Source: Malacoraja senta | Lineage: Eukaryota | Assembly (NCBI GenBank): GCA_038087875.1 | Contig: CM075993.1 | Coordinates: forward strand, 6,016,001-6,080,000 | Direction: 5' to 3' | Length of the DNA stretch: 64,000 bases | Shown: positions 1 through 64,000 of the stretch, piece after piece | Layout: each line of letters starts with the position of its first letter | How positions within the stretch are numbered: the first letter of the stretch is position 1 | Position numbers and translations under genes: made by a program | Notes under the pieces: model-generated | What the model was told of the DNA's origin: nothing | The model's input: only the letters and a program-made list of their open reading frames with translations | Databases searched by the model: none

Positions 1-1501
1 TATGTAGCTCCCATTGCTCAGATACATATTCCATAAAATGTTGTCCATTAACCAGAAAATGTGAACATTGCTCCTGTTCCCAGGCATCAATCTGCATTTT
101 CAACTCTTCTTCCAGCTAAAATATACAGCAATTTATTAGTACTTTTGCAAGAATATTTAAAATGTGAAACATTAGAAGCAGCTGACACTCCAGAGAAAGG
201 CAACTGCTTTCAATTCAGTGTTGACTGTTTGAACAGTCCCATTCAAGAAATATTCTATCAGTGACGAGGTACTATAAATTATCAGACACAAGCACAGTTA
301 TGAAAACACAAAAGGAAAGTTGGCTTATATCCAGGGAACTGGAATACCAAGATCCCATCTGGAGAATGCTATTTGATTGTGGCATTCCAATCTGAAAGGC
401 ACTTCCTGAAGTTTAGAAAGTTGAGGGCGATCAAATTAAAACATTTGAAATTAAGTTTTAATAGGCTTGAGGTGCTCAGTAAGCTTCACTGATTCACTCA
501 TTTTAACATGACAACTGTTAAGAAATTGATTCAAAATACTATCTGCTAACACATTATAAATGTTTCAACTCAGCAGATTCCACCGGGAGTTGCCTTTGAG
601 GCAGCCCCGCCTAGTCTGTCTGTCCTTTTCGTCTTTTAAAAAAAATATTTTTTAGTGAGTTTTAAAAGTTTGCATTAATGTTCTCTGGTTTGTTTTATAT
701 GGGTGGGGGAGGGGGTTGGGAGAAACCTTTTTCCCCCAATCTCTTACCTTGCCAGAGATGCGATTGTTTTCCAGATCGTATCTCCGGTCACTCTGCGGCC
801 TAACATAGGCTGGAGATCTGCTCGGATCTGATTTTGAGCCCCACTGCGGGGCGTGGACTTACCATCGGATCTGATCCCTTACCTGGGATCGATGCTCCAA
901 TCGCGACCTGCGGACTTTAACATCAGGAGCTCACAGTCTCGGAAGAGGCCGAGTCGGGAGCTCCAAAAGCTGCACGACATTTGACAAGCCCCGACCCAGG
1001 GTCAGATCGCCCGGCACGGGGAGCTGACATCCCCCCTGATGCAGGAGCTTGATCGCCCCGACGAGGAGGCCAGCCGCCGGCTAAGGGAGTAAGATCGTCC
1101 CGTCAACGGAAGGTTTGAGGCCCCTGACCGTTGGCGGACAAAGAAGGGAGAGATTGAACTTATTTTGCCTTTCATCACAGTGAGGAATGTGGAGGAGTCA
1201 GTGGTGGATGTTTGTTTAAATGTATTTTGTGTGTTCTGTTGCTTTTTATTAGTATGACTAAGGCAAATCAAATTCCTCATATGTTGCAAAACATACTTGG
1301 CTAATAAAGTATGATTATTATGATTATGATGACCAAAAGTTATCTCCATTTTACACTAAAGTTTGGATGTCACTTCAGCCACTCCTTGTTTATGTACACA
1401 GATGAATCTCCCGATAACAATAGTAAAGGTGTGCGATGTGATAATTTCAGACTAAATCATAGATTACAATTTGTTCAAGGTAAATGTGCACTATTACATA
1501 C

Positions 1502-1597
1502 TTTGGGCAACATTTTATACAGCTTAGTTCTCTGCTTCTCCTCTTTTAAAAGGTTGCCTCCTCGGTTGGCGAAGCGGTTTGGGTCAGATGCTTTCTT
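1502..1597 (-). CDS. PRC1: PRC1 exon 9
   Basis: cag|[32 protein letters not shown]|gtatgt. Confidence 0.95.
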
Positions 1598-3085
1598 CTG
1601 TAAACAGAATTTTTTTTAAATGTTAATGTTTGTTTCAATTAAATTGCCTTCAACCAGGTTAACTATACAGGGGCTCTTGGGGTTATAGAAGACCTGATTT
1701 ACTGAAATCCGACTTTACACAAGTTGTCCCATTACGTTTAAAGATTTCTAAACTGCAATAATAGTAAAATGGTTCTTTGTTCCATTGCGGGCAATTATTC
1801 AATGCAATAAAGTCACAGTAAGTGCCCGAGTTACACACGGACTGGAGACGCTACATAATCCAGGAACTGCCTCTATATCCAATTCTGATTGCAAGGAACA
1901 ATTGGGGCCTGTAGCTTTCAGAGGGCTGCTCAAGAACCCAACAATAGCGGAATAGCACAATCTAATGAACCACAATTAATTTGTTACTTACCTCAAACCC
2001 GAGGTAAAGCTGCCAATTTTCTTCCCACTTCCAGACACCCTCAAATAGCTGCTGGTGGGCTTGATAGTGCCGCTTTAATCGGTTCAGCTCATCGTTATGA
2101 AGCTGCAATAAATCCTCTGTATTATCCTCTTTTGGGAAAAGCAAAAAGACATTTTAGCACGTAAACAAGCAGCTTCAATTTACAGCCCCAATCAAAGTTT
2201 CATCAAAAGAACATCTCATCAAAATAGAACAGTACAGTGCAGAAATAGGCCAAGTTGCTTTTACATCTTTGCATCTGTCTACATTTCTACCTTATCTCCC
2301 AGGGAATTGGGAGGCCTATAGTATAATCCCATCAGAAAATTGTACCTTTCTTATTTGAGCTCTCGTCATATAGCCTCGATTTTACAGGAGTCCTAGAGCA
2401 GTTCAGCCTTGCATTTAAATAAACACACTTCAGCCCATCAATCTCACCATGTTCATTAACCTGTACTTGCCGGTACTTCCTTTCAGACTCGTCATAACCT
2501 TTACCTTGCTGACCTGGTTTTGAAAGCTGTTACCCTAGTTTAAACCCTCCCGGTTAGCGCAAGTGAACTTCCCTGCGAAGATATTGGATAATGACGTAGT
2601 TGGAGCTCTGGTCAAAGAGAATTACAATATAATTGCAGTTGGCAAGAAAATTTCACATTTCCTTTTGGCAGCATAAATCCGCATTACAGGCAAATAAGTT
2701 CTTGAATCAAAAACGCTCAGGCGCCTCTTCATTTGTATTTCACATTACCATCATTCCAGGCTAAAATAGAGACTTGCATCACAGCATATTAGACAATTGT
2801 TTTAGCAGCAAAATATTTTAAAAAGTTAAACCTTCATGATATGGAGCAAATGCTTGGCGCTGTTCAGAGCTGAAGAAACATTTCTCCCAGTATGATGCTA
2901 GCTCTTGTCGGACAGCTTCAATCACACTTTTCATGTTCTGTAATTTCAGGACTTCAAGATGCTGCATTTGTGTCTGTAACTGGATCACAACATTCATTAC
3001 TTTTCATCAGCTTACCAAGAATTACAACTTGACTCCATCCACTACAAAGTGTGGATTGAAGTAGAGAACAACCCTTTAATGCGAG

Positions 3086-3119
<34 letters not shown>

Positions 3120-6100
3120 AAAGGATTTGGGTTCAAAAATCCAAAGCTTAAGGAATAAGACTTCACATTGACAATTCGATATTAATGCTACAGCATTTGG
3201 TTGAAAATATTTAACTATGTTAATTAAACATCAGTGTGATATTTAGCAAACATAGAAGTTTCAGGATATTTAAAGCAACTGCTGCTAAATATTTAAGCTG
3301 CTCCCAGTCCCAGCCTGGAACTATGCACCATTTATACACAATGGCAAGAGCCATTAGCTTCACCATTTGTTTAGCGGCAAGTGGAACAAATATAAATATA
3401 TATACATAAAAATACTTACCATTTGCAATGTTTTTGCCCTGGATCCAACCATGTGTACAGCAAATGCATTGCGTTCTTCATCAGAAATCTTCAACCAGTC
3501 CCACAGGTTAATTATTTGACTTCTCAGCTCTGAACATTTGGCTTCATTTTGAGCTCTCTTCATCTCCAGCTGAAGAGAAATAGGTTTCATAATTAGCCGG
3601 CAGTTTTATACCCACCAGGCAAGCACACAAAAGGTAGGCTGCTCACTTAAGAAGTTTATTTCACTGCACTGACAAAACACATTAGCAAGCATGCCAGGAA
3701 CATTGCTCAGGCAGATGATCCACAGGTTGCGACAAATCTACAGAAATAAACCAAGAAAACTTTCCAACATAAATAAGCTGGATACCAAACAGAAAGGCTA
3801 TTTTATTCACTAGTGGACTTGGCTAAAATCGTCATTATTTGCATAAATGGGGAAAGAAATTGAAAAGCATTTTTAGTGTATCCATTGTATTGTCCTGGTT
3901 AGCTGGTCATAAGCAATCAACAGCAAGATTCAAAGAGATACTAGGCCTCTTATGAATAATAATCTGTCAAAAATATAAATAAATACATACCCCTATTTTC
4001 AATATAGCTGTCATTTCCCCCCCCCCCCCCCCCCCATCCCCATAAGATTACAAGTCAAAAGCAAAAGTATAGTGAAGAATTTTGAGATTGCTCCAAGATT
4101 GATAGAGGCAATATAGATAAAATTTTGCTTGCATTTATGTACCCACCTCTTGAAGTAATGTTTTTAGGCCTATAATATTCGCATTGGATAAACAAAATGC
4201 ATCCTCATCTTCACACACAATATCTCTCTCAAAGCTAGTGTCAGGAAGCTGATCCAGTTCATCCATGCACAAAATGATTTTTTTCTTTGTCTCTACAAAC
4301 TCAGCCCTTCTGCGCTCCTAAAATTAGAGAATAAAACATTTCTACCAGGGAATTCAATACGTATACATTACATCAATAAGAAGATGGCAGTTTATACAAA
4401 TTAAACAGTGCAATGCTTCTTATTTCTATATCTCCTATATAATGAAAGAGAGGGTAGCACAGATTACAAAAATATTACTAAACCTCTTTTGAGTCACCTT
4501 TCAACCAAATCTCAGCTTAATTTACCCAGATTTATACAATTTAAATTTTTATTTGGATGGTGAACAATTATTCAAAGCTACAATTAGTTACACTTTCACA
4601 GTTGTCTCGTTAAGTACCGGTTTCCAGATCACAGAAACATCTTAAAGTTTAAACCATTCCATGTTCAGGAAAGTTAGACATCAGATTTGTACAAGTCTGT
4701 ACACAGTCTTACACATTTGGATGCTCCAGACCACACAGGTCAACAGGACACTTGCACAAGACGCCCTAGTATTAGTTAAAATATTAATTAAATATAGGTG
4801 TGAACTGCTGCTTTAATATCCCAGATTGTATTTTACCTTTTCTTCATTCAGTGAAGCAATGTGCGCATGGAATGCATCTAGCTGTTCAATACTGGGGACA
4901 GTATCAACATCAATGGAGTAGCCCGTTGTACAGAGAATGTCACAAAGTTCTTCATCTTGTTCTTTAAGGCATTTCATTTTAGCCATTCTCTCTTTCTTCT
5001 CCTTCAAGAGGACCTCCAAACGAGTCCGCAGATCTTTCTCCAGCTGCAGCATTGTGCAATTTTCTTCTGGCTGTCACAAATACAGGTTTGAATTATTAAT
5101 TAGATAGTGGGGGTGGGGGGGGGGGGTGTTATTTTATTCCTCCCTCCAACAAACTCTTAACAAATCTGAGGGGCGGTGAGTATTAACTCTTACCAGACAT
5201 GTAGTCAACCCGAGGTCCTGACACACTGCATGGAGCTCTTTCTGACACATTGTAATGCTCTTTTTCAGCCGCTGTCTTAAATTTTCCTCCTCTGCAATCA
5301 TCATTTCCAATAGGCCCTGCGTGGAAATAGGGGACAAACACTGTTTCTTGAAAGGATTTTGATACATATTTAAAATCAACCAAAAGAGTCTAAAAGTCCC
5401 ACAACCATCAACATTGGGGACAAGTACTATTTTATTGCCATCATATCTGTTTTTTGTAAAAGGAATAATGAGAAGCCAATTCATTTTAAAGGGTTTAAGA
5501 AAAATTAAATCTGTGCTGACTGATAAAAAAAAAGACAAAACAGCAGTAGAAGCCAGATTACAGAAGAGTAACCTGCCCATCTCATGACTGAATGTATCTC
5601 AATCAAGAAAGATGGTGAGATTTACTGCATTTATAGTGTTCAATTTGCCAATAGCAAAATCAAAGAAACACATGTTATTCTGCACATTTGCTGTTAATAA
5701 AAAACTAAATCGTATAGTGTGTGATCCCGATGGCCAATTGCACTGTTTCAATATGCCAGTGGAAACAGTGAAGTGCCATATTTTGAACATGCAAGATATA
5801 ACAGGCAGTCTAGATCAGAACATGTTGTTGCATAACTTTTCTATAAGGATACACTCCAATTTATATTTTAAAAATTGCATTCTTTATTCCCAAGAATACT
5901 TTACTCCACTTGCCTTAATGTGCTTTTTAACAACTTCTGTCCTTTGCATTCTTTGATCTTCTGGAATTCCAATCTCTTCCCAGATATTTCGAAGATGGGA
6001 AAGCGCTGCATTGAGGCAGTTGACTGACTCTGTGGCCAGTGCATCACTGTAAAAAGACAAAATGTTGTGTGTTGAGTCATATATGAATACAAGATGCACA

Positions 6101-9100
6101 AAATATTTTTTTTAAAGACTTTCAGCCTCAGCCATGGCTCTTCAAACGAGAAAACTCAGACCTCACAATGACCTGATCAGATGACAAACTCAAAATCCTA
6201 CAAAAAGATCAAAAATGCATCATATTTCTCAGTATTATTTACTGCAGCACTAAGGTTAAAAAAAGACCTTACTCTTGGCAACCGTATCCCCACGATTTCA
6301 ATGCACACCACCAATGAAGCAGCTTCAAAGCTCAGGGACAAAACAGCCATATAACTATGGCAGCAGGTTGGTGGAATGGGCAGAGTGTAGTTAGAATACA
6401 AAATATACTGCTTTCAGATGTGGTGGAGGCAAGTTTCATAGTGGGGTCAGTACAAACATGATGGGACCAATGACATCTCACTCGTGTTCAGTCTGTGTTT
6501 CTACAAGACTGAACTGAGATGGAACAGAACAATGTCATGGGAGCAATTAGCAGGCATAAAATAATCAGATTGCCACAAAAACATCTGCTACGATAATGTT
6601 TATCATGGAGGAAAATATACCATCCTACCTGATCTGGTCTGTGTGTCCTTCAGACCAACTACCCTTAACAGTTCACTGAAATGGCTGAGAGAAAATATAA
6701 AGATTGGTAATAAACATTGGGTTTGCCACATCATCATCCTACAAGCAAATGAAGATGTTGGAAATTTCATACCAGGTGCATTGAAGGACTAGGACCCAAT
6801 GCTGAGACGTAACTGAAAGTTAGTAATGTGACGATACAGGCTAAAAAGTTCTCAGATGCACACAAAGAGGTTGCAAACTGGTTTGATTCCCAATTGCCCA
6901 TTTCCCTTTTATCCCCTCCCTTTACAATTCTCTCCTCCTGCCATCTCCTTCTCTGACATTCTTTTGTCTCTTTGCCTTCATCACTTACTCCACTCATCTG
7001 CAATCTAACCCACATCCTATATCCACCTATCATTTGCCAGGCATTGTTCATCTTTCTTCCTGCACCCCCACACTCCAGTCAGTCTGAAGGGTCCCGATCT
7101 AAAACATCACCCGAAAACTGTCCCTAGATGCTGCCTGACCCACTGAGTTCATCCAGCACTTGGTACTTTGCTCAAGATTCCAGCATCTGCAGTATCTTGA
7201 AATGACACCTGAAATTTTGGAGAGTATGAAGTCTTTGTAAAGGCTAAAAACAAGATAGTGGGTAGACTGTAGAGTTTACGATTAACTTGGGCTCAAAGTT
7301 AACGCTCAATTCTCTGATTCAATTTGAGAGCGACAAGGTAGGAGAATAATTAACAGCAAGCACGTCGAGTTTGTACTGGGAATAAAAGAAAAGCAATCCA
7401 GCTCATAGGGATGGGTAATAAATGCTGCCATTGCCAACAAACTCCATGATACCACAAGAAACAAAACCAAACTCATGCCCTTGGGGTGATGTTGACACAA
7501 ATCTGGGGGTGGGAGAGAGAAAGAGAAGAGAAAATGGGGGCAGAGAGAGCAAAGACAGTTGGTTGGAAGACAGCTGTAGATAAACGAGATGGAGGCAGCG
7601 ACAAGAATAAAGGTTTGGGGGAGATTTATGGTAATGCGGTGTGGTAAAAAAGGAACCTCTACTACAAATGTTGGGTCCACTTTCTTTGGCACTGAACTAA
7701 GTATAGCGAGTGAACTGGTCAAAGAAGGAAAGAATCAAGGCTTTCCTTCGATAGCTCAGTTGGTAGAGTGGAGGACTGTAGTGGAAACATGGTCATCCTT
7801 AGGTCACTGGTTCAATTCTGGCTCGAAGGAGCTGCTCACCTGATCAGCCATGATCATATTGAATGGCAGTGCAGGCTCGAAGGGCCGAATGGCCTACTTC
7901 TGCACCTATTTTCTATGTCTAAGACTTTTCAGCATCCTAACAGAACTCTCAGACAAAATATGTGTCGTCCCACCCGCTAAACAGAGGGGTGAAACAATGT
8001 AATAATAACCGCTAAACATTAGCAAAATCAAAGGATGTGGAGATTTCTGATGTTCTTAAATAGCAACAATCCAATATTAAATACTTGTTTTCCTCCATTA
8101 GCTTCAACTCCTACAAAGGAAGACTTCTAGCTATTCTTTAATGCACTAATCAACTTTTAAACAGACTTTTTAAAAAGTAATGCAGGAAAATCTTTCAGCC
8201 AAAAAATAAACATTGTTGATTCATACTCTACACCCTTCGCGTCTATACTGCGTTACATGCTAAATATGAATGACAGGGTTGTTTCAAACACAATGCCACA
8301 CTGTACCCTGAAGATAGTTTTAACGAGACACAAAACAAACTGCTGGTGGAACAGCAGTCCTTTGGGCACTTCTGTTTAAACGAGTCAACGCCTTACTCTG
8401 GAATTCTAAAAACTCAGTGCGAGTGACCGTCTGGAATAACACCCCCCCAGTTTATTCTTCAGCAACAAACAACCTGCTGCGGAGAAATGGAACGGACATT
8501 TGGGACAAGACCCTTCTTTAGAGTCTCGACTCCAAAGGTCACCCATTCCTTTTCTCTGGAGATGTTCCCGCCCCGCTGAGCTACTCCAGCATTTTAATGT
8601 GTATCTTCTGTTTAAACCAGCATCTGCAGTTCTTTCCTACTACACAGTGCCATTTGGGGGCGGGAGACTTCATAAATGAGAGGAGCAGAATTAGGCCATT
8701 CGGCCCATCAAGACTACTCCGCCGTTCAATCATGGCTGATCTATCTTTCCCTCCTAACCCAATTTTCCTGCCTTCTCCCTATAACCCCTGACACCCATCT
8801 GGTTTATTATTTGTTGTTAGGCATGTATCCTTCTCTGTCGGTACACAAAAAAAAAAAAAATGCTGGAGAAACTCAGCGGGTGCAGCAGCATCTATGGAGC
8901 GAAGGAAATAGGTAACGTTTCGGGCCGAAACCCTTCTTCAGACTTATCCTTCTAAAAGTCTTATCCTTCTCTGTCATCTGCCATCTGCCCCAGGTTCAAC
9001 ACAATGAAATTATTACTGGCTGAAGAAGGGTCTCGACCCGAAACGTCACCCATTCCTTCTCTCCAGAGATACAAGATACATTTATTTGTCACATGTGCCA

Positions 9101-9560
9101 GATGGCACAGTGAAATGTGATTACCATACAGCCATACAATAAAAATAAAGAACACAACACACGATAGAGTTCAACATAAAAACATCCCCACACAGCAGAA
9201 TCAACGTTTTCCCACTGTGAGGGAAGACACCACAAAGTCAGTCTCTTCCTCGAATGTTCCCCCGTGGTTGGGGCCTCCCCGAGCCTGTCCCGCTGAGTTA
9301 CTCCAACATTTGGTGTCTACCTGAAATTATTACTTGCTGCAACTATACAGTCCATCAACATACTAACACAACAAATAAATATCTAATAAAGTAACCAAAT
9401 GACAAATTAGGAGTAATACCACAGGTCACCAGACCATAAGAGCTGGCAAGAGAGCGGCCGGTTGGGTCACTTCTCGCTGCGGCCACTCTCTGACCACTGG
9501 CTTGTAGTGGAGAGCGGCCGGGCACCGGAGCCGGATTCACACCCACCTTTTTCTCACCAT
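1502..9560 (-). CDS. PRC1: Protein regulator of cytokinesis 1, exons 1-9 (3' exons lie beyond the left edge)
   Basis: Phase-consistent exons 9547-9560, 5914-6046, 5194-5316, 4837-5070, 4147-4317, 3420-3569, 2832-2979, 1992-2128, 1502-1597. They translate to [49 protein letters not shown]...[32 protein letters not shown], a MAP65/ASE1/PRC1 sequence. Confidence 0.96.
1992..2128 (-). CDS. PRC1: PRC1 exon 8
   Basis: aag|(E)[45 protein letters not shown]|gtaagt. Confidence 0.94.
2832..2979 (-). CDS. PRC1: PRC1 exon 7
   Basis: cag|[49 protein letters not shown]+G|gt. Confidence 0.93.
3420..3569 (-). CDS. PRC1: PRC1 exon 6
   Basis: cag|[50 protein letters not shown]|gtaagt. Confidence 0.95.
4147..4317 (-). 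CDS. PRC1: PRC1 exon 5
   Basis: tag|[57 protein letters not shown]|gtgggt. Confidence 0.95.
4837..5070 (-). CDS. PRC1: PRC1 exon 4
   Basis: cag|[28 protein letters not shown]...ASLNEEK|gtaaaa. Confidence 0.95.
5194..5316 (-). CDS. PRC1: PRC1 exon 3
   Basis: cag|[41 protein letters not shown]|gtaag. Confidence 0.95.
5914..6046 (-). CDS. PRC1: PRC1 exon 2
   Basis: tttacag acceptor; [46 protein letters not shown] donor AAG|GCAAGT. Confidence 0.93.
7745..7830 (+). tRNA. tRNA-Tyr(GTA) with 13-nt intron (7782-7794), possibly a pseudogene
   Basis: CCTTCGATAGCTCAGTTGGTAGAGtGGAGGACTGTAG-[tggaaacatggtc]-ATCCTTAGGTCaCTGGTTCaATTCtGGCTCGAAGGA matches vertebrate tRNA-Tyr. Four CpG-type transitions weaken the T-stem. 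Confidence 0.9.
9547..9560 (-). CDS. PRC1: PRC1 coding exon 1 (MVRK+AG)
   Basis: GGAGGATGGTGAGAAAAAG|GTGGGT in a CpG island; phase 2 joins exon 2 to give S-D-A-L-A. Confidence 0.85.
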
Positions 9561-9589
9561 CCTCCGGCCCCGCTCCTGGTCTCCGGCCT

Positions 9590-9889
9590 CTCCCTCAGTG
9601 TCCGGCTCCGGCTCTTCTCGGTGTCCCGTCCCCCCAGCCTCGCTCTCCGGCCGCCGTTACACCAGCTGTCCCGGTGTCTCTCCGGCCGCCGATACTAAGT
9701 ATTCGGCCCCACTCTCAGTGATGGTCTCTCTCTCTCTCTCTCTCCAGCCGCCGTTACTCAGTGTCCGGTCTCTCTCTCTCTCACTGTCGGGCCCGCTCTC
9801 AGTGTCCGCTCTCTGCGGCCGCCGTTAATCCGTGTCTACACTCTCTCTCTCTCTCTGTCCGGTCTCTCCGGCCGCCGTTACTCAGTGTC

Positions 9890-9925
<36 letters not shown>

Positions 9926-10220
9926 CCGGCCGCCGTTACTCAGTGTCCAGTCTCTCTCTGTGTCCGGCCGCCGTTACTCAGTGTCCAGTCTCTCTCTGTG
10001 TCCGGCCGCCGTTACTCAGTGTCCAGTCTCTCTCTGTGTCCGGCCGCCGTTACTCAGTGTCCGGTCTCTCTCAGTGTCCGGTCTCTCTCTCTCTCTCTCT
10101 CTCTCACTGTCGGGCCCGCTCTCAGTGTCCGCTCTCTCCGGCCGCCGTTAATCCGTGTCTACACTCTCTCTCTCTCTCTCTCTCTCTGTCCGGTCTCTCC
10201 GGCCGCCGTTACTCAGTGTC

Positions 10221-10264
<44 letters not shown>

Positions 10265-10350
10265 CCGGCCGCCGTTACTCAGTGTCCAGTCTCTCTCAGT
10301 GTCCGGTCTGTCCGGCCGCCGTTACTCAGTGTCCGGTCTGTCCGGCCGTC
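9590..10350. repeat. GC-rich compound minisatellite (CCGGCCGCCGTTACTCAGTGTCCAG + (CT)n) between the PRC1 promoter and ATG
   Basis: About 12 units directly visible, separated by variable CT tracts. Confidence 0.95.
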
Positions 10351-10364
10351 GCGTCTCCTGTCCC

Positions 10365-10520
10365 CGCGACCGTTGCTCCTTCGACAATTTCAAATTTCCA
10401 ACGGCCAACCGCCGCAGCGCTCCGATTGGCTCCGTCTGACGTCAGGGGCGATGACATCACCTGATGATGCGCGCGTGCGGCGGTGGCGGCGGGGGCGGGC
10501 AGGGCTGGCGCATGCGCGGC
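10365..10520 (-). promoter_or_regulatory. PRC1 CpG-island G2/M-type promoter
   Basis: CHR TTTGAA (minus, 10389-10394), CCAAT (minus, 10425-10429), CRE TGACGTCA 10437-10444, CRE-like TGACATCA 10452-10459, GC box about 10491-10500, NRF1 GCGCATGCGC 10508-10517. This is the CCAAT+CHR arrangement typical of DREAM/MMB target genes. Confidence 0.8.
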
Positions 10521-10974
10521 CCGCTCCCATTGCAGCCCAGCCGGGTCCAGGCTGCGAGCAAGCGTCTGAACCTGAACCGGGCACAATGCACATTAACAGT
10601 TTATGATTTGTATACATTGTGTATGCAAGCAAAGAATTTCACTGTGCCTCGTCACAAGTGACAATAAAGTATTCATAGTCTCACTTGCTGTAACTTTACA
10701 TGTCTACATGCACATTAATGCACAACATATATATAACAAAATGCAATGGCAGATTATTATTTATATATATTTCCACCCTTTAGTCCGAGGGTGGTGAATC
10801 TGTGGAATTATTTACCACGGAAGGCTGTGGAGGCCAAGTCAGTGGATATATTTACGGCAGAGATAGATAGATTCTTGTTTCACTGTGCCTCGTCACAAGT
10901 GACAATAAAGTATTCATATTCTGTAACTTTACATGTTTACATGCACATTAATGCACAACATATATATATATATA

Positions 10975-11076
10975 TTTGGAACTCAAAGTGCCCATTTGCA
11001 AAATGCAATGGCAGATTATTAATGGCAAATAATAATCTGCCATTGCATTTTGCAAATGGGCACTTTGAGTTCCAAA
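10975..11076. repeat. Perfect inverted repeat, 46-bp arms with 10-bp spacer, inside a local tandem duplication (about 10638-11190)
   Basis: 10975-11020 is the exact reverse complement of 11031-11076. Confidence 0.93.
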
Positions 11077-14000
11077 GTTTCCACCCTTTAGTCAGAGGGT
11101 GGTGAATCTGTGGAATTCTTTACCACGGAAGGCTGTGGAGGCCAAGTCAGTGGATATATTTACGGCAGAGATAGATAGATTCTTGTTTAGTACGGGTGTC
11201 AGAGGTTATGGGGAGAAGGCAGGAGAATGGGGTTAGCCATGATTGAAAGGCAGAATAAACTTGATGGGCCGAATGGCCTAATTCCGACCCTATCACTTGT
11301 GATCTTATGAAATAATTTAAAAAACAACCATTTCTTATTTTGAAGAAGAAATTGAGCTGTGATTTTTTTTTTAATGCAGATGCTAGAAATCTAACATAAA
11401 AACAAAACATACCACTTGCTCTTCCACAGGTGGGACCTGGTTTGCTGAGTATATCCATTATTTTCTATTATTATTTTACATTTAAACAGTTTTGTGTTCT
11501 GTTTTCACACTGCTGAGAACAAGGCAAGGATTGTGGACGGACAGGTCACTGTCTGTGCATAGCTCCTCCTAGAAATCCAAACAAGGAAACCAGTTTAACT
11601 AGAGGTAGAGACACTTAAAGAAAAGTTACTGCTTTGGACTGAACTTTACCCTGTCCTCCAGCAATAAAATTATAAATCAATCTGTAATGTTTACAGCCAA
11701 ATATTAAAATCGCTTTTTTTAAGAAACAAAGTATAAAATAAAAGAGGAAACCTGAAATAAAACAAGAAATAATCAGTAAAAGGCAGCAGGCCTTTTTTTT
11801 TGTGTTTGTTTTTTGACTCTCAATGTAAAGCGACTTTGAGTCCTTGAAAAGCGCTATATAAATAAAATGTATTATTATTATTATAGATTCTGCAGATAAT
11901 GGAAAAGATCAAATTAAACATAAATGGTAGTTGATACCTTCAACATACAGAAGATTCTGTCGAGTATTCTGAAACTGAGAGAGAATTAGGGGAGCACTGA
12001 TTACTGTGGATGAACTAGAGATAATTATTACAGAGAAGTGAATAGAACAGGTTTGGAGGGATATGGATCAAATGTGGGGAAATGGGACTTGCATCTAGGG
12101 CAACATTTCCATGGTGGGCCGAAAAGCCTGCTTCCGATCCGTATGATTACTTGAAGTAAAAACAATATATGTCGAGGATATCATTTGTATTTGTGCCAAA
12201 TTAATATTGCATTCATATTTCCTTCCAACATGGAAAGTTTTTCAGTCCATCGAGTCTAAAGCTAATTCTCAATGCTATTAGTTTGCCGTCCCTGTACTTA
12301 TTTTCCTCTAAGCTATTCTCTCACATGCCTGTTAACACCCTATTGATTCTCCCACCTGCCACCTACACACTTGATGTAATGCACAGCACCCATTTAACTA
12401 CAAAAGTTTTAAAGAGATTTGCGGGACAGAGGTTTTTTTAATGATGATCGTGGCATTTCTAATTCTTTTAGATAAGCAGATTCATATGCAGCGAAGGAAG
12501 ACACAAAAAGCTGGAGTAATTCAGTGGGACAGGCAGCATCTCTGGAGAGAAGGAATGGGTAACATTTCAGGTCGAGACCCGACTTCAGACTGAGAGTCAG
12601 GGGAGAGGGAAACTAGAGATATGGAAGGGTACAAAGAGCAGCGAATTGAGGGTTGCAGGCAGAGGAGAGTAGTTTATCTTGGCAAGGTGTCCAGTACACA
12701 TGTGGGGCGATGGGCCTGTTCCTGTGCTGTGCTGTTCTATATTCTACCAACAAGCACCTCTTTACAATATACAAGAAAACCAGAGCACCTGAGGCAATCC
12801 ACAAGGAGAACATGAAAACATCACACAGATATCACTTGAGGTTAAAATTAAACCTTGGTTGTTGCGGCTGTGAGACAGCTGAACAACTTGCAGTGCCAAC
12901 GACCTGTTATAAATACAACCGGTGATATTAATAGACAAAGGGTTGTTTCAAAATAGAGTAAGGTGAATCTGGATCAGTGGTCTGATGTTTTCGTCACAAG
13001 TCTATTAATTTAGTTCTAAATATTTCATATCAGACGCAGTCTACTTTGCACTTACTGAACTCAAGCATACACTATTTTATTTTAGGTTATAGAGATACAG
13101 CATGGAAACAGGCTCTTCGGCCCACCGTGTCCATGCCAACTACCAGTCACGCGTTCCATGTTATCCCACTTTCTCATCCACTCGGCTCAGTTTACAGAGG
13201 ACAATTAACCTACAAACCCGTATGTCTTTGTGATGGAGGGAACTGGAAAACCCGGAGGAAACTCACGCGGTCACAGGGAGAACGTGTAAACTCTGCACAG
13301 AGAGCAACCGTGGTCAGTATCAAACCCGGGTCTCTGGCATTTGAGACAGTAGCTCTACCAGCTGTGCCACTGTGCCACATTAAACTAGTTATTGACTCTC
13401 CAGAAAAATGGCTGATTTTGCCATTTTTCCTGAGGTCAGGTTTATGCCCGGGCCACATAAGTGTTCAGCTTTAAATAATTAATTTCCTGAAGAAAATGTC
13501 ACATTGTGATTCATCATTGAGTATGACAGACATTTCATTGTTGTTGATGGAAAAGCCAGGGTTGAATAGCCACCTAACAATATTGAGCTATGCAAGAATA
13601 GTGAACACTCTGGTGAGGCAGCAGAAGGCAGCCAGTGCACATAGAAACATATCGCAGCAGTATACATGGGGACTCTCTCCATCAACCAGTAGCAGGGTTA
13701 CCTTGAAGTGCCGCTCTGCTGCACCGAGGAAGTCCTGCAATGGCGAGGACGCTGCCTTTCAGACAATAAACCAAGACACCCACCGGGGAAAGGGTTTCAA
13801 TATTAAAAAAAAAACAAGGATTGTGGTTAAACCACCTTTGGACACAGTATATTGTATATATCAAACTGAATTTCAGATGTCACCCACAGTCATATACAGT
13901 ACATAAAGCATTTTTTATTTATTGTCAAACATTATTATATACATAAAAGTTTAGCTCAGTGCAAGATGGAATTTCACAGTCGCAAAGCTAGCACTCGGTA

Positions 14001-15782
14001 TCGGCAAAGTTCCTTGCCCAGGAAACTTAAAACTGACAATAATTCCTGTGGAGACTACGAGAAACTGCATATGCTGGAATCTTAAGCAAAACACAAAGTA
14101 CTGGAGGAACTTAGTGGGTCAGGCAGCATCTGCGGCGACCTTAAACATCGTGTGTCCATCCTCTCAACATATGCTGCCTGATCCACTGAGCTCCTCCAGC
14201 ACTTTGCTTTTTGCTCAATAACTCCTGTTGGTAGCATTGCAATTGAAACTGAAGTTATCGTGACTTGCGAGAGTATGGTACAGAATAGGCAATTGGTACT
14301 CTTAATGTTTCAGATTGTTCTAACTTTGATTTTCAGAGGAGGAATGTAAAAGTTCAGAGGAGAAGGAAAATGGAATTAGAATAATTTCATTGAAGGCCCC
14401 TGTTCAGATGAAACAAATGGCTTTAATTCTCTCATTTATCAAGCTGTTTTTACATATTTGCAATCTCACCCCTTGTTACTATAAAATGTCTGGCACATTT
14501 TTCTGAATTAGATTAATTACATTTTTATATTGGAGTGATTACCATAGAAGATTTGTTGTATTTTACATATGTGGAAAATATTGACTGCATTAGATTTCGT
14601 TATTCCATCCCCATTGTGTTGAAATAGTTAATGAAACAGCTCCCTTCCCATCACAGTTCAAAAGTAAATACAAGGAAGTCTCCCACACCTGCACACATTA
14701 CTCCATCGAAACCAGACTGGCCGGTCATGATCTCATTGCCGTCTGTGGGACTTGTTGCACAGAAACTGATCTGCACATTTTCCAAAGGAACAATGCCACA
14801 CTTCTCAATAGGCTGTAATTCAAGACTTTGGCAAAGAAGGTGCTAAATAAACAGTTGTTTTGTTTCTGATCTCCAAACTCAAAACCTCCTTTTCAGGTCA
14901 GGTCCCCCACCCCGTCATGGGTACCATGTAATCCCGTGCTACCTGCTCCATGGTCGGATAGTCGGCGACTAAACCGTCTCCCCCACCTGGTTTTGCCAGG
15001 TGAGGAGGGAGCTGTGGACCCCCAGCAGGACCAAAAACAAGACCTGGCAAAGGGCGGATGAGCTTCTAGCGAGCCAACGGCCATCCACACTTCAGTAGAA
15101 GTTGCGAATGATAATAAAGCACACACACACCAAAATCCTATAACTTCCAGCGGCGGAAGTCCGCAGGAACAGGAGGACTGAGATGTGTGGTGCGTCCGTC
15201 ACCATTCCCGTTGGAAACCAGCACCACTGCGTTACTAATGTTTTCAACGATGATGAATGAATGAATCCTTTCAAAACTGTCCCGATGACCTATAGGGCAG
15301 TCGTGGATAATGGGATCAGGCATAAATGTTGGGACAAAGATCAAATCAGCCACCATCTCAGTGAATGGCGGAGTTGATGTCAGAGGCCATGTAATGGGAT
15401 CCATATTTCTCAATGTTTCGTCGTTCATTGCAATGCAAATCCAGCTCTTCCAGGGTTTCTGCTGAAGTAAATGCAGTGCATTGTTATTTCATTGGAAATC
15501 CTTCTGCTTTGGCTGAAATAGAAGTTACAAATCCCTCTGCCAGCCTATTAGGTCAGTAAAGCCAGCTCACTACCTCACACTGAGTAGCCAATTTATAGGA
15601 TTCAAGTAGCTGGCCAAGGTGGTGGTTTAAATCTCAGCACGTCCATTGTTCCATCAGAACTCCATCGGGTTGAGGGGAATTTTGTTTTATTTTTTATTAC
15701 TAGGTTGAAGCTGGCTCAACAACCTCCACTCACTGTACATTCCCTCTCCTGATGTCTTGCTCAGAAACGGCCGGTGCATCTT

Positions 15783-15862
15783 TTACACATGCGTCTCGAT
15801 CAAAGATTCCAGCATCCGAAAACTGTTTGTGATTGCCGTGGTAACAAAAACAAACCTATATC
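15783..15862 (-). CDS. VPS33B: VPS33B last coding exon (23)
   Basis: (G)[28 protein letters not shown]; candidate AATAAA on minus strand near 15686-15698. Confidence 0.94.
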
Positions 15863-18800
15863 CTGTGTAAATAAAACAGAGAAAAAAAAATAACACAAAA
15901 TGCCATTTTAATTCTCTTCCCTGCCTCTTTAAGTCAAGCTACTGAGCCACGTTACAGCACAGCTCCATGAATGCACACAGTCCACTGGTCCTGGCTTGCA
16001 GCTTGGATCTGGAGTGTTCGGAAGGGCTGAGGAATTGCACCCAATCCTGGCCAAGCATCCATACATCCACATTTCCAGTTTTCCATTTGCAAATGGGACT
16101 AGCTTAGATGGGGCATCTCAGTCTGCATGGATGTGTTGGACCGAAGGGCCTGTTTCCGTGCTGTATGACTTTGTGGGACAATAGACAATAGATAATAGGT
16201 GCAGGAGTAGGCCATTCGGCCCTTCGAGCCAGCACCGCCATTCAATGTGATCATGGCTGATCATCCCCAATCAGTACCCCGTTCCTGCCTTCTCCCCATA
16301 TCCCCTACTCCGCTATCTTTAAGAGCCCTATCTATCTCTCTCTTGAAAGTATCAAGAGAACCGGCCTCCACCGCCCTCTGAGGCAGAGAATTCCACAGAC
16401 TCACCACTCTCTGTGAGAAAAAGTGTTTATGAATCTATGAGTAGGAACCACTGGTTGATAGATAGGGGTGGTAATAGTGAGATCATCCCACCCCCTCCTC
16501 CAACACTGCGCTTCACTTATTATGTAGTGACTGGGAGGATATTCAGTCCATCCTACTCATGCCGACCGTTTGAAGAGTTAACCAATTAATGCCACACCCA
16601 CAACTCCCATGTAGCTTCAGGGTTGTGGGTACATGGGACGAGCTTTCAGAGGTAGCTGAGGAAGGTGCTATAACAGCCTTTAAAAGATGGGCCCTGATAG
16701 GTACGGTTTAGAGGATATGGCCCAAAAGCGGGCAAATGGGGCATCTTGGAAGCATGGATGAATGGGCCAAACTACTTATTTCTGTGAAGCTATGACTCTA
16801 AAGTCCTATTGAATTAGTTTACAATTGCCCTTTCAGGCACTGTGTTCCCAATCATAACAATTCAACATGTTGAAAAATGTTTTGCACAGGGGATCTAGAA
16901 ACATAGAAAATAGGTGTAGGAGTAGGCCTTTCGGCCCTTCGAGCCTGCACCGCCATTCAATATGATCATGGCTGATCATCCAACTCAGTATCCTCTACCT
17001 GCCTTCTCTCCATACCCCCTGATCCCTTTAGCCACAAGAATCTCTGATTCTTCGGGGAATTATTTAAATCTCTGTACTGTACTCTGGCATGGTCCACCAC
17101 TTTTTATTCATCTCGTGTTACCTTTCTCTTTGCCCAGGAACCTCAGGGCTGCGATTTCCGAGAATGTGCAGCCTCCGAGAAAAAGCACAAGAATGACCCT
17201 CTGCACGCTGCTGCTGGATGCTGGGTCGACGGACCTTTCTAGAAAGGGATAAGAGCAGAACTTCACAGACCATGACACAGGATTAAGCCACTTGAAGTTG
17301 CAGTTACGTGTATTCATTCATGGTGGGTGGGTGTGGCGGGTATCGCTGGCATTTATTGCCCATCCCCACCAACTGTTGCAAACCACAGCCCTTGCTGGCC
17401 TTGTCAGAGGGAAGTTCAACCACATTGCTGATGATCTCGAGTCACATGAAGGCTAGATAAGGATGAGACATACTCTTCCCTGAAGGGTATCTGAGATCTC
17501 TAATAATAATCCAGTAGCTTCATGCTCCCATTACAACAACCGGTTAAAAATATATATATTTATAGAATTGAACTTAATTTCCACAAATGCTGTGGGATTT
17601 ATCCTCATGGACATGTATTATCAGTCAAAGTCTTTGGATTACCTCTCCAGTAGCCTAACCTGTTCAACATTTCTTTGGAGGGGAACCAGTTCTGTATTTC
17701 ACGTCACTACTCCCTGTACCCCAACCCTTCCCCAATATCCGCTCCTATCTGATCCCAACATGGTCATATGTACATGTAGATACAAGGAACTGCAATTGCT
17801 GGTTTACAAAGTGCTGCAGTAAAGCAGTGGGTCAGCAGCAACTCTGGAGAACATGGATAGGTGACGTTTCGAGTTGGGATCCTTTTTCAGACCAGCATCT
17901 GCAGTTCCGTGTGTCTACTTCCCAAGAACATATAGTTTTAAAGCATATATTGATTCAATAGAAAAAGTCCACCATCATTTGCCCATCAATAAATCTTGTC
18001 CTTGCAGAGCCCAGATCTAAAAGTTTCCAAGGAACAGTCTCTGGTTATTCCTATAACTTAAATTGTGTGTGAGCCCCAGCTGAGAGCTGCAGTAGAATAT
18101 TCTTCAATGGTGGCCACCCATCCAAGCCCAATTCTGACATCCATGGTAGCCGATCAACAATTCTCTGGTGTTCCTCATGCATAAAGAGAAAAGAGTCAGC
18201 GAGGAGCTGGGAGGTGGCACCAATGCCCATGGGCTGTGCCATGGCAGCTCGTCAATGGGCAGTGGGGTGGGAGATTGCAACCTTCACGTGGTCCACCCTG
18301 TTTCGACTAATGCAATCAACCCGACGTGCACAAACAAAAGTTCAAATAGAACAAGTTGACCTACAACTTTAGGCTGTGCACGCCATACGCAAGAAGAAGA
18401 ATGGGCAGTGTCCAACATTGGAGCATGACACATGCCAGAGAGCGGCCACTCCCCAATCCTATCCAACACTTACCAATGGTGGCAAATTGATTGCTGTTTA
18501 ATAACCGCGACACCTCTTCCATTCCTGCCCAGCTCTCACGTTCCTCCAGCACCTGGCAATAGAAAATAATGCTGTATCTGGGGTAGAGTGATGGAGAGGT
18601 GGGGGTAACCTCCTGCATTCATGTAGCACCTGTATCATAGCAGATTACCCAAAGGAACAATATTATAAACAGGGGGAGATGGGCCAAACACTGGCAAATG
18701 GGACAACTTAGATGGGGCATCTTGATCGGCATGGACAAGTCGGATTGGCCTATTTCTGTGCTGTATGACTCTCCTTGACAAATACTAGTGAAGTGTTCAG

Positions 18801-21800
18801 TGGAGAGAATGTGATTAAACGCAAGTTCAGGAAAAGATAGTGCTTTTTGAAGATGGACAGGGATAGAGGGAGGTGAAGAAATGTACAACAGAGCTGAGTG
18901 GGGAAAGAAAAGGTGTGGGTAGTTTTGGGTAGGCCAGTGGGGATGGAGAGAGTGGGCAATATTGGTACAATAGACCAGAGCTGAAAGTGCTGCAACCAAG
19001 CCAGGAACATAGTGGGAGTCCTAAGCAGTCAAAGACAGAGGGGTACAAACTAACAAACTAACAGTTTAGTTCAGAACAACTTAATTAATTGCTTTTGACA
19101 AGGCAGAGCCCTCTATGAATTGATTAAGAAGGACATGCTTTCAGAGTTCAGCCTTCCACAAGTACAATATTAGATAGGAAAGACACAAAATGCTGGCTGC
19201 TCTTGAAAAGGAGGCGCAGTCCTCTTTCTTACAATTTGGCTTTCTTCCCAACCAATTTTGATTGCAACATGCGCCTTAATTTAGTTCAATAAAAGAAACT
19301 GACAAGTTACTAAAGAACCTGAGGAGTAACTCAGCGGGTCAGACAGCATCCCATGTGTAGATGACGTTTCGGGCCGGGACCCATTTTCGGACTGACTACT
19401 TTGAAGAAGTCGACTCGTACTTTGAAGTTCTCCTCATCTCTAACAGCATTTTTGTGTCTTTCCTTGGTAAAGCAGCATCTGCAGGAAGAAGGGTCTCGAC
19501 CCGAAACGTCACCCATTCCTTCTCTCCGGAGATGCTGCCTGTCCCGCTGAGTTACTCCAGCATTTTGTGTCTACCAGCATCTGCAGTTCATCGTTTCTAC
19601 TAGATTAGACAGGTTTTCATTCTTTCAAAGCATGGACTGCAAAGGCAGATTGTATTTAACCTACCTGTTCTATGATCTTACAGCTCAGTGGAATGTATGC
19701 ACCGCTAAATACATAGGCCATGTCTCGCGGCACCTTCAGGTCATATTCCTCCACTGACCGGGGGATCTGTCAAGAGATGGGAGATGACACTGAACGCTGT
19801 GATATGGAAAACACAATAGAGTTGAAGCAATGGGACGGATGGGTACATACCGCATGTAATTGCAACAGTCTGAACATCAGGGGCCATAAATTAATTCATT
19901 TAAAAGTTGTAAACTTACAGATGCAAATTTGCACACTATTGGAGCTTGAGCTTGGACATTTGAAATTAAGGGAATAACAATCTGAGAAAAATTGCATCAC
20001 GTTCATGCAAATGGAATTATTATTTTCCAATCAGAACATGCTTCCCACAAGTTTTCTTGCCATTTCCTCCATCTGTTAAGACATTGGCGTTCTGGCTGAC
20101 TAATTCACCATTACTGGCATCACAGTGGTGCCCAATCTATCTTAAATGTAAAGTTAGACACAAAATGCTGGAGTAACTCAGCGGGTCAGGCAGCATCTCT
20201 GGAGAAAATAGATCGGTGATGTTTCAGGTCGTGACCCGTCTTCAGACTGTGAAGATTCAGTCTGAAGAAGGGTCCCGACCCGAAACATCACCTGTACATT
20301 TTTCCAGATATGTACGGATATATCAGCCTGTCCTGCTGAGTTACTCTAGCATTTTGTGTCTTATCTTTTGTATTAACCAGCATCTTCAATTCTGTTATTA
20401 TGTCTTCAGATGTTCATGGGCAAACGGGACCAGCATACTGGACAGCATGGAGAGATGGGCCGAAGGGTCTGTTTTCTGGGGTAAACCATCTCTTTAACTA
20501 AGATCAACTAATACAGGCAGGGCCCATCCACTGTGCATAGACCTTATCCTTTTAAACATTACCCCAAATCATCAGCCCATTTGTTTGGGGCCTTACCAGG
20601 TTCAGCCGTTTGCTCAAAGCTCTGAAGTGACTTTTCCTGGCCAGAGATGAGAAGGCATCAGTCAGCTTCCCTGAAATCAAGCGATTGTACACTTTAGGTA
20701 ATTGCAGGGGGTCCGTGTGGGGGTGGGGGGAGATGGGGGGGGGGGGGAGGCTGCCGAGAACAAAAAAGGGACCCGCAAGGGAGGCGGGGGGCATGCTGCC
20801 ACGTGCGGCGGCAGGAAGTAGGTAGAAACGTTCGGTGAACCTCTGTAAGTTTATCGGTGCCAGAATGTGACAACACTTGTGTACTGCATAAGTGAGGTTT
20901 GCGGCGTTATTTTGTTGGGTTGTATGCAAAACAAAGCATTTCACTGTACCGAGGTACATGTGACAATAAAGTATCATTAAATCATTGAATCATCATTGTA
21001 TAAAAACAGAACAGATAGCCTAGTGACGAACAAGCATTGGGAACGGGGCTATGAGGCAGCTCAGTACTGGAGTGCAGGCCACCTGGAGGGCTGATCGTGT
21101 CGATGCCCATATGTGGCTTAGCATTTCTGGTTAACACTGGTGGGCCAGAGGTGCACAACCAAGGAGACCAAAGTCCAGGGATTACATCATCAGTGAAATC
21201 AGTAGAATATTTATATAAGGAGGAGTAGTAGGCCCCCCCTGGTCATGACTGACCATGGGTGATGCATCCTAGTCGGATGCAAGCCTGGGCGATGTCATAT
21301 GGAGGACAGGCTGTTGCCCATGCAGCACGTCCCCCCTCTCCACGTCGCTGATCGATCCAAAGGAACAGCAGGGCCGTTACAGTTTGGCACCAGCGCCGTC
21401 GCTGCCAGGAGCTGCCAGAGCGAGGTTGTAGACAACGACGAACTGCCTTAGGGGCTCCGACTCCGGATTTTCTTGAGGTTCACTCCTGGAGCCTTTTCCA
21501 TGACTGGATATGGCCACAAGGCAGTGAAGGTTTTAAATCAGAGTTTTCCCTCTCCTAGATGGACTGCCTTCCCAGGCTGACGATCTGCCCGAGACTCGTT
21601 GGGGCGGCAGTGTCTACCTTCCCGTGCAGGTCTATAGCACCTGCCCACCACCCAAAAGGAGGAGTAATATAGTGGTAGTTTAGTTTTTTTCGTTGAGAGA
21701 TACAGTGCACAAACAGGCCCTTCGGCCCACCAGGTCTGCGCCGACAAGCGATCCCCCGCACACTGACACTTTCTTACACACACTAGGGACAATTTACAAT

Positions 21801-24800
21801 TACACCAAGCCAATTATCCTACAAACCTAGTGAGGGAGGAAAGCGGAGTTCCCGGAGAAAACTCACGCATGTCATGGGGAGAACGTACAAATCCGCACAG
21901 ACAGTCCTTGTAGTCAAGATCGATCCCGGGTCTCTGGCGCTGTAAGGTAGCAACTCTACCGCTGCACCAACGTGGAGAAGCAAATGTATGGCTCATAGAC
22001 ATTGGAATGGGAGATATGGTTCCAATTAATGGCACTGTACTGGAAAAGGAGGGAGCTGTTCCATTGGAATGGGCTTCAGCTGAGTTGTGACCAATGTCTG
22101 GTGAATCGCATAAATCGGGTTGGAGAAAGGCCTTAAAGCTATGTGGCGTGGGGTAGGGAAGCTTAATACATTAAAAAGAAACGGGAGTTTTGATACTTAA
22201 TGAGGTAGAAGGGGCGACTGTCAGTCCACAAGGCAGAACGACCACCGTGCCGTGGCTATCTCCCGGCAGCACTATGGAACCCGAAGACGGAAGCCGCCGA
22301 GCCCGGCCCCTGCTCGTGCCCAAGGATGTTTCCACTAGTGGGAGAGTCTAGGACCAGAGGCAGACCATGAGTGGAGGCAGTTCATAAGTGATAGGAACAG
22401 AATTAGGCCATTCGGCCCATCAAGTCTGCTCTGCCATTTAATCATGGCTGATCTATCTCCCCCTCCTAACTCCATTCTCCTGCCTTCTCCCCATAAACCC
22501 TGACACCCATACTAATCAAGAATCTATCTATCTATGCCTTAAAAATATCCATTGACTTGGACTCCATAGCCCTCTGTGGCAATGAATTCCACAGATTCAC
22601 CACCCTCTGACTAAAGAAATTTCCCCTCATCTCCTTCCTAAAGGAACGTCCTTTAATTCTGAGGCTATGACCTCTGGTCCTAGACTCTCCCACTAGAGGA
22701 AACATCCTCTCCACATCCACTCTATCCAGGCCTTTCACTATTTGGTAGTTTGTTGACAGCAGACACTGGACAAAGGGCTGGTCAGTGGATCCGTGGTCTT
22801 ACTTTCCGCGCCCTCGAAGTCGGCTGCGGGAGGCACCCATAAGGCACAAAGGATGAAGGTGGGGAGAGGAGAGAGACAACAGTTCACTGCGTGATCCGGA
22901 TGGAGGTGATGCTGGAGGCCCTGCAGCCAGGACAACAGGCCTTTATGGCCAGCTGCAGCTTGGTCTTTGAAAATGGTTCCAAAACCTGGCGACATTAATA
23001 TATTCTCTCACTTCTATACACTTCGTACTTAATCTGGGATTGTGATTATGTATAATAATAATTCACTGAAGTGAACGCAAAAAAAAGAATTTCATTGTAC
23101 CTCGGTACATGTGATGATAAAGAGCCATTGACCATTGAATGAAAATCAAGTGAGCGGAAAATATAAGCAAGTTGTGCAGAAGAAAGCAAACTGAACAGAG
23201 GGCTTTCATTATACCTCTGTCCACATGTCAGTAAATAAATTAACTAACTTCTAAATAAACCCGAGATCTTAGATGTGCATTTTACAATTTGAGTGGCTCC
23301 TTACCCACTGCTTTGTCTGTCACAAGCTTGCCCATGGTGCTCTCCACTGCGGTCAGAGTTTCTCCGGACTGTTGCTCTGTCAGCAATCCGATCTGTTTCA
23401 GGTTGGCGAAGGTCAGGATGTGCTCGTATCCGTAGCTCTGGGGATACACATGAACCGTGTTACAGATCTAGGACAGCAAGTCATAGAGGCCCATCTACAG
23501 GAAATTGGTGCTGGGTGCAATGATCTTAAGCAGTAACAAAGCAAATAGCAAAGTACAAAATCATGAGAGGAAAAGATCTGGTGGAAGCATAGAGTCACTT
23601 GCCCAGAGTTGGGGAATCAAAAACCAGACGACATAGGTTTAAGGTGAGGGGGGAAGGGGGGGGAAAGAATGAATAGGAATCTTTTTCACACAAAGGGTAG
23701 TGGGTGTATGGAACGAGCTGTTGAGTGAGGTAGTTTAGGCAGGTCCTATCACAATGTTTAAGAAGCATTTAGACAGGTATATGAATAGGATAGGTTTAGA
23801 GGGATGTGGGCCAAATGCAGACAGTTGTTACTAGTGTAGATGGGACATGTTGGCTAAGTGTGGGCAAGTTGGGTCGAAGGGCCTGTTTTCACACTGTATG
23901 ACTCTATAAAGACAAAGTCAACAAAAAAAACACAAAACAGAATGGAACAGAATCACATATTCACATTTACACATTTGTGGGAGGAAAAAAAAGAAAAAAA
24001 CAGCAATTTGAAAAGGACACCACACAACAGTAAATTGGTCCAGTAAGTTAGTCCCTGATGAGATAGGAGTTTACAGTCCTAATGGCCTCTGGGAAGAAAC
24101 TCCTTCTCATCCTCTCCATTTTCACAGCATGGCAACGGAGGCGTTTGCCTGACCGTAGCAGCATTACACAGTCTTACATTGAAAGTTCATCCTAGAAATT
24201 ACCATTCATAAGCCACCCATCATAAGCTAATATATAAAATCAGGTTTCATTATGTTAAGTGAAGACATCGGTAAGCTCGTGCTGGTGCATTTCTACCACG
24301 CCAGGGTGATCAATAATGGATGGGAGTTGAGGTCGGCTGCGGAGTAATTCGCTATTCGCTGGAGTGACATTAAGGCCGGATCGTGTATCAGATCAGCATG
24401 TCTGTTTCAGAGCTGCGCAGACAATGCATCGATCACTCACAGCCTCTGGGTGTGGGTGTCATCTCATCCAGTGCTCTCAGTGACAGCTAAATGAATGGAG
24501 ATGCCCGCTGAGTGACGTGTAGTGTCGTGTTCGTACCATTACCTGCTCCATGTGGTTTTGGCAACTGTAATCCCAGCACCCACCGACGTGGTCATCTGAA
24601 TCAGATTCCACTGCACTGCTTTACAGCACTGAAGTGCCCAGAGGAACTAAGGCGTATCAGTGGGGGACATTTACACCATCATCACTCTTAGGAAAGACCA
24701 AGGTACTCCAGGGGCAGTGACACCATCCACATTGACTGCAGATTGGCAGAGAGCCCGACTTCTATCTCTCATGTCTTCTTCTTTTTTTCTCACTGATTTC

Positions 24801-27800
24801 TCCCTGTCCCCTCTCTCAGTCCACCTTCTCCCATCTTTCATGTGTTCTCCCTGCCTTCTCAAATACTTTCCTCATTCTGTCCGTTCACAGCCCTCTTTCC
24901 TTCCCCCCCCCCCATCCGTTTCCTTTTCCATTGCTCTTTTCTCCTTCTCTAACCCTTTCCTCAGTTGTTCCTTTCACTTCCCTTATTCTCCTCCCCTTCT
25001 TAACCCCTTCTGCAATCTCTCTGTTCCCGCTTAGTCTCGCTCCCTGCCTACCCATCTCCACCGTTGACACTGCAAGCGGTGGAAAAGCGGCGGAAAAGAT
25101 TGTAAAATCACAGAGAAAAGGCAAGCAGCGTGGCCGCAGATTCTTAATGCTGCCGCGTTCATGCTCCACACTTAATCTACATCGCCAAAGCAGGTACATT
25201 GGCGAGCAATCCTATCTCTTGAGTCAGAGAGTTGCAGGTTCAAGTCCCACTCCAGAGCTGTGTGCAGGTTTTAAACGCCAGCAGAAGGATTACAACAACA
25301 AGACCCAATGCAGCCCACAGTCCCAGAACAGGACTCCCAACAGTTCTCACCCACAAATGCTCCTGTAATAGTATTGATTTATTTTGCTTACTTGCAGATA
25401 CTGTGTTTTCAACGATCGATAATCTTTGGAAATCAGACCTGAAGGGGAAATACACAAGAAGAATATTAAACTGACAATTCTGAAATGGAGATACAAGAAA
25501 CTGCAAATGCTGGAGTCTGGAGCACAAAAATAACTCAGCGGGTCAGGCGGCATCTGTAACATCAGGTAGGACCATCATCAGTCATTCCCTTCCACAGATG
25601 TTGCTCGACTCCATGAGTTCCTCCAGCACTTTCTAATGCAAACTGTGGCAAAGCTCTGAAATATTATCATTTCACTTTAAAGAAAAAGTCATTCCTGAGA
25701 AGATCCAACTATGTAACAGCAGATAATTTAAAATCTGAAGAAGGGTTTCGGCCTGAAACGTTGCCTATCTCCTTCGCTCCATAGATGCTGCTGCACCCGC
25801 TGAGTTTCTCCAGCATTTTTGTGTAACCTCAGATAATTTAAAAGATGTGCCTAGAATTCTCCCAGTGAATAGGGAGAAACTATTTCCAGTAATTGTACAA
25901 GTATGTGTACCACTTCACACAAATGAAGGATAAGTTGTGAAAAAATCAAGGGGGGGGGGGAAAGATTTTTTTCAAGAATATTGCAAGTTATTATAAAAAG
26001 ATGCAAACTTTATTGTTCCATGTGTCTGCACTATATGATCGCTATGCATCACTTTTCTGCTCAAGATTCAGATTAGTTTGCTGTCATATTCACCGACAAG
26101 GAAATTCCTAGTTCGCATGAAGCTCAGACCACAGAGTGTACTTGGTAATAATAGATACAATAAATGCAAAACAGTAGAATGGTGCAGAGATTGTCGTGCA
26201 ATCTGAAGCAGTGCAGCAAAAACTAAAGTACAATAACAGAATAGTTTTAGTGAGAGTATGTGGCAGCAGCTTTGGGAAGGACGTGGGAAATAGGTGATTG
26301 ATTTCGGAGTATAATAGCGGTGGGGAAGAAGCGGTTCTTAAGACCGGACTATCAAGTCTGTATTTTCTCCCAGAGGTAAAGAGAGAAAAGGGAATGGTCA
26401 GGGTGGCTGGCATCCTTGACAATGCTTCCAGCCTTACTGATGCATGGCCAAGTAAATGGAATGGATAGAAGGAAGTGATGAGCCTGCGATGGACTGGGCA
26501 GGTTCAGGTGGTCAAGGGTGGAGCAGTTGCCAGGAAATGAGTGAAGGGGCCAAGGAGTTGAAGGGAGGGAAAAATTGGCCATAGGAACTGAAGCAGGGAG
26601 GAGATCGGGATCAGGTGACTGAGGGAGAGGGTGTGGGCAAGTGGTTGTGCCTGTTTAGTTCATTAATTTAGAAATACAGTGCGGAAACAACCCTTCGGCC
26701 CACCGGGCCCACACCGACTGGCGGTCCCCACACATTAACACTATCCTACACACACCACAGACAATTCACCTATAAACCTGTACACCTTTGGAGTGTGGGA
26801 GGAAACCGGAGGTCTCGGGGCAAACCCACACGGTCACTGAGAGATCGTACAAACTCCGCACAGAGTTGGGGTCTCTGGCGCTGTAAGGCAGCAACTTTAC
26901 CGCTGCGCCACCATGCCGCCATGTGTTTGTGAGTGTGAACATTTGCAGGGATCGTGTCTCACAGTATCCCCACTCATGTAATGACTTGGTGTTTGAAGGT
27001 TTCAAACTCACCATTTTCTGTCAGCGAAAGTAGACACATCAGCCGGAGACTCTCAAAGGGAGAAATCTGAAAAACCAAGTCAGCAGAGGGTAAAAACAAA
27101 CCAGTCGAGTGTGGAGAATGTTAGCAGTTTACAATGCCACAGAGCTTTTCTTTTGCTTGACCTTTGATGCAGGAAACTTGTTCCCGATGTTGGGGAAGTC
27201 CAGAACCAGGGGCCAAAGTTTAAGAATAAGGGGTCGGCCATTTAGATGAGGAAAAGCTTTTTCACGCAGAGAGTTGTGAATTTGTGGAATTCTCTGCCTC
27301 AGAAGGCAGTGGAGGCCGATTCACTGGATGCATTCAAAAGAGAGTTTGATAGAGCTCTTAGGGCTAGCGGAATCAAGGGGATATGGGGAGAAGGCAGGAA
27401 CGGGGTACTGATTGGGGATGATCCGCCATGATCACATTGAATGGCGGTGCTGGCTCGAAGGGCTGAATGGCCTACTCCTGCACCTATTGTCTATATATCT
27501 ATGTACCTTCAACCATACTTGAGAAAGTGGCAACATTCGCGTGAGATGTTTTCAATGACTATGTATAAGAAATATTTAGATAGACACTTGAATAAGAAAT
27601 GCATCAAAGGATCAAATCTAATACAAGAAAATGGTATTAGTGTAGATGGCACAAAGGTCAGTATGGACGTTTAGTTTAGTTTAGAGATACAGCATGGAAA
27701 CGGGCCCTTTGTCCCATCATGTCTGCTCCGACCAACGATCAACCTTACATTAGTTCGATGCTATCCCAGTTTTGCACCCTACACACGAGGAGCAATTTAC

Positions 27801-30800
27801 AGAAGCCAATTAACCTACAAACATCTTTGGAGACCTGGGAGGAAACCGGAGCTGGACAAAACCCACAGTCGCAGAAAGAATGTACAAACTCCGTACAGAC
27901 AGCAGCTTTAGTCAAGAACAAACCCGGGGCTCTGGCGGTGAAAGGCAGCAACACTACTGCTGCGCCGTTTTGCTAAAGGATTTCTGTGCTGTACAACTCT
28001 ATGCCTCTATTGAACTGTGGATCTGGTGCATGGGATGAAGGAAAATCACAGCCTGACTCTGGTCTCTGCTGATGAGCAAAAGGACACTTACAGCCGGGGA
28101 CTGCCAGTTTACCAGCAGGAGTGGGAACGCACTCTTATTTTCCTCACCATCGTAAGCCAGTTAAAGTAAAAGTAAATTTCACATATTCATTAAACGTGTT
28201 ATAAAGATTATTTCCTATTGCCCAAGCATAATTCCTGATCTGTTTTATGAGGGTAATTAAATCCAGCATTCCCTCTGCCCTTCCAAGTGATTGTGACACA
28301 GAACACCTCCTTAGCCAAACGTGTGACTTGCCCAACTTGAACTCAGTACATCCTGAGCTGTAAAACAGGCACAGCTCAGCAGTTTCACTTCAATTGGCCT
28401 CTACAGGATGGCCGAGTGATCTCAATACACATATAACTGGTACACATACCTGCCTGTTAATGTGCTCCTCAATACAGGTGGTGCTCTCTCTGATCTCGAA
28501 CCCTTCCAACAGTGCTGAAGAGGAGAAGTCAGTCAGTGAGCGGAACACAGACAGAACGCATACTGAAGAACTACAATAATTTGATAACAAAACTGAAATT
28601 CGTCTTAGGAACGTGCGATTCAAGAATAATCCCCAGGAGACAACACGTGACTGAAGGCTCTTGCAGCCACCTCTTTAACTTCCAAACATTTTTCTGTAAT
28701 CATTTGTGGGAACTGGGTGTTTCTGGCGAGGCCACCATTTCCTGCCCATCCTTTTGAAACGAGACACTCCTGGCATTGAAAGTTGGCTCGCTAGGGGAAA
28801 AAATATTCATCATCGTCAATGGAATTTTACAGAGAAGAAATTCTTCCAGATTCATTCCAAATCCCATTTGCATTAAGGCTATCATTAAGTGCATCAATAG
28901 AATAAGTTCCCGTTTTGGAATTTGTGCAGATCTTACACCAGGGAGCTGAATGCCGAGTACTAACTCCACTTCCAGTCTTGTTTAGCAGACTTTGTGGGCT
29001 GAAGGGCCTGTTCCTGTGGTTCAATGGCACTTTATAGCCACATGTGCCTTGGGACTCTGATATTCCTTCTTTTCATACAATTCAGTATAAAATCTTACTA
29101 TACGTAAGCACAATCATACTAAGTGTGTACGTAGGTACACTCTTGTATCAGACAATAGTGTAAGGATAGTAGATTATACTGTGGCAGTACACAAGAGTCG
29201 AGGCTCTACTGTTCTATGTTTAATACGTGTAGACGCCAAGGTTTTTCAAATCTCAGCTTGGGGTCAGGTAATCACTGCTTCTTCGCTCACCCAGCCTCCC
29301 TCCTGCCTTGTGTCACCCCGCTGGCCTCGAGACTTTCCCCACATCCCTTCATGCACAATGAAAAGACTACCTGCAATGAACAAAGACCATCTGCTTGGCC
29401 TCTCACTGAATCATACCATGCTCAGATTTCAGCAGCTCCTGAAAGTCCTGCTTTGTTTTCTTCTTCATAATTGACTCGCAAGCTCCAATATCTATGAAGA
29501 AGGGGGATGAAGTGTAGGTCAGTAATTCAGGGGTGGTAGAGTAAACGGCGGTAGAGTTGCTGTATCTCGAAAGTCTAAAGGATCCAAGTCTAAACTGTAA
29601 AGTCTGAGACCGGGCGTGGACGGTTTGGGCAGATCACCTGCATTCTGTCTACAACAGCCATCTTGAGCTCCTGGGTTGATATCATTACAACTCTCTTTCT
29701 CTATCCCCACACACCGATCTGTCTGTCTTCCGCTGCCACAGTGAGGTCAAACACAAAGCATAGACTCAAAGCATAGCACCACAGATTCTGTCTGGGTAGC
29801 TTTCAGTCCAATGCTATGAACCTCCGATTTACCGTTTACAGTAGATAACCCACCTCGCCTGTGGTCCTCTCTCTCTCCTACCAGTCCACCAGGGTCTTCT
29901 GCAGTTGTACAGGGCCCTAGTGAGACCACACCTGGAGTATTGTGTGCAGTTTTGGTCCCCTAAATTGAGGAAGGCCATTCTTGCTATTGACGGAGTGCAG
30001 CGTAGGTTTACAAGGTTAATTCCCGGGATGGCGGGACTGTCATATGCTGAGAGAATGGAGCGGCTGGGCTTGTACACTCTGGAGTTTAGAAGGATGAGAG
30101 GGAATCTTATTGAAACATATAAGATTGTTAAGGGTTTGGACACGCTAGAGGCAGGAAACATGTTCCCGATGTTGGGGGAGTCCAGAACCAGGGGCCACAG
30201 TTTAAGAATAAGGGGTAAGCCATTTGGAACGGAGACGAGGAAACACTTTTTCTCACAGAGTGTTGTGAGTCTGTGGAATTCTCTGCCTCAGAGGACGGTG
30301 GAGGCTGGTTCTCTGGATACTTTCAAGAGAGAGCTAGATAGGGCTCTTAAAGATAGCGGAGTCAGAGGATATGGGGAGAAGGCAGGAACGGGGTACTGAT
30401 TGGGGATGATCAGCCATGATCACATTGAATGGCGGTGCTGGCTCGAAGGGCCGAATGGCCTACTCCTGCACCTATTGTCTATTGTCTCTCTCCCTTTGTT
30501 TAACTTTTCCATTACTGCTCCCCTCATCCCCTCAACGCATCAGCCTTCCCCTCCTGATTAATTCTGCCCATTACTCACATACCCATCCAGCTAGGTTTGT
30601 TTACGCTTGGTTCGCTTTCCTATACCCTCCCCCTTCTGATTCCATCTGTCCATCATCCTCCCCTTATCTGGGTCCACCTATGACTTACTGGCCTCTCTCT
30701 CTCTCATTTCCATACACTGGCGACTGGCTACCTTCCATCTACACTCTGTCCTGAAACATCGACCATCCCTCCACAGATACTGCTTGACCAGCTGAGGTCT

Positions 30801-33800
30801 TCCAGCATTTTTCTTTTAGCTCCAGGTTGCAGCATCCCCAGTCTCACGTCCCCATTATAAAAATGATATGTGACCAACTGAGACTGCAGATGCTGTGAAG
30901 GAAAAGGGACAAATGACATTTTGGGTTGACACCTTTCTTCAAGACCGAGTAGAGGAGAGATTGCAGGCAGGAGGTTGGAAGGGTTGGGGAAAAATCTGGC
31001 AAGGTGGATCTAGGTAAGGAGGGGCGATTGCCAGATGTATCAGGTGGGGGGGGGGGCAGTAAGGTGGAGATAGTCACCACTGGAGCTGACAAGTGGGGAA
31101 AATGAAGGTGGAGGAGGGAAAGGGAGGCGGGTAACGGAGAGAGACAGAGAGATGGAAAGAAAGGTGTGCGTGAGAGGACCTGGGTAGATCAGCAGGAGAG
31201 AGAGGGGCGGGCTGGACCCTTGCTGCTTTTTGAGCGAAGAGGCGAGATCATTGAAGCCCCACGGAGGCCAGATGATGTCTCGACTTACGGTTTTACTCTG
31301 TTAACATGGCACTTGACCAGCCAGTGGACAGCCAGGCTTAATTACGGTCTCCGTTGACAAGGAGGACTAAACCCGCAACCCTCCCACTCAAGCAGAGCAA
31401 TGCCACCAACCATATTCGCCATGGCACGGTGACCCTACACATCACAAGATGCCTGATCTTGGGCACTTACGAAGACTCAATAATCGATGCTCCTGCTTCA
31501 AGCTCTTTAGTTCTTGAGACACAAAATCCTTCATCTGTTTAATGTCCATCCCTTGGCGTTTCTGCATGGAACAACAAATCAAGCTCATTCACAGTCCGAT
31601 CTATGTCCCCTTCTCCTAATCCCAATTTTCTGCCTCTTCTAAAGGGACATTCAACATACCAATTGTATCTTTATCAACCATTCCAGTAAAAGTAACTGGA
31701 CTATGAATCCAAACAATACTTCCACCCTCCTCTGTTGACGGTGCTCAGTGTTGCTTCCATGGAAGTCAAGAATCCAATTACCTGTTGGGCCCCACTCAAA
31801 ATTTGATAGGATGCTGATAAAATATCACTGACTTTGTCTTCAGAGAACTGCCACTCCACTTGTTTAATGCATTTGGTTCAATAGAAACACCTTTAATTGC
31901 TAACACCAGACTGTTCATCAAGGTAATATGTTCCTCCGTCTCCCTTCCAACGATACTCACATCATATTGCATTTGGAGCCTTCTTGCTTTCTGACTCAGG
32001 AACCCAAACACGTTGGAGAAATGTTCATTCCGAATCTCCTTGAAAACCTGCAAAAATCAGCCATGGGTGTGAATAAACAAATCAGTTTCTGGTTGAGGGT
32101 GGAAAATATGTGATTGAGTAAATTCAGCTCAATTATTTGCTGATCACAACATCCAAACAATCCCAGCCAAAAGGTGACAGAGTTCGGAGAGATTGCCAGA
32201 GCAAAGGATAGATCTGACCAAATTTTGTGCCTTCCACCACAGTGATGAATGCTGTGGTGGATGTTTGTGTTAAAAAAAATTGTGTTTTTGTGTGTTCTTT
32301 TTCATTGTACCGCTGCTGGCAAATTCATTTCACTTGCACCATATGTGCAAGTGACGAATAAAACTGACATTGAATTGATATTGAGATAGAGGTGGATACA
32401 AGAGGTGTGATTATCAAGAGAGGGATGAGGAGATTTAGTCTTTAGACTTTAGAGATACAGCGTGGAAACAGGCCCTTCAGCCCACGCCAACCAGTGATCC
32501 CCGTACACAAACACTATCCTACACACTAGGGACAATTTACAATTAACAGAAGCCAATTAACCTACAAACCTGCATGTCTTTGATCTGTGGGAGGAAACCG
32601 GAGCACCCAGAGAAAGAACACACAGTCACAGGGAGCACGTACATACTCCGTACAGACAGCATCTGTAGTCAGGGTCACCCATCCTTTTTCTCCAGAGATG
32701 CTGCCTCACCTGCTGAGTTATTCTCACACTTTGTGTCTATTATTGGTATAAACAAGCATCTGCAGTTCTTTACTTCTACATCTATGCTTAAAAGCTAGTT
32801 TTTCGAGCTGTTTGACAGTATGCCTTGAAAAACGAAAAATTGTTGAGTCTGAATTTTCTCAGTCATGGAACACCTCCAAGTGCATTCCATTCTAAACCTC
32901 AGCGCTGTTAAACTGCAGTCAGGACAAAACCAGCAAGCAAGAAATTACAAATAGGACAGAGTTGTTAAGCTGTACTTGGGAATTTTGTTCCCGCGGTGAG
33001 TGATGAGATGAGACGAGAAGAGTGACGAGTTCTCAGCTTCAGAGATTATTGCTGAACCTCCAGCCTAATTCAGAGGTAAAAGAATCAAGAGCTTCTTTAT
33101 CAGGTGCTTGGTGTGATATGTAAACTGCTGTGGCTGTGTTAGCTTCATGGCCAATTATATCTTTCTCTCACCTTGTCATGAGAGTTCAGTAACACTTTCA
33201 CACTTTTTTCCGATGATGTTACTTCAGAGCCAAAGTCCACACTCCCTGAAATTCATCAAGAAAAGATTCCAGTTACTTTCTCGAGAAAGCAGACATGTTC
33301 CGTACAGCAAGGCACCGTGAAATCAATCTCGCAACTCCTCTTCCTCCGCGCCAGTCTGAAGGTATAACAACCGCAATTAGGCTGAAACTAATTTTGTTCA
33401 ATCACTCTGAGTATACCACCAGGGGCGCCGTACGATGGCTGCTCCGCCGGCAGTCTGTTCGTTTTTTCATCTTTTTTTTTAATTTTTAGTGTTTGTTAAA
33501 AGTTTGTTTTAATGATCTCCAGTTTGTCTTATGTGGGGGGGAGGGGGAGGGGATCGGGGAAACTTTTTTTCAGGTTCTTACCTTGCCGGAGATGTGATTA
33601 ATTTTCGGATCGCATTCTCCGGGCGCTTTGCGGCCTTCCATCGATGGAGCTGGAGGCCTCCTCGGACTGTCGTGAGCCCCACCGCGGGGCGCGGACTTAA
33701 CATCAGAGCTGATCCCTTGCCTGGGATCGCTCCAACCGCGGCCTGCGGACTTACCATCAAGAGCTCGCAGTCTCGGGAGAGGCCGAGTCGGGGAGCTCCA

Positions 33801-36800
33801 ACGATGCAGAAGGTTCGACCCGCCCCGACGCGAGGTTCGATCGCCCGGCGCGGGGGAGCTGACATCCCCCCGATGCAGGAGCTGATCACCTCGACGCGGA
33901 GGGCCCGAACGCCACCGGCTACGGGAGTCAAGATCGTCCCGTCAACGGAGGGCTCGAGGCCCCCGACCGCGGGAGAACGAAGGGAAGGGACTTGAACTTT
34001 ATTTCGCCTTCCATCACAGTGAGGAATGTGTAGGAGTCACTGTGGTGGATGTTCATGTTAAAATGTGTTTTGGGTGTTTTGTTGCTTTTTATTTGTATGA
34101 CTGACTTGGCAAACGAAATTCCTCGTACGTTGCAAAACATACTTGGCAAATAATTCTGATTCTGATTCTGAGAAAGCACTGGCCTGCACCAGAGTACCGT
34201 TCTTTGTTCATCTCATTTGCGAGGGTCAAAATGGCACGGTATGATACTGGCTCAATGGGTAGCATTCAAAGTCACAAACTTCGGACGAAAGTCAGGCTCG
34301 AATTGAAAGCGCAGCAGAAATCTGGACACTTACCAGGAGAGGTCCTTAGTTTGGTTTAGTTTAATCTAGTTTAGAGATACAAGCCCTTTGGTCCACCGAG
34401 TCTACGCCAACCAGCGATCACCCCGTACACTAGCGTTATCCCACTCACTCGGGACAATTTACAGAAGCCAATCAACCGACAAAACTACACGTCTTTGGAA
34501 TGTGGGAGGAAACCAGAGAAAACCCACGCAGTCACAGGGAGAACGTACAAACTCCGTATAGACAGCACTCATAGACAGGATCGTGCCCGGGTGCCTGGCG
34601 CTGGAAGGCAGCAACTCTACCGCTGCGCTGCCCAGCTGCTGTCTCGCGCATTATCTTTTAGTCAAGATGTTAAACTCAGACACTGCCTGTCCACTCACCC
34701 CCGACACGGATTCTTCGGCTAAAATCACTGAAAGATATTATTTGGTGCTATCTAACTAAGAGCTCCTTGTGCACAAAGGATGTCATTGTCCACATACCCG
34801 ATCCTGCACCTCCCATTCACCTGAATGTGGACCTACTGGCAAAGTCAAAGCATCAAAGAATCAGGGCGACACAGTGGCACAGAGGTAGAGTTAGTACATT
34901 TACCAGCGACAGCGTGGATTTTCTCCGGGTGCTCCGGTTTCCTCCCACACTCTAACGATGTACAGGTTTATAGGTTATTTGGCTTCTGTAAATTGTAATT
35001 TATCACTAGTGTGTCAGATAGTGCTAGTGTACGGGGTGATCGCTGGTTGGCATGGACTCGGTGGGCCGAAGGGTTGTCTCTTTCCATGTTGTATCCCTAA
35101 AGTCTAAAATCAGGAGTGCGGCCTCTGGGAAACAGTTACACTTCCCGACGAGATAGCATCACCCACGGTGAAGCTCAGAGGCAAAGATGAAGTACTCCTT
35201 GCCCCATCCTTACACTAAATGGTCATTTGTCATTTGCTTCTCCATCCTCTGCTGCCCACACGTACTCCCATACAGATTTACTTTGTTCGCATCCCAAAGC
35301 CTTGCGGGTTTGTAGGTTAATTGGCCTTTACCTCGACTATGTCGGGAGCGGATGAGAAAGTGGGATAACAAAGAACTAGTGCGAACAGTGTTGGGGTGGA
35401 CTCGGTGGGCCGAAGGGCCTGTTTCTATGTTGTATCTCTAAACTAAAGGCATGTGAGAGTTAGATATAGGGCTAACGGAATCAAGGAATATGGGGAGAAA
35501 GCAGGAACGGGGTACTGATTTAGGATGATCAGCCATAATAATAATAATATTTGTATTTATATAGCACTTTTCAATCAAATCACTTGAAACCAAAGTGCTT
35601 TACAGAGAATTATCCATATCCATATGTTGATATCAACATATCAACATTCACACGCAGGCAAAGGTGGGTGAAGTGTCTTGCCCAAGGACACAACGACAGT
35701 ATACACTCCAAGCGGGATTCGAACCGGCTACCTTCCGGTTGCCAGCCGAACACTTAGCCCATTGCGCCATCTGTCGTCCCTGTTGAATGGCAGTGCTGGC
35801 TCGCGGGCCGAATGGTCTACTCCTGCACCTATTTTCTATGTTTCTACATGTGGTGAGGTTCATGCACTAACCCACTGCACACCCAGCACCTCTCTGCCCA
35901 CCACCACTCTTTGCCAGCTCTGTATGGGACAGACAGAAGCTTCCAATTTGCATATCGCTCACTGATCACAGCGTAATGCAGCAGGCAGGGTGGGGAAAGT
36001 CACTCACCACATTTAATTCGGAATACATCGTCCACGAGTCCCTCGTACACAACTTGCGAGCACATGGGGGTGACGTAATCCACATCTGCAGAGAAAGCAC
36101 GCGTGCTTGAATGTGATGCCGGACATGGTAATAATGACTAAACCAGCTTCTGATACCCTTATTTTACAGGAAGACATACACTGGGGAAATTGCATTTTAC
36201 TCTGAACTCAATCGGTAAAGAATGGTGCCTGGAATAGTTATTCCATGTTAGCTATCAGGAGAGGTTGGCCACAGTTGGATTCTTTTCTCTGGAGCATCAT
36301 AGGTTGAGGGGAGACCTGATAGAAGCACATAAAATTATGAGAGCCAAAAATCGGGTAAACAGTCAGAAACCTTTTCCAAGGGCAACAATGTCGACGACTG
36401 GAGGGCAAGAGTCAAGAGTCAAGATCAGAGGGGGAAAGTTTAAAGGAGATGTGTGGGGCAAGTGTTTTTGGCACATTGAGTGGTGGGTGTCTGGATCACG
36501 CTGCCAGTGGTGGTGGTGGTGGAAGCAAATTTTGTGCAATCTAAACAGTCATCATATTTTGTACATTACTGGTTTTCTTTATGCTGCTGCACCTCGGTCA
36601 ATGAAGAAAACTTGACCAATCTCAGCCTGCCGTGGTTTCATTTCACTCTCCGAATCCTCCACAATTTCTTTCCATAGCTGGTAGGTCATCTACACAAAAG
36701 AGAATAAAGGTGTGAAAATGGGGCATGGGGACAAGAGTGGTATAACAAGAAACAGCATGTGCAAGAAATGTACAAGAAGGGCATATTAGAGTGAGCAGGG

Positions 36801-38992
36801 GAAAGTGCGAGAAGGAAGAGTAGAGCAGGAGGGAGAGGGAGAGGGAGAGGGAGAGGGAGAGGGGGAGAGAGAGAGAGGGAGAGAGAGAGAAAGAGAGAAA
36901 GAGAGAGTGCGAGGAGAGCAAGAGTAAGGAGAGGGAGAGAGGAAGAGGGAGAAAGTAAGGAGAGAGTGACAAAGGAAAGAGAGTGTAAGGAGGGGGCGAG
37001 AGGGGGAAAACAGTCCTTATAATTTTGGTAAGAATTTGTGCACAATTAAAATAACTAATGTGTGTTGAGAATCCAATGTCAACTTCAAACACACCAAGTA
37101 GAGTACAATATTGACAGCATGCAGAGAAGCTCCCTCTAAACTGTCCCAAAATGTTAAGAAAGGTTAGATATTGCATAAAGCTTTCTTTATCCTGTTCTGT
37201 TGAAAAGTGCTAGAAACCATGGGCGAGATGCAGGTAAAGCTACCTCTAGACTCTGCCAAAAATCATACCATATCAACATAGGTGAATGATTTGCATAGAA
37301 ATCAATTTAGAATCAGTAGGCAAAGTGTACGTGATTCACTCTGAAGAGCTGAGCGCAAAGTTTAAATTGACACCCCAGTCCAGGTTTGATTCTGATGTTC
37401 TAGCAGTGGTAGAGGGTTGGGCAGTAACATTTTGCCGCTGGGACTTAAAGGTTAACAGTCTGATGTCTGAAACAAGCCACAATGAACGAATTCCAATTAA
37501 TTTTCTCGCACAAATTACAGGGTTCACTAGGTGAACAGACTTATGTAATTCAATCTCTTCATCTTATTGTATCCTTTGTACAATGGCTCTAGGGCTGATC
37601 CAGTGTACACACTCTGGTTAATAATCCATTTTAATTTCACGTTCCTTTACCTTTGCGCACCGACCGATTCCGTACGTCTTGGAGAAGGGGCCCGAACAAG
37701 GAGTGCAACACGTGCAGAGCCTTTGCCACTGTGCACATCCACCGGTGGTCACCCTCCTGAGGACAAACACAGTGAAACGGACGTTGAATGAAATTGCCCG
37801 CGGGATCGATCATCCTAACATGGACAATCTCATATTTTCTTACAACGCAGGAGGAGTCTATAAAGTCTACGTTGTATCTCAGAGTAATGCTGCTTCCCCA
37901 CTTTTACCCCAATCTCCGTGACATGCCAGTGATCTCCCCCACCCACCAATTCTCCAATCACCTGCCCACTTACTGCGGCCAACTTATCCATCAACTGGCA
38001 CGTCCTTGTGATGTGGGGGGGAAACCTGATCACCCAAGAGAGATTCTCGCAGCCACATGTGAGGGCGTGCAGATACCGCGCAAACTCCGCCCGAAGTCAG
38101 GATCGAACCTGGGTCGCTGAAGCGGTGAGATAGCAGCACTGTCTGCTCTGCCACTGTGTCTCAACTCTGTGTTCACATCTTAATAACACAGAGGCCAATG
38201 GTTATGTATCAATCACCCAGGATAAACACGAGGAAGGAAAATCAGTAGAGGGCACAGTAGAGGGTACAGTGAGATGGAGAGGAATAAAACAATAAATTGC
38301 CGGTTTCATCTCTGATTTACAGCTTTAATGCAATGATAGTGTTATAATAACCCATAACAACAAGGTCAAAACAAAATTGCACTAAGCCCTTTGATTCTCC
38401 TTTAAGATGCTCCTGGAAGCCTACCTTTACATGCAGTCCCTGACAGGCTGCCTCACGTGAAACACCTCAGGCCTGGATAGAGTAGATGTGGAGAGGATGT
38501 TTCCACTAGTGGGAGAGTCTAGGACCAGAGGTCATCCCCTCAGAATAAAAGGACGTTCCTTTAGGAAGGAGAGGAAGAGCAATTTCTTCAGTCAGAGGGT
38601 GGTGAATCTGTGGAATTCATTGCTACAGGCTGTGGAGGTCAGGTCAATTGATATTTTTAAGGCAGAGATAGATACTGTATTAGTACGGGTGTCAGGGGTT
38701 ATGGGGAGAAGGCAGGAGAATGGGGTTAAGAGGAAAAGATAGATCATCCATGTTGATTGGTGGAGTAGACTTGATGGGCCGAATGGCCTAATTCAGCTCC
38801 TATCACATGACATATCCCTGCGGAATAGTTCTATAGTGTGATTTGGAAATCGGTTGCAATGACCTGAAAGGACACAAGCACAAAATACACAGCTCACCAG
38901 AAAATAGTCACGGAAAAACTCGGGCAACTCCATGCTGATCAGGTCATCATCCAGGGGCAGTAGATAAAAGTCCCAGTCATCGATCGTTACAT
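15783..38992 (-). CDS. VPS33B: Vacuolar protein sorting-associated protein 33B (Sec1/Munc18 family), exons 7-23; 5' exons missing at the gap; +1 frameshift in exon 8
   Basis: Seventeen GT-AG exons from [32 protein letters not shown] to [26 protein letters not shown]. They are colinear with vertebrate VPS33B and phase-consistent except exon 8. Confidence 0.96.
17122..17238 (-). CDS. VPS33B: VPS33B exon 22
   Basis: (E)[38 protein letters not shown]+G|gtaac. Confidence 0.95.
18474..18552 (-). CDS. VPS33B: VPS33B exon 21
   Basis: [26 protein letters not shown]+G|gtaagt. Confidence 0.93.
19665..19766 (-). CDS. VPS33B: VPS33B exon 20
   Basis: [34 protein letters not shown]|gtaggt. Confidence 0.96.
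20597..20670 (-). CDS. VPS33B: VPS33B exon 19
   Basis: (G)[24 protein letters not shown]|gtaagg. Confidence 0.95.
21225..21650 (-). mobile_element. RTE-like non-autonomous element fragment
   Basis: Minus strand GTCAGCCTGGGAAGGCAGTCCATCTAGGAGAGGGAAAACTCTGA resembles recalled RTE 5' UTRs; not verified by search. Confidence 0.45.
23305..23437 (-). CDS. VPS33B: VPS33B exon 18
   Basis: [44 protein letters not shown]+G|gtaagg. Confidence 0.95.
25392..25438 (-). CDS. VPS33B: VPS33B exon 17
   Basis: (G)[15 protein letters not shown]|gtaagc. Confidence 0.95.
27012..27066 (-). CDS. VPS33B: VPS33B exon 16
   Basis: [18 protein letters not shown]+G|gtgagt. Confidence 0.95.
28450..28514 (-). CDS. VPS33B: VPS33B exon 15
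   Basis: (A)[21 protein letters not shown]|gtatgt. Confidence 0.95.
29417..29491 (-). CDS. VPS33B: VPS33B exon 14
   Basis: (H)[24 protein letters not shown]+G|gtatga. Confidence 0.95.
29905..30487 (+). mobile_element. CR1 LINE 3' fragment (reverse transcriptase C-terminus and tail)
   Basis: [18 protein letters not shown]...[19 protein letters not shown]...RTRGHSLRI...[14 protein letters not shown], ending in (CTATTGT)n. Related fragments at about 16180-16430(-), 22380-22735(-), 27165-27495, 38470-38810, 49060-49315, 54040-54335. Confidence 0.93.
31471..31561 (-). CDS. VPS33B: VPS33B exon 13
   Basis: [30 protein letters not shown]+C|gtaagt. Confidence 0.95.
31961..32047 (-). CDS. VPS33B: VPS33B exon 12
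   Basis: [29 protein letters not shown]|gtgagt. Confidence 0.96.
33172..33245 (-). CDS. VPS33B: VPS33B exon 11
   Basis: (G)[24 protein letters not shown]|gtgag. Confidence 0.95.
33420..34170 (+). mobile_element. About 750-bp GC-rich interspersed retroposon-like repeat (second copy at about 580-1330)
   Basis: The two copies share GGAGCTGACATCCCCC...GATCGTCCCGTCAACGGA...CATCACAGTGAGGAATGTG...TTGCAAAACATACTTGGC and end in microsatellite tails. Confidence 0.8.
35536..35780 (-). mobile_element. CORE-type tRNA SINE with L2-like tail, inserted in a CR1 3' end
   Basis: Minus strand has box A/B (TGGCGCAATGG...GGTTCGAATCCC), CORE-like GTGTCCTTGGGCAAGACACTT and tail AAGTGCTATATAAATACAAATATTATTATT. 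Confidence 0.75.
36008..36085 (-). CDS. VPS33B: VPS33B exon 10
   Basis: (D)[25 protein letters not shown]+G|gtgagt. Confidence 0.95.
36593..36689 (-). CDS. VPS33B: VPS33B exon 9
   Basis: tag|[32 protein letters not shown]+G|gt. Confidence 0.92.
36815..37005. repeat. Polypurine (GA/GGAGAG) low-complexity tract in VPS33B intron 8
   Basis: Directly visible. Confidence 0.9.
37651..37756 (-). CDS. VPS33B: VPS33B exon 8 (106 nt, one extra base)
   Basis: [23 protein letters not shown][+C][12 protein letters not shown]|gtaaag. Confidence 0.92.
38898..38992 (-). CDS. VPS33B: VPS33B exon 7
   Basis: cag|(D)[31 protein letters not shown]|gtgagc. Confidence 0.95.
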
Positions 38993-39125
38993 CTGCATAA
39001 CGAGGATTAAATGGGTTCAAGGATGGTGAAAAAATATCAACTGTAAATTGTTTCCCACTTTCCCAGTACTGAGCCAGATCTTTTCACGGATTACGCCCTT
39101 GAATGGTTGGCTCTCCACAGCTTGG

Positions 39126-39325
39126 NNNNNNNNNNNNNNNNNNNNNNNNNNNNNNNNNNNNNNNNNNNNNNNNNNNNNNNNNNNNNNNNNNNNNNNNNNN
39201 NNNNNNNNNNNNNNNNNNNNNNNNNNNNNNNNNNNNNNNNNNNNNNNNNNNNNNNNNNNNNNNNNNNNNNNNNNNNNNNNNNNNNNNNNNNNNNNNNNNN
39301 NNNNNNNNNNNNNNNNNNNNNNNNN
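39126..39325. other. Assembly gap (200 N placeholder)
   Basis: Run of 200 N. Confidence 1.
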
Positions 39326-41401
39326 CTGTCAATGAATCTGGAGATGTGTGTTTTCACAATTCTGTACCTTTTGCCTGTTGGGAGGGGAGAAGAGGGAGTG
39401 GCCATATAAGAAGGATATGAACATCAGCAGACAATTGGTTCAGACAGACCCCTCAACAGCTGTTGCCTGGACCTGTGAATGGCATTTTGGCCAGGCCCAG
39501 AAGACTGAGGAGATGGACACATGATTGATTCACCCTCATCCACACCAGGTGCCCAAAGGCAAGGAGAGGCTGAACTGCAAGCACTAGCTGAAAGTCCCCC
39601 TTCAAACATCCAAGGGCTGCAACCCCGCATACAAATAAACATCGTTCAGCATCTCCCCCAGGCCACGGAAATGGTCTGAAGGTCTTGACCCAAAACGTCA
39701 TCTATTCATGTTCTCCAAAGATGCTGCCTGACCTGCTGAGTTACTCCAGCACTTTGTGTCTTATTGTGCATCTGCGGTTCTTCATTTCTATCAGAAATAG
39801 CAGCTGGCCTGCAGAGTCCAAGCCAGTTGATTTGAGAGTGTGTGAAGAGATGGTGCATACAAACGTTTTAACTTAATACTGAAAGAACCACGCCACACCA
39901 TAGAAGGATGGTCAGAATTGGTTTTAATTTCAGTTTATTACGTCCACCCTGAGAACATTCGCAGAAGCATTTCAAAAGCTTTGACCGTAGGCAATCTTGT
40001 TTAACACAAAGTGTTCTCTGAGGCAGGAACTCCCAATGGCTTCAGCACTCAATATCATCCACCCAAGATTTCCACAGCTCATACCCAACGTGTCTGTCGC
40101 TTTACTCCCTCCACATCAGACTCCCACTATCTCAATCAGTGCACGCACTTCCCAGAATAAGGCTGACCCCTTAGTTCAGTCACAGACGTACCACCATGCC
40201 AACCGAGTCCTGTTCCCACCCGTTATCTGTGTCCGGATGTCCATCCACCCAGGTGCAAGTCGTCCTCCATCATGGAGATAGAGATACAGCGCAGAAACAG
40301 CCCTTCAGCCCACAGAGTCCGCACCGACCAGCGATCACCCCGTACACTAGCATTATCCTACGCACTAGGGACAATTTACAACCAAAGCCAATTAAACTAC
40401 AAACCTGTTTAACAAGGAACTGCAGATGCTGGAAAATCGAAGGTAGACAAAAACGCTGGAGAAACTCAGCGGGTGCAGCAGCATCTATGAAGCGAAGGAA
40501 ATAGGCAACGTTTCGGCCTGAAACGTTGCCTATTTCCTTTGCTCCATTGATGCTGCTGTTTCCTCTAGGTGCTCTGGTTTCCTCCCCACATCCCAGCAAC
40601 ATGAGGGTGTACAGGTTAATTGAACCTCTCTGTAAATTGCCCCTAGTGTGTCGGGAGTGGATGAAAGAGTGGGACTTTTTTGAGCATTTTTGTCTAAACT
40701 ACAAACCTGTACGTCTTTGGAATGTGGGAGGAAACCGGAGCACCCGGGGAAAACCCACGCAGTCACGGGGAGAACGTACAAACTCGGTACAGACGGCACC
40801 CGTGGTCAGGATCAAACCCGGGTCTCTGCCGCGTGTAAGGCAGCAACTCTACCGCTGCGCCACCGTGCGGAGTTTCACACAATTCAGAGACTGGCCCGCT
40901 CGGGCGAGGGATCAGAAGCAACCGACAGTCACACGGTGTGGTCTAGTGCTGTGTGATGCCGAGAGGCAGCGCTGCGGTTGTGTATGGCCGTGACTCCATG
41001 GGCAGAGCTACCATCAGATGGTCGTGGGTCCAAGCCTCGCCGTCAGAGGTGAAGCACCTCAGATAAGACAGTAAACAAAGATCTTATAGCCCTTGGCTAG
41101 CACTTGGCTAGATTCTTGAGTAGTACAGGTGTCAGAGGTTATAGGGGAAAAGCAGGAGAACGCGGTTGGGAGGGAGATAGATCAGCCACGATTGAATGGC
41201 AGAGTAGACTTGATGGGCTGAATGGCCTAATTCTACTCCTATTCATTATGACCTTATGACTTTTCAAATGTACAGAAGTTCTCAGTGGCGCTCTGATGAG
41301 ATTTTACCCCCAAAATGTGACCAAAAAAAAGATCACCTCATTACCACACTGGTGCCGTGGGAGCTTGCAGTGTGTAGATTGATGGCTTTTCTCGCTACAG
41401 A

Positions 41402-41620
41402 ACCAAGTCAAGTCAAGTCAAGTCACATTTATTTATATAGCGCATTTAAAAAACAACTCTCGTTGGCCAAAGTGCTTTACATTTGTTATAAGAATAGCAT
41501 AAACAAAACAAACGACATACATATATACATGTAGCCCTCACTCAGAGGACGTCAGGAAAGGCTTGGGAGTATAGATACGTTTTTAGTCTTGACTTAAAAG
41601 AGTCGATGGAGGGGGCAGTT
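41402..41620 (-). mobile_element. L2-like LINE 3' end within the NGRN 3' region
   Basis: Minus strand ...TGTAAAGCACTTTGG...GCGCTATATAAATAAATG(TGACT)n tail. Confidence 0.6.
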
Positions 41621-41739
41621 CCAATTGTACACCAAGTCAAAGTCACTTGACCAGTTGTAAAACGCTCTTGAGATCCCCCCCAGGCAATGAAAGGGGCCAC
41701 ATACACCTGTTTCCCTCTATCACAAACACTAAATGCATG

Positions 41740-42373
41740 TCAGGCTTCCTGTTTGGGATTATTTAAGTGTTTATTAATCCTATAAAGGAAATTGCCATCC
41801 TGGTCATAAAACTCATGGTCTTTCTGGACAACGACAATGTGATTTTCCTGCCCTCTGCCAGCGAGTTCCTCCAATTCCTGGTCCATTTTTCCAGCAGTCG
41901 CAAGCTGCTCATCGCTGGAGGTGTCACAGAGTTCCCTGCCTTTTCCCCTCTCTTTGCCAGTAGCTTCCTTCCTGCTGGTGTTGGCCTTCACAACCCCACC
42001 CTGGTCAGCGAGCTCGATACTGGTTCTCTGCTGGATTGGCTTGGATCTTCCCACCTTCTTCTCCCCGGCTCTGCTCTGAGGGAGAACGGGAAGAGCGTCT
42101 GGCCCCTGAGATAGTCTGGCCAGAGGTGCCTTATCCGCGACCAGTTTGGAGTCGGCCGGGACTGAGTTGTGCGGTAAACCGATGGTCGGTTGTTTCCTTC
42201 GGGGAGAGGGAGTTGGGTTCAGTGCTGCAACCGTCGCATCCTGTTTCATCCTCCTCTCCGGCGAAGGGACAAACCTACTCCGCAGAACTCTCCGGATGAC
42301 GTCCTCGCTCACCGAAAACCCCTCGGCCAGCTGTGACACGCTCCACTCCTCCGGAAACTGTGCCTTCAAAAAC
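41740..42373 (-). CDS. NGRN: NGRN exon 3
   Basis: cag|(R)FLKAQFPEEWSVSQLAEGFSVSEDVIRRVL...GNFLYRINKHLNNPKQEA*. Confidence 0.95.
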
Positions 42374-45300
42374 CTGCAACACACCAAGCAAGCAATAACA
42401 TCAGCTCAAATCCAGCACCAAACACTGGGAGAGAGATTACACCGGCACTTGTTATTTGGTAGGAAGGAAAGTAGCAGGTCTGCCTGAACCTACCTGATCT
42501 CCGAGTTGCTAAACAATTTAATTCTCCTTCCCATTCCCACACTGACCTATCTGTCCTTGGTCGCCTCCATTGTTAGAGTGAGGCTAAACACAAATTGGAG
42601 GAACAGCATCTCATATTTTGCTTGGGCAACTTACAGTCCAGTGGTATGAATTTTGATTTCTCTAACTTCGTAACCCAGGCATTCCCTCTCTCTCTATCCC
42701 CCCCCCCCTCCACACACACAAGTCGCACCAGCTTCTTATTCTCACCCAACAATGGCCTGTTTCCCTTATCATCGTTACTTTTTTGCATATCTTTCATTCA
42801 TTGTTCTTTATCTCTCTACATCATCTTCTATATCTCTCGTTTCCCTTTCCCGTGACTTTCAGTCTAAAGTGGGTCTCGACCCGAAACGTCACCCATTCCT
42901 ACTATCCAGAGATGCTGCCTGTCCCACCGAGTTACTGCAGCATTTTGTGTCTATCTTCGGTCCAAACACCCGTAATCGACCCTGACTCAGGCACTGTCTG
43001 TGTGGAGTCTGCACGTTCGTCCTGTGACCACATGGGTCTCCCCGAGTGCTCTGGTTACCTGCACCTTCTTCCTTCCCCACCCCACCCCACTGACTCCATT
43101 TACATGTTCAAGAAGGAATTGCAGATGCTGGAGAATCGAATGTAAACAAAATTGCTGGAGAAACTCAGCGGGTGCGGCAGCATCTATGGAGCGAAGGAAA
43201 TAGGCAACGTTTCGGGCAGAAACCCTTCTCCAGACTGATGGACTCCATTTACATTTCACGCATGATATGATGCATCCCGAGAGGACCCGAATCCCAATCA
43301 GATGCATTCTGTGTAACGGTTACCTGATTTGCTGCAGGGCCTCTGTAGTTAGAGTTCTCGTAGGAGCTCCGCCACTCTCAAACTCCGCCTGAATTTGCCG
43401 GTATTTTATGGCTTTCCACTTTCTCTTCTCAGCCCTGCAGGTTGAGGGGAGATGCTTAGCATGATCCTTCCAAAAATCCACTTGTCAAAAAACATCTTTT
43501 ACAAATGGTACAAACTAACCATGTGTCATTGCAAACATTGTTTAAACTTTGTTTTTCGTCTGAGTGACGCTTCAGACCAGGCTATTTGGTTTGGTTCATA
43601 GAGTCATAGAGGGATACAGCGTGGAAACAGGCCCTTCGGCCCAACATGTCCCAGCTGCACTAGTCCCACCTACCCGCGTTAGGTCCATATCTCTCCAAAC
43701 CTATGCTATCCGTGTACCGTGTCTAACAGTTTCTTAAATCTTGGGATAGTCCCTGCCGCAACTACCTCCTCTGGCAGCTCATTCCATACACGCACCACCC
43801 TTTGTGTGAGAAAGTTACTCCTCAGATTCCTACTAAATCTTTTCCCCTTCACCTTAAACCTATGTCCTCTCGTCCTCGATTCCCCTACTCTGGGCAAGAG
43901 ACTCTGTGCATCTACCCGATCTATTCCTCTCATGATTTTATACACCTCTATAAGATCACCCCTCATCCTCCTGTGCTCCAAGAAATAGAGTCCCAGCCTA
44001 TTCAACCTCTCCCTATAGCTCACACCCTAAAGTCCTGGCAACATCCTCGTAAATCTTCTCTGTACCTATGTCTGAAGGTTCTTGACCTGAAACGTAACCC
44101 ATTCCTTCTCTCCAGAGATGCTGCCTGACCCGCAGAGTTACTCTGGCTTTTTGTGTCATTAAATATCTGGTTCACTCTTGTCCTGAAAGGTTGGGGGTGG
44201 ATACACAAAAAATGCTGGAGAAACTCAGCGGGCACAGCAGCATCTATGGAGCAAAGGAAATAAGCAACGTTTCGGGCCGAAACCCTTCTTCAGACCCGAA
44301 ACGTTGCCTATTTCCTTCGCTCCATAGATGCTGCTGCACCCGCTGAGTTTCTCCAGCATTTTTGAGTACCTTCGATTTTCCAGCATCTGCAGTTCCTTCT
44401 TTAACACAAGGTTGGGGGGTGGGTGTGTCCCCCAGCTACTCTTCAGAAAACTCTTAATCAATCTGTCCCCATCTGACTCCAGAAGGACACAAAGTGCTGG
44501 AGAAACTCAGCTGGTCAGGCAGCATCTCTGAAGAACACGGGTCAGTGACATTTCAAGAACCCTTCTTCAGACTGAGTTTAGAGGGGAGAGGGTAAGACAG
44601 CTGGAAGAAAGGAGAGGCAGGACAAAGCGTGGCAAGTAATTATTTCTTCAGTTCAGGGACATTTAAGGAAAGCCAATAAATGCGAACAACATCCACATGG
44701 ATTTTTTTTTAAAGCCCCAGATCCCAACAAACTAGAACAGAGAACATTAAATAATTAAACTTATAGCTAGTTTCCTGCAGCATTGACATCAAAACATAAC
44801 TGGAAGCATTTCCCTGTAAGCAAGTGTTGGGAGTTTCAACAGCATCAAAACATTCGGACCAGGCTTAGTTGGTCATCTGGGTCAGCATGGAGGAGACGGG
44901 CCGAAGGGCCTGTTTCAGATCTGTTGGGCACTGAAACATTAGGATTAATAACTTGCCATGGTTTTGGTTAATTACACTGGTTAGTTAGTTGATGCACAAT
45001 TAGTTAGTTACTAAGTGTGGGGGCTGTAGATGCTGGTTTACACCAAAGATCTATAATCTTTGGTTTACCCCAAAGAGGAGCTCCTCTAGTATCATTGCTT
45101 TACACCGCAGAGTAGATAGAAAAAGCTGGAATAGCTCAGCGGGGACAGGCAGCATCTCTGGAGAGAAGGAGTGGGTGAGAAGGAGGAGATGCTGCCTGTC
45201 CCCGCTGAGTAATACTCCGGCATTTTGTGTCTATGGTCGGTTTAAACCAGCATCTGCGGTTCTTTCCTGCACTACACACCTGATTAACTCCTCCAGTTGC

Positions 45301-45595
45301 TGCTGCTCGTCGGGCTCGGCCGCTTTTTCCCCGTCGTTGAACGCCCTGCTCGGCGGGAGCCCCACCGGCCGGGGCCGGGGTCGGGGATGCATTGGGCCTG
45401 GGCCTGGGCCCACAGGCCTCGCCGCGCCGCAGCCCGCAGCCACATCACTGCCGCGGCTCCAGCTCCAGCTCCGGCCTGGGCCTGGGCCTGGGCCTGGGCC
45501 TGGGCCTGGGCCTGGGCCTGGGCCTGGGCCTGGGCCTGGGCCTGGGTCTGGGCCTGGGCCCACAGGCCTCGCCGCGCCACAGCCCGCACCCACAT
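41740..45595 (-). CDS. NGRN: Neugrin (mitochondrial 16S rRNA pseudouridylation module component), 3 coding exons; start codon and exon-1 frame uncertain
   Basis: Exon 1 ends at 45280 (...AEPDEQQQLEELI+AG|gtgtgt); exon 2 is 43324-43434; exon 3 is 41740-42373. Neugrin core GAPTRTLTTEALQQIRFLKAQFPEEWSVSQLAEGFSVSEDVIRRVLRSRFVP and C-terminal EFYDQDGNFLYRI are present. Confidence 0.92.
42500..42960 (+). mobile_element. Penelope-like retroelement 3' fragment (GIY-YIG C-terminal remnant and pseudo-LTR)
   Basis: KLEEQHLIFCLGNLQSSGMNFDFSNF resembles the PLE endonuclease C-terminal E..I..L...P.G.N motif and runs into the abundant GGGTCTCGACCCGAAACGTCACCCATTCC repeat. Sister copies at about 46933-47335(+) and 49960-50340(-). 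Confidence 0.8.
43324..43434 (-). CDS. NGRN: NGRN exon 2
   Basis: cag|(R)AEKRKWKAIKYRQIQAEFESGGAPTRTLTTEALQQI+AG|gtaacc. Confidence 0.94.
43600..44062 (-). mobile_element. CR1 LINE 3' fragment (second subfamily)
   Basis: SYRERLNRLGLYFLEHRRMRGDLIEVYKIMRGIDRVD...RTRGHRFKVKG; plus-strand sister copies at about 61158-61517 and 23598-23905. Confidence 0.9.
45280..45595 (-). CDS. NGRN: NGRN exon 1 (candidate ATGs at 45595 and 45445 with a frameshift, or 45392 in frame)
   Basis: GC-rich exon with donor AG|gtgtgt at 45280. The acidic EPDEQQQLEE segment resembles the neugrin region just before the core. Confidence 0.7.
45475..45558. repeat. (CCTGGG/GGCCTG)14 hexanucleotide array
   Basis: Fourteen units directly visible, one of them a TCTGGG variant. 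Confidence 0.97.
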
Positions 45596-46072
45596 CACTG
45601 CTCCAGCTCCATCTCCATCTCCAGCTCCATCTCCGGCCCCACTGGAGGGAAGCTCAGCACAACAGTCCCCGCCTCTTGCTGCCTGCCTGAGCTTTGTTCA
45701 TGTGCAGGAAGGGAACTGCAGACGCTGCTTTACACCGAAGATAGACACAAAATGCCGGAGTGACTCAGCGGGACAGGCGGCATCAGTTGTTTAAGAAGGA
45801 ACTGCAGATGCTGGAAAACCGAAGGTAGACAAAAATGCTGGAGAAACTCAGCGGGTGAGGCAGCATCTATGGGGCGAAGGAAATAGGCAGCATCAGTATC
45901 TTTGGGCAGCATCAGCATCTCTGGAGAGAAGGAATGGGTGACGTTTCGGGTCGAGACCCTTCTTCAGATCAACGATACTAGACAAGGCTCCTCTAGTATC
46001 TTTGCTTCAGATTAGTCAAATGCAAAGATTATATAATCTTTGGTCAGATGAAAGGAAACGAGAGATCTAGAC

Positions 46073-46542
46073 CAAGTGCCACCAACCTGGGGTAAATTTA
46101 CCCTCAGGGGGGTAAATTTCACCTACCCAGGGGTAAATTTGTTGATTCTGGATTTATACTTTATTTTTTTTCCTCATTGACTGGCTGTGTTTGGTTCTGG
46201 CTTACCGATATCTGTCCATCATTAGTTGTTCATAAATAAGTGAAATAGTGTAGCGCCGCCTGCTAGCGCACGCAGATATCGAACCCGGCGTTCGGAAGCC
46301 GCGGTCTCGTGACTCGGGAGGGGCTGTTGTTTTCGCGCGTTTTTTCCCTTGCGCGCGTTAGTTCAGCGCTGACCACCGATGTGGCCAGACGTGTCTGTTA
46401 AACCTGTATGCTGCAACTTGAACGTCCGAATAAAGTATTGTTGAAAACTCCAGGAGTCGTTTATCAGACCACTAAAATAGCATTGTTATGTGCTATTAAA
46501 GTTGCCAGGGGTAAACGGGACGAAAAAGGTTGGGAACCCCTG
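46073..46542. mobile_element. hAT (Charlie-like) non-autonomous DNA transposon
   Basis: 8-bp TSD ATCTAGAC at 46065-46072 and 46543-46550; imperfect TIRs (CAAGTGCCACCAACC / GGTTGGGAACCCCTG). Confidence 0.82.
46249..46476 (+). mobile_element. Solo LTR (Gypsy-like)
   Basis: Termini TGTAGCG...CCACTAAA (near TGTAG..CTACA), 4-bp TSD ATAG, AATAAA near the 3' end, CpG-rich. Confidence 0.7.
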
Positions 46543-49500
46543 ATCTAGACGGTGATGTAGAGATCATTCTTTGTTCTTTATCTCTCTACATCATCATCTA
46601 TATCTCTTGTTTCCCTTTCCCCTAACTAGTCTGAAGAAGGGTCTCGACCAGAAACATCACCCATTCCTTCTCTCCAGAGATGCTGCCTGTCCTGCTGAGT
46701 TACTCCAGCTTTTTGTGCCTAACTTGAGCTTGATCATTGCTGGCTCCTTTATCCCGTCTGGGCTATGACCTCCATCTTTCCATGGTCATCGGTGCCAGCT
46801 CTGATGTGTTCTGTACCTATTCATACCTCAAGTTTCTCTATCTCCCTGACTCTCAGCCTGAAGAAGGGTCTCAGCCCAAAACATCACCTATCCACGTCTC
46901 CTATTCCTTTTCTCCAGAGATGGTGTCTTTTTTCACTTGGGCAGCTTACAACCCAGTGGTATGAATATTGATTTCTCTAACTTCAAGTAACCCTTGCAAC
47001 CTCTCTCCATCCTCTCCCCCATTCGTTGTTGTACAAGCTTCAAAGTTGTCTTGTTGAGTCTCATTGTCTGTAACTCATTCTCACCTAGCACACAATGGTC
47101 CGTCTCTTTTATCATCCTCACTTTTCTTGCACATCTTTGATTCATTTGTTCTATATCTCTCTGTATCGCCATCTATATCTCTTGTTTCCCTTTCCTCTGA
47201 CTCTCAGACTGAAGAAGGGTCTCAACCCAAAACGTCACCCATTCCTTTTCTCCAGAGATGCTGTCTGACCTGCAGTTACTCTAGCTTTTTGTCTTGTCTT
47301 CGGTTTAACCCAACATCTGCAGTTCATGCCTACACATCGCCTATCCATGTTCCGAAGGGATGCTGCCTGACCCGCTGAGTTCTTCCAGCACTTTGTGTTT
47401 TTAGTACTTTCTTGTACCTTCAGATCAGTTCATTATCATATACATCAGGGTGCAACAAAATTCCTTGTTCACATGAAGCTCGTAAAGTAAATATATAATG
47501 CATGTAGTATTGATTCATACCATGACAAGTGCAAAACTGAATGCTGTAAGGCAGTGGCGCAGCGGTAGAGCTGCTGCCTCACAGCGCCAGAGACCCAAGT
47601 TCGATTCTGACTACGGGTGCTGTCCGTACAGTTTGTACGTTCTCCCTGTGACTGCCTGGGTTTCCTCCCACATTCAATAGACAATAGACAATAGGTGCAG
47701 GAGTAGGCCATTCAGCCCTTCGAGCCAGCACCGCCATTCAATGTGATCATGGCTGATCATCCCCAATCAGTACCCCGTTCCTGCCTTCTCCCCATATCCC
47801 CTGACTCCGGTATTTTTATGAGCCCTATCTAGCTCTCTCTTGAAAGCATCCATAGACGTGCAGTGGTTAATTTGGCTCTGTAAATTGCCCCTTGTGTGTA
47901 GGATGTGAATGCGTGGATAACATGGAACTAGTATGAATAGGTGATCAATGGTCAGCTTAGACTTTAAGTGGGCCGAAGGGCCTTTTTCGCCGCTGTATCT
48001 TTATACTATGGTGCAATCTGGGAAATAAATGCAATAATGAAATAATTGAATGTCGATTAAAAGTATTTGCCATCTTGTCCAGGAAGCAGGTGTTCAGGAG
48101 GTGATTAGTTCAGGGATCTGTTAGCCATGGGCAGGCTTTTTCTGTGACGGTACATGCCAGTACTGGCACCTCCGGAAAGTTAAACATCATTATTTCGTTT
48201 TTTTGCAATGTGACACATGTGTTCATTAATCATGCATTCGGGCACCAGCGGTGGAGGCCTTCAACAATATCGCCTGGCCAGGCCAACCCCAGGACAACAG
48301 GCCTTTATGGCCAAAATAAAACTCTAACATTTGAACAATTCTGAACTCGAGGGGTACAAGATGGTGCCAGGAACATGGCAACTCTTGTGTACTACCTCAA
48401 TGTAATCTACTATCCTTACACTTTTGCTCTTAAGTACGAATGTGCCTACGTATTGCAAGATTTTTACTGAACTGTATGCAAAAAAGAAAAAACCCAATGG
48501 TACCTGTGACAATAAAGTACCATTGAAAACTGGCCATTGGAGTCGAGTGAATCACTTGAGGAATAAAGGAGGAGTGTAGGAATACATTTATGAGAGAAAT
48601 CAGAAGATCAAAAAGGGGACGAGGGATAGCTCTGTCAAGGAAGATAAAGAAAAACCCAAAGAGTAGCCACAAATATATTCAGGTCAAAAGACTAAATAGG
48701 GTGAGAATAAGGCCCCTTGAGGCTCAATGAGATCACCAATGCGTGCAGCAGCCACAGAACATGGGAAAGCTGTTAAAGGAATATTTCTCATCTGTATTTA
48801 TGGTGGAGAAAGACATTGATGCTAAGGAACCCGGACAGGTTAACACTGTGGAAGAGAGTTCACAACCCAGAAGAGGAGGTACTGAAGGTCTTAAAGGTGG
48901 TAATTGACCAATAAGTAGATAACTAAATCAGGGTACATAAGCCTGATGAAGGGTCTCGACCCGAAACGTCACCCATTCCTTCTCTCCAGAGATGCTGCCT
49001 GACCCGCTGAGTTATTGAAGCTTTTTGTGTCTACAAATAATCAAATGGCAAATGGTAAATAAGCCATTTAGAACTGAGACGAGGAAACACTTTTTCTCAC
49101 AGTGGTGAGTCAGTGGAATTCTCTGCCTCAGAGAGCGGTGGAGGCAGGTTCTCTGGATGCTTTCAAGAGAGAGCTAGATAGGGCTCTTAAAAATAGCGGA
49201 GTCCGGGGATATGGGGAGAAGGCAGGAACGGGGTACTGATTGGGGATGATCAGCCATGATCACATTGAATGGCTCGACGGGCCAAATGGCCTACTCCTGC
49301 ACCTAGTGTCTATTGTAATCCAGAATAAATATATCCAGAGCAGTCCTGACTACCTTTGATCGGACTTTACTGGCTTTACCTGGCACTAAATGTTATTCCT
49401 TTATCATGTATCTGTGACACTGCGAATGGCTCGATTGTAATCATGTATTATCTTTCCGCTGGCTGGTCACGCAACAAAAGGTTTTCGCTCTACCTCAGTG

Positions 49501-51979
49501 CATGCGACAATAAACTAAACTCAATTGCAGGGCTCAGATGTTTGTATCATCGACACCCATGGGAGAGGTGCTGGATGACATGAGCAGGGCTGATGTTGTG
49601 CCTCTATTTAAGAAAGGTTGCAAGGAGGTACCCCTGCACTTCTAGTCCAAAGTCAACAGATAGGATAGATAGATGTGCATTGGAGGAATACCAGAGCTGT
49701 TCAACTAATCAGGCAGAAACAATATGGATAATTATTTAAAGCTGTGAGAATTCTCATCACTGAGTCATTGCAGGTCTCAAAATAAAATGAGATAATGTCA
49801 AATGATGACATTAAAAACAGTTTTTAACAGTGTTCCATGCCTGATACGTCCTCCTCCAAAGGCCACCAAATACATTTGATATATTTCTGTGTGGATGCGT
49901 CATCATTTGACATTATCTCTTTTTATTTTTGAGACCTGCAAATGGCTCAGTGATGAGAATTGCAGATGCTGGTTTAAACCGAAGATAGACACAAAATGCT
50001 GGAGTAACTCAGCGGGCCAGGCAGCATCTCTGGAGAGAAGGAATGGGTGACGTCTCGGGTCAAGACCCTTCTTCAGACTGAAAGTCACGGGAGAGGGAAA
50101 CGAGAGATATAGACTGATGATGTAGAGAGATATGGAACAAATGAATGAAAGATGTGCAAAAAAATAACAATGATAAAGGAAACAGGCCATTGTTAGCTGT
50201 GTGCTAGGTGAGAATGAGAGGCTGGTGTGACTTGGGTGGGGGAGCGATGGAGAGAGAGGGAATGCAAGTTAGATAAATCAATATTCAACCCCTGGGTTGT
50301 AAGCTACCCAAGCGAAATATGAGATGCTGTTCCTCCAATTACTCCAAAAACTGGTCAATCTGTAACATAGGAAATGAGCCCAGCAATTTGCACACAGCAA
50401 GCCCCACAGACACTAATGCGATAAAGTTGGGATTTCGACTGTTATATTAGTTCCAGGACACCAAGAGTTTATTTTCTTTCAACAGCACAATGTATCTGAG
50501 CCGATGTGTTCATCTAAAGCCTCATCTGAAGGACGGTCCCACCATCAATGTGGCCCTCCCTCAGTACAGCATGGGGATCAGCAGCCTAGTAATCACGGCT
50601 CACTCTCTGCTCATCTTTGAGGTGGGACTTGAACTCACTGATTCACTGAATCTGAGACGAGAATTCCACCCACTGGCTGATGTTGTGATGGATCTTTCAA
50701 TAACTTGCTTTAATTATCCATGAGAAAATTTGTTGACGTACCTCAATCAATTACAACATCCCCTGGTTGATAACAATCTAAGGTTACAGCACTGTAATCA
50801 TAAGGTCATAGGGAATATGAGTAGAATTAGGCCATTTGGCCCATCCAGTCTACTCCACCATTTAAACTTGGCCGACCTATCTCTCCCTCCTAACCCCATT
50901 CTCCTGCCTGCTCCCCATAACCTCTAACACCTGCACTAATCAAGAAATACAATGATGGACAGGATACACAAGGGATGTGGGCTGCTTCGGTGAATAGACG
51001 AATTAGCCGCTCAAGCCTTTTTGCTGCTTAATTAAAATATGATGATATGCATTTGAACACCATTTATAAACACAAAATGCTGGAGTAACTCAACGGGCCA
51101 GGCAACATCTCTGACCTGACTCGCTGAATTACTCCAGCATTTCCAGTCTATCTTCGGTATAACGCACCATCTGCAGTTCCTTCCTAAATATTTCAACACC
51201 ATGTACCTGCCTTGATTCCATAACTTTGCAAACCTTGTTTTTTTCTCTCGTTTATTATATTGTTTACAGTGTACTATGTTTACATATTCTGTTGTGCTGC
51301 TGCAAGTAAGAATTTCATTGTTCTATCTGGGACATATGGCGTTTCGACCCGAAACGTTGCCTATTTCCTTCGCTCCATAGATGCTGCCTCACCCGCTGAG
51401 TTTCTCCAGCATTTTAGTCCACCCACTGACAAAAAAACACTATTGTCTCTTGAACTGCCTGAATTGATGGATGGGTAGCCTGTATCAGAATAAGTCGAAT
51501 TATGTAAATTTTAATACTTACCCTGAAGCATGTAGCTTCAGGCTACTTTCAATCAACTAAACACAAGCAAGATTTAAACTGCAATCTTCTGCCGTTTTAA
51601 TGATTTTTCTATATTGATCACAGCATCGCCTGCTGGGCAGACAGATGGACATTGTGACAACTCACTACAGCCCTCAGTGTTTCTGTCCCCAGGCATCTGA
51701 ATAAGCATTCCAAGTTTGCCAGAAGATCAGCTGACAGTAAAAAGACACTTCTCACACTTTTTGTCTTTTCATTTCTGGCTTTTATCCAACCATCTGCCTA
51801 TCATACCCCCCCACCTCACCTGTATCCACCTATCACTCGCCAGGTTTTTGTCCTGCCCCCTCTCATCCAGTTTTATCCTCTCCCACCACGGCCAGTCTGA
51901 AGAAGGGTCCTGACCGGAAACGTCACCTATCCATGATCTCCAGAGATGCTGCCTGACCCGCTTAGTTACTCCAGTGTTT

Positions 51980-52293
51980 AATTTGGTTTAGTTTAGAGAT
52001 ACAGTGCGGAAACAGGCCCTTCGGCCCACTGGGTCCGCGCCGACCAGCGATCCCCGTGTATTAACACTATTCTACGCCCACTAGGGACAATTTTTCCATT
52101 TACCAAGCCAATTAACCTACATACCTGTACGTCTTTGGAGTGTGGGACGAAACTGAAGATCTCGGAGAAAACCCACGCAGGTCACGGGGAGAATGTACAA
52201 ACTCCGTACAGACAGCACCCATAGTCGGGATCGAACCCGGGTCTCCGGCGCTGCATTCGCTGTAGGGCAGTGACTCTATTGCTGCGCCACCGT
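51980..52293 (-). mobile_element. tRNA-derived SINE (HE1-like chondrichthyan SINE), representative copy
   Basis: tRNA-like head (GGCGCAGC...GGGTTCGATCC), conserved body and (CTAAA)n tail. Other copies at about 13090-13375, 21680-21975, 26655-26920, 27670-27970, 32440-32670, 34345-34630, 34862-35108, 40275-40870, 47550-48000, 53680-53990, 54890-55100, 61600-61890. Confidence 0.85.
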
Positions 52294-54491
52294 GTTGATA
52301 CTGGGTTACTCCAGTTACTCTTCTGTTGTTTTAATTTAGCAAAATGAAAGTACTTTATTTGGACTACAATTAAAAAACATACCATTTTTATTGATTTGGC
52401 TTACTTTGTGAAACATTTAGAAAAGCATTTATAGATTTTGTTCAACGAATAGACAAACTGTGCGCCCTCCCCGCCCGCCCCGCGTTGTTGAGTGCCCTTC
52501 CAGTCACACCCAGCGCAGTAACCTCCAACAGCTTCCAACAGAAAATCTTTTCTGTTCTCTTCTCAGTCCGTGATCAGATCCCGGGGCACTTTTTCCTCAC
52601 CCCACCCTGAAGAGAAGGAACTTTCAAATGGCAAAAACGTCATCAGGCAATGAAACAGTTCTCAGGGTTGTAGTGGAAAGGAAATCCAGCAGTGATCTGT
52701 GTCTCGGGATCAATTCAGTCGTCTGACAGGGAAGAATGGGTGAAAGTTGTTACTGACAATCTCACAAAGTCATTCATTTTCTCCGCACAGTTATACTTTG
52801 GCTACCCTCCTCCCCTACAAATAGTCTGAAGATGAGTCCCAAGCCAAAACGTCACCCATCCATGTTCTCCAGTGATGCTGCATGAGTTACTCCAGCACTT
52901 TGTGTCTTTACTTTGCTACAGATTTGCTGCAATTGCCTTCTTCAACTAGGGCACAGATCACAGGACACTGACACAAGCCTGGCAGCTGATAGCTTTGGCT
53001 ATGCCTCTGATACCCCTGGAGTTTAATAGTCTGGTATCGTTCATTACCCAGGACGCAGATGGTTGAATCTGGTCCCCATTGAAAAGTTCCCCGAGAAGCT
53101 GATGGAGGTTTGGGGAAACTGAAGACAGAGCTACTTTCCCCATCTCCCACTCCTCCAATGTATTCAATCGTGGAATATCGTTGGCAATATTGGCATTGAT
53201 TGTCCACCCACAATTATCCCTGTACCAACGATGAATCTATGAGGTGAAGATGGATGCAATTTCACATCACTGTACAGACAATAGATTTCTGTCCCTGACG
53301 AACATCAGTGAGAGAGATGGATTTTATAGAAATGTCTGGATTTCCAGTCCACAACATTGAACAATATTGATTCAATATTGAATACAGCCCTTCCTAATTA
53401 ACTTCTGCATGTTCCAGTCTAGTACCATCAAAATACTGTCCCGCTGAGTTACTCCAGCTTTTTGTGTCTACCTAATACCATCAAAGTTGGCCTTGCCCCA
53501 AATAAGGATTTCAACTTTTGGACTACTCCTTTTCCATAACTATTTAAAAACAATACATCAAGGTACTGGTCCCAAAGTGCTCCTCCACCAATACTTCAGT
53601 CACCCGCCCTACCTTATTTTCCCAGACGTGGCCAAGTATTGCCCCTTCTCTAGTAGGCCCAATTATATTTAGTTTTGAGTTTGAGAGACACAGCATGGAA
53701 GCAGGCCCTTCGGCCCGACGAGTCTTTGCCAACCAGCGTTCCCCTGTACACTAGTTCCATCCTACACACTAGGGACAATTTACAGAAGCCAATTAACCTA
53801 CAAACCTGAACGTCTTTGGAATTTGGGAAGAAACCGGAACACCTGGAGAAAACCCACGTGGTCACAGGGAGAACCGTTTAATAGATTGCGGTGCTGGCTC
53901 GAAGGGCCGAGTGGCCTCCTCCTGCACCTATTTTCTATGTTTCTAACATGCAAACTTTGTATAGACTGCACCTGTACTCAGGATCAAACTCGGGTTTCCT
54001 GAAAAAGTTTCCTGAAATCACTTAACAAATTCCTCCCTAATTTTAAGAATAAGGAGTAAGCCATTTAGAACGGAGACGAGGAAACACTTTTTCTCACAGA
54101 GAGTGGTGAGTCTGTGGAATTCTCTGCCTCAGAGGGCGGTGGAGGCAGGTTCTCTGGATGCTTTCAAGAGAGAGCTAGATATGGCTCTTAAAAATAGCAG
54201 AGTCAGGGAATATGGGGAGAAGGCAGGAACGGGGTACTGATTGGGGATGATCAGCCATGATCACATTGAATGGCGGTGCTGGCTCTAAAGGGCCAAATGG
54301 CCTGCTCCTGCACCTATTGTCTATCGTCTATTGTCTAATCAAGCCCTTTGCATTATGGCAGTCCCAGTCAAAAGGTAAAACCCCATTATGACCAACATAT
54401 TCTTGCAGTTAAATGTTGATCACCATAAATATCAGAGTTGCAAGACTAAACTTTTCCACATGCAGCACTCTCACTGAAAGTACTTTAAGAC

Positions 54492-54830
54492 TTACCTGCT
54501 GATGTCAGCCTGAAACAAGCTCAGGAAGTTTGTACGTCTGGTTAGGTGTGCTCGCTGGTTCATGGGGGCTCGGGCTGAGATCACCGTTAGCTCGTGGCTT
54601 GAAGGGTTGATGGTATTGATCTTCATGTTCCACATGTTGGTACTGTTGCTCGTGCCACTCAATCGCACCCTGCTCACCGCGCTGCTCTGGCTCGCTCCCC
54701 TCGAGTCTTTTGATTGCAGAAGCGAGGTTTCTGTGCAGAAGCACAGTGTAATCAATGGACTCCTCTCTCCCCACAACCCCACTGCCTCCATCTTGGATTC
54801 TGTACCACCCAGGATCTGGCTGCTCTCCAG
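54492..54830 (-). CDS. Possible terminal exon of the TTLL13-like gene (acceptor and frame unresolved)
   Basis: Unique, coding-like open frame ...SHELTVISARAPMNQRAHLTRRTNFLSLFQADISR ending at AG|GTAAGT, which is either a stop or a donor. Confidence 0.35.
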   Translation of the reverse strand: MESSQILGGTESKMEAVGLWGERSPLITLCFCTETSLLQSKDSRGASQSSAVSRVRLSGTSNSTNMWNMKINTINPSSHELTVISARAPMNQRAHLTRRTNFLSLFQADISR

Positions 54831-56525
54831 TCTCAGGATATTAATACATTTTATAATACTTATTTATCACAAAAACCGGCAGTACTTTGTTTAGTTTAGA
54901 GATATAGCATGGAAACAGGCCTTTCAGCCCACCTAGTCCATGCCGACCATCAATCACCCATTCATGTTCTCCCACTTTCCCATTCCCTACACACTAGGGA
55001 CAATTTACAGAGGCCAATCAACCTACAAACCCGCATGTCTCTGGGATGTGGCAGGAAACCCATACAGTCACAGGGACAACATGCAAACTCCACACAGGCA
55101 GAAAGTGCTGGAGTAACTCATCGGGTCAGGCAGCATCTCTGGAGAACATGGATAGGTGACGTCTAGGGTCAGGTTTGAGAATCAGTCTGAAGAAGGGTCC
55201 TGACCTGAAACGTCACCTATCCATGTTCTCCAGGGATGTTGCCTCACCCGCTGAGTTACTCCAGAACATTGTCTCTTTTTTTTTGTAAATGAGCATCTGC
55301 AATTCCTTGTGTCTACTTCTTGGGAGGAGTTAGTTTGAACTGTGTTGCTCCAGAATCCTACTTTTTCCACCTTTAAGGGCCTGTCCCACTTTCCCGAGCT
55401 GCTCACGAATTCTCCCGAGTTTTCCCCTTGATTCAAACTCGGAGAATGTTCGTAACGGGTCCGTAGGAGTCCGTAGATACATCGTAGCGGCTCGTTATGT
55501 CAGCTGTAGGTACTCGGGGCATTAAATGTTGCAATTTTTCTCCTCCCGACTTATCTTTTTACTCGTGGACATTTTTTGTCATGCTGGAAAAAACGTCCCG
55601 ACTTACCTGATGCCCCGAGTACCTACGTCCCTCCACTTATAACATCTATTAAAGTAGGGTTCATCTGAAGAAGGGTCTCGATCTGAAACGCTACCCATCC
55701 TTTTTCTCCACAGATGCTGCCTTACCTGCTGAGTTTCTCCAGCAATTTGTGTCCATCTAGGGTTATTGTAATCCAGTTTGGAACTCACTGCCTGACAAGT
55801 GAGAGAGGCAAAAACCTTTACCACACTTATCCTTGAGGGGACCAGATTCAGGGTTAATGACCAAGCACTGGGAGGTGACTGTCAAAAATAAATTGCAAAG
55901 CTTCAAGAAGACAGTAAGGGATAGGGGTGGGTAGAGTGCTTAAAATGTTTAAAGTCCTCTTCATGTGTTAGAATAATTCTGTGCTTTAAAGAAAGTTGAA
56001 ACGGTACATGTGTACCTGACACTTACCGCAGTCTACTTCAGTCAGATTCTGTTCTCTGTTGTAAATGGCAATCGTAAAACAATAAAATAAGGTCGAAAGG
56101 GTGACAGGACATTTACTTCTCTGTAATGGGGTGGAATTTGGCTGTGTTTACTCTTCTGTGTTTTCCGGAGGTGCATGGTCTATAAGTGATATAAGACCAA
56201 TTGGAAGAAGGAAAAGTCCTAAAGTGCTTGCTACAGTAAACCACACATCAGAGGGAAATTCTGCATATGAGTAGATAATTCTTTGTTCGTTGAACAATCT
56301 GCTAGATTGTACCCCGTGATCACTGTATTTGATGCTCTTAATAAATTCTTGATTGCTTTGCCCGAGATCGTGTGTTTAAAGTTTTCTTTAACAGTGACAA
56401 CAGGCTGAGGAGCCCTCTTCTTGCTAGTATGGAGATGATGGGCTGAATGGACTATGTGGTAAAAAAATTCTATCAGTCTATGCAGCAATCTGACATGAAA
56501 ATGGTCAACGGCACCACGTTCTCAC

Positions 56526-56904
56526 CGGGAATTAGCTTGGCACTCACTGAACGAGGATACGCTGAAACCGCGTTGAGCTGTAACTCCGAGGGGCCCGCAG
56601 TCCTCATTGTGAGTGTGTCTAGTGATGGCGGCAACTGATTCCCGCCCATCCACGACAGGCCCCTGCGGGCGGGGAAGCGGCTGTGGAAACGGTTGAGCGG
56701 CATTCCGCTTCCGGGGTTGGAGTTCCCCTTCTGGCCGTGGTTGACGGAAGCCTGGGGAGGGAGCAGAGTCGACCAGTTCAAGGGCGGGTTGTTGAGACCT
56801 CCGAGCTCCGTCGTGCTGTTCCCCCCCATTGTGGCGTGGGAGCCAATGTACGCCAGCTCTTCCATCATCTGGTTGTGCCGGTATGTGCTGGGGTAAATAA
56901 TAGA
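56526..56904 (-). CDS. TTLL13: Probable next TTLL13-like exon (donor at 56548 or 56526)
   Basis: Good acceptor (tttctttcgtatttcag), phase 0, open CpG-rich unique frame SIIYPSTYRHNQMMEELAYIG...; two candidate GTGAG donors. Confidence 0.55.
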
Positions 56905-57004
56905 CTGAAATACGAAAGAAACACCCAGGATCAGCAACCACAGCAAACAAAGAGCTTGCTTACAAACTCAACCAAATCAAATTAAAAATATCTGTGTACT
57001 ATAA

Positions 57005-57380
57005 TGATAATTATAATAATAATAATAATAATATCTTTAATTGTCATTGCACATAAGTGCAACGAGATTTGGGTATGCAGCTTCCATCCGAAGTCATAAC
57101 TTAAATAACTAATAAAATTTAGATTTAGATACCCCGAGAACATGGTTTGTAAAAAGAACATTAAAACAGTAAAACAGACTAAAGTGCAGATGTGTCCGTG
57201 CGACGTGACCATCCGAGGGAGACAGTTCATGGGGTGGGGGGCACTCAGCAGGGCCGGTTCAGAGCAGCTATAGCTCTGGGGATGAAGCTGTTCCTGAGTC
57301 TGGAGGTGCGGGCTTAAAAGGCCTTGTAACGTCTGCCGGAAGGAAGTAGTTCGAACAGTCCATTACAAGGGTGTGAGGAG
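57005..57380 (-). mobile_element. Rex1/Babar-type LINE 3' fragment
   Basis: Minus strand LPSGRRY...RTSRLRNSF motif and (ATT)n tail; similar remnants at about 24060-24160, 26110-26430, 39326-39410. Confidence 0.7.
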
Positions 57381-58479
57381 TCCCATTACAAGGGTGTAAA
57401 CAGTCCATTTACAACCTCTTCCATTCATTGCTCCGATTTAGAGTCGTACAGCACGGAAACAGGCCCTTTTGTCCAACTCATCCATGCAAACAAGATGCTC
57501 CATCTAAACTAGTCCCGCTTACCTGAGTTTGGCCCAAATCCCGTTAATCTTTCCTATCCATGTACCTGCCTTCTTCCATCCTTTTACATTTTTCTCATTT
57601 GTGAGGGTGCTGATTCAATTTGGCCAAGAGTTTGAAGCCACCTCTAGTGCCCACCTGTTGTTGCGCTAACATCAACCAACTTTAGACAGTGTAAACAAGT
57701 CAAGTCAACTTTATTTGTCACATACACACACATACAAGATGTACAGTGAAATGAAAGTGGCAACGCCTGCGGGTAGGGTGAGGCTTAACTAAACAGGCAT
57801 TTAGAGTCAACCTGAAGTGGTTCACTTGTCAACTAAACCACGTTCAGGATAAGAGAGGTCAAGGAAAGAGTGTTCACGTCGCGGCCCTGTTTCCACCAAT
57901 CTTTCCACCACCACGCACAAGAAGCACAAGACAGACACCATTGTATGCAGACGCCGAGAAGTGTGTTCAGCTCTGGCTGAACAACTTCTAATCTGGTGTG
58001 TGGACTCGATAGGAAGAAGAAGGTAGATAAGAGATGGCCTTGGCATTACATTTAGGATAGCAGTTTTTCTTCCCTGAAGGAAGCAAACACATTGGCTTCA
58101 ATGTCACTAAATTAGTTAATTACTCAAAATTAAATTACCTAGCCTTAATTCATATTGATGTCTCCAATCCTAGGCCTGACCTCTGGTTCCGATCCTTAGG
58201 CCTGACCTCTGGTTACTACTCCAGTAGTGCTGCCATTTTACCACTGTACTCATCGCTCCACAGGGTCTAGCAATAGATTAATCACCTAGCTCTGAACAAT
58301 ATGTTGTACTTTGAAAAAAACACAAGATTGCCAACCGGAAAAGTCACAACTCAGAAGCTGGTGTGAGAAATCCTACAGTTAAAAGCCATGTGGAGTTTGG
58401 AAGTAAAACTCAATGAAGGGAGGACTATAAACGAGCATCTAACCTGTGTTATTTTTGATCAGCTGCTAACACTAGTATG

Positions 58480-58624
58480 CAGTGGCGGACTGGGTCTAAA
58501 AATATTGGTTGCCAGGAGACAAATGGGGCCCACTTCATCAGGGGCCCGCTTGAAATAGGGGGCCCACTTCATCAGGGGCCCACTTGCCATCGGCAAAGCT
58601 GATACCCTGGCCAGTCCGCCACTA
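58480..58624. mobile_element. hAT MITE, 145 bp
   Basis: TIRs CAGTGGCGGACTGG / CCAGTCCGCCACTA; 8-bp TSD CTAGTATG; internal GGGGCCCACTT repeats. Confidence 0.88.
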
Positions 58625-59263
58625 CTAGTATGCTATCTGTACATTATCTGTACACTGCGGATGGCTCGATTGTAATCATGTATAGTCCTTCTGCTGAATG
58701 GTTGGCACGCAACAAAAGCTTTTCACTGTACCTCGGTAGACAGACAGATATGACAGTGTCGTTTAAGAGACTTCTGGATACGGAAATGCAGGGAATGGAT
58801 TATGTGCAGGTAGATAAGAGGGGGTCAAGGAAAGAGTGTTCACATCGCGGCCCTGTTTCCACCAATCTTTCCACCACCTCGCACAAGAAGCACAAGACAG
58901 ACACCATTGTATGCAGATGCCGAGAAGTGTGTTCAGCTCTGGCTGAACAACTTCTAATCTTGTGTGTGGACTCGATAAGAAGAAGAAGGAAGATAAGAGA
59001 TGGCCTTGGTATTACATTTGGCACAGACATTGTGGGCCGAAGGGCTGTGCTGTTCTATGTTCTACTTAGACAAGTCAAGTTCAATCTCGGCACCAATGGT
59101 GAATATAATCACTTAAAAGAGAAATATGAACACCCTCAATCCCAAAATGCATGGGACCACACACTCTGAGTTCAGGTGGGAATTTGCAAGGACAGGAAGG
59201 CAGTGCCACAAGAGTGCAACATTGAGAGATTACCCGCCAACTCAGCCGCTCGGTGTAACTCAC

Positions 59264-59458
59264 TTTATTCTGGTTGGTACCATATGGAGGAGCAGTTTGA
59301 ACACTGCCGCTCACGCCCGGAGTGTTTTGCAACACACGATAAACTTGCTCAATGACACCCAGAGCCCGGAGGAGGTTCTCCCGCTGCAGGAGCCCGCTGA
59401 GTCGCTGCAACTCCTCCTCGTAAATAATGTCCAGTGGCTTCATGATGTCCATGGCCTC
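59264..59458 (-). CDS. TTLL13: Tubulin polyglutamylase TTLL13/TTLL6-like, C-terminal region exon
   Basis: cag|EAMDIMKPLDIIYEEELQRLSGLLQRENLLRALGVIEQVYRVL...NQNK|gtgagt resembles the recalled TTLL13 EEELERMKALLQRETLIRSLGIVEQ segment. The position upstream of NGRN matches mammalian Ttll13-Ngrn order. Confidence 0.75.
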
Positions 59459-62400
59459 CTGTAAAAACATGCAACAACAAGAGAGAACATTTTGATTACC
59501 AAAAGGTGCAGCAATCCGCCAGGTTCGTGAATTCATTCAGAGAGAAGGGCATCACTGACCTGCACACTTACCACACCTCATGAGTGGAACAGGATACAAG
59601 AAATAACAGCACAAGTGGGCCCAATCAGTCCCTGAAGCCTGCTCTGCCATTCAACAAGATCATGGCTCATCTTCTACCCTCAGTGCCATTTTCCTGTCCC
59701 ATTACCATGTCCCTTGCTTCTTCTAATATCCATTGACCTCAGTTCTGAATGCAGTCAGTCACCAATCCTCTACAGCCCGCTTGGACAGAGGATTCAAAAG
59801 ATTCAACCACCTTCCACATGAAGACATTATTGCACCCCTTTCCTTATCAGGCAACAACCAGAGAGCAGTCATGAGCCAATATCTACCTCATTGGAGACCC
59901 TCGGACTATCTTTGACCGAACTTTACTGGTTTTATCTTGCACTAAACGGTATTCACATTATTCCCTTTATCATGTATCTGTACACTGTGGATGGTTCGAT
60001 TGTAATCTTGTAGTATCTTCCCGCAGACAGGTTAGCAAGCAACAAAGGTTTTTCACTGTACATGACAATAAACTAAACTCAACTTATTTTCAGATTGTGA
60101 CTTCTCTACCAGGGGAAATAAACTCCTCACATTGACCACAGGAACTCTTGGGCAACTGACAAGTCAGCGGTATGAAGGCTGATTTCTAATAATTTCAATT
60201 AACCCCCCCTCCCTCACCATAGTCTTCCTGCTAGTTCCACTGTTTGCATCCTTGTAACCCTTCATTATCACCTCTTTCCCAGCCAACAACAGACCATTGT
60301 GGGCTCCACCCTTCATGTTGGTCATCTGTTGCCAGCCCTGCTTTGTTCTGGCCTTTTCTTACCTCCAGTTTCTTTGCCTCTACTTTCAGTCTGAAGAAAG
60401 GTCTCAACCCGAAACATCACCCATCCCTTTTTCGCCAGAGATACTGTGTGACCCGCTGAGTTACTCCAGCACTTTGCGTCTATCTCCGGTATAAGCCAGC
60501 ATCTGCAGTTCCTTTCTCCACAAGAACTCTGTATGTTGCTGCGAAGTCACCTCCCATTCTTCTAACCAGATACAAGCCTACTAGTCTCTCTTCAAATATC
60601 CTAATGCTAATTTCAGTCACTGACTGTGTCCTCCTGGAAGTTGGATACATCACTTGGGGTCAGGATAGAATTAGTTTCCCTGTCTGCATAGAGGGAAATC
60701 CAGCCTGGATCCTCGTTTTTATTGCAATCAAAATTTCCTGTTGAACGAATGGAGATTAAACTTGGTAGGTTTTCCAACTCATTTGCCCTGTTAGATATTA
60801 ACAGTGTGTTAAAGGAGTACCAGGCTTCCAACATGCATATGTTAGCAAGCATCAACTGAAGAGAGAGTTGGGAAGCTGCCAAGAGAAGGGATAGATTTCA
60901 ACATCAACGATAATTTTACATCTGCAGATATCATGTGACATACTTCGTTGACCAAAGTGCTGGCCACACGTGGGTTCTGAAACGTCCTGTAAAATTTGGA
61001 GGGAAGGAAATATAAGGCACATATAAGTGGGCTCAGGCAATACGTGGAATCAAGGGCATTGGGCTGACAATGGTGAAGGAAGAAGACTTGTGGAAAGCAA
61101 CAAGAGGAATTTTAAAAACGAGGCAGGAATTGTTTAAAGTGGAAGAGAGCACAGAGCTCTTATAGAGGTGTACAAAATCATGAGCGGAATAGATCGGGTA
61201 GATGCACAGAGTCTCTCGCCCAGAGTAGGGGAATCGAGGACCAGAGGACATAGGTTCAAGGTGAAGGGGAAAAGATTTAATAGGGATCTGAGAGGTAACT
61301 TTTTCACACAAAGGGTGGTGCGTGTATAGAACAAGCTGCCAGAAGAGGCTGGGTCTATCCCAACGTTTAAGAAACAGTTAGACAGGTACATGGATAGGAC
61401 AGGTTTGGAAGGATATGGACCAAATGCAGGCAGGTGGGACTAGTGCAGCTGGGACATGTTGGCCGGTGTGGGCAAGTTGGGCCGAAGGGCCTATTTCCAC
61501 ACTGTATCACTCTATGACTGTAAAGGTTGGGGATAATGGGTAAGTGGAAGCTACTGTGAACAGAATGTGGGGATAAGAAGCTCACATTTGACAAATCAAT
61601 GGAGGCAGAGAGATAGTGCTATTGCCTTACAGCACCAGGGACCCTGGTTCAATCCTGACCAAGGATGTCTGTACAGATTTCGCATTCTCCCCATGACTGT
61701 GTGGGTTTTCTCTGGGTGCTCTGGTTTCCTCCCACATTCCAAATAGGTGAAGGTTTGTAGGTTGATTGGCTTCCGTAAATTGTCCTTAGTGTGTAGGATA
61801 GAACTGGTGTACGGGCGATCATTGGTCCGTGCGGGCTCAGTGGGCCGAAGGGCCTGTTTCCACACTGTATTTCTAAAACTAAACTAAACCAAACGCCAGG
61901 AAGGGAAGGACAAAATGGTGACACAACTAATCAGGACAAGATCCAGTGACTACAATCACCTCCTGACAACTTCGAGACGGGTGCCAGTCTGAAACATTGT
62001 CTGTCCATTGTCTCCACAGATGCTGCCTCACACCCACTGAGTTCCTCCAACACTTTGTGTTTGCTGTAGAAGGTTAACTCTACCACATGCTCACCTCACT
62101 ACAAAACAGGTTTGTAGATCGGAATAATAGAGGATTACTAAAATGAACCTCAACATTGACTAGTGAAGCTGAAAGGCCGGTTGCTATGTGATTAATATAA
62201 ATATCAACTTACAATGAGCAACAAATACAAGTTATAAAGGTAGAGATTACTCTTTATTACTCTATAAAGGTAGAGATTACTTACTGTGGCTAATCTTCCT
62301 CTTTCCCCTGAGGGTGTTAAATCATGGTAACCCTTTAATATATCTTCCCCTTTGCTCTATCTATTGTACTTGAATTTCACTTGATTTCATTCATGTATAA

Positions 62401-64000
62401 TATTATCTGATCTGTTTGGGTAAGATGCAAAACAATGTTGTTTTCACTGTTCTTTGGTACACATGACAATAATAAACCTAAACCTGTCATTAAGTAGTGT
62501 CACAAAAAGCTGGAGTAACTCAGCGGGACAGGCAGCATCTCTGGAGAGAAGGAATGGGTGACGTTTCGGGTCGAGACCCTTCTTCAGACTGGTTACATCA
62601 CAGAGATGTTGCCTGTCCTGCTGAGTTACTCCAGCTTTTGGTGTCTATCTTGGGGTTTAAACCAGCATCTGCAGTTCCTTCCTACACATTAAGTAGCATC
62701 CATTCTGCAACCTGCCATCTTAGAATTATAATCTTTCCTATCCAGGTGAGGTACAACCTGACTTTGCCCTCCTTAGTCAAGGGGTATCAAACTGCTATAT
62801 ATCTCTGTCACTATCATACAGATTGCAATCAATTCAGACATGAAACACGACTGATAACACCAACATGTCTGTTCAGTGTGTCAAACCTCGCTTATACTCT
62901 ACAAGCAAGTTTAACCTCCAAGTTGACTGTGATCAGCATCTCTGTAAGAAATCCATTCCATTTTACACATTTTCACCCACAAATTGTTACAGCAACTCAA
63001 AGTATCCCAACCAAAGTTTGACAGTCTGATGGGCTCTCATCTTTTATTTCCACATTCGTCATCAGTTTAGATCATTCTTGTGCTGAAAATAACAAGCCGG
63101 GAACAAGTCTAGGAAAATTTGGAAGGACACAAAGTCCTGGAGTAACTCAGCAAGTCCAGCAGCATCAATGGAGAAGATAGATAGACAGGCAACGTTTCGG
63201 GTCGGGACCCTTCTTCAGACTGACTGTCGTGAGAGAAGAAAGCTGGCAGAGAGGAGAGCTAGGACTGGAGTCTGAAGAAGGGTCCTGACCCGAAACCTCA
63301 CCTATCCATGTTCTCCAGAGATGCCGCCAGACCCACTGAGTTACTTTGTGTTCCTTTGTGCAAAGAACCAGAATCTGTAATTCCTTGTTTCTACAGAGGA
63401 AAATTTGAAACGAGAGAGATTTCACTCTGAGGAAGATGCTCCTCAGAGATCATAAAATCTCCAGTCACCTCTCCTTTTGCTGAGGTGTATTTCTGCACAT
63501 CATAAATGTCCCAATAACAAATTAGTGGCAAAATGTAAACTCTCTGCATCCTCACTTGTTAAGGTGCAGCATGTGAAATTCTGATCAGTGTCGTACAAAG
63601 CCAGTGTTGGCATCAAAATCAGACCACAGTATGGGCATGGAACATCACTGGCCATGGGATCTGAGGAGAAATGCCGTAGCTTAATACTGTACACCTTCTG
63701 CTGAGACTGACTTCTGACACAAATTGACTGACCTGCTCAGAATTGTTCTGCTTTTAATCCTAATATCCAGGTGTTTTGTACAGGAAACAGAACACAGTAC
63801 CAATGATAGACACAAAAAGCTGGAGTAACTCAGCGGGACAGGCAGCATCTCTGGAGAGAAGGAATGGGTGACGTTTCGGGTCGAGACCCTAAGAAGGGTC
63901 TCGACTCGAAACGTCACCCATTCCTTCTCTCCAGAGATGCTGCCTGTGCCGCTGAGTTATTCCAGTTTTTCGTGTCGATCTTCGGTTTAAACCAGCATCT

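What the first reader, a model, noticed from the sequence alone, without database searches (positions are those of the whole stretch)
45036..46050. Four 19-35 bp palindromic micro-insertions, each with an 8-bp TSD, around NGRN exon 1
Seen: GTTTACAC-[CAAAGATCTATAATCTTTG, 45044-45062]-GTTTACCC-[CAAAGAGGAGCTCCTCTAGTATCATTG, 45071-45097]-CTTTACAC; CTTCAGAT-[CAACGATACTAGACAAGGCTCCTCTAGTATCTTTG, 45970-46004]-CTTCAGAT; and GTCAAATG-[perfect 20-bp palindrome CAAAGATTATATAATCTTTG, 46023-46042]-GTCAGATG. All start CAA(A/C)GA and end ATC(T/A)TTG, and they interrupt otherwise recognisable Penelope repeats. Known: 8-bp TSDs with CA..TG ends are hAT hallmarks, but hAT MITEs are normally much longer. Inference: a family of TIR-only micro-transposons (or collapsed elements) that inserts repeatedly at the same site and near an open promoter. 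I saw none elsewhere in the window.
Basis: partly seen in the sequence, partly recalled or inferred. Interest (0 to 1): 0.75.

Follow-up and report, generated by a model that had tools for sequence, protein, structure and literature searches.

The report
Transposon exit scars at skate promoter
The tiny inserts around the start of this skate gene are real, and they are most likely scars left when a cut-and-paste jumping gene, probably a relative of the fruit-fly P element, jumped out again and the cell joined the two leftover tips, rather than miniature jumping genes in their own right.

Summary
All four inserts are at the stated coordinates between 8-bp duplications (8/8, 7/8, 7/8, 6/8); 10 of 10 and 7 of 7 aligned in-window copies of the host repeat lack them. 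I found a probable fifth (11 bp, 45894) and a 19-bp relative without a duplication (25410). Five of the six read directly as a left tip joined to a right tip of one terminus family, at most 17 nt per side: 17+1+17 for the 35-mer, 1-2-nt microhomology joints for the short ones. The 27-mer needs an added 7-nt loss. This is the build of Drosophila P-element donor-site scars (17-nt staggered cut, end joining), not of hAT footprints. An 8-bp site hit twice and clustering within 600 bp of the NGRN start also fit P behaviour. Relatives' contigs match the right tip far more often than the centre. No parent element or transposase was recovered, so P membership and the excision step are inferred. Verdict: real, probably a known kind of scar, seen in natural vertebrate DNA.

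The parts
45036..45043 (.). 8-bp target, copy 1 of 3 (site A; paralogs carry one GTTTAAAC-like 8-mer here)
45044..45062 (.). E1, 19 bp: 6-7 nt left tip + 12-13 nt right tip, 1-nt overlap; its right arm defines the beta tip variant
45063..45070 (.). 8-bp target, copy 2 of 3, flanked by TTG and CAA from the tips
45071..45097 (.). E2, 27 bp: full 17-nt right tip joined at GGAG|CTCC to a left tip that lacks 7 nt between two AGA words (inferred loss)
   Evidence: the loss is my reading by eye, the ungapped fit gives 7+3+17 with 2 mismatches
45098..45105 (.). 8-bp target, copy 3 of 3
45280..45445 (-). NGRN exon 1 coding part from the conserved ATG (45445) to the splice donor; a duplicated start lies at 45595
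   Evidence: tblastn of P0001-P0003; ORFs; donor
45886..45912 (.). Probable fifth scar E3: 11 bp (45894-45904; 1-2 nt left tip + 9-10 nt right tip) between perfect 8-bp repeats; a 19-bp tandem duplication with two changes is an alternative
45962..46012 (.). E4, 35 bp (45970-46004) = 17 + 1 + 17, three mismatches between the arms, between perfect 8-bp repeats (45962-45969, 46005-46012)
46015..46050 (.). E5, 20-bp perfect palindrome (46023-46042): two 11-nt beta tips overlapping by TA, between 7/8 repeats
25410..25428 (.). E6, 19-bp relative of E1 (17/19) with no flanking duplication, 20 kb away
   Evidence: 0.0007 such matches expected
41743..42375 (-). NGRN last coding exon (identifies gene and lineage)

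Best explanation
The inserts are likely excision scars of a P-element-type cut-and-paste transposon family: each consists of the two outer tips of one terminus family, at most about 17 bases per side, lying between two copies of an 8-base target. Inferred steps: (1) an element with CAAAGA...TCTTTG ends inserted near the NGRN start in the germline and duplicated 8 bp. (2) Its transposase later cut one strand at the element edge and the other about 17 nt inside, leaving a 17-nt single-stranded tip on each flank. (3) End joining fused the tips, either nearly intact (35-mer, 17+1+17; 27-mer, intact joint with a 7-nt loss) or trimmed to 1-2-nt microhomologies (20-, 19-, 11-mers). (4) The tips left beside each target copy restored a good target, so site A was hit a second time in the same register. 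The scars are predicted to be inert.
For: Shown: inserts and duplications are real and absent from paralogs. The two tip variants agree at 11 of 13 positions in register, and E1, E3, E4, E5 and E6 fit left prefix + right prefix with 0, 0, 3, 0 and 2 mismatches and at most 1 filler base (both tip references were drawn from E1 and E4, so those two fits are partly circular). E4 is exactly 17+1+17, and E2 independently keeps the same right tip up to the joint. 6 of 6 inserts are <=35 bp. Literature: P transposase cuts 17 bp inside the inverted repeat, makes 8-bp duplications and favours promoters (PMC7776569, passages). Repaired P donor sites are target + <=17 nt + microhomology or filler + <=17 nt + target (PMC2895639 Tables 1-3, passages). 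P tips restore the target and favour re-insertion (PMC2577343 section 12); here 7 of 8 target half-sites have T at the position matching the tip's TTG (p about 0.005 after a rough correction, small and post hoc). In four runs of related organisms, summed contig depth at 45993 (right tip) is 2024/921/229/496, against 382/90/28/40 at the centre (45983) and 34/32/7/15 in the bin beyond. Contigs crossing the centre show 1-3-nt gaps at 45982-45986 and 45993, as expected for longer elements or variable joints. Clustering: 3-4 sites in 1 kb of 64 kb, p 7e-4 to 2e-5, 299-597 bp upstream and about 180-240 bp into intron 1.
Against: No full-length parent and no transposase were seen: no THAP or P domain in the 150 longest of 218 ORFs >=75 aa, and no genome is held. 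The 17-nt limit rests on two inserts. E2 needs an extra deletion, and its right arm and E4's agree for 18 nt, so the cut could be at 18. E6 lacks a duplication, and E3 could be a tandem duplication. Zebrafish THAP9 excision gave larger flanking deletions in cell assays, and a 17-nt cut is not reported for it in the section read (PMC10983969 section 6). The other recognisable promoter in the window (about 10.3-10.6 kb, likely PRC1) has no such scar. Summed depth is not a copy number, and the orthologous site was not shown to be covered.
Confidence: 0.72

Rival explanations
1. Collapsed MITEs: long elements lost their interior in place, by interrupted gap repair or hairpin-driven deletion, without a deep staggered cut. 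The parent could be hAT or P.
For: Gives tips between intact duplications and variable joints. A true hAT-type MITE sits next door in the same host-repeat copy (46073-46542), so hAT activity is local. Most matches in relatives cover only the right tip.
Against: Deletion end points should scatter over tens to hundreds of bases, yet 6 of 6 inserts are <=35 bp and none keeps more than 17-18 nt per side. No intermediate-length element with these tips and an 8-bp repeat (<=1 mismatch) was found up to 3 kb.
Confidence: 0.15
2. Mobile TIR-only micro-transposons: 19-35-bp units that a transposase moves as they are.
For: Each has ends and an 8-bp repeat. E1 and E6 share one 19-bp build 20 kb apart. Several contigs of relatives cross the 35-mer's centre.
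Against: The five TSD-flanked inserts have five different centres. P transposase needs internal binding sites beyond the inverted repeats (PMC7776569, passages and section 9), for which there is no room. Recurrent microhomology joints explain shared builds. That 20 bp is too short to pair both ends in one complex is my inference.
Confidence: 0.07
3. Repair or replication by-products with no transposon: template switching or polymerase-theta insertions that make short palindromes and duplicate a few flanking bases.
For: E3 lies in a period-19 tandem array; short palindromes arise in end joining.
Against: The same tips occur in four unrelated flanks, are not copied from those flanks, and always carry an 8-bp repeat; the tip sequence is matched by many contigs in relatives.
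Confidence: 0.06

Closest known systems
Drosophila melanogaster P-element donor-site junctions after excision (P{wa} assay, PMC2895639 Tables 1-3, passages read; mechanism PMC7776569, passages and section 9)
   Same: 8-bp target kept on both sides; up to 17 nt of each tip retained; joints by 1-3-nt microhomology, blunt join or short filler; promoter-proximal, re-used target.
   Different: Different tip sequence; natural, apparently fixed scars in a cartilaginous fish rather than laboratory events in flies; parent and enzyme not seen.
Zebrafish Pdre elements / THAP9 (PMC10983969, passages and section 6)
   Same: Vertebrate P-like elements with CA..TG ends and 8-bp duplications.
   Different: 13-bp inverted repeats of unrelated sequence; reported excision products in cells were larger deletions, not tip-to-tip scars.
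P-MITEs of Anopheles gambiae (PMC1562414) and BuT5 of Drosophila (PMC3698922), passages read
   Same: Non-autonomous P relatives with 8-bp (BuT5: 8-9-bp) duplications; the likely kind of parent.
   Different: Hundreds of bases to about 1 kb or more, and they keep subterminal sequence; the inserts here do not.
hAT (Ac/Ds) elements and their footprints (PMC5873905, passages read)
   Different: Ac/Ds footprints are small deletions and palindromes made from flanking bases through a hairpin; element tips are not what is left.

Membership tests
P-type excision footprint | Both copies of an 8-bp target duplication retained | tested here: met
   5 of 6 inserts (6/8 to 8/8); E6 has none
P-type excision footprint | Insert made only of the two element tips, <=17 nt each, with microhomology, blunt or filler joint | tested here: met
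   5 of 6 fit directly and E2 with one 7-nt loss; tip references came from the inserts themselves
P-type excision footprint | A full-length element with the same termini exists, or existed at the site | tested here: inconclusive
   None in the window; right-tip excess in relatives' contigs is only suggestive; no hits in metagenome contigs
P superfamily | THAP + RNase-H transposase encoded between these termini | not testable with these tools
   No genome held; no such domain in 150 of 218 window ORFs scanned
P superfamily | 17-nt staggered donor cleavage | tested here: inconclusive
   E4 = 17+1+17 and E2's right tip fit; 18 nt not excluded; chemistry not testable here
P superfamily | CA...TG termini | tested here: met
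   not diagnostic, shared by many families (PMC2577343 section 12)
P superfamily | Palindromic target motif wider than the duplication, restored by the tips | tested here: inconclusive
   7 of 8 half-sites with central T; site A is GTTTAAAC-like in paralogs and was hit twice; four sites only
P superfamily | Preference for promoters | tested here: inconclusive
   All 5 TSD-flanked inserts lie within 600 bp of the NGRN ATG at 45445; none at the one other recognisable promoter
hAT | 8-bp target duplication | tested here: met
hAT | Excision footprint built from flanking bases (hairpin P-nucleotides) | tested here: not met
   Inserts share tips across unrelated flanks and do not mirror the flanks (PMC5873905)
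Mobile MITE | Many near-identical copies of uniform length with subterminal sequence | tested here: not met
   Lengths 11, 19, 19, 20, 27, 35 with different centres and no subterminal sequence; genome-wide counts unavailable

The most novel reading that the evidence does not exclude
The 19-35-bp units are themselves moved by a skate transposase: transposons reduced to two tips, far smaller than the MITEs in the papers read, that home to open promoters and rebuild their own landing site so that they stack.
Probability: 0.07. Interest if true: 0.85.

Novelty: new member of a known kind. Interest (0 to 1): 0.45.

Why it matters
In the papers read, the 17-nt staggered cut is documented for the Drosophila P transposase only. 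If these are its scars, a P-type family was mobile in the germline of a cartilaginous fish and used the same unusual chemistry. Because such scars keep both tips and both target copies, they can be counted genome-wide. That would give the cut depth, the target motif and the end-joining spectrum of a vertebrate germline, and, if the promoter bias holds, a fossil map of germline-open promoters. It could also point to a vertebrate-adapted P transposase. Nine literature searches listed no paper on such scars or on P elements in skates, judged from titles and abstract starts. The library lacks most subscription journals, and Repbase/Dfam were not available.

Tried and rejected
No whole genome is held, so the genome-wide test could not be run. 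The look-up of sequencing runs listed 24 runs, none holding half of the words (best 0.37), so no run of this individual was available. Laying 4 of the 24 runs was swamped by the host repeat (about 200,000-250,000 contigs laid per run); no piece spanned the stretch, the exon bins 45620-45670 had zero depth, and the loose ends shown were all host-repeat ends. So neither the orthologous state nor the parent's interior was obtained. Exact-pattern scans found nothing: a 19-nt junction motif in metagenome contigs and a 24-nt host-repeat motif in viral and metagenome contigs; these collections appear to hold no skate DNA, so this is uninformative. Earlier-findings look-ups by sequence, relatives and parent-type words were empty. 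A search for published terminal consensus codes returned only unrelated papers. PMC2775673 passages added nothing. Considered and set aside: 41076-41095 (left tip matches 9 nt, 15/20 to E5 by eye, no duplication) as too weak; the CpG-rich block at 33.3-34.2 kb as a promoter (it reads as a repeat); a generic scan for other short TIR-plus-duplication inserts gave only scattered, chance-like hits outside the cluster (no shuffle control).

Full report
Observation. All four inserts are present as described: 45044-45062 (E1, 19 bp), 45071-45097 (E2, 27 bp), 45970-46004 (E4, 35 bp) and 46023-46042 (E5, 20 bp), with 8-bp flanking repeats matching 7/8, 6/8, 8/8 and 7/8. Tip pairs alone are not in excess over 100 block-wise dinucleotide shuffles (25 against mean 14.4, max 29). 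Tip pairs with an 8-bp repeat are (5 against 0.11, max 2; the five include the composite E1+E2 span, and the motif was chosen from the inserts). They are true insertions: 10 of 10 aligned in-window copies of the host repeat lack E1/E2 and carry at most one GTTTAAAC-like 8-mer where the window has three, and 7 of 7 lack E4/E5. Two more family members exist: E3 (45894-45904, 11 bp, perfect 8-bp repeat, though a 19-bp tandem duplication with two changes is possible) and E6 (25410-25428, 17/19 to E1, 0.0007 expected by chance, no repeat).

Context. The gene is NGRN (Pfam Neugrin). The best named relatives are Rhinoraja longicauda (79%), Pristis (71%) and other rays, so the window is from a skate or close relative. 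The conserved ATG is at 45445 on the minus strand, a duplicated start lies at 45595, and the exon 1 donor is at 45280. E1/E2 lie about 180-240 bp into intron 1; E3-E5 lie 299-597 bp upstream of the starts. The chance of 3-4 independent sites within 1 kb of 64 kb is 7e-4 to 2e-5. The one other recognisable promoter (about 10.3-10.6 kb, upstream of PRC1-like exons) has none.

Anatomy. Read inward from each end, the arms fall into two variants that agree at 11 of 13 positions in register. E4 is 17 nt of left tip, one base, and 17 nt of right tip (3 mismatches between arms). E2 keeps the same right tip and meets the left one at a symmetric GGAG|CTCC joint, with 7 nt missing from the left tip between two AGA words (my reading; the ungapped fit is 7+3+17 with 2 mismatches). 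E5 is two 11-nt tips overlapping by TA. E1 and E6 are 6-7 nt plus 12-13 nt with a 1-nt overlap. E3 is 1-2 nt plus 9-10 nt. The tip references were taken from E4 and E1, so those fits are partly circular; E2, E3, E5 and E6 are not. No insert exceeds 35 bp (6 of 6), and no longer element with these tips and an 8-bp repeat (<=1 mismatch) was found up to 3 kb.

Mechanism. P transposase cuts one strand at the element edge and the other 17 bp inside the inverted repeat, duplicates 8 bp, favours promoters, and leaves a break repaired by homologous recombination or end joining (PMC7776569, passages; section 9). Sequenced donor sites are target + up to 17 nt + microhomology, blunt join or filler + up to 17 nt + target (PMC2895639, passages with Tables 1-3), which is the build found here. 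P tips restore the wider target motif and favour re-insertion at an occupied site (PMC2577343, passages and section 12). That would explain three target copies and two scars at site A, and 7 of 8 half-sites here have the matching central T (four sites, post hoc). Ac/Ds-type hAT footprints are instead made of flanking bases (PMC5873905, passages). Shown: inserts, duplications, shared tips, size limit, clustering. Inferred: a longer parent, its excision, the cut depth, the joining route, P membership.

Relatives. Four of the 24 runs listed were laid on 45620-46110. Summed contig depth (X24/X1/X3/X4) is 1514/688/172/377 over 45994-46010, falls to 34/32/7/15 in the next bin, and is 382/90/28/40 at the centre (45983) against 2024/921/229/496 at 45993; most single contigs listed have depths of about 5-70. 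The tool warns that this is not a copy number. It does indicate that the right tip is repeated in these organisms and usually does not continue into this left arm. Contigs crossing the centre have 1-3-nt gaps at 45982-45986 and 45993, that is slightly shorter variants. Most depth at 45977 reads C instead of A, which matches E1's left tip but may come from another repeat. The orthologous site was not shown to be covered, and the parent's interior was not obtained.

Against. No parent or transposase was found (150 of 218 ORFs >=75 aa scanned; no genome). The 17-nt limit rests on E4 and E2, whose right arms agree for 18 nt. Zebrafish THAP9 gave larger deletions in cell assays (PMC10983969, section 6 and passages; supplements not opened). 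E6 has no duplication. Promoter preference rests on one locus.

Comparison and novelty. It works like a P-element donor scar; membership of the P superfamily is untested on its key feature, the transposase. P-MITEs of Anopheles and Drosophila (PMC1562414, PMC3698922, passages) show what a parent might be. Nine searches (listings only, apart from the papers named) showed no report of such scars or of P elements in skates; Repbase and Dfam were not available. I recorded the scar reading before consulting earlier findings. Unreviewed notes from other genomes reach the same reading; they are not independent support, and they show that the class is recurrent in this scan. Verdict: real; likely excision scars (0.72); new member of a known kind; interest 0.45.

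Noticed in passing
window 46073-46542: 470-bp hAT-like non-autonomous element with imperfect terminal repeats (about 10 of 15) and a perfect 8-bp TA-centred duplication (46065-46072, 46543-46550), inserted in the same host-repeat copy as E4 and E5: three DNA-transposon hits in one repeat copy upstream of NGRN. The Charlie/Buster-type reading is recalled.
   Followed up: partly
window 45393-45625: NGRN exon 1 start is duplicated (83-nt direct repeat, 150 apart) around an expanded GGCCTG array of 14.7 copies; the upstream ATG at 45595 is in frame and would add about 50 residues with an Ala-Gln repeat that P0001-P0003 lack.
   Followed up: partly
window 10976-11078: Near-perfect palindrome of about 100 bp inside one copy of a tandem duplication of about 240 bp, just upstream of the likely PRC1 promoter.
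   Followed up: no
window 41076-41095: 20-bp stretch starting CAAAGATCT and ending CCCTTG, downstream of the NGRN stop; resembles an asymmetric scar but has no flanking duplication.
   Followed up: partly
window 9580-10340: CpG-rich tandem array (periods 38-61) with TC tracts, directly below the likely PRC1 promoter.
   Followed up: no
window 45135-45209: Perfect 24-nt inverted repeat with a 27-nt spacer formed by head-to-head host-repeat copies in NGRN intron 1.
   Followed up: no
window 29109-29127 and 58541-58565: Single short inserts with inverted ends and 8- or 9-bp flanking repeats but unrelated tips; may be chance.
   Followed up: no
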